Source of the DNA: Myxococcales bacterium
GTDB taxonomy: Bacteria > Myxococcota_A > Polyangia > Polyangiales > DASUME01
NCBI GenBank assembly: GCA_047601445.1
Contig: JASGJH010000001.1
Span: 192,001 to 256,000 of the forward strand
DNA length: 64,000 nt
Direction: 5' to 3'
The notes under the pieces are model-generated. The model searched no databases, had not been told where the DNA came from, and saw only the letters and a list, made by a program, of their open reading frames with translations. Below, one piece after another: positions 1 through 64,000 of this stretch (position 1 is the stretch's first letter; the number at the start of each line of letters is the position of its first letter). The position numbers and the translations under genes are program-made.

Positions 1-2
1 TG

Positions 3-275
3 GTCAATGCCGAGGTGCCCAACGTGCGACGCGTGGCGGATCAGGACTTCCCCTTCAAGCCGGGCGTCGACGTGACGGACGTGCGGCAGGTGAAGGGCCT
101 GGAGTTCGACTACGTGGTGCTGGTGGAAGTCAGTGGGGCCACGTTCCCAGCTCAGGACGAGACACGACACTTGCTGCACATCGCGGCCACGCGCGCGGCC
201 CATCAGCTGTGGCTCTCTTGCACGGGCGAGCCCTCGCCGCTCATCCCAGCCCTCCTGCGCGAGCGCGGCTACTGA
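3..275 (+). CDS. C-terminal fragment of a UvrD/HelD-like superfamily 1 helicase (5' end outside window)
   Basis: VKGLEFDYVVL and LLHIAATRA match SF1 helicase motifs V/VI (UvrD C-terminal domain); the frame is open to the window edge. Confidence 0.8.
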   Translation, partial: VNAEVPNVRRVADQDFPFKPGVDVTDVRQVKGLEFDYVVLVEVSGATFPAQDETRHLLHIAATRAAHQLWLSCTGEPSPLIPALLRERGY

Positions 276-276
276 C

Positions 277-1251
277 GTGACGCTGCGCGCGCTGTTCGAG
301 AGCGCCCGCGCGCGCCGCCTGGCCCTGGGGTTACCCAGCGCCGAGACCAACGCTTACCGCTTGTTTCACGGCGCAGCGGAGGGGCTCGAGGGCCTCACGG
401 TGGATGTCTACGGGGAGTTCTTGGTGGCGAGCCTGTACACCGAGCAGCGTGGCGCTCGTGAGGAGGAGTGGCTCGATGCGCTCCACGAGCTCGGCTTCCG
501 TGGGGTGTACCTGAAGCACCGTCCCAAGCAGGCGAACGAGCTGCGAGATGACGAGCGACGTGTGCGCGCTCCCGAGCAGGCCGTGCGTGGGGAAGATGCG
601 CCGGTGAGCTTCGAGATCCGTGAGTCGTCGCTGCCTTTTCAGGTGCGATTGGGGGACGGACTCAGCACGGGCATCTTCCTCGACCAGCGCGACAACCGCG
701 CACACCTCGGGCAGATCGCGCGCGGGAAGCGTGTCCTGAACTTGTTCGCGTACACCTGTGGGTTCGGCCTGGCCGCTGCGCTCGGGGGAGCCGCAGAGAC
801 CACCAACATCGACGTCGCGGTGCCCGTGCTGGAGCGCGGCAAGCTCAACTATCAGGCCGCCGGTCTGGACCTCGAGGGGCACCGTTTTCTCGCGCGCGAC
901 GTGCTCGACAGCTTGCCCAGGCTGGCGCGCCGTGGGGAGCGCTTCGAAATCGTGGCACTCGATCCGCCGAGCTACGCCTCCGTGAAGGGCAAGGGCCGTT
1001 TCAATGTGGAGCAGGACTACACGGAGCTCGCGCGCCTGGCCTTGTCCGTACTTAGTCCGGGTGGAACGCTGCTCGCTTGTACCAATCACGCACGGCTCAC
1101 CGAAAAAGACCTGGAAGTTTGCCTGCGGAGCGCCGCACGCGCGCTTGGACGAAGCCTGAACGCCGTGAGATTTGTGGCCCCGCCTGCGGATTTTCCAGCG
1201 CCTCCTGGCCGCCCCGGGCATCTGAAAAGTGCCTTTGTCTCCTGTGCCTGA
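277..1251 (+). CDS. RlmI/RlmK-family class I SAM-dependent rRNA methyltransferase
   Basis: GLSTGIFLDQRDNR, VLNLFAYTCGF and LDPPSY motifs; likely GTG start at 277, immediately after the upstream stop. Confidence 0.85.
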   Translation: MTLRALFESARARRLALGLPSAETNAYRLFHGAAEGLEGLTVDVYGEFLVASLYTEQRGAREEEWLDALHELGFRGVYLKHRPKQANELRDDERRVRAPEQAVRGEDAPVSFEIRESSLPFQVRLGDGLSTGIFLDQRDNRAHLGQIARGKRVLNLFAYTCGFGLAAALGGAAETTNIDVAVPVLERGKLNYQAAGLDLEGHRFLARDVLDSLPRLARRGERFEIVALDPPSYASVKGKGRFNVEQDYTELARLALSVLSPGGTLLACTNHARLTEKDLEVCLRSAARALGRSLNAVRFVAPPADFPAPPGRPGHLKSAFVSCA

Positions 1252-4200
1252 AGCTTTTTCGATTGCAGCCCTTGTGCCGCCGAATAAAATCGCTAAGAAG
1301 GGTGCACGAGACCCCCTCTCGTTTGCCGTTTGGCCCACGTCTCCCGCCGATGGCGGAGTCCAGTCGGCCGCGCAAACCGCAGCTTGATGCCACAAGCTGG
1401 GTTCTCCAAAGCCAGCAAATCAGCAACATGGGGGCCGCCCTGCCACGGGGCCGCGAGTTTTGGGGCTCATCACAAAAGAGCCTCTGATTTCAGCAGTTCA
1501 CAAGCCGCGCTAGTCGCTTCATCTCGCGCGGTCGTCGTTTCCAGCGAAGGGGACAGGGCCCGGCCAGTGCCAGGGGGGCACAAGCCGGCTCAAAAAGACC
1601 ATGGCCGAAAGTCCACTGATCGACACCAAGAACGATCTGACCATCGCGCAGCACGTGGCGAAGCTGTCAGACCGTGCCATCCAACGAATCACCGGCGGCA
1701 ATGCGTTCTTGCGTGGGCGCCTCTACGCGCGTCGCAACGCGGTGGTAGACCTGCTCGCCAACGGCACGACCGCCAGCGCGAAGATCTTGGTGCGCACCGA
1801 CCAGCCTTACGAGACCCAGCTTGGGCTCACGAGCGAAGGGCAGATCATTTCGCACTGCTCGTGTCCTGCATGGCGCGGACCGACCGGGCACTGCAAGCAC
1901 GTGGCCGCGGTCCTGGTGGCCCTGCGAGATCGTGAGCGTCCTCCGCGGCCCAAGGGTGAAGACGCGCCGAAGCCCGAGGGGGCGGCCAGCGGCGCAGCCT
2001 CGAGGCCCACGCTGGCAGCTTCGAACGGACACAGCTCCTCGGGTGCACCGGCCTCGGGATTCGCCCCGCGCGAGAGCGGCATCAAGGCCCAATCCGCGGC
2101 AGCGCTCGACGCCAACGGTGCAGCTGGACCCGCAGGTAAGCGCCGGCGATCGCGCAGGCGGCGCCGGGGGGCGGGTGAGGGCGGTGAGCCGCAAGTGCAG
2201 GTCGTTGCCCCGGCTTCCCCGTCCATCGTCGTCACCTCACGCTCCGGCGAAGTGCGCGAAGTTCGCGAGGCTCGCGAGTCCCGCAGCGAGTCGCGCAGTG
2301 AATCCCGTGGCAGCCTCGATGCCTGGTTGCCCCCGCAGGTAAGCCGCCCGGCCGACCTGGAGTTCCGCTTGGCCGTGCGCCCGGCCTCCATCGCCGTCAC
2401 CACCGTTTTGGCGGGCACGCGCCAGGCCGTGGCCCTCAACGACGCATTGGCCTCCTTCAGCGGCATCGGCACCAACGTGCGCCCGCTGATCCGCGATCTG
2501 GCGCGTCACACCACGCGCGGCGCCCCGGCCACCGCCGAGGTGCGCAGCGAAGACGCGGCCGAGATCCTCACGCGCCTCAAGGGGCGTCGCGTCCTCCTGG
2601 AGCCGGCTTCCATGGAGCTGCGCTTCACCGAGGAGCCCCTGCGTCCCAAGATCGAACTCGATCTCGCCAACGGCGGCACCGTGCGCATCCGCGTGGTATT
2701 CGAGCTGCCCTCCACTGGGCGGCGTTTCCCGCTCTCGAGCGGCGCCTGGTTCGAGGGCACGCCGGGTTGGTACGTGGACACCACCGAGGGCGTGGCGCGT
2801 CCGGTGGCAGACAACGTGACGCCGGCCTGGCTGCAGCGGCTCTACCGCTCGCCTGCGCTGGTGCATCCGGTGGGTGATCTGCCGCACGTGCTCACGGACT
2901 TCCTGCCGCGCGTGGCGGCCTCGCTCGGCGCAGCGTTGCCCGAGCTCGAGTCGGTGGCCGACGTGGTCGACGTGGCCCCCAAGTTCGCGCTGCGCGCTGG
3001 CGGTGACCTGGTCGAGGCGCGCGCGCGCATCCAGGTGAAGTACCGCGACTACGGCTTCGATGTGCCGCCGCGCGATCTGCCGCCTCCGCTGTCCTTCGTC
3101 GATGGCGCCGGTACGGGTCGCGGCGACGCGGGGCGCCCGCGTGTCGTGCGGCGCGAGGTTGGCCTCGAAATGACGGCCATCCAGGACCTGTTGAACCTCG
3201 GCTTCGAGCCCGACGGCACCGAGCTGGTGGTGCGCGGCGACAAGGCCATCAACTTCTGGACCACCGGTATTTCCACGCTGCCCGAGGAATGGGATCGCTT
3301 CATTCCGAACGACCTCGCCGGCGTGCAGGTGCGCAAGACGGCCGTCAGCGCGCGCATGCGCGTATCGAGCGGGGTCGAGTGGCTCAACCTCGACATGATG
3401 TTCGGCGCCGAGGGCGTGGCCGTGAGCCAGGAAGAGCTGCGCATGTGCCTCGAGCAGGGCAAGAAGCTCGTGCGCCTCGAAGACGGCACCTACGCGCCCG
3501 TGAAGGCCGAAGACGTGGGCCAGGTGCTCGAGCGTATGGCCGAGATCTTTGCCGGCGTCGGCGAGGACAAGCGCGTGCCGCTCTCGCAGGCGGGTCGCGT
3601 GCAAGAGCTGATGCGCATCGTGTCCGACCAGAACGTGCAGAGCACGGCCAAGAGCCTGTTCGGCAAGCTCGAGGACCTCGGTCAGGTCGAGAGCATCGCC
3701 AAGCCGCGCACGCTGCGGGCCACGTTGCGCCCGTACCAGAAGGACGGCTTCTCCTGGCTGGTGTTCCTGCACAACCTGGGCACCGGCGGCATCCTGGCTG
3801 ACGACATGGGTCTCGGTAAGACCCTGCAGGCCATCTCGTTGCTGCTGTGGGCCAAGGGCAAAGAAGACCGCAAGCTGACCCTGGTCGTGGCGCCCACCTC
3901 GGTGGTGCCCAACTGGCAGCGTGAAATCGAGAAGTTCGCGCCGAGCTTCAAGGCCGTGCTCTGGCAGGGCCCCGACCGCCAGGAGAAGGCGGCCGAGCTC
4001 GAGGACGCCGACGTGATGATCACGAGCTACGCGCTCTTGCGGCGCGACGAGGAGTTCCTGCAGACGCTGGACTTCCGCTACGTGATCCTCGACGAAGCGC
4101 AGCACATCAAGAACCCCTTGAGCGCCACCGCGCGCGCGGCCAAGCGCCTCAAGAGCGACCGCAAGCTCGCCATGACGGGTACGCCCATCGAGAACCGCCT

Positions 4201-5063
4201 GAGCGAGATCTGGTCGATCTTCGACTTCGTGTCGCCGGGCCTCTTGAGCAGCCTGAACAACTTCGAAGAGAAGTACGCGCGTCCCATCGAGCGCGGCGAC
4301 AAGGAATCGGCCCAGCGCTTGCGCGCGACCATCCATCCCTTCGTGCTGCGCCGCACCAAGGCCGAAGTGGCCCAGGACCTGCCCGAGAAGATCGTGCAGG
4401 AGATGGTGGTGCCGATGGCCGAGGAGCAGCAGAAGCTCTACAAGCAGATCCTGCGTCAGGTGCGCGAGAGCGTGCTCAGCGAGGTGGAGAAGCAGGGCAT
4501 CCAGAAGGCCTCCATCCAGATCCTCGCGGCGCTCACGCGCTTGCGCCAGGTGGCCTGCGACCCGCGTTTGCTCGGGCTCGAGGGCAACTTCGAGGAGGAG
4601 AGCGGCAAGCTCAACGCGCTCAAGGAGATCGTCAGCGAGGCCGCCGCCGGTGGTCACCGCGTGCTGATCTTCAGCCAGTTCGTGTCGATGCTGAAGCTGA
4701 TCCGCGAGGCGCTGGACGCCGAGAAGATCAACTACACCTACCTCGACGGCTCCACCAAGGATCGTCAGTCCCTGGTCGACAAGTTCAACACGGACGAGTC
4801 GCTCACGGTGTTCTTGATCTCGCTCAAGGCGGGTGGCACCGGCCTCAACCTCACGGGCGCCGACACGGTGATCCACTTCGACCCCTGGTGGAACCCGGCG
4901 GTCGAGGACCAGGCCACGGATCGCGCGCACCGCATCGGTCAGAGCAAGGTCGTCACGGTGTATCGCCTGGTCGCGCGCGACTCGGTGGAGGAGAAGATCC
5001 TCCAGCTCAGCGAGAAGAAGCGCGAGCTGGTCGCCAACGTGCTCGCCACGGAGGACGCGGGCC

Positions 5064-12239
<7,176 letters not shown>

Positions 12240-12354
12240 GCGGCCTCTCGGGCTGAGGAGCGGGCTTGCTCGTGCGCAACCTTCGTGATGCGGCGCGCGA
12301 GCGTGGTGCGCTGTGCCCCTTAGCTATGCGCGTGTCGCTGCTCAGCAACGCTCG

Positions 12355-12390
12355 GGTCGAAGCGCGCCCTCGGACGTGCGAGCGGAAGAG
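12355..12390. repeat. Single dispersed copy of the palindromic repeat arrayed at 45319-45430
   Basis: ggtcgaagcgcgccctcgg (19 nt) is identical to 45319-45337, followed by gcgagcgga in register. Confidence 0.7.
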
Positions 12391-12429
12391 CACGGCGAGC
12401 AAGGCTCAATGAGCGTGGCTCTCGATCGA

Positions 12430-12813
12430 CTATGTTCGCTTGCGTGGCGGCTCGAGCCCGGCCTCGCGCCGAAACTCGCGGCACTGCCATGAGCCGCGCT
12501 CGAACTCTCGACACGTGGTCCCGCGATCTTCGTACACGCGGCATGCGTGAGGAGACTCGGCCGTACCCAGGTGAACGCAGGCGCCCTCGGCGGTGTACGC
12601 GAACGCGAGCTCGCCGAAATGACCGGGTACGAGCGCCTCGACGAGGTCGTCTCTCCCCGCGCGCTTCCAACGCACGATATCTTCGGCGGGAACCAGGATG
12701 CGACCATCGCTGGCCTGTCGGCAGCAAACGCCGCACGCAAGGCAATCGGGTACGTCCCTCGTGTCGTGTTCGCCCTCGTGCTGGCGGTGCTCGCTGTCGT
12801 CGCGGACTTCCAC
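12430..12813 (-). CDS. YkgJ-family (CxxCxxCC) putative Fe-S/zinc cysteine cluster protein
   Basis: DCLACGVCC...GACVHL...CRVYEDRGTTCREF pattern. Confidence 0.8.
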   Translation of the reverse strand: MEVRDDSEHRQHEGEHDTRDVPDCLACGVCCRQASDGRILVPAEDIVRWKRAGRDDLVEALVPGHFGELAFAYTAEGACVHLGTAESPHACRVYEDRGTTCREFERGSWQCREFRREAGLEPPRKRT

Positions 12814-12852
12814 GTCGCTGGCAGCCTGACCCAGCCTGCGTGGGTGGTCGAG

Positions 12853-12904
12853 TTCGCCGCTCCGCTCAGGGTGACAAATTCGCCGCTCCGCTCAGGGTGA
12901 CGAA
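12853..12904. repeat. 26-bp tandem duplication (ttcgccgctccgctcagggtgacRaa x2)
   Basis: Directly visible at 12853-12878 and 12879-12904, one mismatch. Confidence 0.9.
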
Positions 12905-13177
12905 TTGGACGATGCGGGATGACGCGGCCGGGGCAGGGCGTACTTGCCGGGGGGCTCCCTCCGTGACAAATGCGCCCCGCACGTGGCTGCCTGGGGACGG
13001 GCACGGAGCGCTCGGCCCCCGCCTGGAATGGTCTGTTTTCTGTGTTATTCTGTGGCCTTGGATAGCAAGGTCCCCGCCCCTCCGGGCCCGTTGCCTGGCC
13101 CGTCCGAGGTGGCTGAAGCGATGCCACGGGTGCTACGTCAAGGGAACTCCCGAAATGGGAAACGGAGAAGCTGATAC

Positions 13178-13444
13178 ATGAGCGAAGCGCTTCATGGACC
13201 TCTCAAGCGCCTCATTGTCGATGCGCTCATGCTCGAGGACATCGAGCCAGGGGAGATCGAAGACGACGCGCCCTTATTTGGCACGGGACTGGGCCTCGAC
13301 TCGATCGACGCTCTCGAGCTGGTGATCGCCATCGATCGCAAGTTCGGGGTGAAGATCGAGGCGGAGGACGAGCGTAACAAAGAGATTTTTCGCAGCGTGA
13401 CGAGCCTGGCCAGGCACATCGCTGAGAACCAACCTCGCGGGTAA
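13178..13444 (+). CDS. Acyl carrier protein 1 (ApeE-like)
   Basis: GLGLDSIDALEL phosphopantetheine attachment motif; 88 aa, acidic. Confidence 0.92.
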   Translation: MSEALHGPLKRLIVDALMLEDIEPGEIEDDAPLFGTGLGLDSIDALELVIAIDRKFGVKIEAEDERNKEIFRSVTSLARHIAENQPRG

Positions 13445-13450
13445 AGATCG

Positions 13451-13708
13451 ATGAACAAAGAGGAGATTTACGCGCGCATTCGGCACACGCTGGAATCGAA
13501 TTTCGAGATTCCTGCCGAACGCATCACGCCCGAAGCCCGTCTGCAGGAGGACCTGGAGCTCGACAGCATCGACGCCATCGACATGGCCGTGCAGATCCAG
13601 GAGATGACGAACGTGCGGGTCGACGAGGAGGAGCTCAAGACGCTCCGCACCGTGAACGACACGGTGGAACTCGTGGTCGCGTTGCTGGCGCGGCAAGCCA
13701 ACAACTGA
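13451..13708 (+). CDS. Acyl carrier protein 2 (ApeF-like)
   Basis: DLELDSIDAIDM motif; 85 aa; tandem ACP pair typical of aryl polyene clusters. Confidence 0.92.
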   Translation: MNKEEIYARIRHTLESNFEIPAERITPEARLQEDLELDSIDAIDMAVQIQEMTNVRVDEEELKTLRTVNDTVELVVALLARQANN

Positions 13709-13738
13709 GAGCCCGTGCGGTTGGGCGGCCCATAGACC

Positions 13739-14368
13739 ATGCGCAAGCTGCTCGCGGTGTTGAACGTCGCGCTCGTGGTCGGGTATCCGCTCGCCGTGTA
13801 CTTCGGGCTCACCCGCTTCGGCGCGCGCGGTGTGTCGCTGCTGTTGCTGGCGCTGCTCTTGCCCGGCCTGCTGCAGAAGTTCGCGCGGGCTTCGCGTGAG
13901 GACCTGCGAACGGTGCTGGGCTTGCCGCTGAGCGTGTTCTGCTTGGTCGGCGCATCGGCGCTGCTCGACGATCCGCGCCTCGTGCTCGCGTTGCCGGTGC
14001 TGATCAACGTGGCCCTGCTGATCCAGTTCGGCCTCTCGCTGCGCGGCACCCCGATGGTGGAGCGCTTCGCGCGCATGCAGGACCCCAACCTCGGGCCGGC
14101 GCAGGTCGTTTACTGCCGTACGGTCACGCTCGTGTGGTGCGGCTTCTTCGTGCTCAATGCGCTGGTCAGCGGGTACCTTGCGCTGTTCGCCGAGCTCGCC
14201 AGCTGGGCGCTCTACACCGGGCTCATCGCCTATGTGCTGATGGGCGTGCTGGGCGCTTGCGAATACCTGGTGCGCAAGGCGCGCTTTCGCGAGTACGGAC
14301 CGGGCCTGCACGATCGCGTGATCGCCCGCATCTTCCCGCCGCCGGGTGCCGGCGAGGTGACGCGATGA
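13739..14368 (+). CDS. Predicted membrane protein (ApeG/COG4648-like)
   Basis: Multiple hydrophobic helices; PMVERFAR, YCRTVTLVW and WALYTGLIAYVLMG segments; position after the tandem ACPs. Confidence 0.8.
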   Translation: MRKLLAVLNVALVVGYPLAVYFGLTRFGARGVSLLLLALLLPGLLQKFARASREDLRTVLGLPLSVFCLVGASALLDDPRLVLALPVLINVALLIQFGLSLRGTPMVERFARMQDPNLGPAQVVYCRTVTLVWCGFFVLNALVSGYLALFAELASWALYTGLIAYVLMGVLGACEYLVRKARFREYGPGLHDRVIARIFPPPGAGEVTR

Positions 14369-16074
14369 GGTTGCCGCTCGCGCATCATGGAGCGCAGGAC
14401 GAGGTCTGCTTCGGCGGTGAGGGCGCGCGCACCTGCGCGCAGCTCCTGGCCTACGTCGACGCCCTTGCAGCGCGCTTGCCAGGCACGGTTTCGCAAGCCG
14501 GTGCGCGCGTGGTGCTCGCCTGCGAGGACCGCTATTTTTTCACGGCTGCCTTGCTCGCGGTGTGGCAGCGCGGGCTGACCGCCGCGTTGCCACCGAATGG
14601 ACAGGTGGAGACGGTTCGTGATCTACGCGCCATGCCAGGGGTGGTCGGGCTCCTGCACGATCGCGATGAAGACGAAGGACTCGACGTGCGCGGTCTCGAG
14701 CCCGACGCGGGTGATGTTGCGACGCTACGCCCCTACGCCGCTGGGCTCGCCGCACAGGACCCGGCGCTCGTGGTCTACACCTCGGGCAGCACGGGCCAAC
14801 CGACGCCGCACCTCAAGTCCCTGGCGCAGCTCCTGGCCGAACCTGCGATGTGGGTCGAGCACTTTGCGCTGGCTCGGCGTCGCGTGGTGAGCGCCGTGCC
14901 TGCACACCATATCTACGGGCTCTTGTTCGGTGTGCTCGCGCCGCTGCTCGGGGGCGGTGCCTTCTCGCGGCGCACGCCGGTGATGCCGGGCGAGGTGCTG
15001 CGTGAGCTTGGCGAAGCCAGGGCCCAGGTCCTGGTTGCGGTACCACCCCATTTGCGCGCGCTTTCGGCGTTCGAATGGCCCGCCCTCGAGCGCGTGTTCT
15101 CTTCGGCTGCGCCGCTGCCTGAAGCGACCGACGCGGCCCTGCTGGCCCGCGGCATCCGCGCGACCCAGGTGCTCGGATCCACCGAGACGGGCGGCATCGG
15201 CGTGCGCACGAGCTGCGCCGAGCTGTGGCGGGCGCTGCCAGGCGTGCAGCTCGAGGTCGATGACGGTGGAGCCCTGCACGTGCGCTCGCCCTGGGCCAGC
15301 GCCGAGGGCAAGACCGTGCCCACGGCGGATCGGGTCGAGCTGCGAGAGGCAGGCTTCGCGCACCTGGGGCGTACGGACAGCGTGGTAAAGGTGGGTGGGA
15401 AGCGCGTAGATTTGCGAGAAGTAGAGCTGCGGCTGTGCGCCATTCCCGGCGTGACGGACGCGCGGGTGCTGGAGGCAGGGACGCCGTCGCCGCGTGGGTC
15501 CGAGCTTTGGGCCGTGGTGGAGTGCGAGCGACCCGAGCAGCACTCGGCGCAGGGCATCAAGCAAACGCTGGGAGCGCACCTGGACTCGGTGGTCGTGCCG
15601 CGGAGGTTTCGGCTGGTGTCGGCGCTGCCGCGCGGCGCCTCGGGGAAGGTTACGCGGGCCGACTTGCTGGCTTTGTTCGAGACCTGGCACATCCCGGTGG
15701 AGGAGCTGCCCGAGGGCCGCTACCGCGCGCCCATCACGGCGGAATTGGGCTGGTTTCGCGGGCATTTCACCGGCCAGCCCATCCTCGCGGGCGTGGTGCA
15801 GATCCAGCGCATCGCCCTCAAGCAAGCCCGCAAGCGTTGGCCGGACCTCGGCGCCGTGGAGCGCGTGACCCGCGTGAAGTTCAAGCACCTGGTGAAGCCG
15901 GGCGAGGTGCTGATCCTGAGCCTTGCGCGCAAGGGCCACGGCCAGGTGACCTTTCAACTGACCACGGAGGCGAGCGCCACGAGCGCGGAGCAGCCGGTGT
16001 CCTCGGGTGTGCTTCACTTTCGCGATCCCTCGCAGCAGAGTACGGATGCGCCCGAAACGAGGAGTGTCCCATGA
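14365..16074 (+). CDS. AMP-dependent acyl-ACP synthetase fused to C-terminal hotdog dehydratase (ApeH-ApeI-like)
   Basis: YTSGSTGQP, HHIYGLLF and LGSTETGG adenylation motifs; C-terminal WFRGHFTGQPILAGVVQ; ATGA overlap with the upstream gene. Confidence 0.85.
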   Translation: MRLPLAHHGAQDEVCFGGEGARTCAQLLAYVDALAARLPGTVSQAGARVVLACEDRYFFTAALLAVWQRGLTAALPPNGQVETVRDLRAMPGVVGLLHDRDEDEGLDVRGLEPDAGDVATLRPYAAGLAAQDPALVVYTSGSTGQPTPHLKSLAQLLAEPAMWVEHFALARRRVVSAVPAHHIYGLLFGVLAPLLGGGAFSRRTPVMPGEVLRELGEARAQVLVAVPPHLRALSAFEWPALERVFSSAAPLPEATDAALLARGIRATQVLGSTETGGIGVRTSCAELWRALPGVQLEVDDGGALHVRSPWASAEGKTVPTADRVELREAGFAHLGRTDSVVKVGGKRVDLREVELRLCAIPGVTDARVLEAGTPSPRGSELWAVVECERPEQHSAQGIKQTLGAHLDSVVVPRRFRLVSALPRGASGKVTRADLLALFETWHIPVEELPEGRYRAPITAELGWFRGHFTGQPILAGVVQIQRIALKQARKRWPDLGAVERVTRVKFKHLVKPGEVLILSLARKGHGQVTFQLTTEASATSAEQPVSSGVLHFRDPSQQSTDAPETRSVP

Positions 16075-17603
16075 GTGAACGGGGAGAGCTGTGCCTGGGT
16101 GAGGAGCCGCTGCGAATCGAGCACGTGGCTCGGGCGGCTCAGGGCACGCTGCACGTGCACGTGTCGAAGCGCGGTGAGTTTCGGCACCGCATCGAGAAGG
16201 GCGCGCGCATCATCGAGCAGCGGCTCGAGCGTGGCGTGCCGACCTACGGCGTGAACACCGGCTTCGGGGCTTCGGTGAAGAACGCGGTGCCGGGCGCCCA
16301 GGCCTGGCTGCTGTCGCGCAACCTACCGCGCTATCACGGTTGCGGGGTGGGCCCGCTGTACAGCGAAGAGCAGTCGCGGGCCATCGTGTTGGTGCGCCTG
16401 GCCTCGCTGTGCGCAGGGTACTCGGGCGTGCGTCATCTGGTGCTCGAGCGGCTCGAGAAGCTGCTTCAGGCCTCGGTGGTGCCCGCCATTCCTTCGCGCG
16501 GCTCGGTCGGCGCGAGCGGGGACCTTACGCCGCTCTCCTACGTGGCCGCGCTGCTCACCGGCGAGCGCGACGCGTGGTATGAAGGGCAGGTCATCCCGGC
16601 CAGCGTGGCGCTCCAGAAGCTCGGCCTTGCGCCCATCGAGCTCGGTCCGAAGGAGAGCCTGGCCATCATGAATGGGACGTCCGTGATGGGCGCCCTGACC
16701 TGCCTCGCCTTCGACCGCGCCCAGAAGCTGGCCCGCACGGCCTCGGCGCTCACGGCGATGGCGCTCGAGGCCATCGGCGGCCAGCGCGCGCACTTCGATG
16801 CCCGCCTGTTCAAGGCCAAGGCCCACCCGGGGCAGATCCGCTGCGCCAGCTGGATCCGCGAGATTCTGAACGAGGGTGAGGTGCCGAGGTCGCGCGAGGG
16901 GCGCATTCAGGAGCGCTACTCCATCCGCTGCGCTCCCCATGTGATTGGGGCCCTGGTGGACGCGCTCGAGTTCTCGCGCGGCGTGCTCGAGACCGAGATC
17001 AACGGCGCCAGCGATAATCCCCTGGTGGATCCGGATACGGGCGACGTGCTCCATGGCGGCAACTTCTACGGCGGCCACGTGGCCATGGTGGCCGACACCC
17101 TCAAGGTGCAGGTGGCCAATCTGGCCGATTTGATGGAGCGCCAGCTGGTGTTGCTGAACGACCCCGGGCACAACGGCGGACTGCCCGAGAACCTGATCGC
17201 CGTGCGCGGCGAGGAGGCGCGTTCGCACCACGGCTTCAAGGCCATGGAGATCACCGCCAGCGCGCTCACCGCCGAGGCGCTGAAGCTGAGCATGCCCGCC
17301 AGCGTGTTCAGTCGCAGCACCGAGAACCACAACCAGGACAAGGTGAGCATGGGCTCCATCTCCGCCTTCGACTTCGAGCGCGCGGTGGAGCTGGTGGAGA
17401 GCGTGGCCGCAGTACACGCTATCGCCTGCGCCCAGGGCGTGGAGCTGCGCGGCGTGCCGCAGGTGGCGCCGCGCGTGCAGGCCTTGCATGCGGCGGTGCG
17501 CTCCAAGGTGGAGCTCACGTTGGAAGACCGTCCCATGGACCGTGACATTGAAGCGGTCACCGAGATGGTGCGTCGTGGCGCCCTGTGGGGCGGAGAGACC
17601 TGA
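16071..17603 (+). CDS. MIO-dependent aromatic amino acid ammonia-lyase (HAL/PAL/TAL family)
   Basis: YGVNTGFG, GSVGASGDL (ASG MIO triad), QERYSIRCAP, HGGNF and HNQDKVSMG; ATG at 16071 overlaps the upstream stop. Confidence 0.93.
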   Translation: MSERGELCLGEEPLRIEHVARAAQGTLHVHVSKRGEFRHRIEKGARIIEQRLERGVPTYGVNTGFGASVKNAVPGAQAWLLSRNLPRYHGCGVGPLYSEEQSRAIVLVRLASLCAGYSGVRHLVLERLEKLLQASVVPAIPSRGSVGASGDLTPLSYVAALLTGERDAWYEGQVIPASVALQKLGLAPIELGPKESLAIMNGTSVMGALTCLAFDRAQKLARTASALTAMALEAIGGQRAHFDARLFKAKAHPGQIRCASWIREILNEGEVPRSREGRIQERYSIRCAPHVIGALVDALEFSRGVLETEINGASDNPLVDPDTGDVLHGGNFYGGHVAMVADTLKVQVANLADLMERQLVLLNDPGHNGGLPENLIAVRGEEARSHHGFKAMEITASALTAEALKLSMPASVFSRSTENHNQDKVSMGSISAFDFERAVELVESVAAVHAIACAQGVELRGVPQVAPRVQALHAAVRSKVELTLEDRPMDRDIEAVTEMVRRGALWGGET

Positions 17604-18250
17604 TGATGCGACGCGCGGCGGTGATCTTGGGGGTGCTGGGGGTGCTCGCGTCGCTGACGTTCGGCGTGGTCCGAGCCCAGAACACGCAGCGCGCCATGCT
17701 CGACGACCTGCTCGCGCGCTTCGCCAAGGTGCAGTCGCTCAAGGCCCAGTTCAAGGAAGAGAAGTACATGGCGCTCCTGGCCGTGCCCTTGCGCAGTCAG
17801 GGCACGCTCTACTACGCCAAGCCGCGCCTGCTCGCGCGCCATACGCACAGCCCGCAGAAGTCGAGCCTGGTGTTGCGCGGGGACAAGCTCTCCTTCGGCG
17901 ATGCCAAGCACCAGGAGAGCATGGAGCTCGCCTCGCAGCCGGCCGTGCGCGTGTTGGTGGATACCTTCGTGAGCGTGCTCTCGGGCGACGGCGCCGCGCT
18001 CGCCAAGCTGGCGACGCTCGAGGTGGAGGAGTTGGCGGAGGGCGCCTTCCAGATCAAGGTGACACCCAAGGACCCGGGCGTACTCAAGATCGTGCGCAGC
18101 ATGAGCTTCACGGGCAAGGGAGCCGAGCTGTCCAAGATGGAGCTGCTCGACGCCAACGGGGACCGCACCGTGACCACCTTCAGCGAGCTGCAGCTGGGGC
18201 AGAAGCTGAGCGACGCCGAAGTGGCGCGCGTCTTCCGCATCGGAGGCTGA
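17603..18250 (+). CDS. LolA-like outer-membrane lipoprotein carrier (ApeL-like)
   Basis: Signal peptide, then LKAQFKEEKYMALLAVPLRSQG and ANGDRTVTTF; position in the APE operon. Confidence 0.8.
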   Translation: MMRRAAVILGVLGVLASLTFGVVRAQNTQRAMLDDLLARFAKVQSLKAQFKEEKYMALLAVPLRSQGTLYYAKPRLLARHTHSPQKSSLVLRGDKLSFGDAKHQESMELASQPAVRVLVDTFVSVLSGDGAALAKLATLEVEELAEGAFQIKVTPKDPGVLKIVRSMSFTGKGAELSKMELLDANGDRTVTTFSELQLGQKLSDAEVARVFRIGG

Positions 18251-18251
18251 G

Positions 18252-20576
18252 GTGCGCTACGCCGCCTTCCTCGTCGCGGCGCTGGCCTGCCTGGCAATCG
18301 CCGTGTTCGGGCTCGAGGTCCGCACATCGATCACCGAATTCTTGCCGCGCGACAACCGCTCGAAGCTACTCGAGCTGGCGCGGGAGCTCTCCAATGCGCC
18401 GCAATCGCGGCTGGTGGTGATCACCGTGGGGGGCGCTTCCAGCGAGGGCTCCACACGCACGCAGAGGGCCGCGCAGCTCCGTGAGAAGCTCGAGCGTAGT
18501 GGGCTGTTCGAGTGGGTACGCGGCAGTGTGGCCAGCTCCGATCAAGAGGAAGCCTATGCGCTGTTCTATCCGGCCCGCCTCGGCCTCGCGCAGCTCCCGG
18601 GCACCACGGGACCGGTTCCGAGCAGCTGGCTAAGCGAGCGTATCCGGGCGCTCAAGGACCGCTTGGCTTCGCCGCTCGGCATGCTCGAGCGGCGCCTGGC
18701 GCCGGGGGACCCGTTGGGGCTCTTCGTGGAGTACCTGCAGCGTCAGCAGGGCGCACGCGGCAGCCTACGGGTGGAGGACGGACAACTGGTCACGGCGGAC
18801 GGGCACTGGTCGGTGTTGTTCGCAGCGACCCGCGCGCCGGCCTTCGACAGCGCGGCCCAGCGCGGCGTGGCCACGCTGCTCACGCACGAGCTGGCGACGC
18901 TCGAGCGCGCCGGCATCCAGGGCGAGTGGATCGGCGTGAACCGCTTTGCCCTCGAGGGCGAACGCTCGGTGAAGGGGGACATCGAGCGCATCTCCAGCCT
19001 GTCGCTGATCGGGATCTTCCTGCTGTACTGGTTGATCTTCCGCTCGCTGCGCGAACCGCTCCTCGTGCTTCTGCCCATCAGCTTCGGTTGCTTGCTCGCG
19101 GTGGCCGTGTGCCAGCTGTGCTTCGGCTTCGTGCACGGACTCACGCTGGCCTTCGGCTCCTCCATCATCGGCGTGGCCGAGGACTATTCGACGCACTTCT
19201 TCAGTCATCGCATCGCCGTGGGCAGCACGGAAGACAACGAGTCGCTGATGCGGCGGCTATGGCCGGGCATGTGGATGGGCGGGCTCACCACCATGGCGGG
19301 CATCGCCGCGCTCGGCGTCTCGGGCTTCCCGGGCTTGATTCAGATGGCGCTGTTCGGCGTGGTCGGCGTGCTCGGGGCGCTCCTGTGCACGCGCTACGTG
19401 CTGCCCGGGCTCTCGCGTAGGCGCGGGCGCGAGCAGCAGGGCAAGCTCGGCGCACTGGGCGAGCGGTTGGTGAAGGCGCTCTCGATTCGCCCGCTGAGCG
19501 CGTTGTGGTTCGTCGTGCCCGCGGTGTTGGTCACCGTGGTCGGCGTGCCGCGCGCGAGCTTTCGGGATGGACTCTCGAGCCTGCGCACGCCCACCGAAGC
19601 GTTGGACGCCGAGAACAAGCGCATCCAGGCGCGCCTCGGTCGCGGTGCGGGCGGGCGCATGGTGGTGGCGCTCGGCGGGACGGACCAGGAGGCCCTGGAG
19701 CGCGCCGAAGAGGCCCAGCGGCTGCTCGAGCGGGCCGGCGAGAAGGGGTTGATCGCGAGCTTTCGCGGACCGAGCGGGCTGATGCCTTCGGAGACGACGC
19801 AGCGTCTCGCACGCAGCCGCTTCGCGAACGACCCGGAGTTCACCGCGCGCCTCGACGCAGTGCTCACTGGAGAGGGCTTCGTGGCCGCCGCCTTCCAGCC
19901 CTTCTTGGACGAAGTGAGCCGCCGCGATCCCGTCTTCCTCACGCCCGAGCAGGTGCTGTCCTCCAAGCTCTCGGACCTGCTCTTGCCCTTCCGCGCCAAG
20001 CTGCCGAGTGGCATCGCGTACCTGACCCAGGTCGACACCGTGCGTTCCGCCGAACTCAGCGGTCTGTTCGCAGACGAGCCCGGGCTCTTCTACGTGGATC
20101 AGGAGGCGCTCTTCAGCCAGGCCTATGGCGAGTTCCGCGCGCGTACGCTGTGGCTCGTCGTGTCTGGGCTCGGGCTCGTGCTCTTGACGCTGTGGCTGCG
20201 CTATCGCGATCTCAAGCTGTGCTTGCTCGGAATGGTGCCTGCGGTGCTCGGTGCGGGGGCGGCGCTCGGCGCGCAGGGGTTGTGGGGGACGCCGCTGAAT
20301 CTGATGCACGTGATCGGGATGCTGCTGGTGTTGAGCATGGGCGTGGACTACGGCATCTATATGTTGGAGAGCCGGGAGAGCGTGGAGGAGGGTGTGGTGA
20401 CCCTGGGCAGCGTGCTGCTGGCGGCGCTCACCACGGTGCTCTCTTTCGGGCTGCTCGGTCTCAGCGAGAACCCGGCCCTGGCCGGCATCGGCATGACGGT
20501 GTCGCTCGGACTCGTGTTCACCGTGGTGATGAGCCCCGTGGTGTTGGTGTGGACGCAAGCCAAGAGGACCGCATGA
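18252..20576 (+). CDS. MMPL/RND-family exporter (ApeM-like)
   Basis: Two hydrophobic repeats with IIGVAEDYSTH and LSMGVDYGIY motifs; 774 aa. Confidence 0.88.
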   Translation: MRYAAFLVAALACLAIAVFGLEVRTSITEFLPRDNRSKLLELARELSNAPQSRLVVITVGGASSEGSTRTQRAAQLREKLERSGLFEWVRGSVASSDQEEAYALFYPARLGLAQLPGTTGPVPSSWLSERIRALKDRLASPLGMLERRLAPGDPLGLFVEYLQRQQGARGSLRVEDGQLVTADGHWSVLFAATRAPAFDSAAQRGVATLLTHELATLERAGIQGEWIGVNRFALEGERSVKGDIERISSLSLIGIFLLYWLIFRSLREPLLVLLPISFGCLLAVAVCQLCFGFVHGLTLAFGSSIIGVAEDYSTHFFSHRIAVGSTEDNESLMRRLWPGMWMGGLTTMAGIAALGVSGFPGLIQMALFGVVGVLGALLCTRYVLPGLSRRRGREQQGKLGALGERLVKALSIRPLSALWFVVPAVLVTVVGVPRASFRDGLSSLRTPTEALDAENKRIQARLGRGAGGRMVVALGGTDQEALERAEEAQRLLERAGEKGLIASFRGPSGLMPSETTQRLARSRFANDPEFTARLDAVLTGEGFVAAAFQPFLDEVSRRDPVFLTPEQVLSSKLSDLLLPFRAKLPSGIAYLTQVDTVRSAELSGLFADEPGLFYVDQEALFSQAYGEFRARTLWLVVSGLGLVLLTLWLRYRDLKLCLLGMVPAVLGAGAALGAQGLWGTPLNLMHVIGMLLVLSMGVDYGIYMLESRESVEEGVVTLGSVLLAALTTVLSFGLLGLSENPALAGIGMTVSLGLVFTVVMSPVVLVWTQAKRTA

Positions 20577-21196
20577 ACTTGCGACGAGGAGTGTTTGGGC
20601 TGTGGTTGTGCGGAGCGCTCGCGTGTGGCGGGGCGCGGCAGCCGAGTCCCAGCATGCCGGCGCGCGAGTACCCGGGATATCTCGCGCCGAGCGGGACGTT
20701 GGGGCGCCCCTTCGTGGTACAGCAGAGCTTGCGCGGGACCTACGGGGAGCACGACCTCTCGCTCGACGTGGTGGTGCAGCTGGCGAACGGCAAGCTCACA
20801 TTGGTGGGGCTCACGCCTTTCGGCTCACGGGCCTTCGTGCTCGAGCAAGTGGGAGAGCAGACTCACTTCGAGAAGTTCGTCGACCGCGAGATCCCGTTCG
20901 ATCCCAAGTACGTGCTCAACGACGTGCACCGCGTGTTCTTCCGCGGCCTTCCGAGCCCACAGCCCGACGGCGTGCACAGCGAGGAGCAGCACGGTGAGAA
21001 GGTCACGGAGACCTGGCGCGGAGGCTTGCTGGTGGAACGCCGCTTCGAGCGCCTGGACGGCGAGCCCAAGGGGGCGGTGATCGCGCGCTTCTCGGGGGCT
21101 GCGGCGCCGGTGATCGCGCCCGAGGTGAAGCTCGAGAACCAGTGGTTCGGCTACAGCATCGACATCGAGAGCAGCGACCAGAGCTTTTTGGAGTAG
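20573..21196 (+). CDS. DUF3261-like lipoprotein (ApeN-like)
   Basis: Lipobox ALAC; LTLVGLTPFGSRAF segment; ATGA overlap with the MMPL gene. Confidence 0.7.
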   Translation: MNLRRGVFGLWLCGALACGGARQPSPSMPAREYPGYLAPSGTLGRPFVVQQSLRGTYGEHDLSLDVVVQLANGKLTLVGLTPFGSRAFVLEQVGEQTHFEKFVDREIPFDPKYVLNDVHRVFFRGLPSPQPDGVHSEEQHGEKVTETWRGGLLVERRFERLDGEPKGAVIARFSGAAAPVIAPEVKLENQWFGYSIDIESSDQSFLE

Positions 21197-21209
21197 GTCG
21201 GCGGACGCT

Positions 21210-22022
21210 TCAATCGCGCTTGCTGAGCACCCAGAGCGCATCGTCGAGTACGTAGTAGGGAGCCTTGGAGTCGCCGCGGCTGAGGTAGGGCACACGGGCG
21301 ATGCGCTCGATGTCGAAGCCCTGTTCCTCGAGGAAGGCGCTCATCTCCACGAGCGAGAGCTTGAAGCTATCCTCGCTGATGGGCAGGCGTTCCTGGGGCG
21401 ACACGGTGGCACCTGCGACGTGCACATGGGGACGCACGGGGAGGGGCAGGGCGAGCACCAGACGAGCGCCCGGTGCGAGCATGGCGCGCAACGCTGCGAG
21501 CAGCGAGATGGGGCGTCGCGTGCGATCGAGCACGTTGAGGCAGCTGATCACGTCGAAGGGACCATGCTCGGGTAGCGGGACCTCGAGCAGGTCGTGCGCG
21601 TGCACCCGGAAGCCGCGTTCGCCCAGGCGCTTGGCCAGGGGACGCGAGGTCTCCGTGCAGGTGATGTGCTGGAACCAAGGCTTGGCGTGTTCGGTGACGT
21701 AGCCGGCGCCCGCGCCCACATCGAGCAGGGCCCTGCGTGCACCACCGGTGAGCGAGCCCCACTGGGCCTCGGACAACAGGTGCATCGCGTAGGTGGCCGT
21801 GAGCCCGTGGGCATCGTAGGCGCTCATGAAGCGCGTCAGCTGCGAGACGAGCCAGGTCTCCACCATGCTGTGGGGACGCGCCGCGACCTCGGCGAGCCAG
21901 GCCTGGGTGCCGGCGTCTGCCGCCAACGGCACGAACTTCTCGGCGTACTTACCGAGTGCCCGCCGCTCGACCTCGTAGTGGAGTTCAGGACCTTCGCCGG
22001 CCGTCCAAGACTGAGCGCTCAT
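21210..22022 (-). CDS. Class I SAM methyltransferase resembling METTL9/DREV
   Basis: LLDVGAGAG, FDVISCLNVLDR, LVLALPLP and RVPYLSRGD...YYVLDDALWVL; ATG at 22022 overlaps the halogenase stop (ATGA); 270 aa. Confidence 0.8.
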   Translation of the reverse strand: MSAQSWTAGEGPELHYEVERRALGKYAEKFVPLAADAGTQAWLAEVAARPHSMVETWLVSQLTRFMSAYDAHGLTATYAMHLLSEAQWGSLTGGARRALLDVGAGAGYVTEHAKPWFQHITCTETSRPLAKRLGERGFRVHAHDLLEVPLPEHGPFDVISCLNVLDRTRRPISLLAALRAMLAPGARLVLALPLPVRPHVHVAGATVSPQERLPISEDSFKLSLVEMSAFLEEQGFDIERIARVPYLSRGDSKAPYYVLDDALWVLSKRD

Positions 22023-23221
22023 TCCGCTGCGTACGGCTCGAAGCGGCGGCGCTTGCTGGCGAGCAACATCTTCTGGAATGGGTTGTCGTCGCGCCAGCAG
22101 TCGCCTGCCAGCGTGCTGATGAGGCCCTTGCGCAGCATGGGCTCGGGCTCTCGCGCGAAGAAGATGTGCTGCACGATGTTGGTCTGGTAGAAGGCGCCCA
22201 CCAGGCTGCCGAAGGCCGTGTAGGCCACCGCCATGTGCTCCGACACCGGTCGCGTGAGCTCCGGGTCGTTCTCGCGGCCCTCGCGCAGGGCGGGCCCCAG
22301 GATGTCCGCGAACTTCTCGCCGCCCAGCATGGCGAGCGATACGCCCGACGAGAACACCGGGTCCAGGAACAGCGCCGCGTCGCCCAGGCAAGCCCAGCGC
22401 GGTCCACGCGTCTTCACGTTGCGGTAGCTGAAGTTGCGGATGATGCGCAGCTCGGTCTTGTGGCAACCGGCGGTGAGGCGCTGCAGCATGGGCGAGGCTG
22501 CGTAGGTGTCCTCGAACAACTGGTTGCTGATGCCTTGCTTGCGGGAGACCACGCCCACGCTCACGCGCTTGCCGGCCAGCGGGATCACCCAGACCCAGCC
22601 CTGGTCCACGATCAGCACGCGGATGTTGCCCACGTGCTCGTTCGCGAGCTCGTTCCAGACCTCGTCGGAGAGGCCGTCGAAGTGACGGAACACGGCGGCC
22701 AGGCCGAAGTCCTCGATGCGGCGCATCGACTTCTCGCGGTGCGCGAGCAGCGCATCCTGACCCGTGGCATCGATCACGAAGCGTGCCTTGAGCTCCCCCT
22801 GGCTGGTCTCCAGCGTGACGCTGTCTTCGCCCGGGATCATCTGGCTCGCACGCACGCCGGTGCGCACCTCGCATCCCGCGTTGATGGCGCTGTCGAGTAC
22901 GGCTTTGTCGAACTTGGCGCGCTCCACCTGGTACGCGTAGCCGGGTGTGCCGTCGAGGCCATCCTTGAAGAGGTACTGAGCGTAGTCGCCCGTGCGCTCG
23001 TCGTAGAACTCGGCGCCACCCTTGTACAGGAAACCCAGGGCCTTCATGTCCATGCCGAGGCGCTCGAACAGCGGCAGGTCGCAGGGCAACAGCGATTCGC
23101 CGATGTGGAAGCGCGGGAACTCGTCCTTGTCGATCAGCAAGACGTCCACGCCCTGACGGGCCAACAGCGCTCCCGCGGTGGCCCCACCGGGGCCGGCACC
23201 GATGATGATGACGTCTTTCAT
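22019..23221 (-). CDS. FAD-dependent halogenase-like oxidoreductase
   Basis: GAGPGG, FPRFHIGESLLP, GWVWVIP (WxWxIP) and GDAALFLDPVFSSG. Confidence 0.85.
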   Translation of the reverse strand: MKDVIIIGAGPGGATAGALLARQGVDVLLIDKDEFPRFHIGESLLPCDLPLFERLGMDMKALGFLYKGGAEFYDERTGDYAQYLFKDGLDGTPGYAYQVERAKFDKAVLDSAINAGCEVRTGVRASQMIPGEDSVTLETSQGELKARFVIDATGQDALLAHREKSMRRIEDFGLAAVFRHFDGLSDEVWNELANEHVGNIRVLIVDQGWVWVIPLAGKRVSVGVVSRKQGISNQLFEDTYAASPMLQRLTAGCHKTELRIIRNFSYRNVKTRGPRWACLGDAALFLDPVFSSGVSLAMLGGEKFADILGPALREGRENDPELTRPVSEHMAVAYTAFGSLVGAFYQTNIVQHIFFAREPEPMLRKGLISTLAGDCWRDDNPFQKMLLASKRRRFEPYAAE

Positions 23222-24441
23222 ACCGCTCCAAAGATCAGCGAGGTGTTCATGCCACCGAACGCGAAGTTGTTGCTCATGGTGATGCGCGGCTTGGCGTCGC
23301 GCGGTTCCTTGCCCACGTAGTTGAGGGGCGCGCAGCGCGAGTCGACCTCGTCGAGCGTGCGGTTGGGCGCCACCCAGTTCTCGCGCATCATGGCGACGCA
23401 GAAGGCCGCCTCGATGGAGCCGCAGGCGCCCAACGTGTGGCCGGTGAAGCTCTTGGTGGAGCTGATGGGCACCGTCGTGCCGAGCGTGCGCGCGGTAGCC
23501 AGGCTCTCCGCGATGTCGCCGACCTCGGTGGCCGTCGCGTGCGCGTTCACGTAGTCGATGCGATCGGGGGAGAGCTGTGCGTCGGCCAGCGCGAGCTGCA
23601 TCGCGCCCGCCATGCCGTGGGCTGACGGGTTGGTGACGTGGGTGCCGTCGCAGTTGGTGCCGTAGCCGAGGATCTCGGCGTGGATGAAGGCGCCGCGGGC
23701 CTTGGCGCGCTCGTAGCTCTCGAGCACGAAGGTGCCCGCGCCCTCGCCGATCACCAGGCCGTCACGGTCCTTGTCGAAGGGACGCGGCGTAAGGTCGGGC
23801 GTGTCGTTGCGCCGCGTGGTGGCGTACATGATGTCGAAGATGGCCGTGTGGCTGTAGTGCAACTCTTCGGCGCCGCCCACGATCATCACGTCCTGCACGC
23901 CCGCGCGGATGGTCTCGTAACCCGCGCCCACCGCCTGGCTGGCGCTCACGCAGGCCGAGCACGTGGAGATCACGCGGCCGGTGATGCCGTAGTAGATGGC
24001 CAGGTTGGCCGCCGTGGTGTGGCTCATGAACTTGATGTATTCGGTGGACTGGATGCCCTGGATGCCCCGGTGCACGAAGAGCTTCCGACTCCACTCCTCG
24101 TTGGCTGCCGATGAGCCGTTGGTGCTGCCGTAGGCCACGCCTGTGCGACCGTTGGCCAGCACTTCCTCCGAGATGCCCGCGTCCGCGATGGCCTGCTCCG
24201 TGGCGTACAAACTCAGGAGCGAGACCCGACCCATGGTGCGCGTTTTCTTGCGCGGGTAGTTCAACGCGAGGTTGGTGATGGGGGCCGAGAGCCGCGTCTG
24301 CATGTGCGCGATCTCGGCGAGCTCGGGCGTGATGGCGATGCCATGCCGGTTCTCGCGCAGCGAGCTCGAGACCTCGCGCATGCTGTTTCCGATCGGGGTT
24401 GCGAGCCCGATGCCCGTGATGACCACACGCGTACGACTCAT
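23218..24441 (-). CDS. Beta-ketoacyl-ACP synthase (ApeR/FabF-like)
   Basis: SACVSA catalytic Cys; NAHATAT and TGHTLGA histidines; NNFAFGG. Confidence 0.93.
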   Translation of the reverse strand: MSRTRVVITGIGLATPIGNSMREVSSSLRENRHGIAITPELAEIAHMQTRLSAPITNLALNYPRKKTRTMGRVSLLSLYATEQAIADAGISEEVLANGRTGVAYGSTNGSSAANEEWSRKLFVHRGIQGIQSTEYIKFMSHTTAANLAIYYGITGRVISTCSACVSASQAVGAGYETIRAGVQDVMIVGGAEELHYSHTAIFDIMYATTRRNDTPDLTPRPFDKDRDGLVIGEGAGTFVLESYERAKARGAFIHAEILGYGTNCDGTHVTNPSAHGMAGAMQLALADAQLSPDRIDYVNAHATATEVGDIAESLATARTLGTTVPISSTKSFTGHTLGACGSIEAAFCVAMMRENWVAPNRTLDEVDSRCAPLNYVGKEPRDAKPRITMSNNFAFGGMNTSLIFGAV

Positions 24442-25157
24442 GCGAGGCCTCCGTTGATTCCGATGACCTGGCCGGTGATGTACGCAGCTCGAGGGCCCGC
24501 TAAAAACGCGACCAGGTCGGCGACTTCTTCCGCCTGGCCCAGGCGGCCCGCCGGAATGTGTTTCAGGATTTCTTCGATCGGTGCACCAGCGATCATGTCA
24601 GTCTCGATGAGTCCAGGAGCCACCGCGTTCACGGTGATGCGGCGCTTGGCGAGCTCCTTGGACAAAGATTTGGTCGCCCCGATCAGGCCCGCCTTGGCCG
24701 CAGCATAGTTGGTTTGGCCGCGGTTGCCGGTGACTCCCGATACGCTTGCGATGTTGATGATGCGCCCGTATTTGCGGCGCACCATGGGCATCACCAGGGG
24801 CTTGGTGACGTTGTAAAAGCCGTCCAGGGTCGTGCGGGTCACGGTGTCCCAGTCTTCCCAGCTGAGCGAGGGCAGGGGGTTGTCGCGGGCGATGCCGGCA
24901 TTGTTCACCAGGACGTCGATGGGCGCGGGATCACTCAAAAGATTCTCGAGCGCGCTCTGGGTGGCCTCCCGGTCGCGCACGTCGAAGCGCGCGAGCACGG
25001 CCTTGCCGCCCTGGGCTTCGATCTCGGCCTGGACCGCCTGGGCCTGCTCGTCCTGGGAGCGATAGTTGAGGATCACCGTGTGCCCGGCCTTCGCCAGGGC
25101 CTTGGCGATCGCTGCGCCGATTCCCCGGCTTGCCCCCGTCACCAACGCGCGATTCAC
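24438..25157 (-). CDS. fabG: 3-oxoacyl-ACP reductase (ApeQ/FabG-like)
   Basis: TGASRGIG, NNAG, YAAAK; GTG start at 25157 overlaps the upstream stop. Confidence 0.9.
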   Translation of the reverse strand: MNRALVTGASRGIGAAIAKALAKAGHTVILNYRSQDEQAQAVQAEIEAQGGKAVLARFDVRDREATQSALENLLSDPAPIDVLVNNAGIARDNPLPSLSWEDWDTVTRTTLDGFYNVTKPLVMPMVRRKYGRIINIASVSGVTGNRGQTNYAAAKAGLIGATKSLSKELAKRRITVNAVAPGLIETDMIAGAPIEEILKHIPAGRLGQAEEVADLVAFLAGPRAAYITGQVIGINGGLA

Positions 25158-25594
25158 GGAATAACTCCCCCTGGCAAGGCGCGTCGATACACGCTGAGCT
25201 GGGCCTTGGCCACCGACTGACCCTCCAGCGCCACCGAGCACTCGAAGGAAGCCAACTCGTCGTCTCCCCAGACGCGCTTCGCCTCCACCACCAGCTGGTC
25301 GCCGACCTTGAAGCTATCGACCTCGAAGGTGGCCTCCGGGATGGCGATGAGGTAGCCGGGGCGCACGTTCTGCTCTTTGCTGCGGTCGAAGATACCCACC
25401 AGGGCGCCCACCGTCTGGGCCATCCACTCGATGCTCACGACCGGCTCCACGGCGCCATCTTCCACGAAGACGTGTTCCTGGCGTATTTCGAGTGCACAGC
25501 GAATCTCGTCGCCCTCACGGAAAAGCACGCGGTCGAGCCACAGCATCGGAGCGTCGTGGGGCAAGAGCTCTTCGATCGGCAAATACGCGGTCAC
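25154..25594 (-). CDS. Hotdog-fold 3-hydroxyacyl-ACP dehydratase partner (ApeP-like)
   Basis: LLPHDAPMLWLD and IEWMAQTVG; GTG at 25594 overlaps the upstream stop. Confidence 0.85.
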   Translation of the reverse strand: MTAYLPIEELLPHDAPMLWLDRVLFREGDEIRCALEIRQEHVFVEDGAVEPVVSIEWMAQTVGALVGIFDRSKEQNVRPGYLIAIPEATFEVDSFKVGDQLVVEAKRVWGDDELASFECSVALEGQSVAKAQLSVYRRALPGGVIP

Positions 25595-26388
25595 CGCGCG
25601 ACCTCCGCCGTGGGTTCGCGCGTCGCGGGGCGCAGCGCGCGGAGCTCGACGCACCAGGGCTGAGGACCTTCGCCGAGCTGCACCGTCTCCGTTCCGGCGT
25701 TGGCCAGCGTCTGGGCGAGGAACATGGCCGGACCGAGAGGATGATTCGGACCGGCGAAGGGGTCGCGCAGGCTGCTTTGCTCGCGCGACGCGCGCTTCAG
25801 ACGCGACAGCGTGGCCCGCGGCGGGATGGTGCCCAGGGTCTGCGAAAGCACGAAGGCGACGCCGACCGGACCGTAGACATGTGCGTCGCTCAGCGAACGC
25901 GGAATCAGCTCGTCTGCGAACACCAACAAGACCCGCTTTTCTCCAGCCAAGAGTAATGCCTGAGCCTCCAGGAGGCCCATCGCAACCGTGTCCCAGCCAG
26001 CGGCAATGGCAGTAGAAGCGCGGACATTGTGGGCGCTGATGGAGAGCAGACCGGGCGCGGCGTTGTGCACGCTGTGCCGGAAACGGGCCGGCGATGAGCC
26101 GTTTTCGGAGACGGCCAGATCCATCAAGGCCTCGGCCGTACCCAGCTCACCAAAGGCCGAAGCGAATACGATGTGCAGATCCTCGGCCGACACCGCCGCG
26201 TCGTGCAGGGCGAGCTGAGCCGCGTGCATGAACAGGCGCGTGACGTCGGACAAACCCCGGCGCAGGCTGCGCTCGAGCAGGCTCAGGTCGAGCTTGGGCA
26301 GCTCAGCCGCGGGACCGTGCGGGAAGTCCGCCAGACTCTCGTAGGAACTCACGGCGCCGAAGCCCTCGATGTAGAGCGTGTCGTTCAT
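25591..26388 (-). CDS. Ketosynthase chain-length factor (ApeC-like)
   Basis: LRRGLS, FASAFGE and SPARFRHSVHNA; short KS-like protein with no recognisable catalytic Cys/His set. Confidence 0.85.
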   Translation of the reverse strand: MNDTLYIEGFGAVSSYESLADFPHGPAAELPKLDLSLLERSLRRGLSDVTRLFMHAAQLALHDAAVSAEDLHIVFASAFGELGTAEALMDLAVSENGSSPARFRHSVHNAAPGLLSISAHNVRASTAIAAGWDTVAMGLLEAQALLLAGEKRVLLVFADELIPRSLSDAHVYGPVGVAFVLSQTLGTIPPRATLSRLKRASREQSSLRDPFAGPNHPLGPAMFLAQTLANAGTETVQLGEGPQPWCVELRALRPATREPTAEVAR

Positions 26389-27557
26389 GTCGCCGCCAGA
26401 ATGAGTCCGGTGTTGCTGCCGCCGAAGGCGAAGGCGTTGCTGAGCACGACCTTCACCTTGTGGCGGGCCGGAGCGCGCACCACGTGAATTCCCAGCCCAG
26501 GATCCAGCGGCGTGGCGCCGGCGCTGGGGGGCAAGAACCCGTGCTGGATGGCGAGGGTGCAGAACGCAGCCTCAGTGGCCCCGCAGGCCCCCAGCGTGTG
26601 TCCCGTGAGGCCCTTGGTCGAGCTCACGGGCACAGCGCTGCCCAGGGTGCTCAAGATGGCGCGGCTCTCGGCCTGGTCGTTTTGCTCGGTCCCCGTGCCG
26701 TGTGCGTTTACGTAGTCCACTTGCTGGGGGGAGAGGCGCGCCTTCGCGAGCGCCGCCTGGATGGCCTCGGCTGCACCCTTGCCCTCGGGATGCGGAGCGG
26801 ACATGGAGTGCGCGTCCGAGGTCTCGCCCACGCTCGCCACGTAAGCCGGACCTTCGCCATGGCGCTCCACCAGGAGCAGGGCAGCTCCCTCGCCGATGTG
26901 GATGCCGTCGCGCTCGCTCGAGAAAGGGCGGGCTGCCTGCTTGGACAGCACGCCCAGGGAGTGAAAGCCGCGCACGGTGGTCTCGCACAGCGCGTCGGCA
27001 CCCACCACGAGCGCGGCATCGCACAGGTTGGCCTCGAGCAAGCGCGTGGCGCTCGCGATGGCTTTCACGCTGGACGTGCAGGCCGTGGAAACGGCATAGC
27101 TGGGGCCCGTGAGCTGCAGCACCCGCGCGAGCAACACGTTGAGGGCGTCGAAGGCGTGGGCGGTGCGCAGGTTGAAGCCGGCGGCGTAGGTAGAGGTCTT
27201 GCGGAAGTGGCGGTGAGCGAGCTCGGTGGCATCGAGGCCGCCCGTGCTGGTGCCCACCAGGATGGCGACCCGGTCGGCGCCCCAGCGCTGACGAGCGCGC
27301 GCGACGGCGGCGCTCACCTGAGGTAGCGCACGCATCACGATGCGGGCGAGTCGCGAGTCGAACTCACGGTCGGCCGCGGGCAACGCATCGAGCGGACCTT
27401 GCACGGCGCCGCAGACGGTCTCGAATGGGAGCTCGAAGGGCGGCGGCGACGTGCGCGGGCGTCCTTCGAGCAGAGCCGTCCACACCGCGTCGACCGAATC
27501 GCCGAGCGCGTTCGAGAGCCCCATCGCGGTGATGATGTGCCGCCGTTCCGCGAGCAT
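26385..27557 (-). CDS. Beta-ketoacyl-ACP synthase (ApeO-like)
   Basis: STACTSS, NAHGTGT, TGHTLGA and SNAFAFGG; ATG 27557 (alternative GTG 27578). Confidence 0.93.
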   Translation of the reverse strand: MLAERRHIITAMGLSNALGDSVDAVWTALLEGRPRTSPPPFELPFETVCGAVQGPLDALPAADREFDSRLARIVMRALPQVSAAVARARQRWGADRVAILVGTSTGGLDATELAHRHFRKTSTYAAGFNLRTAHAFDALNVLLARVLQLTGPSYAVSTACTSSVKAIASATRLLEANLCDAALVVGADALCETTVRGFHSLGVLSKQAARPFSSERDGIHIGEGAALLLVERHGEGPAYVASVGETSDAHSMSAPHPEGKGAAEAIQAALAKARLSPQQVDYVNAHGTGTEQNDQAESRAILSTLGSAVPVSSTKGLTGHTLGACGATEAAFCTLAIQHGFLPPSAGATPLDPGLGIHVVRAPARHKVKVVLSNAFAFGGSNTGLILAAT

Positions 27558-27673
27558 TGGCGATTCGACGTAGCCCACTGGGGACGGCCGTTCAACCCCA
27601 CATGAGGCCGCGAATGCCCACCTGGGCCGGGCTTTCGGTTCGATGTATAAGCGGCAAGCGAAGGAGCAAAAAC

Positions 27674-28219
27674 ATGGGCTTACGAGCTTTTCTTGCAGTG
27701 CTTGCGCTGTGCGCGTTTGGGGTGGTCGGGTGTAGCCATTCGGCCCCCGTAATCAACCCTGACCCGATCGCCGCCGCGGCCACGCCTGAGACGACGGAGA
27801 TGGCCATCCTCGATGTGCTGCCGAGACGCCGCTGGACCGCCGAAGACGTCCAGCCCGGACGCATCGTCGCCTTCCTGCCCGTGAAGTCGCACCTCGTGCG
27901 AGTCGAGATTGCCTACGACCAGAACCAAGTTCGCATCAACTACCTGAACTCGGACGGCCTGGGTGAGGAAGAGGGCCCGGACGGCCAGCTCTACGCCCAC
28001 CGCAACGTCAACAAGTGGCTGCGCGTGCTGTCCCTCGATATCGCGCGCGCCCTATCGGCCACGGCCGCGGGTGCGCCCGTGGTTGCCGGGCCCGCGCCTG
28101 CCGCGGGTGGTGAACAGCCCGTCGCGGCGCCGCTGCTCGGATCGGCACTCGAGCAACCCGCGCCTGCTCCGGCCGGGGCGCAGCCGAGTGCGCCCGTGCC
28201 CGTGGCTCCGGCGAAGTGA
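27674..28219 (+). CDS. Lipoprotein with Pro/Ala-rich tail
   Basis: AAGGAG RBS at 27661; lipobox VVGC; HRNVNKWLRVL resembles small lipoproteins found next to APE clusters (recollection). Confidence 0.7.
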   Translation: MGLRAFLAVLALCAFGVVGCSHSAPVINPDPIAAAATPETTEMAILDVLPRRRWTAEDVQPGRIVAFLPVKSHLVRVEIAYDQNQVRINYLNSDGLGEEEGPDGQLYAHRNVNKWLRVLSLDIARALSATAAGAPVVAGPAPAAGGEQPVAAPLLGSALEQPAPAPAGAQPSAPVPVAPAK

Positions 28220-28778
28220 GCTGATTTCAGTCCGACTCGGTTCGGGTGCGTCGCGCTTCATCTCCCGGGAATCGACGCTCGAGTCAGTCAGGACGGAAGG
28301 TAAGGCGGCGCGACGACCTCGTGAGTCCGCCCCTGCGCTCCTCGCGCACGCCTCACCCTGTGAATCCCGTGCCGTGCGTTCGCGACGCAACCTCGAAGCG
28401 TTGGTGTCGACAGCTCACCCAACGCGAGGTGGCGTCGCGGCAACGTTCTCCGAACCTGAGCCACTGCGCTGGATTTCCCGATGCGGCATCGAGGCTCCGG
28501 ACGCGCTGACCAGAGTTTCAGCGCACCCGAGCGCGACCCCGACGGGCGACCCAGCGATACACGGCGCGAACTGACGGCTCGGCTCTGCGTCCTGGGGTGT
28601 CCGCGCGCCCTCTGGGCGTGCACTGGGCGTTTTTGCGCTGGACGTACGTTCCATGAAGGGGGAGAAATCGCAATCGAGCCTACGTAGTAGTTGTACGGCG
28701 GGGACTGACCCTGCTTTGCCGTTCTTTGCGTTGGATGCAGGGGTCTGCATTCGACACGTCGCTACGCGGAGCCACGAA

Positions 28779-30290
28779 ATGTCCAAAATGCGTGCAGGGG
28801 TGATGCTTGGGCTCGGGCTAATGGCAGCCACGGGCTGCGGCTCGGACGGCCAGGACGAGCAGCCCCTGGTGCCAACTCAGCTCGAAATTCGCCTTTTGAC
28901 GGACCTGGAACCCGGCACGGAACTCGACCAGGTGCTGGTCGAAAGTCTCACTGAATCCGGCGAGCGGATTCCCGGCCTGCACGCGTTTCGTCTGGAGAAC
29001 TGCGGCTCGACCCTCGGTGGAATGCGTTTTCTGGGATCTTTCGGGGTGGCGAAGAACGAGCGTGACAGCGTTCGGCTCCGCGTCCGTGGCGTGGGACCCG
29101 GAGTGGGTGGCCCGGCAACGGACGTAGTAATTAACGAGTTTGGGGCTCAGTTTCTCCCCGGCGCCCACGAGGTTGACGTGGTGCTCGCGCGCAGCTGCTT
29201 GAAGCACGAAGCATGCGCGGAGGGGCAGAGTTGCTCGCCTGCTAGTGGCCTCTGCGAACCCATTCGGGTGGAGACCAAACCAAGGTCTGTTGCCACAAGC
29301 GAGGACGCGGGGGGTGGATGTCTGAGCGTGATCCAGCTCGACGATCTGTGTACGGACGCCGACGGTCGGTGCCTGACAGGATGCGAGCACGCCGACGACT
29401 CGGACTGCCCAAAGCTATTGGGCGAACCCTGCGCGGGCCCGACGGACTGTGCCTCGGGCCTTTGCCAGCAGGAGCATTGTTGCGATGCGGCCTGCGACGG
29501 CGTGTGTTCTCGCTGTGACGTGTCCGGCAGCGAGGGCACTTGCAAGGCCCTGGACTACAGCGCTGCCGACGACGTGAACAACTGCGGCGCGTGCGGTTCG
29601 GTCTGCAGTTCATCGCACGTGGCCCCGAGTTGTACGGGTGGTCAATGTGATGGCGCTTGCGCCGACGGTTACGCCGACTGCAACAAGGACAAGCGAGAAG
29701 ACGGATGCGAGGTGAGCATCCTCGACGCCAAAAACTGTGGCCAGTGCGGCAACGCTTGCACCTACGACTTTTGTGATACCCAGGCCCGTGATTGCGTGTG
29801 GAGCTTTCGAGGAAATTTCGACAGCGCCGCTAAAGTCTCCCTGGTTCCGAACGTGCTTCGTTCGAGCTCCATCGCCATCGGCCAACAGGGGGTCGTACGG
29901 GCGCTCGGGGTACTCGTTTCCTCCGAGTTTGCCGGGGCCAAGGTGCGCTTGGCCATCTACAAGGAAGACTCGCTGGAAGAGATCCCGTCGGAGCTAGTGG
30001 TGCAGACCCAGCCAATTCTCGTGGAGGATTCGTCCAAAAGCGGCATGGCAGCCGTGGCCGGGGCACTGCGCGTGGAGGGACCCGTGACACCCACGGTCCT
30101 CAGCGATACGGACTTCTATTGGGTGCTGCTCGAGGTCAGCGAACCACTCCAGGTCTTGTCGTCCGAAACGACCGCGGCTTGGGGAGGTACACCTGATTGG
30201 ACGTTTGCGGACTTTCCGATGGTTGCCCCAGCCGTCGAGATGGAGGTCCTTCCGATGCTTTCTGTCTACGCGATCATGACGCCCCAGTAA
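28779..30290 (+). CDS. Cys-rich secreted lipoprotein (myxobacterial DxxNCGxCGxxC-type repeats)
   Basis: Lipobox AATGC; DVNNCGACGSVC, DAKNCGQCGNAC and CCDAACDGVCSRC; start uncertain. Confidence 0.75.
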   Translation: MSKMRAGVMLGLGLMAATGCGSDGQDEQPLVPTQLEIRLLTDLEPGTELDQVLVESLTESGERIPGLHAFRLENCGSTLGGMRFLGSFGVAKNERDSVRLRVRGVGPGVGGPATDVVINEFGAQFLPGAHEVDVVLARSCLKHEACAEGQSCSPASGLCEPIRVETKPRSVATSEDAGGGCLSVIQLDDLCTDADGRCLTGCEHADDSDCPKLLGEPCAGPTDCASGLCQQEHCCDAACDGVCSRCDVSGSEGTCKALDYSAADDVNNCGACGSVCSSSHVAPSCTGGQCDGACADGYADCNKDKREDGCEVSILDAKNCGQCGNACTYDFCDTQARDCVWSFRGNFDSAAKVSLVPNVLRSSSIAIGQQGVVRALGVLVSSEFAGAKVRLAIYKEDSLEEIPSELVVQTQPILVEDSSKSGMAAVAGALRVEGPVTPTVLSDTDFYWVLLEVSEPLQVLSSETTAAWGGTPDWTFADFPMVAPAVEMEVLPMLSVYAIMTPQ

Positions 30291-30316
30291 CCAACAGCTG
30301 CAAACAGGAGAAGACC

Positions 30317-30676
30317 ATGGCCTGCACACTCACCGTGGGTAAACCGACCGCACCCAACATGCGCATCAGGAGCACCGATTCGTTCACCGTGCCCATCACG
30401 AACAGCGGCGACGACCGCGTCGACGTGGTGATCAAGGTTTACCAAACGGACCCCAGCACGACCTCCATACCGGTGGCTCGAGTCGGGGCCAAGCAGGGCT
30501 TTACGTGCTTCAAAGGCACGTTCAACTACCCCGTGGGTTGGGCGGGAGGCACGGAGCTCCGCTCTGTCGGCTTGTTGGCACGCGTGAGTGGCACCGGGTG
30601 CGCATTCAACCCCAATCAAACGCCCGACCAGGATCCCTGCGCCGAGGCCAACGCGACCTTCATCGTGGGGGGCTGA
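30317..30676 (+). CDS. Hypothetical beta-rich protein, 119 aa
   Basis: AGGAG RBS, ATG 30317, GC3-biased codons; no family recognised. Confidence 0.65.
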   Translation: MACTLTVGKPTAPNMRIRSTDSFTVPITNSGDDRVDVVIKVYQTDPSTTSIPVARVGAKQGFTCFKGTFNYPVGWAGGTELRSVGLLARVSGTGCAFNPNQTPDQDPCAEANATFIVGG

Positions 30677-30678
30677 CC

Positions 30679-31317
30679 ATGGAACACCTTCGGCCGAAGC
30701 CCAAGAGGACCTTCTTCGCGTTTGCCGCAGTCAACCCGCTGGCCGATGCCCACGACACCGAGCTACGGATTTCGCACATCCTGCCGGGGACCCCGCGCTA
30801 CGAAACGTTCATGAGCGAGGCCCGGGTGCGCACCTACCTCGAGGAGCGCGGCCTCAAGCTCTCGGTCGGCGACGTTCATATGGTGCACGGTCGCGAGCGC
30901 ATCATCGCTCCCGAGGCGCGCTTCGTCGACCCCGAGGAGGACCTCAAGGAGCCTGAGGTGGCGGAGCACCACGACAAGCTGCGCGCCAAAGCACCGACCA
31001 AGCTCAACTACCGCATGCGCCTCGGGGAGCTCGCCGCGCACGAGGCGGAGGCTTACATGGCGGCCCCGAGCGAGCGTCCGGAGGCCACGGTGATCAAGCA
31101 TGGCGAAGTGATCATGCCGGTGAACCTCGCCGCTGGCGAGCAGCGGCAGTTCATCATGAGCGCGCCCATTCTGCGCGACGAGGGAGAGGCCTACGCCATG
31201 CGTGTGGACCACTACGCGCTCCTGAACGGCACGGAACGCTACATCGGCGGATTCAACGTGCTCTTCGTGCCAAAGGAAAAAGAGCCTCCCACGACTCCCC
31301 TCGCGCAGTGCAAGTGA
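30679..31317 (+). CDS. Hypothetical protein, 212 aa
   Basis: ATG 2 nt after the upstream stop; strong GC3 codon bias; no family recognised. Confidence 0.7.
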   Translation: MEHLRPKPKRTFFAFAAVNPLADAHDTELRISHILPGTPRYETFMSEARVRTYLEERGLKLSVGDVHMVHGRERIIAPEARFVDPEEDLKEPEVAEHHDKLRAKAPTKLNYRMRLGELAAHEAEAYMAAPSERPEATVIKHGEVIMPVNLAAGEQRQFIMSAPILRDEGEAYAMRVDHYALLNGTERYIGGFNVLFVPKEKEPPTTPLAQCK

Positions 31318-31321
31318 GGTG

Positions 31322-32479
31322 TCAGCTCAACGCCTCTGCCAGCTTCTGCTCCATCTCTCCGATGAGCTCCGGACTCACGTCCAGAGCCGGCATGAAGCGC
31401 AGCACGTTGGGCCTCGCCGCGTTCACCAGCAGGCCGAGCTCGAAGGCCCGGTCCCGCACGCGCTCGGCGCGCGCCTCCGGGAGCACCATACCCCAGAGGT
31501 GTCCGTTACCCCGGAGTCGGGCGCTTGCCTGATCGCTCAGTCTCCGCAAGGCGTTCTCGAGGTACTCGGAGCTCGTCTTGCGCAGGGCGCCGTGAAACTC
31601 GGTGTTCAGGGTGTCGAACACGGCGATCGCGCCGGCGCACATGAGGGCGTTGCCGCTGAAGGTTCCGCCGTGGTCTCCATGGTCGAAGCAAGCGACCTCG
31701 CCACGCGCCAACATGGCTGACACGGGCAGCCCTCCGCCCAGGCCCTTGCCGAGCGTCATGATGTCTACGCGGATGCCCTCGCCTGCGTGGGCGAACATGG
31801 GCCCAGTGCGCGCCATGCCGGTCTGCACTTCGTCTGCAATCAGCAGCAGACCCTTGCGATCACAGAGCGCCCTAACTTCGCGTAGGTAGCCTGCCGGTGG
31901 CACCACCGCCCCCGCCTCGCCCTGGATCGGCTCCAACATCACGGCCACCGTGTCGGGTCCAATGCCCGCTTCGAGCGCGCTTACGTCTCCGAAGGGCACC
32001 TTGCTGAAGCCCGGAACCGCGGGGGGAAACGCGCGGTCCCAGCCGGCTTTGCCGGTGGCGCAAGTCATGGCCAGGCTGCGTCCGTGGAAGCTGTCGACGG
32101 TAGTGATCACCTCGAAGGCCCCCTGCTTGTGCTTCTGCCCCCACTTGCGTGCGAGTTTCACCGCGGCCTCGTTGGCCTCCAGGCCCGAGCTGGCGAGGAA
32201 CACGCGCTCGAGCCCGCTGGCGTGCGCGAGCCGCTCCGCGAGCGCCACGGCGTTGGCGTTGAAGTAGGCCGGGCCCACGTTGACGAGCTGGTCCATCTGC
32301 TGGCTCAGGGCGCGCTTGAGCACCTCAGGGGCGTGCCCGAGGCAGTTCACGGCCCAGCCCTGGATGAAGTCGAGGTAGCGCCGTCCCTGGTCGTCCCAGA
32401 GCTCGGAGCCCGCGCCGCGCAGCATGGCGGTGGCGGGCCGCTTTCCGAGTTCCATCAAGTGTTGCGACAGATTGCCCAT
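31322..32479 (-). CDS. argD: Acetylornithine aminotransferase (class III PLP)
   Basis: YLDFIQGWAVNCLGH, SFHGRS, EPIQGEAG, DEVQTG and TLGKGLGGG. Confidence 0.9.
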   Translation of the reverse strand: MGNLSQHLMELGKRPATAMLRGAGSELWDDQGRRYLDFIQGWAVNCLGHAPEVLKRALSQQMDQLVNVGPAYFNANAVALAERLAHASGLERVFLASSGLEANEAAVKLARKWGQKHKQGAFEVITTVDSFHGRSLAMTCATGKAGWDRAFPPAVPGFSKVPFGDVSALEAGIGPDTVAVMLEPIQGEAGAVVPPAGYLREVRALCDRKGLLLIADEVQTGMARTGPMFAHAGEGIRVDIMTLGKGLGGGLPVSAMLARGEVACFDHGDHGGTFSGNALMCAGAIAVFDTLNTEFHGALRKTSSEYLENALRRLSDQASARLRGNGHLWGMVLPEARAERVRDRAFELGLLVNAARPNVLRFMPALDVSPELIGEMEQKLAEALS

Positions 32480-32538
32480 GACGTTCGTCTCTCCTTCGGG
32501 GGAGACCGCCGAACGGAGAGGCCGTGCGCACCAATGCG

Positions 32539-32564
32539 AAAGGCCGCCCCGGGAGGCGGCCTTT
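32539..32564 (-). terminator. Attenuator-type terminator hairpin in the argD 5' leader
   Basis: Minus strand AAAGGCCGCC-TCCCGG-GGCGGCCTTT (10-bp perfect stem) followed by CGCATT; U-tract is short. Confidence 0.7.
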
Positions 32565-32597
32565 GCTTAGCGTGGTCTGTGATGAACCGGGGCCGCC

Positions 32598-32684
32598 TCA
32601 GGTAGCACGACGAGCGCGTGCAGCTGCACTACGAGCAGCGCGGGCACGGCGGGCGAGCTTGGAGGCGGTGGAACGAGTCAACAC
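32598..32684 (-). CDS. Putative Arg-rich leader peptide MLTRSTASKLARRARAARSAAARARRAT (28 aa)
   Basis: GTG 32684 to TGA 32598; 8 Arg codons (5 CGT); lies between a promoter and a terminator upstream of argD. Confidence 0.65.
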   Translation of the reverse strand: MLTRSTASKLARRARAARSAAARARRAT

Positions 32685-32691
32685 GGGTCTG

Positions 32692-32720
32692 ACCCTAACA
32701 GCTCGGGCTATCAGGGGCAA
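32692..32720 (-). promoter_or_regulatory. Sigma70-type promoter for leader-argD
   Basis: TTGCCC-17 nt-TAGGGT with extended TGn; 7 nt upstream of the leader GTG (leaderless start). Confidence 0.55.
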
Positions 32721-32739
32721 TCACGCGTGTTTGGAAAAC

Positions 32740-33126
32740 TCAGCCGAAGTCTCGCTCCACGCGTTCCTGATCCTCTTTGCAGCGGATGCAGAGCGTGGTC
32801 TCGGGGCGGGCCTCGAGACGCTTGATGGAGATGGGCTCCTCGCAGGACTCGCAGTTACCGAATGTGTTGTCTTCGATGCGCTTGAGAGCTTGCTCGATCT
32901 TGTCGAGGAAGAACCGCTCACGACCGCGCAGGCGGAAGGTGAAGGACTGCAGATACTCGCTCGACGCCATATCCATCTCGTCCGGCAGATCGTTGGTATC
33001 CAACGTCATGTCTTCCTGGAGGCTGTCCTTGGCGGCCTTGATCAAGGCATCGCGCTTCTCTTCGAGAATCGTCTTGAAACGCTTGAGATCCGTCTTCTTG
33101 AGCGCTTCGGACTTCTTGGTGGTCAT
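32740..33126 (-). CDS. dksA: DksA/TraR C4-type zinc finger protein
   Basis: DEMDMAS coiled-coil tip; CESC...RLEARPETTLCIRCK; ATG 33126. Confidence 0.9.
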   Translation of the reverse strand: MTTKKSEALKKTDLKRFKTILEEKRDALIKAAKDSLQEDMTLDTNDLPDEMDMASSEYLQSFTFRLRGRERFFLDKIEQALKRIEDNTFGNCESCEEPISIKRLEARPETTLCIRCKEDQERVERDFG

Positions 33127-33164
33127 ATGTGGCCCCCTGGTCCCTTCGTTAAAAGGAGCCGCAG

Positions 33165-33192
33165 AGGATAAGGCGCGTTCGCCCCACGTCAA
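33165..33192 (-). promoter_or_regulatory. Sigma70-type promoter of dksA
   Basis: TTGACG-16 nt-TATCCT on the minus strand, followed by a GC-rich discriminator. Confidence 0.5.
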
Positions 33193-33338
33193 GCCCCTAC
33201 CGGCCCCCTTCACCGCCTGGGAGCATACCAAGGATTTCCCGTCCAGGATGTTGGTTCAGACGCAGGCGTTCCGAAAAGCCCCGGAATTCACCCCGTTGCT
33301 ACGATTATGTCTCGAAGATCACGATCTTTTTGCCGCCC

Positions 33339-35918
33339 TTAGCCGGGCCGGTGAGGCCTTCGACCAGGGAGCCGGCGGGCGGCGATGTCGGCCAGGAACA
33401 GGCCCAAGCCGAGCCACACGAACCAGCTCCAGCGTTCGCGCCAGGTAACGGTGTTTCGACCCCGGGCTCGGAACGCCGCGCCCGGCTCGGCAAGCTCGAG
33501 GACGCCACCACCGGTGACCTCGGCGAGGGTCGCCAAACGCTCCCATCCCGGGGGTCGCATGGCGTACTCGAGAGGGAAGGGGAAGGCGACGCTGGTCTCC
33601 CCGGAGAGGCGCTTCTGGTCCCCCGGGGAGGCGAGCTCGGCGCGGACCACGTAGCTGCCCGGGGCCAACAAGGGCACGCGGGCTTCATAGTGGCCGGGGC
33701 TCACCTGACTCAACGGCGCCTGCTGATCGGCAACGGTGCTCGCGGGGTCGCTGGTGGAGACGCGCAGGCTCCCCACCAGGCCGTTCACGAAGCGCTCGTC
33801 GGCGTCGAGCACGTCCAGGCTGGCGCGCAGCTGGTCGCCCTCGACACGGGCTTCCACGCGCAGCGCCTCGTCGCGCGTGGCGCGCATGTGCTCGCGGATC
33901 AGCTGGGCCCAGAACGCGCTGTGGGAGGGCCAGCCGAACCAGCTCGCGCTCCAGCGCGGCTTGAGATCAGGGGTCCACGCCAGCGACCAGCCGAGACCCA
34001 CCCGCATGCGCGCCAGCACCGGCTCTCCGAGCTCGCTCGCGAGCACCACCTGGGCGGGGTAGGGCCGCGCGCGCGTTGCCACATACCCGCGCAGTAATGG
34101 TGCGTTCTGCATGGGCAGTCCGCGCAGGAAGTCTGCCGGCGCCTGGACCCGCACGCCCACGTAGTCTTCCACGGCCGAGGAGCGCGCCACGGCGTGGGTC
34201 TCCTTCACGAACAGGCGCGGCACGCTCGAGGGGTCGGTGGTGAAGTAGGCGCGCCCGTGGCCCAGGCGGGCGAGCTCCTCGATCAGCGAGCGATTCACGT
34301 CGTCACCCAGGCCGATGGTGGAGACCGTGATGCCGTCGACCTGCATGTTCTGCACGAGCAGCGGTAGGCCCTTCTCCTGGGTCTGGCCGTCGGTCAGCAG
34401 GATCACGTGCTTCACCTTGGCGCGCACGCTCAAGAGGTCGCTGTAGGCCGCGTCGAGCGCGGGAAAAATCTGGGTGCCGCCGCCCGCGGCGAGCTTGCCG
34501 ATGCCGCGGGAGATGCCGACTCGATTGCTGGCGGACGAGAGCCTCACCACGCGGTCCGGTTGGGCGTCGAAGCCGATGACTCCGAGGAAGTCTTCGCTGC
34601 CGAGCAGCTCGCTGGTGGCGCGCGCGGCCTCCTTGGCGAGCTCGATCTTCTCGCCGCTCATGGAGCCGCTCTTGTCGATCACCAACACCAGGGCGAGGCT
34701 CGGTTGGTCGCGCCGGCGCTCCGTCTCGAGGCGCACCGGCAGGAGCGCTTCCATGCTCGAGTTGCGATAGCCGCCGAGTCCGAATGACTGCGGGCCGCCC
34801 GCCATCAAGAAGCCGCCGCCGTCCTCCACGTAGGCCTGTAGGGCTTGCACGCTGGCCTGCGCCAGCTGTTCACGCGGCACGTCCGAGAGGATCACGAAGT
34901 CGAAGGGGCGCAGTTCGCGCAAACTGGTGGGGAATCCCCGGCTTCCGCGCACGTCCACCTCAAAACCGGCGGCCTGGAGCAAGGTTTGAAAGGGCGCCGA
35001 CTCACCACTCTCTCCCTCCACGTAGAGCACGCGGGGAGCACCGTGGGCGGCGGCGCTCCGCGCGAAGGTATTGTTCTGCGGAAAGCGGTCGGGGCCCTGG
35101 GGAGCGAGCTCGACGCGATAGGTCACGGGGCCCGATACGTGGACCACGCTGCGGAAGCTGAGCTCGGTGTCGCCGGCCGAGAGCGCTACGTCGCGCACGC
35201 CTTCGAGACCGTTGAGCAGATCATTTTGATACAGGCGCAGGCGAGCCTGTTGGGGCTGCGTGGACGAGATTCGGACCTTCACCATGAAGGGCTCGCCCAC
35301 CTTGAGCGGCTCGGGTAGCTCGAGGGCGCTCACGGCGACCTCGGCGGGCAGGTTTCCCGAAGTGCGCACGACGAACAGGGGGATCTGCAGCGTGGCCAGC
35401 TGGGCGGTGGCTTGCTCGAGCTGGCCCTGGGTCTCCTGGCCGTCGCTTAGCAGCACGATCTGCCCGAGGCGCTCGGGCGCGAGCAAGCCGAGCGCCAGCG
35501 AGAGCGCGCCCTGGATATCCGTGCCTGCGACTTCGTGGGCCCGTGCGAGTGGGGAGTCAGCGCGGGGATCGAGCGTGAGTTTGCCCGCGTCGCGCGCGAA
35601 GGAGATGAAGTCCACGTGATGGGCCGCGCGCTGGGCCTCGGCCGCGCGCAAATAGTTCGCCATGTGCGCGAGGTCCTCGCTGGGCATGGAGTCCGAGACG
35701 TCGGCGACGAACACGGTGGAGGTCAGGGCAGTGGTCTCGCGCTCCGCGGGGCGCGCCAAGGCCAGCGCCAGGCACGCGACGAGCAGGCTGCGAGCCAGGA
35801 GCGCGAGGGCGCGGCGCGGACCGGACAAGCCGGACAAAGAGCGCACGGCCCCAGGCACGAGCAGCGGGACGAGCAAGAGGACGTAGAGCCACTCGGGTTG
35901 GCGAAGCGTGAGCGTCAC
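33339..35918 (-). CDS. Membrane-anchored double-VWA protein with glutamine-amidotransferase-like domain
   Basis: MIDAS motifs DVSDS and DKSGS; LLSDG and LLTDG; GGGFLMAGGPQSFGLGGY; N- and C-terminal TM helices. Confidence 0.85.
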   Translation of the reverse strand: MTLTLRQPEWLYVLLLVPLLVPGAVRSLSGLSGPRRALALLARSLLVACLALALARPAERETTALTSTVFVADVSDSMPSEDLAHMANYLRAAEAQRAAHHVDFISFARDAGKLTLDPRADSPLARAHEVAGTDIQGALSLALGLLAPERLGQIVLLSDGQETQGQLEQATAQLATLQIPLFVVRTSGNLPAEVAVSALELPEPLKVGEPFMVKVRISSTQPQQARLRLYQNDLLNGLEGVRDVALSAGDTELSFRSVVHVSGPVTYRVELAPQGPDRFPQNNTFARSAAAHGAPRVLYVEGESGESAPFQTLLQAAGFEVDVRGSRGFPTSLRELRPFDFVILSDVPREQLAQASVQALQAYVEDGGGFLMAGGPQSFGLGGYRNSSMEALLPVRLETERRRDQPSLALVLVIDKSGSMSGEKIELAKEAARATSELLGSEDFLGVIGFDAQPDRVVRLSSASNRVGISRGIGKLAAGGGTQIFPALDAAYSDLLSVRAKVKHVILLTDGQTQEKGLPLLVQNMQVDGITVSTIGLGDDVNRSLIEELARLGHGRAYFTTDPSSVPRLFVKETHAVARSSAVEDYVGVRVQAPADFLRGLPMQNAPLLRGYVATRARPYPAQVVLASELGEPVLARMRVGLGWSLAWTPDLKPRWSASWFGWPSHSAFWAQLIREHMRATRDEALRVEARVEGDQLRASLDVLDADERFVNGLVGSLRVSTSDPASTVADQQAPLSQVSPGHYEARVPLLAPGSYVVRAELASPGDQKRLSGETSVAFPFPLEYAMRPPGWERLATLAEVTGGGVLELAEPGAAFRARGRNTVTWRERWSWFVWLGLGLFLADIAARRLPGRRPHRPG

Positions 35919-35925
35919 GACGGCC

Positions 35926-37794
35926 TCACACCGTCCACCGGCGGTGAAAGCTCAGCCACTCGAGGCAAAGCAGGGCGAGCGCCAGGCCCACGAACCACGG
36001 CCAGCTGCGCTCGGGAAGGGCAGGCGTGGGAAGCGCACGCGTGTGGGCCTCGGTTTGGCCCAGCAGCTCGGAACGTGGTGCGATGGCCCCCTCGCGGAAC
36101 GCGTCGACATTGGCCACCAGGGTGCCGGTGAGGGCGCCCTGGCGCACGCGGTAGACACCCGTGCGCTCGGCCATGAACGCCACTTCTCCTCCATGGGGCT
36201 GCAACATGCGCGCGCCCGTGAACGGCGACTCCAGCGAGACCGGGGCCTGCTCGGGCACCGAGACTCGCAACACTTCGCCTGCGAGGCGACCCGTGCTGGC
36301 CGGGTTGCCGCGGGCCGAGAGTCGCTCGAGGCTGCGCAGCACGAGCAGCGGCCAGGCCGCGCGCAGCGGGAGGTCGCTCTCGCGTACGTCGAAGGTGAGC
36401 GCCAGGAAGGGAGCCCCGCGCTGTCCTTCGACGATCAAGGGCACATGCGCCGAGGTCTCGGCGAGCACGCGATCGCCTGCTTGCGGCGTGGTCGACAGAG
36501 CCCGCGCCAAATTCACGTCGCGCAGCGAGAGGTGCTTGAGCACCGGGTGGCGGGTGTCCACCTGATCGAAGAAGGGACGATTGATCTCACCCTGAACGGC
36601 CAGTGGGAAAAAGCCCGCGGTCTCGCGCGTGCCCAGGTACAGCGCCGGCACCTCGGGATCGTGGGCGGGGCGCGTGCGGTCGAAGATCACCGCGTCGAAG
36701 CCGGCGGCGCTCTGATACTGGTCCGGGGTGCGTTCCGCCACCTCGAGGTACTCCTCGAGGAGGAGCGCTGCTTCGAGGTAGCGATTGCCCTCCGACACCA
36801 CGAGCACGCGAATGCGGTGTTGCTCGGGCAAGCTGGCGTAGGCGCGGTCGTCGCTCGGTAGCGCGTCGGGCCCGCTTGCGAGCACCAGCTTGGCCTCGAG
36901 TGGAGCTTCGCTGGTGGGAAGATCCTTCAGCGTGCGAAAGGCGCGCTCGCCCGCGGCCAACACGAAGCGCTCCTCGTAGAGTGGGGTCCCCGCGCTCGAG
37001 ACGCCAAGCGTGACCTCTTCGGGGCGAGGCCCGAAGTTCTGCAGCGAGAGCATGCCCTCGAGATGTCCCTGGTCGAGCGCGTAGCCGCGCGCCGCGAAGG
37101 CCGTGATGCCCACGTTACGGGGGGACTTGCCGACGCGGTGATAGTGAAGCTGGAGCTGTGGGCGCGTCGCGAGCAGCTGCTTGGCCTGGGTTTCGCCGCC
37201 CAAATTGCCATCCGAAGCGAGGTGCAGCTCGGGGGAGCTCCGGCCGCTCAAGGCATCGAGCGCCAGGCGCACGCCCGTCACGAGGTCGCCAGGGATGTCG
37301 CTCGGGGGAATGGCGTCGAGGGCCTCCCGCAGCGTCTGGCGGTCGTTGCTCCAGGTGCAGCGCGGCGTGGCTTGCTGGTCGAGGGAGGCGATCAGGGCGT
37401 GGTCGTTCGGTCCCAATTCGGCGAGCAGGGCGCGCACCCTTTCCTTGGCCGCAGCGAGGCGAGTGCCGGGCTCGTCGGTGGCCCCCATGGAGGCGCTGCG
37501 GTCCACGAGGATGAGCAGATTGCGGCCGGTGCGGGGCGCGCTGCGGCGGATGTCTGCCAGCGCGAGCAGCATGCACAGCAGGATGGTCAGGGCGAGCAAC
37601 AACGAGAACACACGCCGCAAGCGCGTGGAGAGCGCGGCCTGCGCGCGGCTCTTGAGCAAGCTCTCCCACAGCGCGAGCGCGGGCACTACGATGCGTCGCC
37701 GCTGCTCCTTGAGGAGATAGAGCGCGACCACCGCGGCGCCCAGGCCGATCAACGCGGTCGCAAAGCCGCTGCCGCTGAGACCGAGCCATTCCAT
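35926..37794 (-). CDS. BatA-like N-terminus + VWA membrane protein
   Basis: ALYLLKEQRRRIVVPALALW, DRSASM, C-terminal LLCLEW; ATG 37794 overlaps the DUF58 stop. Confidence 0.8.
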   Translation of the reverse strand: MEWLGLSGSGFATALIGLGAAVVALYLLKEQRRRIVVPALALWESLLKSRAQAALSTRLRRVFSLLLALTILLCMLLALADIRRSAPRTGRNLLILVDRSASMGATDEPGTRLAAAKERVRALLAELGPNDHALIASLDQQATPRCTWSNDRQTLREALDAIPPSDIPGDLVTGVRLALDALSGRSSPELHLASDGNLGGETQAKQLLATRPQLQLHYHRVGKSPRNVGITAFAARGYALDQGHLEGMLSLQNFGPRPEEVTLGVSSAGTPLYEERFVLAAGERAFRTLKDLPTSEAPLEAKLVLASGPDALPSDDRAYASLPEQHRIRVLVVSEGNRYLEAALLLEEYLEVAERTPDQYQSAAGFDAVIFDRTRPAHDPEVPALYLGTRETAGFFPLAVQGEINRPFFDQVDTRHPVLKHLSLRDVNLARALSTTPQAGDRVLAETSAHVPLIVEGQRGAPFLALTFDVRESDLPLRAAWPLLVLRSLERLSARGNPASTGRLAGEVLRVSVPEQAPVSLESPFTGARMLQPHGGEVAFMAERTGVYRVRQGALTGTLVANVDAFREGAIAPRSELLGQTEAHTRALPTPALPERSWPWFVGLALALLCLEWLSFHRRWTV

Positions 37795-38732
37795 TAGCCG
37801 AGCAGGCCTCCCTGCTTGAGCAACAGCAGCACCGCCTGGTCGAACTCCGTTTGCACCGAGAGCTCGAAGCAACGTACGCGCTTGTCCCGACAATGGGCGC
37901 GCAGGGTGTCGAAGTGCTGCCGGTGCGCCTCGCGGTAGCGCTCGAGCAACCCACCCGTGATGGTCACGCTGCGTTCTTCGGAGGTTTCGCTGTCCACCAA
38001 CACCCACTCACCGTGCAGCGGCGGGTTCAGCTCGGCGGGGTCCAACATCAAGAGGAGCACCGGCTCGAGGCGCGCATAGCGGAGCGCGTCCAGCCCATGG
38101 GTGAGGCCCTGGAAGTCGTAGCCGTCCGTGATCACCAGGCACAGCCCGCGCGACGACTCGCGGGCCGCGAAGCTCTTGGCTGCCCGCGCGAAGTCCGTGC
38201 GACCCGCGGCGTCTTGGCTCTCCAAAAAGCGCAGCATGCGCAGCGCGCGGCTCTTGCCACGCAGGGGCGGCAGGCGCGCGGTGAGTCCGTCGGCGAAGCC
38301 CTGGATGCTCACGCGGTCGAGGTTGGCCAGGGCCACGTAGCCGAGTGCGGCGGCGATGCGCTTGGCCTGGGCGAATTTGGGGCTGACGCTGCCTGCGGGG
38401 CCTGCCTGGGTCATCGAGCTCGAGCAATCGAGGAGCACGTGCACCGTGAGATCGGCCTGCTCCTCGAACTGCTTGAGCAGCAAGCGATCCGAGCGCGCGA
38501 ACACCTTCCAGTCGAGGAAGCGAAAATCGTCGCCCGCCACATAGGGGCGATGGTCCGCGAACTCGACGCCGCTCGCCGAGCGATTGGCCTTGCGTTCAGC
38601 CTTGTCGCGTCCGCTCGCAAGGCGCCGCGAGACCAGGGCCAGGCCTTCCAGCTTCCGTTGGAACGCCTCGTCGAACAGGAGCTCACCTTGGGATGCGATC
38701 ACGGCAGCAGGCTGTTTGCGGAACAGGGCCAT
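37794..38732 (-). CDS. DUF58 family protein
   Basis: GVEFADHRPYVAGDDFRFLDWKVFAR; DCSSSM. Confidence 0.9.
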   Translation of the reverse strand: MALFRKQPAAVIASQGELLFDEAFQRKLEGLALVSRRLASGRDKAERKANRSASGVEFADHRPYVAGDDFRFLDWKVFARSDRLLLKQFEEQADLTVHVLLDCSSSMTQAGPAGSVSPKFAQAKRIAAALGYVALANLDRVSIQGFADGLTARLPPLRGKSRALRMLRFLESQDAAGRTDFARAAKSFAARESSRGLCLVITDGYDFQGLTHGLDALRYARLEPVLLLMLDPAELNPPLHGEWVLVDSETSEERSVTITGGLLERYREAHRQHFDTLRAHCRDKRVRCFELSVQTEFDQAVLLLLKQGGLLG

Positions 38733-38740
38733 GCGCGCCT

Positions 38741-39730
<990 letters not shown>

Positions 39731-39741
39731 GTGAGGGTCCT

Positions 39742-41694
39742 TTACTCGTCCCGCGGACGGATGAGCTGAAAATAGCGGCGCACATAGAAGCGCTGCCCGG
39801 GTGGCACCTGGTCGCGCTCGATCACGCTCTCGGCGTGGGCGCGATAGTCTGCATAGACTTTTTGATAGGGAGCGGTCTGAAAGCCGCGGTCGGCCGCGTC
39901 GAGAATAATTTGGCTGCGCGTGGGGCCCTTACCCTGGGCGCCGCTGATGGCGCTGTCGGTATGGTTCGCCTGGAGGCTCGTGGGCTGCGCGAGCGGCGGT
40001 GCGCCACGCTCGTCGCCCGCCTGGGAGGAGACCATGCTGGCACGCGAAGTCCCGGGCAAGAGAAGCTCGATGCTCTGTTGGGCCCCGCCACCCTGTTGGC
40101 CTGCGGGAGTCAGCACGTGCGTGGTCTGGCCCTGCCCGCCCCGTTCTCCGCGCTGCCCTTTCTGGGAGCCATCGCCCGTGGGGTCGCCCGGCTGGCCCTG
40201 GGAGCCCTGGCCGGCGCCTGGATTCGGCTGGAGCGCGAGCGTGTGTTCGTCGCCCTGTCCGCGCGCCTTGAGGACGAAGCGCTGTTCGCGCTGTTGCCGC
40301 TCCTCACTCGACTCGCCGGGGCGAGTGTCCTGCCCCTGTTGCTGTTGCTGTTGCTGTCCTGCACCCGGGCGCTCTTGTTGCGTCTGGGCTTTCCGCTGCA
40401 AGAGCTCGCGCAGTTGGGCCGCCTCGCGCGCCAGTTGCTGCGCCGCCTCGCTCCCGCGTTGCTGGTCGGCGAAGCGCTCCAGCTCGCGCGCGGCGTCTTC
40501 CAGGGCGCGCTCGGCTTCCGCGGAGGCGTCACGGTCGAGGGCTTCGCCCGCGCCGGCCAGATCGCGTGACAGGCGTTCGAGCCTGCGTGAACCGTCCCGG
40601 CGCTCGGCGTGTTCGCGTCGCAGGCGCTCGAGCTCGCGTCGCTTGCGCTCGAACAGGCTGCGCTCGCCCGGGTCCTGTGCGTTCGGAGCCTGGGGCTTTC
40701 GCAGCAAGCTTTCGAGCTCCTGCTCGCGTGCCGCGCTGTTCTCCTCGGCCTGCTGCCGCGCTCGCTCCTTGGCCAGCGCCTGCTTGAGTTGTTCGCGCTC
40801 CGCCGGAGTCCCGCCGCCCGCACGCGTGGCGAGCTCCCGCAGCTCCTGAGCCGCGCTGCGCGCATCCGTGGCGCGCAGGGCCTTGGCGAGGGGGGCGCTG
40901 GCCCGGGCCAGCTCGTCGGCTAGGTCCTGGAAGCGCGTACGCTCGGCGTCGCTCAGCCCGAGCGAACGCTCGAGCAACTTGCGCTCGAGGCCGATCAGCG
41001 CGTGCACTCCCTCGGCCCGGCTGAGCTCACCGGTGGCGAGCCCCTCGAGGATGGTGTTGAGCGCGCGCAGCTCGGCCTGTGCCTGCGGCGCGCCAGCTTG
41101 CTCGAGCTGGAGCTGCGTCAGCTCGCGCCGGAACGCGGTGAGGTCATCGCGGCCGAGGCTCGGCTGCTTTTGGACGCGCAGGGTGGGGACCGTGATCGCC
41201 GCTGGCGCCTTCGGCTGAGCGAGCCACGCGAAGGCGAGCGCGACCATTGGCAAGCCCAACAGGGCGAGCTCTGCGGGCCAGCGCCAAGGGACCGCGCGGC
41301 GTGCCGACCAGCCGGCTGCACGGCGGGTCACGTCGCGCAGATGGGCCTCCATAAACGTGCTGCGCTCGGCACGCGTAAGGCCCATGTACTCCACGCCGGC
41401 GCGCGCTCGCTGGTGTGGGTCTTCGGCGCGGTCCAGCAGCACCGCGGCCTGCGCGGACGACACCGGCCACAGCAGGCCGACGCACGCGGGTAGCCCGAGA
41501 AACGCCAGCAGCGCTAACCCGTGCGCCAGCCCGAGCTCGCTCGCCTGGGGCTGCGCCTGTACGCGCCAGACCACCAGCGTGCTGAGGGCGAACGAAGTGC
41601 CCACCACCAGACCTCGCAGACCTCTCCCGCCGCGCACGCGGACACGGGTCTGCGCGAGGACGCGCTCGAAGGCGACGAGATCGAGGTCAGACAT
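39742..41694 (-). CDS. Membrane-anchored coiled-coil protein with Gln/Gly-rich tail (MoxR-operon associated)
   Basis: N-terminal TM helices, long helical region, poly-Q stretch, C-terminal VPPGQRFYVRRYF. Confidence 0.7.
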   Translation of the reverse strand: MSDLDLVAFERVLAQTRVRVRGGRGLRGLVVGTSFALSTLVVWRVQAQPQASELGLAHGLALLAFLGLPACVGLLWPVSSAQAAVLLDRAEDPHQRARAGVEYMGLTRAERSTFMEAHLRDVTRRAAGWSARRAVPWRWPAELALLGLPMVALAFAWLAQPKAPAAITVPTLRVQKQPSLGRDDLTAFRRELTQLQLEQAGAPQAQAELRALNTILEGLATGELSRAEGVHALIGLERKLLERSLGLSDAERTRFQDLADELARASAPLAKALRATDARSAAQELRELATRAGGGTPAEREQLKQALAKERARQQAEENSAAREQELESLLRKPQAPNAQDPGERSLFERKRRELERLRREHAERRDGSRRLERLSRDLAGAGEALDRDASAEAERALEDAARELERFADQQRGSEAAQQLAREAAQLRELLQRKAQTQQERPGAGQQQQQQQGQDTRPGESSEERQQREQRFVLKARGQGDEHTLALQPNPGAGQGSQGQPGDPTGDGSQKGQRGERGGQGQTTHVLTPAGQQGGGAQQSIELLLPGTSRASMVSSQAGDERGAPPLAQPTSLQANHTDSAISGAQGKGPTRSQIILDAADRGFQTAPYQKVYADYRAHAESVIERDQVPPGQRFYVRRYFQLIRPRDE

Positions 41695-41744
41695 CGCTCC
41701 AACCCCAGTGTACCAGCTCTCAGAGCGGCGTATTCGCCGAAGAT

Positions 41745-42965
41745 TTAGCCTTCGCGTGGGGTTCGGAGCAGGAGCGCCTGCACGGCTTCGCCAGCACCGA
41801 TTTCGGCCTGTTCGGCGGGTACCACCACTAGCGCGTCCACGCCCGACAGCGAGGAAAGGTCACCCGAGCCCTGGCGCCCCAGGGGAGTCGCCACCAGCCC
41901 CTCCGAGCCACGCGTGAGTCCCGCCCGCAGGTACTCCTCGCGACCCGGCTTGCGCTTGATCGGGGCGCTCAACGTGACCTGCACCCGCGCGCGCTCGGGC
42001 GTGGGATCCCCCAGCATGCGCCGCAGTCCAGGGCGCACAAAGAGCTCGAAGGTCACCCACGAGCTCACCGGATTGCCTGGCAACCCGATGACTGGCACCG
42101 AGCCGCCCCGTCCGTAGCTCACCGGCTTGCCCGGCTTCATGCGCACCTTCCAGAACTCGAGCCGGACTCCGGCCGCGGCGAGCGCCTCGCGGACCACGTC
42201 GTAGTCCCCCACCGAGACCCCACCGCTGAGCACCAGCACGTCCGCCTTGAGGCCCTCCGCGATGGCCGCGCACACGGCGTCACGCTCGTCTCCCACCGAG
42301 GGCATCACCCACGGCTCTCCGCCCGCTTCGAGCACCTGGGCTGCCAAACCATAGGCATTGGAGTTCACGATGCTGCCGGGCCGAGCGCGTTCGCCAATCT
42401 CGCGCAGCTCGTCGCCCGTACACAGGATCGCCACGCGTGGCCGGCGAAACACGCGCACGCTGGCGATGTCCTGGCTGGCGAGCAGCCCGATTTCCCCTGA
42501 GCCCACCTGTCCGTGGCGCGGCAGCAAGAGCGTCCCCACTTGCAGATCCGAGCCACGCGCTCGCACGTGGTGCCCGTGCGGCGACGCGAACTTCAGCAGC
42601 ACTTCCTCGCCCTGACGCTCCGTGTCTTCCTGGATCACTACGGCATCCGCGCCGTCCGGTAGCGCAGCACCCGTGAAGATGCGCATGGCCGTGCCGGCTG
42701 CGAGCGGCTCCGGTGATGGGCCTCCCGCGCGACTCTCGCCGCGCACCGCAAGGCGCACGGGCTGCTCTGGGCTCGCCGAGGCCACATCTCGAGCGCGCAC
42801 CGCGTAGCCATCCATGGCGCTGTTGTCGAAGCTCGGGGCTTCGAACTGGGCGTGAACCTCAGCACTCGCGAAGCGGCCCACCGCCGACAGCAACGCGATG
42901 CGCTCTTCCGACAGCGGAGCGAAGCCGTCCAGGATCTCCCGACTGGCCTCGGCCACACTTTTCAT
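41745..42965 (-). CDS. moeA: Molybdopterin molybdotransferase
   Basis: FDNSAMDGYA, RIFTGA, TGDEL, SGGVSVGDYD, KPGKP and LPGNPVS. Confidence 0.95.
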   Translation of the reverse strand: MKSVAEASREILDGFAPLSEERIALLSAVGRFASAEVHAQFEAPSFDNSAMDGYAVRARDVASASPEQPVRLAVRGESRAGGPSPEPLAAGTAMRIFTGAALPDGADAVVIQEDTERQGEEVLLKFASPHGHHVRARGSDLQVGTLLLPRHGQVGSGEIGLLASQDIASVRVFRRPRVAILCTGDELREIGERARPGSIVNSNAYGLAAQVLEAGGEPWVMPSVGDERDAVCAAIAEGLKADVLVLSGGVSVGDYDVVREALAAAGVRLEFWKVRMKPGKPVSYGRGGSVPVIGLPGNPVSSWVTFELFVRPGLRRMLGDPTPERARVQVTLSAPIKRKPGREEYLRAGLTRGSEGLVATPLGRQGSGDLSSLSGVDALVVVPAEQAEIGAGEAVQALLLRTPREG

Positions 42966-45229
42966 GGCGCCGAGGGCGTGGGCTTGGTGGGCGCGCTCCC
43001 GCTGGCGCGTGCGCTCGATTCGGGCTTGGCAGCCGTGCTGGCGCCGGGGCGCGTGCTCGGTTCGGCCTTGCTGGTGACGCTGGCCGCCGGACGCGCACTT
43101 GCTTCGGGCTTGGCGGGCGTGCTGGCGCTCGGTCGCGCGCTCGATTCAACCTTGGCGGGCACACTAGCGGCCGGGCGCGTGCTCACCTCGGGCTTGGCAG
43201 GCGTGTTGGCGCGCGCGCTCGGCTCGGGCTTGGGCACGCTGGTTTCAGGGGTAGGGTGGGTGGCAGCGCCGACCTCATCGGTGGCCTCGGCATCAGGTGG
43301 CAGCGCGTCTTCTTCGAGCAGGTTGGGGTCGCCCTCCTCGGAGGACGCTGGCGCCGCCGTGCCCGTGGTGGACTTGCCGGCGTTCCCCAGGCGAGCGATC
43401 AGGCCCTTCTTCTCCAGCTCGGGGATCTGCTTCTCGGGGACGTAGATGATCACCCAGTCGTCCACCTTGAGCTCTTTGTTGCTCCCGAACTGATTGATGC
43501 GCCCGATGGAGCCCACGGAGAGCTCGAACTTCTCGGCCAGCTTGGCCATCGTGTCGTTGGGCTGCACGCGATAGCGCACGCGCACGCGACCACGCTGGCC
43601 CTCGTGAAAGTCGAAGAACTCGTCGGACCCCACGGTGAGCACCTGCACCTGGTCCGGCGTCAGCACCACGGCGCGCCCGAGATCGAGATCCGTGCGTACG
43701 AACAGCTGCAGCAGCATGTCCTTTTGCAGCACGCCGCCCTCGGTGAGATTGTTCCACGCGGTCAGCTCGTCGACGCTCACGTCGAAGAAGCGAGCCAGGG
43801 CGCCCGGCGTGTCTTGGCCCGCGACGCGATAGAAGACCTGCCGACGATCCGGGTACGAGAAGGTCTTGGCGGGTACGCTGGCCACCGGCCTGTCGCTGCC
43901 CATGGTGCGGACCTCGGTGACCGCCGGGACCAGCAACGGAAAGCCTGCGCGCACCTCGGCGTCGGCCTTGAGGTCGTTGATGTCCCGCAGCCGCGCGGGG
44001 TTGATCGAGAAGCGACGCGCCACGTCCTCGAGCGTCTCGCCGAAGCGCACCGTGTAGCCCACCTGCTGCCGCGGCTCGTGATTCTTGGACCAGCGTTTGG
44101 CGAACTGGTCGTAGCTCGCGCGCGGCACGTAGACCTGCACGCGCGGCTCCCCGGGCGGGACCTTGCCCTTCTTGAGGTGCGGATTGAGCGTCTTCAGCAG
44201 CTCCACGTCCACGCCGGCCGCGCTGGCAATGGGCCGCAACGGAGTCCCCTCGGGTACGTCGATCTTGGCGAGCTCGATGCTCGGCTCCAGCGAGAGCCCG
44301 CCGAACCCGAAGCGCTCCGGGTTGTTGGCCACGATGGCCATCGCCGTGATCTTCGAGACGTAGAGGGCGGTCTCGAAGGGCAGGCCCGCCTCGAGATGCG
44401 AGAGCACCCAGTAGTCGTTGGTGTTGTACTTGCGAACGGCGCGCAGGAGGGCGCCGTAGCCCATGTTGTAGGCCGCGAAGGCCAGCTCCCAGGTGCCGAA
44501 ACGGTCGTACAGATCGCGCAAAAAGAGCGCTGCGGCCTCGGTCGAGCGCTCCGGGTCCATACGCTCGTCGGTCCAGTGGTCCACGCGCAGGCCGTAGTGT
44601 TGACCCGCTTGTTTCACGAACTGCCACACACCGAGGGCGTCCTGGGCCGAGTGAGCGAGCGGGTCGTAGCCGCTCTCGATCATCGCCACGAACTGCAGGT
44701 CCTGGGGTAGCGAGTGCTCCGCCAGCACGCGACGGATCATCGGTCCGTAGCGCTCCACGCGCTTGAGCCAGGCGGCGGCCATGTCGCGCCCGCGCCGGTC
44801 GTTCTTGAAGAACAGCAGGTACTCGATGACTCTGCTGTCCCAGCGGATGGGCAAGTTGGGCAGCTTGAGATCGCTCAAGAACGAAACGTCCACCGGAGTA
44901 CCGGCGGCCCCCGTGAAGCGCCTGGGTGGCGTCTCCGTGCTCAACGCGTCGGCTACGCCGTACGCGCAGTCGGGGTCATAGGGGGCATCGAGCTCGCGGG
45001 CGCCTGCCCCGAACAGCTCCTCCTCGGCCAGGCGCATGGCCCGCAGCTCGGGGGACTCGAGGGCCTCGCTGATACCCTCGAGAGCCTCCTGGCTCCAGGT
45101 GCTGGCATAGAGTCGGCCATCCGCCCGCACCGGTGCCGCGCTCGCCAGAAGGAGCGGGCCGAGGGCAAGACAGCTGCCGAGCATGCGCGAGGAACGACCA
45201 GAGAACATAGATGCCAACGGACCGCGCAA
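42962..45229 (-). CDS. MltD-like lytic transglycosylase with LysM domains and repetitive C-terminal tail
   Basis: AMIESG, GVWQF, AAYNMG (SLT domain); LysM-like YTVRFGETL and YRVQPNDTM; start uncertain. Confidence 0.88.
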   Translation of the reverse strand: MRGPLASMFSGRSSRMLGSCLALGPLLLASAAPVRADGRLYASTWSQEALEGISEALESPELRAMRLAEEELFGAGARELDAPYDPDCAYGVADALSTETPPRRFTGAAGTPVDVSFLSDLKLPNLPIRWDSRVIEYLLFFKNDRRGRDMAAAWLKRVERYGPMIRRVLAEHSLPQDLQFVAMIESGYDPLAHSAQDALGVWQFVKQAGQHYGLRVDHWTDERMDPERSTEAAALFLRDLYDRFGTWELAFAAYNMGYGALLRAVRKYNTNDYWVLSHLEAGLPFETALYVSKITAMAIVANNPERFGFGGLSLEPSIELAKIDVPEGTPLRPIASAAGVDVELLKTLNPHLKKGKVPPGEPRVQVYVPRASYDQFAKRWSKNHEPRQQVGYTVRFGETLEDVARRFSINPARLRDINDLKADAEVRAGFPLLVPAVTEVRTMGSDRPVASVPAKTFSYPDRRQVFYRVAGQDTPGALARFFDVSVDELTAWNNLTEGGVLQKDMLLQLFVRTDLDLGRAVVLTPDQVQVLTVGSDEFFDFHEGQRGRVRVRYRVQPNDTMAKLAEKFELSVGSIGRINQFGSNKELKVDDWVIIYVPEKQIPELEKKGLIARLGNAGKSTTGTAAPASSEEGDPNLLEEDALPPDAEATDEVGAATHPTPETSVPKPEPSARANTPAKPEVSTRPAASVPAKVESSARPSASTPAKPEASARPAASVTSKAEPSTRPGASTAAKPESSARASGSAPTKPTPSAP

Positions 45230-45327
45230 GCACGGCCTCGCACAGGCTAGCGTCGGGGGTCCGCCAGGGCCAGAAAGTGGATTCTATTGAATGGAGGGGA
45301 GGGCGGAGCCGGTCGCCCGGTCGAAGC

Positions 45328-45430
45328 GCGCCCTCGGGGGCGCGAGCGGAGAGAAATGCGCCCTCGGGGGCGCGAGCGGAGAGAAATGCGCCCTCGGGGC
45401 GCGAGCGGAGAGAAATGCGCCCTCGGGCGC
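45328..45430. repeat. Tandem array of ~30-bp palindromic units (gcgccctcgggggcgcgagcggagagaaat x3 + partial)
   Basis: Units at 45328, 45358, 45388 (one G fewer) and partial 45417; each has a GCGCCC/GGGCGC stem. Confidence 0.92.
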
Positions 45431-45435
45431 GGAGA

Positions 45436-46320
45436 TCAGACGCAGACGCGGTTGCGACCCGAGCGCTTGGCTTCGTAGAGCTTCACGTCAGCGGCCTTGG
45501 TGAGCTTGATGGGGTCGTCGTCCGCCTTGAGCATGGTGCAGCCGATGGAGATGGTGACCGCGATGCGCTCGCCTTCGAACTCGAAGGAGTGATCCGCGAT
45601 GAGCTTGCGCAGCTCCTCGGCGATGACCGCTGCGCCGTTGAGGTCGGTCTCGGGCAGCAGCACCGCGAACTCCTCACCGCCGTAGCGCGCGATTACGTCG
45701 TCCGGACGCAGCCGCGAGCGCACCACGCCAGCGGCCTCCTTGAGCACGTAGTCACCGGCGATGTGGCCGTAGGTGTCGTTCACGCTCTTGAAGTGGTCCA
45801 GGTCGAACATGCACAGCGCCAGCGGACGCTGATGGCGAATGGCGCGCGGCAGCTCGCGCTCGAGGGTCTCGAGCAAGAAGCGCTTGTTGTGCACGTTGGT
45901 GAGCCCATCCATGATCGTCATGCGATAGATGGTCTCGTGGTACTGGGCCTCGACGTCCTGGCCGCTCAAGTACTTGAAGATGGTGTCGCCGACCTTGATC
46001 TGGTCGCCCCGACGAAGCTGGTATTCCTCGACCAGGTCGTCGTTCACGTAGGTGCCGTTGGTGGAGCCCAGATCCTTCACGAACCAGGCCGTCTTGCGCT
46101 TGTCGATGCGACAGTGCCGGCGCGACACGCTGTCGGACGGCAGCACGATTTGGTTGCCGCGCTCGCGGCCGATCCGCAGTGTCTCGTTGCCGAGCACCTG
46201 GCGCTTGCCGAAGTTGCGGGCGTCAGGCGAATAAATCACGACCAAACAGTCGTCGCCACTGCCCTCGGGCTGGGCGACTTCGCTCAGTGGCGTGATGCGG
46301 GTTTTGACCTCGGAATCCAA
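45436..46320 (-). CDS. FHA-GGDEF diguanylate cyclase
   Basis: IGR...VSRRH...DLGSTNGT FHA motifs; RPDD I-site and RYGGEEF; TTG start. Confidence 0.92.
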   Translation of the reverse strand: MDSEVKTRITPLSEVAQPEGSGDDCLVVIYSPDARNFGKRQVLGNETLRIGRERGNQIVLPSDSVSRRHCRIDKRKTAWFVKDLGSTNGTYVNDDLVEEYQLRRGDQIKVGDTIFKYLSGQDVEAQYHETIYRMTIMDGLTNVHNKRFLLETLERELPRAIRHQRPLALCMFDLDHFKSVNDTYGHIAGDYVLKEAAGVVRSRLRPDDVIARYGGEEFAVLLPETDLNGAAVIAEELRKLIADHSFEFEGERIAVTISIGCTMLKADDDPIKLTKAADVKLYEAKRSGRNRVCV

Positions 46321-46365
46321 GAGACTGAAGGATCGCTTTCCAGCGGAGAGAACCGGCTACCAACC

Positions 46366-46394
46366 AGCCTAAAAACCCTCGTGATGCCCGTCAA
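46366..46394 (-). promoter_or_regulatory. Sigma70-type promoter of the FHA-GGDEF gene
   Basis: TTGACG-17 nt-TAGGCT on the minus strand. Confidence 0.55.
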
Positions 46395-46678
46395 GACTTG
46401 CGCGCGTCCGCCCGTGCTTTGGGGCTCACACAGTTGCGCGGCGCGGCCCCTGTGGGGGAAGGCGGACAGTGTCGAGCAGCGTAGGCCCGCGGTGGTCGAT
46501 GTGAGGAGTTCGAACACGCTGTCTCGGGCGATTCGGTCCATGTTGGAACGCCGCCGGGCACTGGTGGGGAGGGCCGCGCCCTGATCGGCTTGGTGCGCCC
46601 GAGTCACCCCGAGGGCGCCCACGCTCGGACAATCGCTCCCTTTGGCCGCTCGGAGTGCTGCGGAATTCAAAGGATGCG

Positions 46679-46707
46679 TTGACACAGGACCCGCTGCAGC
46701 ATACGAA
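46679..46707 (+). promoter_or_regulatory. Possible sigma70 promoter of the HD-GYP gene
   Basis: Perfect TTGACA, 17-nt spacer, weak -10 TACGAA. Confidence 0.35.
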
Positions 46708-46733
46708 AAAGGGAAGGGGTTGCGGCAGCTTCC

Positions 46734-48233
<1,500 letters not shown>

Positions 48234-48327
48234 CGGGCTCGGGCTCGGCCGCGACCACGAGAGGGTGGGACGGGCTCTTTGCCGATTCGAGGTCGGGGTC
48301 GAGCCGTAGTTGCTCTCCCCGCAGCCC

Positions 48328-50097
48328 CTACTGCACGGCCGTCGGCGTGGGCCCAGCCTCAGTCCCGGTCTGCTGAGCGGCTTCCGTGGACTGCCGTCCG
48401 GACTCTTCGCTCTTCTTCTCGAGCGCTTCCTCGACCGCCTTCTTCACTTCTTCGTCGCTCGCGTCGCCCTCTGGAATGGGGAGCGGTGCCTCACCGCGTT
48501 CGCTGGCTTCCTGCCACGGATAGCGAATGCGGTGGTGGTGCATCTTCACCAGCGTGTCCACCAGCTTCTTGGAGATCACGCGCAGGTCCTCGATGGTGAG
48601 GCCCGACTCGTCGAGCTGACCCTGGCGCAGCTTCACGAACATGATGCGGTTCACCATCTCCTCGAACTTCTCGCGTTCGGGGGGATCGATGGTACGCGAC
48701 GCGGCCTCGATGGCATCCACCAACATCAAGATGGCGGTCTCCTTGGTGCGGGGCCGCATCCCGGGGTAACGGAAGAAATTCTCGCTCAGGTTCTTGGGAT
48801 TTCCCTGGCCGAGGCACTTGTGCCAGAAGTACTCGATGACGCTGGTGCCGTGGTGCGTGTAGGCGAACTCCACGACCGGCTCTGGAATGCGCCCATCGCG
48901 CAGGATGCGCGCGCCCTCCACCACGTGCGCCATGATCGCGTCGGCGCTGACATCGGGCTCGAGTCCCTCGTGTGGTGAGATCTCACCGGGCTCGAGGTTC
49001 TCGATGAAGTACTTGCACTGACAGGTCTTGCCGAGGTCGTGGTAGTACGCGCCCACGCGCGTGAGCAGGGCGTCGGCTCCGATAGAGGACGCCGCGGCTT
49101 CGGCCAGGTTCGCCATGGCGCGCGCGTGCTCCCAGGACCCCGGGGCTTCACGCGCCATCTTTTGCAACAGGGGCTGGGTGAGGTCGGCCAGATCGAGCAG
49201 GCGTGCGCGCGGCACGGCGCCGAGCAAGCGCCCCACGGGAGCCTGCAGGAAGGCGCCGATCACGCCTGGAAGCAGGCCGCCGATGGCGCCGCTGATGACG
49301 TCGGAGTGCTGCCACGTAGACAGGTCACCGCGCAGCGAGATGCCACCGCGGAACAACATGGTGTTGGCGATGACCATGGTGGCGTTGGCAGCCGCCGCGG
49401 CCAGGCCGGCCAGCAAGATGTCGCTGCTGCGTCGGCGGGCGCGCAGGGCGAGGGTGACCGTGAAGCTGCTGGCCAGGAACGCGAGTAGGTACTCGAGCCG
49501 GAAGTCGGTGAGTGACGCGCAGAGGAAGCTGGCGGCCATGCCGACCATGAAGGCCGTGCGGCGATCCAGGAACAACGAGACCCAGAGAGGCAACGCCGCC
49601 ACCGGCAACACGTAGGCACTGGCGTCGGTTAAAAGCAGCACGAGCTTGGACAGCGCCATCGCGGTGACCGTCAGCGCGAGCAATCCGACCTGGGTCCTGA
49701 GCAGGGTGCCGTAGCTCAAGCTGAAGCGCCTGAGGTACGTCGTCATCATGACGCTGATCAGGAAGTACACGAACCATACCCCGAGCAGCGTGCCCAGGCG
49801 CACGGGGCGCCGCGCGCTCTCGTAGAGCGTGATGTACTCGGCGATGCTGGCGTCGCTCGTACTGGTGCCGCGCGAGATGATGGGCGCCACGCGCACCAGC
49901 TGCGAGACCCCTTGAGAATTGGCCGCGCGCATCGCGACGGGCGGCAAGCGCAGCGTGACGGGCGCGGATTGATCGGGGCGCACTCGCAACGGCTCGAAAA
50001 AGGTCTCGCCAACGCTAATGATGGTCAGCAGCGTGGCGGTGACCGCGCTCATGATGAGGCCGGCACGGGGGCCAGCGATCAGACGAGTACGCAGCAT
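48328..50097 (-). CDS. 7TM-HD phosphohydrolase (PgpH-like)
   Basis: Multi-TM region, then APGSWEH, GAYYHDLGK, YFIEN, HHGT, FRYPG and MLVDAIEAA. Confidence 0.85.
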   Translation of the reverse strand: MLRTRLIAGPRAGLIMSAVTATLLTIISVGETFFEPLRVRPDQSAPVTLRLPPVAMRAANSQGVSQLVRVAPIISRGTSTSDASIAEYITLYESARRPVRLGTLLGVWFVYFLISVMMTTYLRRFSLSYGTLLRTQVGLLALTVTAMALSKLVLLLTDASAYVLPVAALPLWVSLFLDRRTAFMVGMAASFLCASLTDFRLEYLLAFLASSFTVTLALRARRRSSDILLAGLAAAAANATMVIANTMLFRGGISLRGDLSTWQHSDVISGAIGGLLPGVIGAFLQAPVGRLLGAVPRARLLDLADLTQPLLQKMAREAPGSWEHARAMANLAEAAASSIGADALLTRVGAYYHDLGKTCQCKYFIENLEPGEISPHEGLEPDVSADAIMAHVVEGARILRDGRIPEPVVEFAYTHHGTSVIEYFWHKCLGQGNPKNLSENFFRYPGMRPRTKETAILMLVDAIEAASRTIDPPEREKFEEMVNRIMFVKLRQGQLDESGLTIEDLRVISKKLVDTLVKMHHHRIRYPWQEASERGEAPLPIPEGDASDEEVKKAVEEALEKKSEESGRQSTEAAQQTGTEAGPTPTAVQ

Positions 50098-50217
50098 TCG
50101 CCAGTCGATCTCGAAGCCGAGTGGGGACGGGACGGTTCGGTTGCGAGGGGCGCGCGGCGCGACCCTTTCGACGAGCCATCAACCGGCCGGTGCAGAACAC
50201 CCAGCTTTTCGGTCACC

Positions 50218-51771
50218 ATGGCCTGGAGGCTAGTGCTCTCTTTGGAACCTTTCAAGAACCGCGGCTCCCGCGCGCCGGACCCGGTTCGGCCTACAGGTGC
50301 CATCCCGGCGTACAGCGCCAGCGCCCGCTTACGCCGTTGGGTCCCGTGGTGGAGCCTGGTTTCCGCGTGCGTTCTCCTGGGCTTGTTCACGCTCGCCTGG
50401 CCCTTTTCGGTGGACGACGCGTTCATTTTAGCTCGCTACGCACGGCGTCTTTCGGCTGGGCAGGGGTACACGTTTTCGGACGGGCCCCCCACAGACGGTG
50501 TGACGGGGCCGCTGTGGCTCTTGCCGTTGTGGCTGGGGGCTCGATTGGGTCTTCACCCGCTGTCGGTCGGCAAGGTGTTGGGCGGCGCCGCCGCGCTGGT
50601 CGCGGTGGGCCGGGTCGTCGCGCGCGCGCAGGTGCGGGCGCTGGGTCGCGTCCACGCGCCGCTCACGGCGGCATTCTGCCTCACGTCGGTGCCCCTGGTG
50701 ATCTGGCCGGTAGCAGGACTCGAGACGGGACTCGCGACCTGGCTCGTCACCGAGATCGCCCTGGGCATCACGCGCTCACCGGCGCCGCGCATCCGCTGGG
50801 TCGGCATCTGCGTGGGCCTCTTGGCCTGGCTACGTCCCGAGCTCGCGTTCTTTGCTCTGGTGGCGCTGGGCTCGCTCGCAGTGCGGGCGCCCAAGCTGGC
50901 CTGGCGTGCCTGGGTCATCGCGGGAGCATTCGCGATCGCGGTGCTTGCGTTTCGCAAGCTGACGTTCGGTCATTTTCTTCCGATGAGCGGCGCAGCCAAG
51001 CCACCCGAGCTGCGACATGGCATCGAATACATGCGCGGCCCTCTTCTGCGCCCCGAGACGGGGCTCGCCATCGCGGTGTTCGTGGTCGCGCTGCGGGTCA
51101 CGCGCGGTCAGCGCTGGTTCGAGTTCCCGCTGCTGCTCGCGCTCTCGTTCCATGTGCTGTGCGTCGTGTTGGCGGGTGGCGACTGGATGCCAGGTTTTCG
51201 TCTGCTGTGCCCGCTCGTGCCGGTCTTCGCTTGGTGTCTGGCGCGTGCGTTCGTCGCGATTTGGTTGAAACATCGCAGCCTCTTCTGGTGCTTGCTGGTG
51301 CCGCTCTTGACGCTGCGTGGACTCGTGGTCGCCAGCGAGCTGACCACGGCTCGCGCCGCAGGCATCACCCGTGAGCGAGCCTTGCCGCAGCTACGCGAGT
51401 TGCTGCATGCGCAGAGTGGGCTGATCGCGGCGGTGGATGTGGGCTGGCTGGGAGAGGCCTATCCAGGCCCCATTCTCGATCTGGGCGGCCTGACCGATCC
51501 GAGGATTGCCTACTTGCGGGGAGGGCACGTCGACAAGCGCATCGCGAGTCCTTGGCTCAGGGCTCAAGGGGTGACGCTCTTCATGCTGCACAGCGCGCAG
51601 CCGCCGCGCCTCGACGAACAGGGACGCGTGCGGTGGTTTCAAGGATTTCCGGTGGAACGTCGCGTACTCAGCATGCCCTGGGTGGCAGCGAATTATCGCG
51701 TGAGCGAACGCTTTGCCTATCAGCCTGCGTATCACTATGTGCTGCTCACGCCGCGCGCTTCGGCCCCCTAG
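50218..51771 (+). CDS. Polytopic membrane protein, GT-C-like glycosyltransferase
   Basis: VDDAFILARYA, GLET, LRPE, GGDWM and DLGGLTD motifs; many TM helices; start uncertain. Confidence 0.65.
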   Translation: MAWRLVLSLEPFKNRGSRAPDPVRPTGAIPAYSASARLRRWVPWWSLVSACVLLGLFTLAWPFSVDDAFILARYARRLSAGQGYTFSDGPPTDGVTGPLWLLPLWLGARLGLHPLSVGKVLGGAAALVAVGRVVARAQVRALGRVHAPLTAAFCLTSVPLVIWPVAGLETGLATWLVTEIALGITRSPAPRIRWVGICVGLLAWLRPELAFFALVALGSLAVRAPKLAWRAWVIAGAFAIAVLAFRKLTFGHFLPMSGAAKPPELRHGIEYMRGPLLRPETGLAIAVFVVALRVTRGQRWFEFPLLLALSFHVLCVVLAGGDWMPGFRLLCPLVPVFAWCLARAFVAIWLKHRSLFWCLLVPLLTLRGLVVASELTTARAAGITRERALPQLRELLHAQSGLIAAVDVGWLGEAYPGPILDLGGLTDPRIAYLRGGHVDKRIASPWLRAQGVTLFMLHSAQPPRLDEQGRVRWFQGFPVERRVLSMPWVAANYRVSERFAYQPAYHYVLLTPRASAP

Positions 51772-51879
51772 CGCCCCCTAAACGAGCGCGCTGTCAAGCT
51801 CGAACAGGTTGGTTGGCGATCCTGCGTACGCACGTGAATTCGCGCTTGGTAGTTCGCACAGATTTGGCACCATAGACCC

Positions 51880-52446
51880 ATGTCGTCCCTGGCTCCTGGA
51901 TTTCTCGTGGCAGCGCCCATCCTGCGCGATCCCAACTTCGCGGGCAGTGTCGTGTTGATGGTGGAGCACTCGGAGCAGGGTGCGCTCGGCTTCGTCGTGA
52001 ATCGCGTCGCGAACGCGAGTTTGCAGAAGGTGCTCGGACAGCTCGGCGTGGCCGACATTCCGATTCGGCACGAGGTTTCGGTGATGCTGGGCGGACCTGT
52101 TTCGCCGCAGACCGGATGGATCGTGTTCGACGCGCCTGCGCAGGCCGCACAGGATCGCGAGGACGTGCTGATGGTGACGGACTCGCTCGGCGTGAGTGCG
52201 TCCAAGCAGTTTCTGGTCGACGCCGTGAAGGGCGAGGGGCCCGGGCGCGCCATGTTGGTGCAAGGCTACGCGGGTTGGGGCCCCGGACAGCTCGAGCTCG
52301 AGCTGCGCCAGGGCGTATGGATCCCGGTGGACCTCGACGCACGGGTGATCTTCGACGAGCCAGCGGAACGCCGCTGGAGCGCCGCGCTCGGCGTGCTCGG
52401 AATTCACCCCGCTGCGCTGCCCAGGACGCAAATCGCGCAAGCGTGA
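51880..52446 (+). CDS. YqgE/AlgH (UPF0301) family protein
   Basis: DPNFAGSVV, GALGFVVNR, GGPV and GYAGWGPGQLE. Confidence 0.92.
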   Translation: MSSLAPGFLVAAPILRDPNFAGSVVLMVEHSEQGALGFVVNRVANASLQKVLGQLGVADIPIRHEVSVMLGGPVSPQTGWIVFDAPAQAAQDREDVLMVTDSLGVSASKQFLVDAVKGEGPGRAMLVQGYAGWGPGQLELELRQGVWIPVDLDARVIFDEPAERRWSAALGVLGIHPAALPRTQIAQA

Positions 52447-52502
52447 CGCGGGCTTAGCAGGGCCGTTGACCTGCACTCCTGAAGGCGGCGACACTTCGTC
52501 GT

Positions 52503-55223
52503 GTGGTGGCCGTCCGTCTTCCCCTACACAGTGCGCTTGCTCTCACTTTTGCCTGGCTCGTGATCGCGAGCCCGGGATGCAGTACCGACGCTGCTGGCAC
52601 GCAGCACGGTGCGGAGGGGCAGGTCGATGAGGACGATCCGGACGGCGGCGATGCGGGCAACCCGCCTGGCGACGGATCCGTAGGCGCGCTGGCGACCCTC
52701 GAGATCATGGGCCCAGCGACGCTGCGGGCGGGCGACGAGCTCGACGTGACCTGCGTGGGGCGAGATGCGCGGGGGCACGTCTTGCGGCTGGCGGACGGCC
52801 AGCAGGAGGTCGCCATCAAGCCTGCGAGCGCCGTGCAGGCCCAGGGCGACCGCCTGACCGTGGTCGAAGCGGGAGAGCTGAGCGTCACCTGCAGCGTTCC
52901 GGCAGCCGCGCTGACGTCTGCGCCGGCCATCATCGCGGTCAGTGCGGGCGCGCCGGCCACGGTCGGCACGAGCGTTGGCGCCACGGACGTGGCGGCGGGT
53001 GACACGGTCACCGCGAGCTGCGACGTCCGCGATGCATTTGGGAACCAGAACGTCGACGCCGTGCCCACCTTGTCCGTGCAGCCTTCGGACGGTGCCAGCG
53101 TGAGCGGCCTTGGGGTAACGCTCACCAAGCCAGGCTCGGTGTTGGTCGCATGCCACGTGCCAGGTGCGCAGGGCACGGGAGTCATGGTCAGTGTGGCGCC
53201 CGGTCTGCCAGCCCAGTTGAAGCTCACGGTGGATCCGAGCGCCGCGACCTACGCGCGCGACTCGCTCCTTACCTTCTTCACGCTCGTCCAGGACGCCTAT
53301 GGCAACGAAGTTCCCGATGCGATGGTAACCCTCAGCTCTTCGCCGGCGGCAAGCGTCGTGGTGAGCCCGACCAAGTTTCGCTTTGGCGGCGAGGGAAGCT
53401 ACGTGATCACGGGGGTGGTGGCGGCGCCCACGGATGGCGGCCGCGAGGTTTCGGCCAGCACCTCGATCACGGTTTCGGCGACCAATCAGGGGCCAGACAT
53501 CAGCTGCGACGAACCCCTCCAGGGCAGCATGCTCGATGTTCCCATGAACAGTGTGGTGGCCTTCAAGGGCACGGCGTTCGATGGCGATGGTGTGGCGTCG
53601 CTGACGGTCAACGGCAGCGCGGCGGTGGTCGACGCGAGCGGCAAGTTCACGGCTTCGCTGACGGCCCATTTCGGGATCAACCACGTCGACATCGTGGCCG
53701 TGGACAAGACGGGCCTCTCGAGCTCGCGCACGTGCGCCTTTTTGGCGAGCGATGTGTGGCAGTCGGAAAGCGACTTCCCTGGCGCGATCTCCTTTGCCCT
53801 CTTTCCCTCTGCCATCGACGACACCGACCGAACGGGTGCGGTGGACTCGCTCGCGGACCTGCTCGCACAGGCGGCCAACGCCAGCGCGTTCAAGACGAAG
53901 CTCGACACCAGCTTCAAGGCGCAGAATCCATGGAAGCCGAGCTCCTGTGACCAAGAAGTGTGTCCGCCCGCAGGCTGCTCGTGCATCTATCGCTCGAGCA
54001 TCTCGTATCAGTCGCTGAGTCTGCCGCAGGCCAGCGTCGTGAGCGCGAGCAGCGTCGCCGACGGCATCAGCGTGACGACGACCATCGCGACCGTCACCCT
54101 GAACATGAAGATCGAGGGCACCGTGAACGCGGCGCCGTTCTCGCAGAATTTCACCGTCACCTATCCGAACCTGAGCAGTACGGCGATCTACGATGTGAAG
54201 CTGTCGGCGGGCGTGCCCCACGTGACCTTGCGCGCGGGCTCCCAGAGCTCGAGCATCGGCAACCCGACCGTTCAGTCGAATGGCATCAGCCCGTGGGCCG
54301 TCAACAACGTGATCACGCCGTTCGTGAACGCGCAGCGCGCCAACGTGCGCACGGTGATCTCGAACCAACTCGTGGACGACCAAACGGTCATCCTCGACAC
54401 CGTGTCGAGCTCCCTCAGCGTCGCCCCGCTCAAGACCGACATCGCACGTCTGGATGGCTCGGACACGTTCGCCTTGAACTTGGGGCTCAGCTACCCGAGC
54501 GTCTCCGCGACGGCCGCTCGCGCGCGGTTTACCTTGGGCACACGCTTCAGTGCGTTCACGGCGCAAAATCGCCCCTCACTCGGCATCGTGAGCCCTCCCG
54601 GTACGACCTTGCTGGACGTGTCCGTCAGCAATCCCTCGAACGTGGCGACCTCGCTGTCCGCGCTGATGCTCGAGCAGAAAGCGAACGCGTTGTGGCGCGC
54701 AGGGCTCTACGACGTGGTGCTCACTGGGACCAGAATCGGCGGGGGGGTGGCCGCCAACGTGAGCGCGCAGGTGAGCACTTCCTTGCCGCCCGTGTTCGAC
54801 GTGGTCAGTGCCAGCAACGTCGCGTTGGCCTTCGGAGGGGTGACCGTGGATCTCAGCATACCCGGCGTGTGGAACGGGACGCGCACCATCGAAGTGGTCG
54901 CTCGCTACACCACGACCCCCGTCGTTGCCGGCCAGACAGTGAACGTCCAGACGCCGGTGCTCGCCGAGCTCCACTATGGCTTCGGACGAGTCCAGCTGAA
55001 CGCTGCCCAGAAAACACAGCTAGAGACCACCTTGAAGGCGGTGCTCTTGAAGCTTGCCCAGGCCACCCTCGCGGCCCAGCCCTCGCTGCCGTTGCCGCAC
55101 GTCAGCGTGCCCGCCAGCCTCACCGCCTACGGGCTCAGTGAAGCGTCGTTCGGGATCCTGACCCCCGCGCTCACGGTGCAGAGCGAGAACGCGGTGGTGC
55201 GCGGCACCTTCGGCGGCTTCTGA
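52503..55223 (+). CDS. Large secreted lipoprotein with Ig-like repeats and beta-rich C-terminal domain
   Basis: Lipobox-like SPGC; DAFGN/DAYGN Ig-like repeats; Ser/Thr/Val-rich; 906 aa. Confidence 0.7.
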   Translation: MVAVRLPLHSALALTFAWLVIASPGCSTDAAGTQHGAEGQVDEDDPDGGDAGNPPGDGSVGALATLEIMGPATLRAGDELDVTCVGRDARGHVLRLADGQQEVAIKPASAVQAQGDRLTVVEAGELSVTCSVPAAALTSAPAIIAVSAGAPATVGTSVGATDVAAGDTVTASCDVRDAFGNQNVDAVPTLSVQPSDGASVSGLGVTLTKPGSVLVACHVPGAQGTGVMVSVAPGLPAQLKLTVDPSAATYARDSLLTFFTLVQDAYGNEVPDAMVTLSSSPAASVVVSPTKFRFGGEGSYVITGVVAAPTDGGREVSASTSITVSATNQGPDISCDEPLQGSMLDVPMNSVVAFKGTAFDGDGVASLTVNGSAAVVDASGKFTASLTAHFGINHVDIVAVDKTGLSSSRTCAFLASDVWQSESDFPGAISFALFPSAIDDTDRTGAVDSLADLLAQAANASAFKTKLDTSFKAQNPWKPSSCDQEVCPPAGCSCIYRSSISYQSLSLPQASVVSASSVADGISVTTTIATVTLNMKIEGTVNAAPFSQNFTVTYPNLSSTAIYDVKLSAGVPHVTLRAGSQSSSIGNPTVQSNGISPWAVNNVITPFVNAQRANVRTVISNQLVDDQTVILDTVSSSLSVAPLKTDIARLDGSDTFALNLGLSYPSVSATAARARFTLGTRFSAFTAQNRPSLGIVSPPGTTLLDVSVSNPSNVATSLSALMLEQKANALWRAGLYDVVLTGTRIGGGVAANVSAQVSTSLPPVFDVVSASNVALAFGGVTVDLSIPGVWNGTRTIEVVARYTTTPVVAGQTVNVQTPVLAELHYGFGRVQLNAAQKTQLETTLKAVLLKLAQATLAAQPSLPLPHVSVPASLTAYGLSEASFGILTPALTVQSENAVVRGTFGGF

Positions 55224-55224
55224 C

Positions 55225-56559
55225 TTACTCGGACTTGGCGGCCGCTTCGGGAGCCTTCTTCTTCATCGAAGGCATCATCTTCTTGGCGACGTCAGTGGCG
55301 GGGGCGGTTTCGCTCTCGGCCACTGGGGCCTCAGCGGTCTTGCCCTCGAACACGAGCTTGCCGAAGCGACTCGGCACGTGGAAGTCACCCACCAGCGGTG
55401 CCGACCAGCCGGCAGCGCGCATGCCCTTCTCGCGCGCGTCCATCACGTAGAGGTTCATGCGCCAGGTCTCGCCCGCCTTGGGAGGCTCGTGCTTGGGATC
55501 GCCGAGCGTGAACGCGGTCCACGGGATCGCCGCCTCCACGGTGTAGCCCTGGTCGGCTTCGTCGTCGTTGAGCGTTCCGCGCACGGCCACACCGTTCTTG
55601 AGGCCAGAGTTGAAGTCCATGTGGCCGAAGGGCTGGGGCACCCGGCGGCTGTCGTAGCGCGTGTCGAACACCTTGCCCGCGGGCGACACCTGGAGCTCGA
55701 AGTAGTTCTTCTCGTCTCCATCGGGGTCGATCATGAGCTCCACCGTGTCCTGTTCCCACAGGTGGTCGTCGTCCTTGGTGAAGGTGCTCTTGAGGTAGTC
55801 GTCCGCGACGTCGAAGGCCACGTAGAGGTTCTGGGCGTCCCAGGCGGCCTTGGCGGTGACCGGGAAGTCCGCGGCGTCGCCCGTCATGGTGTTCACGAAC
55901 AGCGCCGTGGGCTTGGCTTCGGACCAGATGGACTCGTCGAGCTTGCCGTCGAGCTTGACGGGCGCGCTGGCTGGCACCTCCACCGCGTGTAGCTCGGGCA
56001 GCGGGCTCTCGGCGCCCTTGACCGGGAGCTCGAGCGCGCGCGCACGGTTTTCCTTGTCCTGTGGGCCCTTCACGGAGAGCCGCATGTCGTCCTTCCAGAA
56101 GCCCAGGTACACGACGGCCTTGGGCGAGTTCCAGTTGTTCGGCACGGAGATCACTTGCTCGTCGCGCACGTAGGTGCCGGGTTCCCACAGCGAGGGCTCG
56201 TAGAAGGAGCGCAGCGGGCCGTTGTGGTCGAGGTTGATGCGGCTGCGGTTGCGGGCGTCCGCCAGGTGCGTGAACTGCTTGTAGCCCGAGGGCGCGGCGT
56301 GCTCGACCTTGTAGTGCCAGGTGACCGTCACGGGCTGACCAGGCGTGAGCTCTTCGCTCGACACGTCGTAGCCGATGAGCGTGACCTTGTCGTCGAACTT
56401 GATGTCGAGTGGGTGCTGGGGCTTGGTCGGGGTCTTGCTGACGTACTTCTGGACCTGGGTTTGTTGCTCGGGGCTCAATGCGCCCTTCTTCGAGCAGCCT
56501 GCGGCGCCGACGGTCAGCGCCAAGCACAAACCCATCACGGAAATCGCAACACGCGTCAT
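55225..56559 (-). CDS. Lipoprotein with CBM9-like (DOMON-type) sugar-binding domain
   Basis: Lipobox AAGC; KLDGKLDESIW, WDAQNLYVAF, LWEQDTVELMIDP and YTVEAAIPW. Confidence 0.8.
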   Translation of the reverse strand: MTRVAISVMGLCLALTVGAAGCSKKGALSPEQQTQVQKYVSKTPTKPQHPLDIKFDDKVTLIGYDVSSEELTPGQPVTVTWHYKVEHAAPSGYKQFTHLADARNRSRINLDHNGPLRSFYEPSLWEPGTYVRDEQVISVPNNWNSPKAVVYLGFWKDDMRLSVKGPQDKENRARALELPVKGAESPLPELHAVEVPASAPVKLDGKLDESIWSEAKPTALFVNTMTGDAADFPVTAKAAWDAQNLYVAFDVADDYLKSTFTKDDDHLWEQDTVELMIDPDGDEKNYFELQVSPAGKVFDTRYDSRRVPQPFGHMDFNSGLKNGVAVRGTLNDDEADQGYTVEAAIPWTAFTLGDPKHEPPKAGETWRMNLYVMDAREKGMRAAGWSAPLVGDFHVPSRFGKLVFEGKTAEAPVAESETAPATDVAKKMMPSMKKKAPEAAAKSE

Positions 56560-56561
56560 GG

Positions 56562-58214
56562 TTAGCGGCCCTTCTTGCGAGACTTCTTCTGCATCTTGCG
56601 CAGGTTCTTCTTCTTCTCTTTGTCGACCTTCTTGCGCGGACCGGGAGTCGGTTGGCCGAACATCCCAGCAGGCCCACCGCGCCCCAGTCCGGCCATCAGC
56701 TGATCCGCGAGGCCTTCCATGCCCTCGAGCCCCGGCGGCAAACCGCCGAGCCCCTGAGGCATACCGGGAAAGCCGCCCATGCCTCCCATCCCGGGCATTC
56801 CCGGGAAGCCGCCGCCCTTCATGGCGTTCCTCATGTTACGCGCCATGTTGAGCTGCTTCATGCCCGGTAGCTTGGAGAGCATGCCGGCGCTCTGACCGAT
56901 GTTGCCCATCAGGTCGCGCATCATGCCAAAGCGCTCGAGCAACTCGGCCACCTCGCGCTCCTGGCGCCCCGAGCCGCGCGCGACGCGCACGATACGGGTG
57001 GGCTGCTTCTGGAACAGCTCGGTGTGCACGCGTTCCTCGCGCGTCATGGAGCTCACGATGGCCTCGGCCTTCACCAGCTCCTTGTCGTCGAGGTTGGCGC
57101 CCTCGGGCATGCCGTCGGGGAAGAAGGGCAGCTTCTCGAAGATGTCCTTGAGCGGCCCCATCTGCTTGATCATGCGGATCTGCTCGAGGAAGTCGTTCAG
57201 GGAGAAGCGCCCCTGGAGCATCTTGGCGGCCTCTTCGGCGGCCTTCTTCTCGTCGATGACGCCCTCGAAGTCCTTCATTAGGCCGACGACGTCGCCAAAA
57301 CCGAGGATGCGGCTGGCCATGCCCTCCGCGCGGAAGGGCTCGAGCTTGTCGAGGCCTTCGCCCATACCGGCGAAGACAATCGGCGCGCCCGTGACTTCCT
57401 TGATGGAGAGCGCGGCGCCACCGCGGGCGTCACCGTCGAGCTTGGTGAGCACCACGCCGTTGAGGGTGAGGTACTGGTTGAACGAGGCCGCGGTCTTGAC
57501 CGAGTCCTGGCCGATCATCGCGTCGACCACGAGGAAGATGTTCTCCGGCTTCGTGCGGTCGCGGATGGTGGAGAGCTCCGACATCAACGCTTCGTCGATC
57601 GCCAGACGACCCGCGGTGTCGTAGAGCACCACGTCGCACTTTTGGCGCCGTGCCTCTTCTCTACCGCGCTCGCAGATCTCGATGGGGTCGCCACCCGGGA
57701 TGGCGAACACCGGCACGCCGAGGCGTTCACCCAGCACCTGCAGCTGCTCGATGGCGCCCGGGCGCTGCACGTCGGCGGCCACCAGGAGGGGCTTTCTGCC
57801 CTGCTCGTCGCGCAGGTACTTGGCGAGCTTGCCGGTGGTGGTGGTCTTACCGGAGCCCTGCAGACCCACCATCATGATGCCGGTGAGCGCGGGCTTGGGT
57901 ACGAGCTGCACCGGATCGCCCGTGAACTCCATCATGCTCAGGAGCTCGTCGTGACAGATCTTGATGAAGCGCTCGGCTGGGCCGACCTTCACCTTCTGGC
58001 CGGAGACCGTGGCCGAGGTCTCCATGACCTCGCCGATGGCCTTCTCCTTCACGTGTTGGAGGAAGCGCTTGACGACGTTGAATTCGACGTCGGCTTCGAG
58101 CAAGGAAAGGCGCACATCGCGCAGTGCCTGCTCGATGTTGTCCTCGTTGAGCTCCGCGAGCCCAGACAGTCGCTGGCGTGCTGCGCGGAAGCCCTTGGTG
58201 AGCGTCTCGAACAT
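56562..58214 (-). CDS. ffh: Signal recognition particle protein
   Basis: LLEADV, GLQGSGKTT, DTAGR, TKLDGDARGGAALS; Met-rich M domain. Confidence 0.97.
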   Translation of the reverse strand: MFETLTKGFRAARQRLSGLAELNEDNIEQALRDVRLSLLEADVEFNVVKRFLQHVKEKAIGEVMETSATVSGQKVKVGPAERFIKICHDELLSMMEFTGDPVQLVPKPALTGIMMVGLQGSGKTTTTGKLAKYLRDEQGRKPLLVAADVQRPGAIEQLQVLGERLGVPVFAIPGGDPIEICERGREEARRQKCDVVLYDTAGRLAIDEALMSELSTIRDRTKPENIFLVVDAMIGQDSVKTAASFNQYLTLNGVVLTKLDGDARGGAALSIKEVTGAPIVFAGMGEGLDKLEPFRAEGMASRILGFGDVVGLMKDFEGVIDEKKAAEEAAKMLQGRFSLNDFLEQIRMIKQMGPLKDIFEKLPFFPDGMPEGANLDDKELVKAEAIVSSMTREERVHTELFQKQPTRIVRVARGSGRQEREVAELLERFGMMRDLMGNIGQSAGMLSKLPGMKQLNMARNMRNAMKGGGFPGMPGMGGMGGFPGMPQGLGGLPPGLEGMEGLADQLMAGLGRGGPAGMFGQPTPGPRKKVDKEKKKNLRKMQKKSRKKGR

Positions 58215-58415
58215 GAGGCTCTAGCTCCAAAAAACAGGGGTCCAAGCCCCCCAAAAAACACGAAACTCCCGGGGCCGGGTTAGCATGGGGGGCATCGGCC
58301 AGCCAACCCGGGCCGTCTCGGCCGTCGAAGCGGGCGCGCCAGCCCACGAGGAGCCGCAGCGGCGCGCCCCGGGGCACTTGACCTCTGGCCCCCGGGCGAC
58401 GAAGTTGCGCCCCAG

Positions 58416-61280
58416 ATGCCGACGCCCAAGAACCAGATGGAGAGTGGTGCAGCCCTGCCAGCTCCGGGCACCCAACGAGTGCTGTACCTGGTGGACATCA
58501 GTGGCTACGTGTTTCGCGCTTTCTACGCGCTGCCGCCGCTCACGAGCGAACGCGGCGAGCCCACCGGTGCGCTCTACGGGGTCACCTCCATGCTGCTCAA
58601 GCTGGTCCGGGAAAGGCAGCCCGACCTCCTGGCGGTGGTGATGGACGGCAAGGGGCACTCGTTCCGCAAGGACCTGTTCGCCGACTACAAGGCCAACCGG
58701 CCCAGTGCCCCCGACGATCTCCAAGCAGCAGATGGGCAAGGTGCGGGAGGTGGCCGAGGCCTACGCGATTCCCTGCTACGAGCGCGACGGGGTCGAGGCC
58801 GACGATTCTGATCGCCAGCCTCACCAAACAGGCGCGGGCCAAGGGCTATCCCGTGGTGATCGTGAGCGCCGACAAGGACCTGTTGCAGCTGGTGGGCGAC
58901 GGCGTGTGGATGCTCGACACGATGAAGCAGCGCGCATTCGGGCCGGAGGAGACCGTGGAGAAGCTGGGGGTCAAGCCCGAGCAGGTGCGGGATTACCTGG
59001 CCCTGGTGGGCGATAGCTCCGACAACGTGCCGGGCGTGCCCTCGGTGGGGCCCAAGACCGCGGTCGAGCTCTTGACCCAGTTCGACACCCTGGAGGGCGT
59101 GTACACGCGCCTCGAGGAGCTCAAGAAGAAGGCGCTCAAGGCCAAGCTCGAGGAGCACCGCGACAAGGCGTATCTCTCGCGCGAGCTGGTGACGCTCAAG
59201 GACGACTACGAGCTGCCGCTCGACGAGCAGGCGCTGCGCTACGGCGGATGGGACGACGGGGTGCTGCGCAAGTTCGTGAAGCACTACGGGTTCACGCGCC
59301 TGATCGATCAGTTGGGGGCTGGACCCGCGTCCGCCGGCGGGCCCAAAGCGGCGAGCGCGCCCGCGCAGCTGTCGCTGGGCGAATCCCCTGCGGCCCCCGC
59401 TGCGGCCGCGGCGTCCGACACGTCCAGCGCGCCCGCGTCCGACGTGCCCGTGGTGGAGGCGCGGCCCGAGCTCGCACCGGCGCCGGTGGTGTTGCGCGTG
59501 GTGCAGGAGGCAAGCGAGTTGCCCGAGATCGCGCGGGCCATCGAGGCCGCCGGGGCTTGTTCTCTGTTCGCTGCTGCCGAGCACGACGAGCCCGTGGCCG
59601 GTGCGCTGATCGGGCTCGCGCTTAGCTGGAACCAGGAAGGGGTCTACATTCCGCTCGGACACGCCTACCTGGGCTGTCCGCCCCAGATTCCGATCAGCGC
59701 GCTCAAGGCCTCGCTCGGCCCGGTGCTCGAGAATGCGGCCATCAAGAAGCGCACCAGCAGCGCCAAGCGCGACACCATCGCGCTCACGCACCACGGAATC
59801 GCGCTGGCCGGTGTGGAGTTCGATCTGATGCTGGCGAGCTATCTGCTCGACGCCGATCTGCGCGGCCACGGCATGCACGAGATCTCTGATCCGCAAGTAC
59901 GACTTCGACGCGCCGAACTTCGAGCAGCTAGTGGGCAAGGGGAAGGTGCGGCGCCAGCTCGGTGAGCTCAGCGCCGAGGAAGTGCTGCCGTGGGTCAGCG
60001 TCGAGGTGAACCTCGAGCAGGTCGGGAACAGCCTGCGCGACGAGCTTGCTGCAGCCCACGTGAGCGACGTGCTCTATCAACTGGAGCTCCCCCTCACGTC
60101 CGTGTTGGCCGATATGGAGCGCCGCGGCGTGCAGGTGGACGCCGAGCGTTTGCGAGAGCTCGGGCGCACGGTGGACAAGGAGATTCAGGGCTACGAGAAG
60201 AGGTGCTTCGAGCTGGTGGGACGCGAGTTCAACGTCAACTCGCCGCGCCAGCTCGAGACCATTCTGTTCGACGAGCTCAAGCTGCCCGTGGTGGAGAAGA
60301 CCAAGACCGGACGCTCCACCAACGCCGACGTGCTCGAAGAGCTCGCCATCATGCACCCGCTGCCCGCGGCCATCCTCGAGCATCGTCAGCTCGCCAAGCT
60401 CAAGGGAACCTACCTCGACGCGCTGCCGCGCGAGATCAACCCGCGCACCGGGCGTATCCACACCAAGTTCGAGCAGGCCGTGGCGGCCACGGGCAGGCTC
60501 TCGTCCAACGAGCCCAACCTGCAGAACATCCCGATTCGTACCGAGATCGGTCGCTCCATTCGCACGGCCTTCGTGGCGGCGCCGGGCTTCAAGATCTTCG
60601 CGGCGGACTACTCGCAGATCGAGCTGCGCGTGCTCGCCCACCTGAGCCAGGACCCGGCGTTGGTGAAGGCCTTCTCGGAGAACGACGACGTGCACAACCT
60701 CACGGCCCAGGCCCTATTCGGGGTCGATCGCGAGCAGGTCACGCGCGAGCAACGCGCCGCCGCCAAGACCGTGAACTTCGCGGTCATCTACGGGCAGACC
60801 CAGTTCGCCCTGGCCCGCAACCTGCGCATCGCCCGTGGGGAGGCCCAGCGCTACATCAAGGCCTTCTTCGAGCGCTACGCGGGCGTTCGACGCTATCTGG
60901 ACACCCTGGTGCAGGAGGCCCGCCAGACGGGCTCCGTGCGCACCCTGATGGGACGCAGGCGCCTGGTGCGCGACATCACCGCCAAGAACCACGCCGTGCG
61001 CTCGGGCGCCGAACGCATCGCCCAGAACGCGCCCATCCAGGGCAGCGCCGCGGACATCATGAAGACCGCCATGATCAGGGTCCACGGCGCGCTGGCGCAG
61101 GCCCAGATGCGCTCACGCATGGTGCTCACGGTGCACGACGAACTCGTGTTCGAGGCCGCCGAGGGGGAGGGCGAGGCGCTCGAGAAACTGGTACGCGAGG
61201 CGATGGAGGGCGCGGTGACGCTGAGCGTGCCCATGGTGGTGGGCACGGGTTGGGGGGTAAGCTGGGGCGAGGCCCACTGA
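58416..61280 (+). pseudogene. polA: DNA polymerase I, split by three net +1 frameshifts (~58721, ~58807, ~59885); possibly sequencing error
   Basis: 5'-3' exonuclease motifs (VFRAFYA, YKANR, EADD, SADKDLLQL, GDSSDNVPGV) and polymerase motifs (TGRLSSNEPNLQNIP, ADYSQIELR, VHDELVFE) lie in four successive reading frames. Confidence 0.9.
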
Positions 61281-61394
61281 CGAGAAGCAAAGCGGCACGC
61301 GGGGGAATCGTCGCCGTCAACCGCCGCTGACCACGGCGACCATCCGTCGTTCCTCAGTCTCCGAGAATCGTCGGCCGAGATCGCTGCGCGCGAG

Positions 61395-62585
61395 CTATGC
61401 GCTCAAGAGCCTGCGAAGCACCCGCACCGGCAGCGCGCCTTCATCCGGCAAGAGCTGCGAATCGGCGCCCAGGCGCAAGCGGATGCCGCGCCATTCGACC
61501 GAGCGCGAGAAGCTCGCGTAGACCCACACACCGAACATGATCGCGTCCTTCACGGGCCCGAGTACGAGGTGCTGGAGCTTCATGGGCGCGCCGCGCACCA
61601 GCTTCACGAGCTGGCCGTCGATGGCGGTCTTGAGGGCGACCATGCCCAACAGCGCGTAGCCGAAGGAGGTCTCGCAGCCCGAGCTGAGCCAGGCCAGCAG
61701 CATGAGTGCGCTCGGGTTGGTGAAGATGTCGGTGATGAAGCTGACGGGGTGGATCACCGCGCGCATCTTGAGCCAGCGCGCGTGGCGCGTGAGCGAGCGG
61801 TCGAGGGCCATGTCCACGTTCACGTTGCGGATAGGCGTGGCGGAGAGCAGTACCTTCTTGCCGCTGTCGCCGTAGTGACGCCCGAGCAAGAAGTCCTCGG
61901 CCAGCGAGTCCTTTACGCGCTCCAGGCCGCCCAGGGACTTGAGCTCGCTGCTGCGGAAGAGCATGGACTTGCCGATCACGCAGGTGACGCCGCCCAGCTT
62001 GAGCGCTACGCAGCAGGCCGGTGCCACATAGGCCGAGAGCTGCAGGTTTTCGATGGCCGAGCCGAACGAACGCTCGCCGATGCCGGAGACCACCGAGGAC
62101 AGCAGCGAGGCCTCTTCGCTCACCAGCTCGGAGACGATGCTGCGCAGGTAGTCGCGCGGGGCCCAGACGTTGGCGTCGCTCTGCAACACCAGGTCGTGGC
62201 GCGCGGCGCGCAGGGCTCCCTGCAGGTTGGAGACCTTGGGATTGAGACCCCAGTTCTCGTCGCTCAGCACGAAGCGCACGGACACGCCGGGGTACTCGCG
62301 CGCCAGGCGGCGGGCCACCTGCATGGCGGGGTCTTCGCGCGTTGCGCTCGCGAACACGATCTCGAGCTGGCCCGGGTACTCCTGCTCGAAGAAGCTGCGC
62401 AGGCAGGCCTCGAGGTTCTCTTCCAGGCCCTTCACGGGCTTCAGCAGGCTCACCGCAGGGAACTCGGCGATGGAGCGGGTCTGGCGGCGGCGGAGGGTGT
62501 GGAGCCAGGTTGCTCCGACCATCACGAGGTAGAAGCCGAAGGAGAACGCGGCGGCGGTCAGGAGGACAGTGGTGAGGCTGAGCAT
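61395..62585 (-). CDS. GT21 ceramide-glucosyltransferase/HpnI-like glycosyltransferase
   Basis: VSLLKPVKG, GLNPKVSNL, SDAN, LAEDF and RHARW; ATG 62585. Confidence 0.85.
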   Translation of the reverse strand: MLSLTTVLLTAAAFSFGFYLVMVGATWLHTLRRRQTRSIAEFPAVSLLKPVKGLEENLEACLRSFFEQEYPGQLEIVFASATREDPAMQVARRLAREYPGVSVRFVLSDENWGLNPKVSNLQGALRAARHDLVLQSDANVWAPRDYLRSIVSELVSEEASLLSSVVSGIGERSFGSAIENLQLSAYVAPACCVALKLGGVTCVIGKSMLFRSSELKSLGGLERVKDSLAEDFLLGRHYGDSGKKVLLSATPIRNVNVDMALDRSLTRHARWLKMRAVIHPVSFITDIFTNPSALMLLAWLSSGCETSFGYALLGMVALKTAIDGQLVKLVRGAPMKLQHLVLGPVKDAIMFGVWVYASFSRSVEWRGIRLRLGADSQLLPDEGALPVRVLRRLLSA

Positions 62586-62818
62586 GGGTGGGTGGCTGTC
62601 TGGTCTCACGCACGCGCGCGACTCGATGTCGACCGCGTTGCTGCCGCCCGCAAACCGGGACGAACTGGGCCGCACTATGGCACGCAGCCGATCGCTCCGA
62701 ACCTTCCTGTCCAGCCCGCTGACAATGTTTTACATATCGTCGCTAGCTGTGACAGGTTTGCCGAAGCGAATACAATAATTCCAGTGGGTTAGAGTAGCAA
62801 TCCCCACGGGCCCGGCGC

Positions 62819-63343
62819 TCAGTAACACCCCTGCGAGCAGATCGCCTCTTCGCGAGCGCACAGCAATCGACAGTCCGGGGAATCGGGCGGACAGTTGGCC
62901 TGGCAGTGCTGCTGGTACTCCTTGCAGACCGTGTGACAGCCATGGGGCACGGCGGAGACCCCGGCGTCCTCGGCGTGCATCGTGGTGGCCACCTCGGCCC
63001 CGACGTGGGCGCTGCGGAGGCGCATATGGCTGCTCACGGAGGGGTCCGTGGGCGGGCTGCTGGGGCCCGTCGAAATGCCGGGCAGCTTGAGCGTCTGGTC
63101 GCCGGCCTGGATGGCCTCCACGCGTCGCATGGCGTAGTCGATGCGATGGGCAGGTTGGTGCCGGGTGTAATCCGCCAACCATGCATTCCAGCAGGCCTCA
63201 CGCTCCATGGGGGTCACTGCGGCATTGAACTCGGCCCCGTAACAGTGCTCGAAGTACACGTTGCCATCGTGCACCATGCGATGACTGGGTGCGCAGGCCC
63301 AGGCCATGGTGCAGCCTAGAAGTACAGAGATGGACCGGGCCAT
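62819..63343 (-). CDS. Hypothetical Cys-rich lipoprotein
   Basis: Lipobox-like AWAC; YFEHCY; C-terminal Cys-rich helical segment. Confidence 0.65.
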   Translation of the reverse strand: MARSISVLLGCTMAWACAPSHRMVHDGNVYFEHCYGAEFNAAVTPMEREACWNAWLADYTRHQPAHRIDYAMRRVEAIQAGDQTLKLPGISTGPSSPPTDPSVSSHMRLRSAHVGAEVATTMHAEDAGVSAVPHGCHTVCKEYQQHCQANCPPDSPDCRLLCAREEAICSQGCY

Positions 63344-63983
63344 GTCTCAAGACGCTAGCACTCCAGCCAGCACCGCAGCTACGCGGAACGCCGACTCGAT
63401 CTCGCCGAGTAGCGAGCGCGAGCCGGCGTTGGGGCAAGGGGCGTTGGTGCTGCCTGGTCTGGGCGAGCTCTGGTTGGCGTGGAGCGCGAAGGGCCTGTTG
63501 ATGCTCTCGCTGCCTGGCCGCATGCCCGGCGAAATCGAGGCCGCCATGGTGGATCGCGAGATCCTGCCGCCTCCTCTGGCCGATGTCCCGAGCGCGTACG
63601 CGGATCCGCTGCGCGCCTACGCCGAAGGGGCCGCGGTCGATCCCGCGAGTCTGCCCGTGGACCTGCGCGGTACGGCGTTCCAACTGAAGGTTTGGCAGGC
63701 CCTGCGCAAGATCCCGCGGGGAGGCGTCCGCAGCTACGCGGGCATCGCCGCGGACATCGGTGCCCCGCGTGCGATGCGTGCGGTGGGGGCTGCGAATGCG
63801 GCCAATCCGATCGCCATCGTGGTGCCCTGCCATCGAGTCGTAGGGACAGGGCTAGGGCTGGGCGGCTATTCGGGCGGGCTCCCCATGAAGCGCCGCCTGC
63901 TCACGCTCGAAGGCGTGCGCGTGGATGCGGGCAAGGTCATTCCTGGTCAGCTCGAGCTGTGGGACCGCCTGGCCGACGACTGA
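63342..63983 (+). CDS. ogt: Methylated-DNA-protein-cysteine methyltransferase
   Basis: GTAFQLKVW, RAVGAAN and VPCHRV active site; start uncertain. Confidence 0.92.
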   Translation: MSQDASTPASTAATRNADSISPSSEREPALGQGALVLPGLGELWLAWSAKGLLMLSLPGRMPGEIEAAMVDREILPPPLADVPSAYADPLRAYAEGAAVDPASLPVDLRGTAFQLKVWQALRKIPRGGVRSYAGIAADIGAPRAMRAVGAANAANPIAIVVPCHRVVGTGLGLGGYSGGLPMKRRLLTLEGVRVDAGKVIPGQLELWDRLADD

Positions 63984-64000
63984 GCTGCTACATGGCATGC

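What the first reader, a model, noticed from the sequence alone, without database searches (positions are those of the whole stretch)
21210..22022. Bacterial METTL9/DREV-like methyltransferase embedded in a polyene biosynthetic operon
Seen: a 270-aa ORF hidden in the 3' part of the 673-aa track ORF, coupled by ATGA to the halogenase and ending the KS-CLF-DH-KR-KS-halogenase operon. Beyond the SAM motif it has DAGTQAWL, FMS..AHGL...MHLLS, FDVISCLNVLDR..P..LL, LVLALPLP and RVPYL..GD...YYVLDDALWVL. From memory these track human METTL9 (DQGTQIFL, YDVISCLNLLDRCDQP, RLPYLCEGD..YYVLDDAVFVL) along its whole length. Established: METTL9 is a eukaryotic protein-histidine N1(pi) methyltransferase. Inference: here it may replace the usual ApeB-type methyltransferase and act on a small molecule. 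With the MIO lyase in the cluster, an N-methyl-imidazole (urocanate-primed) polyene is a testable, speculative possibility.
Basis: partly seen in the sequence, partly recalled or inferred. Interest (0 to 1): 0.85.

Follow-up and report, generated by a model that had tools for sequence, protein, structure and literature searches.

The report
Bacterial relative of histidine methyltransferase METTL9
This gene is a true bacterial relative of METTL9, the animal enzyme that methylates histidines in proteins, and most likely does a similar job; its place at the end of a pigment-type biosynthetic operon looks local to a few related genomes rather than a sign that it builds the pigment.

Summary
The ORF (21210-22022, minus strand, 270 aa), its motifs and the ATGA overlap are real. 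It is a full-length DREV/METTL9 homologue (Pfam 7.9e-42; predicted fold TM 0.86 to human METTL9, next family at most 0.53). The catalytic and upstream-histidine pockets are kept; the residues that read the middle 'x' and the peptide backbone are changed. Only 3 of 78 other homologue loci carry cluster genes, all in this genus. Six of 9 genus relatives have the same cluster without the gene at that slot. In a phylum sample, 8 of 14 carriers lack the cluster's ketosynthase and 42 of 48 ketosynthase carriers lack the gene. The MIO lyase has Gln where histidine lyases have Glu, so a urocanate starter is unlikely. Best reading (0.55): a Polyangiales protein/peptide histidine N1-methyltransferase with shifted specificity; His-rich tracts of NuoL, NikR, UreE and a thioredoxin are candidates. 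Activity is untested. Whether eukaryotic METTL9 came from these bacteria is unresolved. This scan found the same family before on another genome (e1-3225309).

The parts
21210..22022 (-). METTL9/DREV-family SAM-dependent methyltransferase, 270 aa (P0001); the subject of the finding
22019..22022 (-). ATGA overlap between the stop of the halogenase-like gene and the start of the methyltransferase
21197..21209 (.). 13-bp gap where the two convergent halves of the cluster meet; in relatives this slot holds varying genes
22019..23221 (-). FAD-dependent oxidoreductase, halogenase-like (400 aa)
   Evidence: Pfam Trp_halogenase 1.8e-27; below NCBIfam cut-offs
23218..24441 (-). Ketosynthase (PRK09116 type, over its cut-off)
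24438..25157 (-). Ketoreductase (short-chain dehydrogenase)
25154..25594 (-). ApeP-like dehydratase
25591..26388 (-). Chain-length-factor-like ketosynthase partner
   Evidence: Ketoacyl-synt_2 4.5e-30
26385..27557 (-). Ketosynthase (PRK09185 type, over its cut-off); first gene of the minus-strand operon
13178..13444 (+). Acyl carrier protein 1
   Evidence: PP-binding
13451..13708 (+). Acyl carrier protein 2
   Evidence: PP-binding
13739..14368 (+). Hydrophobic protein at the position of ApeG; no family match, label by position only
14365..16074 (+). AMP ligase fused to an ApeI-like dehydratase; best NCBIfam model is 4-coumarate-CoA ligase, below cut-off
16071..17603 (+). MIO aromatic amino-acid ammonia-lyase with Tyr-His at motif 1 and Gln at motif 2 (TAL/PAL-type at motif 2); the only MIO lyase found in this genome
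17603..18250 (+). LolA-like carrier
18252..20576 (+). MMPL/RND transporter
20573..21196 (+). DUF3261 protein (ApeN-like), convergent on the methyltransferase

Best explanation
A single-copy cytoplasmic METTL9 orthologue of Polyangiales (myxobacteria) that methylates N1 (pi) of a histidine in His-rich protein or peptide tracts. Shown by sequence and model: SAM site (D101, G103, E124, N163, Y246), catalytic pocket (N163, D166, R167, Y246; P193 for human V241) and upstream-His cleft (M80, Y246, S248, Y257, L259) plus D251. Inferred from human METTL9: D166 bonds the far ring nitrogen and so presents N1 to SAM, the histidine two residues upstream docks in the cleft, and methylation weakens metal binding of the tract. 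The changed x-pocket probably shifts the preferred middle and flanking residues. Candidate substrates in this genome (inferred): His tracts of NuoL, NikR, UreE, a thioredoxin and cytochrome oxidase subunit III. The gene is co-transcribed with an aryl-polyene-type operon in one part of the genus because it sits in a slot that takes up varying genes.
For: DREV 7.9e-42 full length. Human METTL9 is the best solved match by sequence (2e-29) and fold (TM 0.86-0.87; Ostreococcus 0.84; other families at most 0.53). Residues whose mutation abolished binding or activity in PMC10073072 (E174, D213, Y295, D300, Y306, L308) are identical. Among 65 bacterial rows D213, R214, Y295, L308 and E174 are invariant, D300 52, M126 48, Y306 47. 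The pocket for the second, non-methylated histidine (Y295, M126, C297, L308) is kept, which a lone imidazole substrate would not need. Present in 9 of 9 genus relatives and 28 of 61 near genomes, one full-length copy each. Neighbourhoods vary; the commonest neighbour is Fe/Mn superoxide dismutase (17 of 69 loci). The genome encodes H[ANGST]H tracts (605 motifs against 477-483 in shuffles).
Against: The x-pocket residues R114, N118, R123 are A68, H72, T77; T115, G124, D156, V241, Y247, E249 are Y69, Y78, A106, P193, H199, H201. In human METTL9, N118A, R123A and E249A abolish peptide binding and D156A abolishes SAH binding. R123 is not among the five commonest residues in 65 bacterial rows, and G124 is aromatic in 64 of 65. 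No activity data. HxH loops in NuoL go with the gene in raw counts (13 of 20 against 2 of 14 with two or more motifs), but independent pairs give p = 1. The operon linkage has lasted in 4 genomes.
Confidence: 0.55

Rival explanations
1. An imidazole N1-methyltransferase for a small molecule or short peptide (a histidine derivative or dipeptide), unrelated to the polyene cluster.
For: The catalytic pocket is invariant while backbone-anchoring residues are lost and bulky Y69, Y78, H72 appear, which could close the groove (inference). CARNMT1 uses the same Asp-lined pocket and acts on carnosine as well as on proteins. The next fold matches after METTL9 include ovothiol N-methyltransferases OvoM/OvsM.
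Against: OvoM/OvsM match only at TM about 0.5 and 12-17% identity; TIGR04345 scores 25.7 against a cut-off of 170. The upstream-His cleft and D251 are kept. No recurring biosynthetic neighbours in 69 loci.
Confidence: 0.18
2. Recruited to the aryl-polyene-type pathway in this lineage, in place of ApeB, methylating the aryl head or an ACP-bound intermediate, in cis here and in trans elsewhere.
For: Last gene of the operon in G000 (ATGA overlap), G007, G004 and G001, a few bases after the upstream stop. No other methyltransferase was recognised in the cluster; E. coli's cluster has ApeB. Among 61 near relatives: 22 have gene and KS, 6 gene only, 3 KS only, 30 neither. The linked copies group together in the gene tree (99/96).
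Against: 3 of 78 other loci carry cluster genes. Six of 9 genus relatives have other genes or nothing at the slot. In 301 genomes of the phylum 8 of 14 carriers have no match to the KS and 42 of 48 KS carriers lack the gene. Linked and unlinked copies differ fixedly at only 5 positions, none a mapped pocket residue. G001 keeps the gene although halogenase-like, KR, CLF and first KS genes are missing from that locus. The pocket is built for an imidazole nitrogen.
Confidence: 0.14
3. The MIO lyase makes urocanate, which primes an N-methyl-imidazole polyene finished by this enzyme.
For: P. putida HAL is the top solved match of the lyase (2.5e-78) and HAL models score highest in NCBIfam, though under cut-off. 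A histidine N-methyltransferase pocket would suit an imidazole.
Against: Motif 2 is Gln in all 6 cluster-lyase copies where it could be read (G000, G007, G008, G006, G001, G009), and Glu in the 4 unlinked paralogues; PMC3992019 gives Glu for HAL and Gln for TAL/PAL, and its flexirubin lyase FlxA, HAL-like at motif 1 and TAL-like at motif 2, took tyrosine and not histidine. The ligase's best model is 4-coumarate-CoA ligase. G002 and G003 have the cluster without a lyase between ligase and LolA.
Confidence: 0.03

Closest known systems
Human METTL9 (protein-L-histidine N-pros-methyltransferase; PDB 8GZE, 7YF2)
   Same: Whole DREV domain, 32-33% identity, TM 0.86-0.87; SAM residues, catalytic Asp, upstream-His cleft, D300/Y306/L308 equivalents.
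   Different: Bacterial and shorter at the N-terminus (270 against 318 aa, no counterpart of the signal peptide region). x-pocket R114/N118/R123 and T115, G124, D156, V241, Y247, E249 are replaced. Lies in an operon.
Ostreococcus tauri METTL9 (PDB 8BVI)
   Same: E 2.4e-26, TM 0.84; Ser in place of C297 and no Arg at 114, as here. It is an active orthologue with shifted specificity.
   Different: It keeps the N118, R123 and G124 equivalents, which P0001 lacks.
Ovothiol/ovoselenol N-methyltransferases OvoM, OvsM, OvoA C-terminal domain
   Same: Bacterial class I methyltransferases that act on a histidine derivative; first non-METTL9 fold matches.
   Different: TM about 0.5, 12-17% identity; TIGR04345 far below cut-off.
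Aryl polyene (APE) / flexirubin-type clusters
   Same: Two ACPs, AMP ligase, ApeI/ApeP dehydratases, KS, CLF, KR, LolA, RND transporter, DUF3261; a MIO lyase as in flexirubin.
   Different: Split into two convergent operons; has a halogenase-like gene; no ApeB-type methyltransferase, thioesterase, ApeD or ApeJ equivalent recognised in this copy, though other genus members carry ApeD- and ApeJ-like ORFs (read by eye).

Membership tests
METTL9/DREV (PF05219) | Full-length match to the DREV profile above generic methyltransferase models | tested here: met
   143.6 bits (cut-off 26), positions 2-265 of 265; Methyltransf_23 51.3 bits
METTL9/DREV (PF05219) | METTL9 fold with N-terminal helices and long beta6/beta7 | tested here: met
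   model pLDDT 92.6; TM 0.86-0.87 to human METTL9
METTL9/DREV (PF05219) | SAM-binding residues D151, G153, E174, L209, N210, Y295 | tested here: met
   D101, G103, E124, L162, N163, Y246; D156 is Ala
METTL9/DREV (PF05219) | Target-histidine pocket N210, D213, R214, V241, Y295 | tested here: met
   4 of 5 identical, V241 is Pro
METTL9/DREV (PF05219) | Pocket for His at i-2: M126, Y295, C297, Y306, L308; D300 for the backbone | tested here: met
   M80, Y246, S248 (Ser as in Ostreococcus), Y257, L259, D251
METTL9/DREV (PF05219) | x-pocket and backbone anchors R114, N118, R123 (with Y247, E249) | tested here: not met
   A68, H72, T77, H199, H201; R123 is also found in only 27 of 51 eukaryote-like rows
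METTL9/DREV (PF05219) | N1-methylation of His in HxH motifs of proteins | not testable with these tools
   needs an enzyme assay
APE tailoring methyltransferase (ApeB role) | Stable association with the APE cluster across genomes | tested here: not met
   3 of 78 other loci; absent from the slot in 6 of 9 genus relatives; 42 of 48 KS carriers lack it
APE tailoring methyltransferase (ApeB role) | Sequence relationship to ApeB itself | not tested
   no ApeB sequence was fetched; only its role was read
Histidine ammonia-lyase (for the cluster's MIO lyase) | Glu at motif 2 | tested here: not met
   Gln in the alignment to P. putida HAL and in 6 of 6 readable cluster copies; rule from the Fig. S1 legend of PMC3992019
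Ovothiol N-methyltransferase (OvoM/OvoA C-term) | Score over TIGR04345 cut-off and close fold match | tested here: not met
   25.7 against 170 bits; TM about 0.5

The most novel reading that the evidence does not exclude
Polyangiales have their own protein-histidine N1 methylation, tuning the metal affinity of His-rich tracts, including a loop of complex I subunit NuoL that would parallel human NDUFB3. Eukaryotic METTL9 would descend from this myxobacterial radiation: the free trees place eukaryotes as one clade among the bacterial rows, although a bacterial clade is not rejected (p-AU 0.20).
Probability: 0.2. Interest if true: 0.8.

Novelty: new variant of a known kind. Interest (0 to 1): 0.5.

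Why it matters
The papers read describe METTL9 orthologues in eukaryotes only, and my searches showed no paper on a bacterial member. An active bacterial clade would be a candidate for enzyme-made protein histidine methylation in bacteria, a small natural variant set for studying how the HxH code is read, and a test case for gene sharing between myxobacteria and early eukaryotes. It is directly testable with one recombinant protein and a peptide array.

Tried and rejected
Metagenome scan with P0001 alone: 6 loci, all partial generic matches, no close relative. Fused forms: one longer hit, a Symbiodinium METTL9; weak evidence of no fusions. NuoL His-loop as a co-evolution signal: raw 13 of 20 against 2 of 14, 4 of 11 outside the genus; loops unreadable in 15 of 49 genomes; independent pairs p = 1; treated as inconclusive. 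Rooting with generic methyltransferases: long branches, careful search unfinished, AU test undecided. Placing G001's gene with its species group was not rejected (p-AU 0.10), so transfer or paralogy within the genus is not shown. Promoter/terminator scan: nothing above chance. RNA runs: no RNA holder listed. Complex prediction of the enzyme with a His-rich tail was not available, so peptide docking remains open. Urocanase not found in this genome; this says little about a secondary pathway. Generic SDR hits (L005, L014, L145) and an NRPS (L042) near homologues were not counted as cluster genes. The 673-aa ORF was rejected as the gene: its 5' part overlaps the halogenase-like gene in another frame and has no family match.

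Full report
OBSERVATION. The minus strand of 21210-22022 gives an open 270-aa protein, the 3' end of a 673-aa TTG ORF. Its ATG overlaps the stop of the upstream FAD-dependent gene as ATGA. It ends a minus-strand operon KS, CLF, ApeP-like DH, KR, KS, halogenase-like. That operon converges, across 13 bp, on a plus-strand operon of two ACPs, a membrane protein, AMP ligase-dehydratase, MIO lyase, LolA, MMPL and DUF3261. The gene set resembles the E. coli aryl polyene cluster (table seen).

FAMILY. Pfam DREV scores 7.9e-42 over the whole profile; generic models score 1.5e-13 or worse. The best solved relatives are human METTL9 (2e-29) and Ostreococcus METTL9 (2.4e-26); the next is at 0.002. The predicted model (pLDDT 92.6) matches human METTL9 at TM 0.86-0.87 and nothing outside the family above 0.53.

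ACTIVE SITE. I mapped human residues through the alignment and counted them in 65 bacterial and 51 eukaryote-like rows. Kept: D151, G153, E174, N210, D213, R214, Y295, M126, D300, Y306, L308; C297 is Ser, as in the active Ostreococcus enzyme. These include the target-His pocket and the cleft for the histidine two residues upstream. Changed: R114, N118, R123 (the x-pocket), T115, G124, D156, V241, Y247, E249. Alanine mutants at N118, R123 and E249 lose peptide binding in the human enzyme, so this counts against a plain copy of human specificity. G124 contacts the peptide through its main chain, so Tyr there need not block it. N118 is kept in 46 of 65 bacterial rows, R114 is mostly Asp (47), and G124 is aromatic in 64.

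DISTRIBUTION. The gene is in 9 of 9 genus relatives and 28 of 61 near genomes, one full-length copy each. In a draw of 301 genomes of the phylum it is in 14, all of the same order, and in 0 of 14 control genomes. Named loci are mostly Polyangiales/Myxococcota, with two gammaproteobacterial records, one being Stenotrophobium rhamnosiphilum, that nest among them.

LINK TO THE CLUSTER. tblastn with the window's cluster proteins found cluster genes in 3 of 78 distinct other loci (61 with at least 3 kb upstream, 52 with 3 kb on both sides), all in this genus: G007, G004, G001. In G008 and G009 the slot after the halogenase-like gene holds a START-domain gene, in G005 MarR and a ferredoxin-like ORF, in G003 two ORFs (one rhodanese-like), in G006 about 10 kb of other genes, in G002 nothing. 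Their methyltransferase genes lie elsewhere. Outside the genus the commonest neighbour is Fe/Mn superoxide dismutase (17 of 69 loci, 14 directly upstream and divergent), with succinate dehydrogenase, PhoX or a 2-hydroxyacid dehydrogenase nearby. Four linked and five unlinked copies differ fixedly at 5 positions, none a mapped pocket residue. For the link: KS and NuoL trees put G001 with G008/G009, so the linked state spans two species groups. Among 61 near relatives gene and KS co-occur (22 both, 6 gene only, 3 KS only, 30 neither), though kin are not independent. Phylum-wide this breaks down: 6 both, 8 gene only, 42 KS only (only six candidates per genome were scored).

LYASE. Against P. putida HAL the lyase has Tyr-His for Ser-His at motif 1 and Gln for Glu at motif 2. 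All 6 readable cluster copies have Gln; 4 unlinked paralogues have Glu. PMC3992019 gives Glu for HAL and Gln for TAL/PAL, and showed that FlxA uses tyrosine and not histidine. The ligase scores best, below cut-off, with 4-coumarate-CoA ligase. A coumarate or cinnamate starter is the likelier reading (inference).

MECHANISM. Most likely (0.55) the enzyme binds SAM and a His-rich tract, D166 fixes the ring of the target histidine, and N1 is methylated, lowering metal affinity as reported for a zinc-transporter peptide (passage). This genome has 605 H[ANGST]H motifs in 533 of 7507 called ORFs (shuffles 477-483), richest in NuoL (7), a thioredoxin tail (6), NikR (6) and UreE (5). These are candidates only; the NuoL test was inconclusive. 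No protein of the cluster has a His tract; the lyase and LolA have one isolated H-x-H each. Rivals: small-molecule imidazole methyltransferase (0.18), recruitment to the polyene pathway (0.14), urocanate-primed polyene (0.03); about 0.1 is left for other acceptors.

EVOLUTION. In a 206-row fast tree a 51-row clade (support 98) holds the 7 rows that look-ups named as eukaryotic: hagfish, cricket, Aphanomyces, Rhodelphis, Telonema, a Bigelowiella cluster, Lapot. The other 44 are eukaryote-like by placement only. A cluster with a Euglena transcript falls just outside. With generic methyltransferases as outgroup, eukaryotes form one clade within an unresolved bacterial base, but a bacterial clade is not rejected (p-AU 0.20). 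The direction of transfer is open.

LITERATURE SEEN. Whole text: PMC10073072. Sections and passages: PMC12269839, PMC10308197. Passages: PMC7873184, PMC3992019 (the alignment figure itself not seen), PMC8253772, PMC8446795, PMC8662637, PMC11514484. Abstract: PMC13125359. Searches showed no paper on a bacterial METTL9; the library lacks most subscription papers. The six supplement files of PMC7873184 held as text do not mention bacteria, but its Supplementary Fig. 1 on orthologue distribution was not seen.

VERDICT. Real and correctly assigned; a bacterial variant of a known enzyme family with untested activity. The operon position is a local feature of part of one genus. Interest 0.5.

Noticed in passing
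window 5064-12197 (-): A two-module NRPS with thioesterase lies next to the cluster; in G007 the two flanking genes are adjacent without it, so it looks like an insertion here or a loss there.
   Followed up: partly
window 14365-17603 against L130, L132, L136, L137: The genus carries variants of the cluster: G001 and G006 have glycosyltransferase/acyltransferase-like ORFs between ligase and lyase (read by eye), G002 and G003 have them but no lyase there, G000, G007, G004 and G008 have the lyase directly after the ligase.
   Followed up: partly
L098 (G001:C198:235-4475): In G001 the minus-strand operon is reduced to dehydratase, ketosynthase and the methyltransferase; a second, more distant KR-halogenase-KS-CLF-DH set lies on another contig (L131).
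   Followed up: partly
L142:1340-4042 (G000:C1:2720339-2723041): NuoL is about 900 aa here, with a His/Asp-rich loop of variable length across the order and a long extra C-terminal part.
   Followed up: partly
L009, L016, L034 and others: In Polyangiaceae-labelled loci the gene is divergent from Fe/Mn superoxide dismutase, in six loci followed by sdhCAB; a shared control region tied to oxidative or metal stress is possible but untested.
   Followed up: no
L014:10001-10720 and L018: Two gammaproteobacterial copies nest among myxobacterial ones and have Asp at the M126 position; the Stenotrophobium copy also lacks the D300 equivalent.
   Followed up: no
P0169 cluster; P0238, P0263, P0194: A Euglena transcript clusters with a bacterial-type row, and Rhodelphis, Telonema and Bigelowiella rows branch at the base of the eukaryote-like clade; intermediates, later transfers or contamination.
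   Followed up: no
L049:10001-10724: One homologue is split into two reading frames near residue 125, a frameshift or an assembly error.
   Followed up: no
G000 whole genome: Only one MIO lyase and no urocanase match were found, whereas several genus relatives have a second, Glu-type lyase.
   Followed up: partly

Follow-up and report, generated by a model that had tools for sequence, protein, structure and literature searches.

The window analysed here, a stretch of 64,000 nucleotides, belongs to a GC-rich genome of 9.5 Mb that is 98.7% complete and holds 7121 genes according to our own gene calls. On the minus strand, a dksA-like gene is followed by a compact intergenic region and an argD-like aminotransferase gene, and an earlier note had read this region as a candidate arginine-sensing attenuator. 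The features are collected in the table below.

Features of the putative attenuator module and its neighbours (positions in the window)
Feature	Positions	Strand	Remarks
-35-like hexamer TTGCCC	32715..32720	-	TTG-start hexamers at comparable spacing in relatives
-10-like hexamer TAGGGT	32692..32697	-	17-nt spacer from the -35 hexamer; 7 nt to the leader start
Putative leaderless leader ORF	32598..32684	-	28 codons; GTG at 32684, TGA at 32600-32598
Strand 1 (protector), CCGCCTC, codons 6-8	32662..32668	-	Predicted fold
Strand 2 (antiterminator), GAGGCGGCC, overlapping the stop codon	32591..32599	-	Complementary to the hairpin 5' arm and loop
Strands 3 and 4, terminator hairpin	32539..32564	-	-19.2 kcal/mol; kept in the genus
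Short U-tract UUUCGCAUU, 5 U in 9 nt	32533..32541	-	Attenuated RNA expected to end here
Hairpin over the argD Shine-Dalgarno sequence	32487..32506	-	Predicted fold
argD-like class III aminotransferase gene, 385 aa	31322..32479	-	Putative controlled gene; ATG at 32479; PRK03715 type
dksA-like gene	32740..33126	-	Upstream context, outside the module; TIGR02420 103.2 bits, cut-off 115.5

The promoter words and the GTG behind them were found on the minus strand where the earlier note had placed them, and a codon count upheld its 28-codon ORF with 8 Arg codons, 5 of them CGT (the other 3 are CGC); the same ORF has 10 Ala codons. The antiterminator across the leader stop codon likewise proved complementary to the 5' arm and loop of the hairpin. 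The terminator hairpin lies at the claimed position but is not the 10-bp stem described, as it has 11 pairs including one G-U and a loop of 4 nt. A consensus promoter and terminator scan of the window called neither the leader promoter nor the terminator (0 found). The gap between the dksA stop and the -35 hexamer is only 20 nt, and dksA lies directly 5' of the leader promoter, with no terminator between, in 5 of 8 genus-group loci, which could make the hairpin a terminator for dksA transcripts as well. Between the terminator and the argD start there is a second GGCGGTC copy together with an anti-Shine-Dalgarno stretch (window 32487-32520; also L002 and L003, its closest relatives). Classical attenuators are described as a short ORF with cognate codons followed by an antiterminator and terminator before the gene (PMC2836559, PMC5314783); judged from its sequence, the window has all of these structural elements, namely an Arg-rich ORF, a terminator and an antiterminator that excludes it.

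The caveat that Arg/Ala-rich ORFs arise easily in GC-rich DNA is a real one. CGT makes up only 12.3% of the Arg codons in the host genome, so that at least 5 CGT among 8 Arg codons is improbable (P=0.001 against coding usage); a total of 8 or more Arg among 27 codons is likewise improbable (P=0.0006 against coding usage). A detector that scores promoter-like words, a short ORF and a hairpin while ignoring Arg content called 102 of 7120 genes in the same genome, with the window leader obtaining the top score; 35 of the 102 calls were loosely Arg-rich. In a GC-rich genome of 9.5 Mb, codon statistics alone are not decisive, and the leader is distinguished from a chance ORF because it is conserved in relatives. 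Apart from this leader, no convincing classical attenuator was found in the genome with the leaderless detector. The host tRNA set contains tRNA-Arg(UCG) beside tRNA-Arg(ACG), as well as a tRNA-Leu(AAG) call; all 8 Arg codons of the leader would be read by tRNA-Arg(ACG).

Conservation was followed first within the genus, where 7 of 9 genomes hold a PRK03715-type argD. All seven argD loci display, by eye, an Arg/Ala-rich ORF, an antiterminator and a hairpin, one of them being cut by a contig end, and in the genus leaders a GGCGGC-type strand lies at the Arg run or behind it, with a GGCCGCC hairpin following. The wider clade sample comprised 114 loci including the window; its sources were 40 genomes among 401 of the order Polyangiales, a single further one in the phylum sample and the best 80 of 585 GTDB matches listed (at least 585 in total); L119, a duplicate of a counted locus, and L109 and L112, which have no upstream DNA, were excluded. 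The Arg-blind detector found the promoter-ORF-hairpin arrangement at 78 of the 112 evaluable clade loci, and 76 of these 78 leaders are Arg-rich, in agreement with the expectation of the earlier note that relatives would have such an ORF. Calls were made at 6/7 loci of the window's own genus, 16/33 of other order members, 1/1 of other Myxococcota, 26/28 in Alphaproteobacteria, 25/26 in Burkholderiaceae, 4/12 in other Betaproteobacteria and 0/5 elsewhere. At other argD loci the same detector made 0/22 calls, a weak control because many of these genes are internal members of operons; the tree moreover places two of the 22 (L113, L116) in the clade itself. The remaining 34 of the 112 evaluable loci gave no call; the detector misses leaders that show up with a version selecting ORFs by Arg content (L004, L040, L041, L043, L044, L052 and L057). 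It was relaxed once, with the sequences already seen, to admit alphaproteobacterial promoters that lack the last T; the Arg-selecting version was kept out of all counts. The clade loci are related by kinship, and the independent evidence amounts to approximately four lineages.

The leaders differ in sequence between lineages, with MLTRSTASKLARRARAARSAAARARRAT in the window, MKLNRTNRRACLRRRSSDDGLRRVRRQR as an example from Bradyrhizobium and MNRIQSELRRRRSPLP in Paraburkholderia. Their length ranges from 14 to 39 codons, and apart from Arg content there is no common peptide sequence. In 75 of the 78 leaders the start codon lies 6-9 nt past the -10 word, and a Shine-Dalgarno-like motif precedes it in only 2/78. 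The upstream neighbours of the module are unrelated among loci and some are divergent (L005, L071, L139, L145), indicating that the module travels with argD and not with dksA. A FastTree phylogeny places the window protein together with those of Burkholderia and Bradyrhizobium. In Myxococcota, Alphaproteobacteria and Betaproteobacteria, the module accompanies the PRK03715 argD clade.

Arginine is the sole residue that occurs at least twice in all 78 leaders, and it occurs at least four times in 74 of them; its mean share is 29.4%, compared with 12.9% in the control calls from the host genome, and the leader frame is richer in Arg than both other frames in 63/78. The three core Arg columns are occupied solely by CGT, CGC or CGA, in alternation, in 25/25 Burkholderiaceae and 26/26 alphaproteobacterial leaders. 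Relative to the argD gene, CGT and CGA are enriched and CGG and AGR depleted in the leaders of the three well-sampled groups; in the window's own genus, CGT accounts for 49% in leaders versus 6% in the argD gene. CGT and CGA are the starvation-sensitive Arg codons in E. coli.

The composition of the leaders also bears on whether the attenuator senses alanine, in addition to arginine or instead of it, in the window's lineage, the enzyme then serving alanine or amino-group balance. Ala codons outnumber Arg codons in the window leader by 10 to 8. In the genus, Ala is commoner than Arg and surpasses its share in the other frames by a wider margin (Ala 30.4% vs 12.3%, Arg 25.9% vs 15.8%); Ala makes up 21.9% of leader residues in other order members, and the leader uses GCT and GCA, uncommon codons that each contribute 7% of Ala usage in the host genome. 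An alanine-sensing uORF is, moreover, reported for mycobacterial whiB7. Yet Ala is present at least twice in only 42/78 leaders, it falls to 5-6% in Bradyrhizobium and Burkholderiaceae, below the level of their other frames and with many leaders devoid of it, and Arg is the one residue common to leaders across the clade. We therefore regard alanine sensing as unlikely. Two leaders of the order, L136 and L143, have only 2-3 Arg codons with several Ala and Cys codons, which could reflect a drift of specificity within the order.

The peptides themselves might matter if the leader responded to a small molecule or to ribosome-targeting stress through its nascent chain, as in SpeFL/orf34 or in basic-X-basic antibiotic arrest, and not to uncharged tRNA. 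RAR-type repeats do recur in the genus leaders, and at Salmonella speF a leader ORF is reported to mediate the effect of arginine and ornithine (PMC6386406). However, the peptides resemble each other only in Arg content, they vary in length as described above, the position of the Arg run shifts (codons 9-12 in Burkholderiaceae, 12-26 in the window), and a peptide sensor would have no need for the bias towards CGT, CGC and CGA, which renders a nascent-peptide sensor very unlikely and leaves the decoding of Arg codons as the preferred reading.

Considering that a ribosome covers part of the leader, we folded the RNA with a footprint of 13 nt masked from the first P-site base. In the window, strands 2 and 3 are predicted to form a 9-bp duplex of -19.5 kcal/mol that is better than 60 of 60 shuffles. 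With a ribosome stalled at each of the 8 Arg codons, the probability of this duplex, P(2:3), is 1.0 as long as strand 4 is not yet made; a ribosome that has reached the stop codon covers strand 2; and in a ribosome-free leader strand 2 is contested by codons 6-8 and P(2:3) is 0.52. Once strand 4 is present, the terminator prevails at equilibrium despite a stalled ribosome (P 0.84-0.98), implying that the switch has to be kinetic. Folding of both conformers, a check proposed by the earlier note, therefore bears out the antiterminator before strand 4 appears but not at equilibrium. The geometry, in which at least two Arg codons leave strand 2 free and the stop position masks it, is found in 72/78 leaders, which supports, as far as modelling goes, the claim that a ribosome at the stop would mask the antiterminator and one stalled at Arg codons would free it.

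Antiterminator pairing surpasses dinucleotide shuffles at p≤0.05 in 34/78 leaders, including 6/6 in the genus, when the terminator arm is taken out to the hairpin midpoint; a shorter arm definition yields 25/78, and 0/26 for Alphaproteobacteria. Pairing of leader regions with terminator arms, for which a quarter of the cross pairs was sampled, is strongest within a lineage, with values of -20.9 for the genus against its own arms and -14.2 and -11.4 against those of other groups, -16.0 versus -11.9 and -10.6 for Alphaproteobacteria, and -15.4 versus -12.0 and -12.7 for Burkholderiaceae. Other order members have only a weak preference for their own arms. Antiterminator and terminator thus change together between lineages, a covariation for which the earlier note had proposed to test, whereas the genus-level DNA alignment is too gapped for pair counting. 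An upstream partner of strand 2 resembling strand 1 was seen in relatives, a tally made with no shuffle control.

Published RNA data on orthologues support the position of the start site. In B. cenocepacia J2315, the primary transcription start site of BCAL2701 is listed at 2967641, at -194 (PMC4603805), and BCAL2701 (aminotransferase class III, 1185 nt) agrees with our locus L107 in length, promoter and leader. A short 5'UTR of 156 nt is tabulated from the base of this start site, with terminator 'yes' and no designation (PMC5688073 Table S3); according to these coordinates, the RNA has the leader AUG at its 5' end and the terminator U-tract at its 3' end, so that the predicted terminated RNA is on record for this orthologue. 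In B. diazoefficiens USDA110, a gTSS of blr4582 is given at 5073555, with a peak of 93 in nodules and 8 in free-living cells, approximately 12 times (PMC4842269). The 60-nt promoter listed for blr4582 matches those of L105, L106, L111 and L115, its last base lying 0-1 nt ahead of their AUG. The same gene, named argD2, is listed as strongly raised in a phaR mutant, with values of 48.9 and 18.2, and PhaR is reported to bind weakly at its promoter (PMC10888616); one predicted PhaR box (-170) lies inside the leader ORF. Transcription from the leader start codon, as the earlier note had claimed, is hence borne out in the Burkholderia and Bradyrhizobium orthologues, and in both BCAL2701 and blr4582 leader and gene follow one upstream start. 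By analogy with these start sites, we infer that transcription in the window starts at 32684, at the leader start codon. Of 24 public sequencing runs listed, all in the form of contigs, none exceeded 0.38 of the words, and the 4 that were compared with the DNA gave no information on RNA ends or levels.

The Burkholderia version of the module corresponds to Rfam family RF02884 (BcKCsr7), whose model takes in the -10 box, the leader AUG, the Arg run and the terminator ahead of Burkholderia argD and begins 14 nt before the mapped start site. It matches 2 of 6 loci, L107:2762-2929 with 166 bits and L099:2676-2836 with 134 bits (gathering threshold 59), and has no match to the Bradyrhizobium or myxobacterial versions. 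No Rfam family reached its gathering threshold in the window, and RF02884 is absent from the 7 weak matches listed at E≤10. The RNA has been tabulated as the sRNA RIT34/nc5U30/Bc_KC_sr7, with no function given in those entries (PMC6321483, PMC10987360), and the filed family makes no link to an ORF or arginine in the material available. RF02884, labelled as an sRNA, is probably an attenuator RNA.

This filing, the short distance between dksA and the promoter, and the loosely Arg-rich third of the control calls (35/102) could also be accommodated by a constitutive terminator that ends dksA read-through, or by a trans-acting sRNA, with the ORF incidental to GC-rich DNA. Such an arrangement would not explain why the module stays with argD under different and even divergent upstream genes, why the start codon is at +1, why change at the Arg columns is synonymous only, or why the antiterminator covaries, and we consider it extremely improbable. 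The RNA may nevertheless have an additional role in trans.

As to the mode of termination, a U-tract of at least 5 U follows the hairpin in 49/51 alphaproteobacterial and Burkholderiaceae leaders versus 4/22 Polyangiales-type leaders. In the host genome, 97 of 360 strong gene-end hairpins reach 5 U, which places the window tract within the top 27%. Rho (PF07497, TIGR00767) was not found in the host genome or in 9/9 genomes of the same genus. Given this rank of the tract and the failure to find Rho, intrinsic termination is the simplest reading of the sequence. Of 41 genomes of the order searched, 3 yielded a Rho and the other 38 none. Rho-dependent control of the leader was considered and rejected, as Rho was not found in the lineage. 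A translational switch at the argD Shine-Dalgarno sequence was likewise rejected, its accessibility undergoing no consistent change across loci. Weak U-tracts in the order and the hairpin over the Shine-Dalgarno sequence in the window could suggest that the Polyangiales element acts on argD translation through this hairpin and not on termination; but forcing the antiterminator state raises accessibility in only 2/7 order loci, and there only to 0.18-0.25, and the window U-tract ranks high among the strong gene-end hairpins of the genome. We assign a next to negligible probability to the translational version and retain intrinsic termination.

It is highly probable, in our view, that the module is a leaderless, ribosome-mediated transcription attenuator sensing charged tRNA-Arg, whose leader would be translated and whose read-through would depend on arginine. 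Conservation, the start sites of orthologues, the terminated RNA, the geometry and the missing ArgR support this claim of the earlier note. Transcription would begin at the leader start codon, as it does in the orthologues, and a ribosome would initiate on the leaderless mRNA. When arginine is plentiful, the ribosome would reach the stop codon and mask strand 2, strands 3 and 4 would pair, and an RNA of approximately 150 nt would be released. When Arg-tRNA is scarce, the ribosome would stall on CGU or CGC codons and strand 2 would capture strand 3 before strand 4 is made, a pairing that is predicted by folding to let RNA polymerase read into argD. If no ribosome translates the leader, strand 1 is predicted to sequester strand 2, making termination the default.

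The best NCBIfam family of the gene downstream is PRK03715, with 450.7 bits under a curated cut-off of 568, and the best PDB matches of the enzyme are acetylornithine aminotransferases. The genome also contains an argB-argD-argF cluster, and a higher-scoring TIGR00707 paralogue exists in each of 5 carriers, which may be the catabolic AstC in some of them. Within the clade, Trp occupies a site in 113/114 proteins where other argD products mostly have Ile, an N-terminal site that is Tyr in 18/24 others does not count Tyr among its common residues, and Gly is found in 109/114 at a Ser/Thr site. We take these three alignment sites to be substrate-binding positions, and the residues there raise the prospect that the substrate of the PRK03715 clade may differ from that of canonical ArgD. 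The designation of the gene as argD thus holds insofar as NCBIfam and PDB place it with ArgD-like enzymes, but the gene is a second copy that scores below the cut-off and has altered columns.

ArgR (PF01316) was not found in 41/41 genomes of the order or in 5/5 proteobacterial carriers; the AraC-type ArgR of pseudomonads is of another kind and lies outside a PF01316 search. No such leader was seen, by eye or with the detector, in the upstream regions of argB, argC and argG of the host genome, and no similar leader was found upstream of argC-type-2 and argG in 5 other genomes. The only argC found matches as two segments whose frames differ, split around 726870 (G000:C1:726550-727585; L031, L032), owing to a frameshift or an assembly error. 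Considering the second argD-like copy and the other arg genes that have no leader, it is odd that only this step should be attenuated. A speculative and rather doubtful extension is that the gene encodes a starvation-induced aminotransferase of different chemistry, a one-step bypass to ornithine, with leader and gene forming a portable two-part unit shared by three groups and the released RNA possibly acting in trans, as its entry among sRNAs suggests; such a bypass enzyme would explain the attenuation of one stand-alone gene and not of a pathway.

To our knowledge, textbooks do not count arginine among the amino acids for which leader-peptide attenuation governs the synthesis genes. The module resembles trpL, hisL, leuL, thrL, ilvL and pheL in its clustered codons, its 1:2, 2:3 and 3:4 strands, its intrinsic terminator and the biosynthetic gene it precedes; unlike these, it has Arg codons, a leaderless start and one stand-alone gene instead of a pathway operon, and no kinship in sequence with them is expected. 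In actinobacteria, leaderless regulatory sORFs with codon clusters, the poly-Cys attenuators, control downstream genes; the likeness is the leaderless uORF, while the phylum and the amino acid differ. In Salmonella orf34 (speFL), ribosome pausing at Arg codons is reported to alter RNA folding (PMC6386406), so that it shares an Arg-codon leader ORF before a gene, but the gene is the ornithine decarboxylase speF, control works via Rho, Shine-Dalgarno access and RNase G, and there is no intrinsic terminator or antiterminator. In S. aureus rbfL, an Arg-codon uORF is described as sensing arginine limitation (PMC13009471), with rare AGA/AGG codons, occlusion of the downstream ribosome-binding site and a biofilm regulator repressed at low arginine as the differences.

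In the literature searched, mostly outside subscription papers, no attenuator of an arginine-synthesis gene was found. The main texts of PMC2836559 and PMC4833913 mention none; argD is not mentioned in the main text of PMC8632094, arginine in that of PMC5314783, arginine or argD in that of PMC2965389, arginine or attenuation in that of PMC4603805, and BCAL2701, a leader peptide or arginine in that of PMC5688073. The remark of the earlier note that it knew of no characterised example for arginine accordingly stands, within this literature, for biosynthesis, but not for Arg-codon leaders in general, which are known at speF and rbfL.

For lineages that lack ArgR, the literature searched offers no arginine-sensing gene control, and the module supplies a candidate. 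It is present in culturable organisms, namely Bradyrhizobium diazoefficiens (argD2), Paraburkholderia and Burkholderia, and since the start site, and in one case also the terminated RNA, is already mapped in culturable carriers, a single reporter could test the idea. If it is true, classical attenuation in Gram-negative bacteria can rely on leaderless initiation, an Rfam sRNA family would be recast as an attenuator RNA, and a widespread argD paralogue would be flagged for a study of its substrate.
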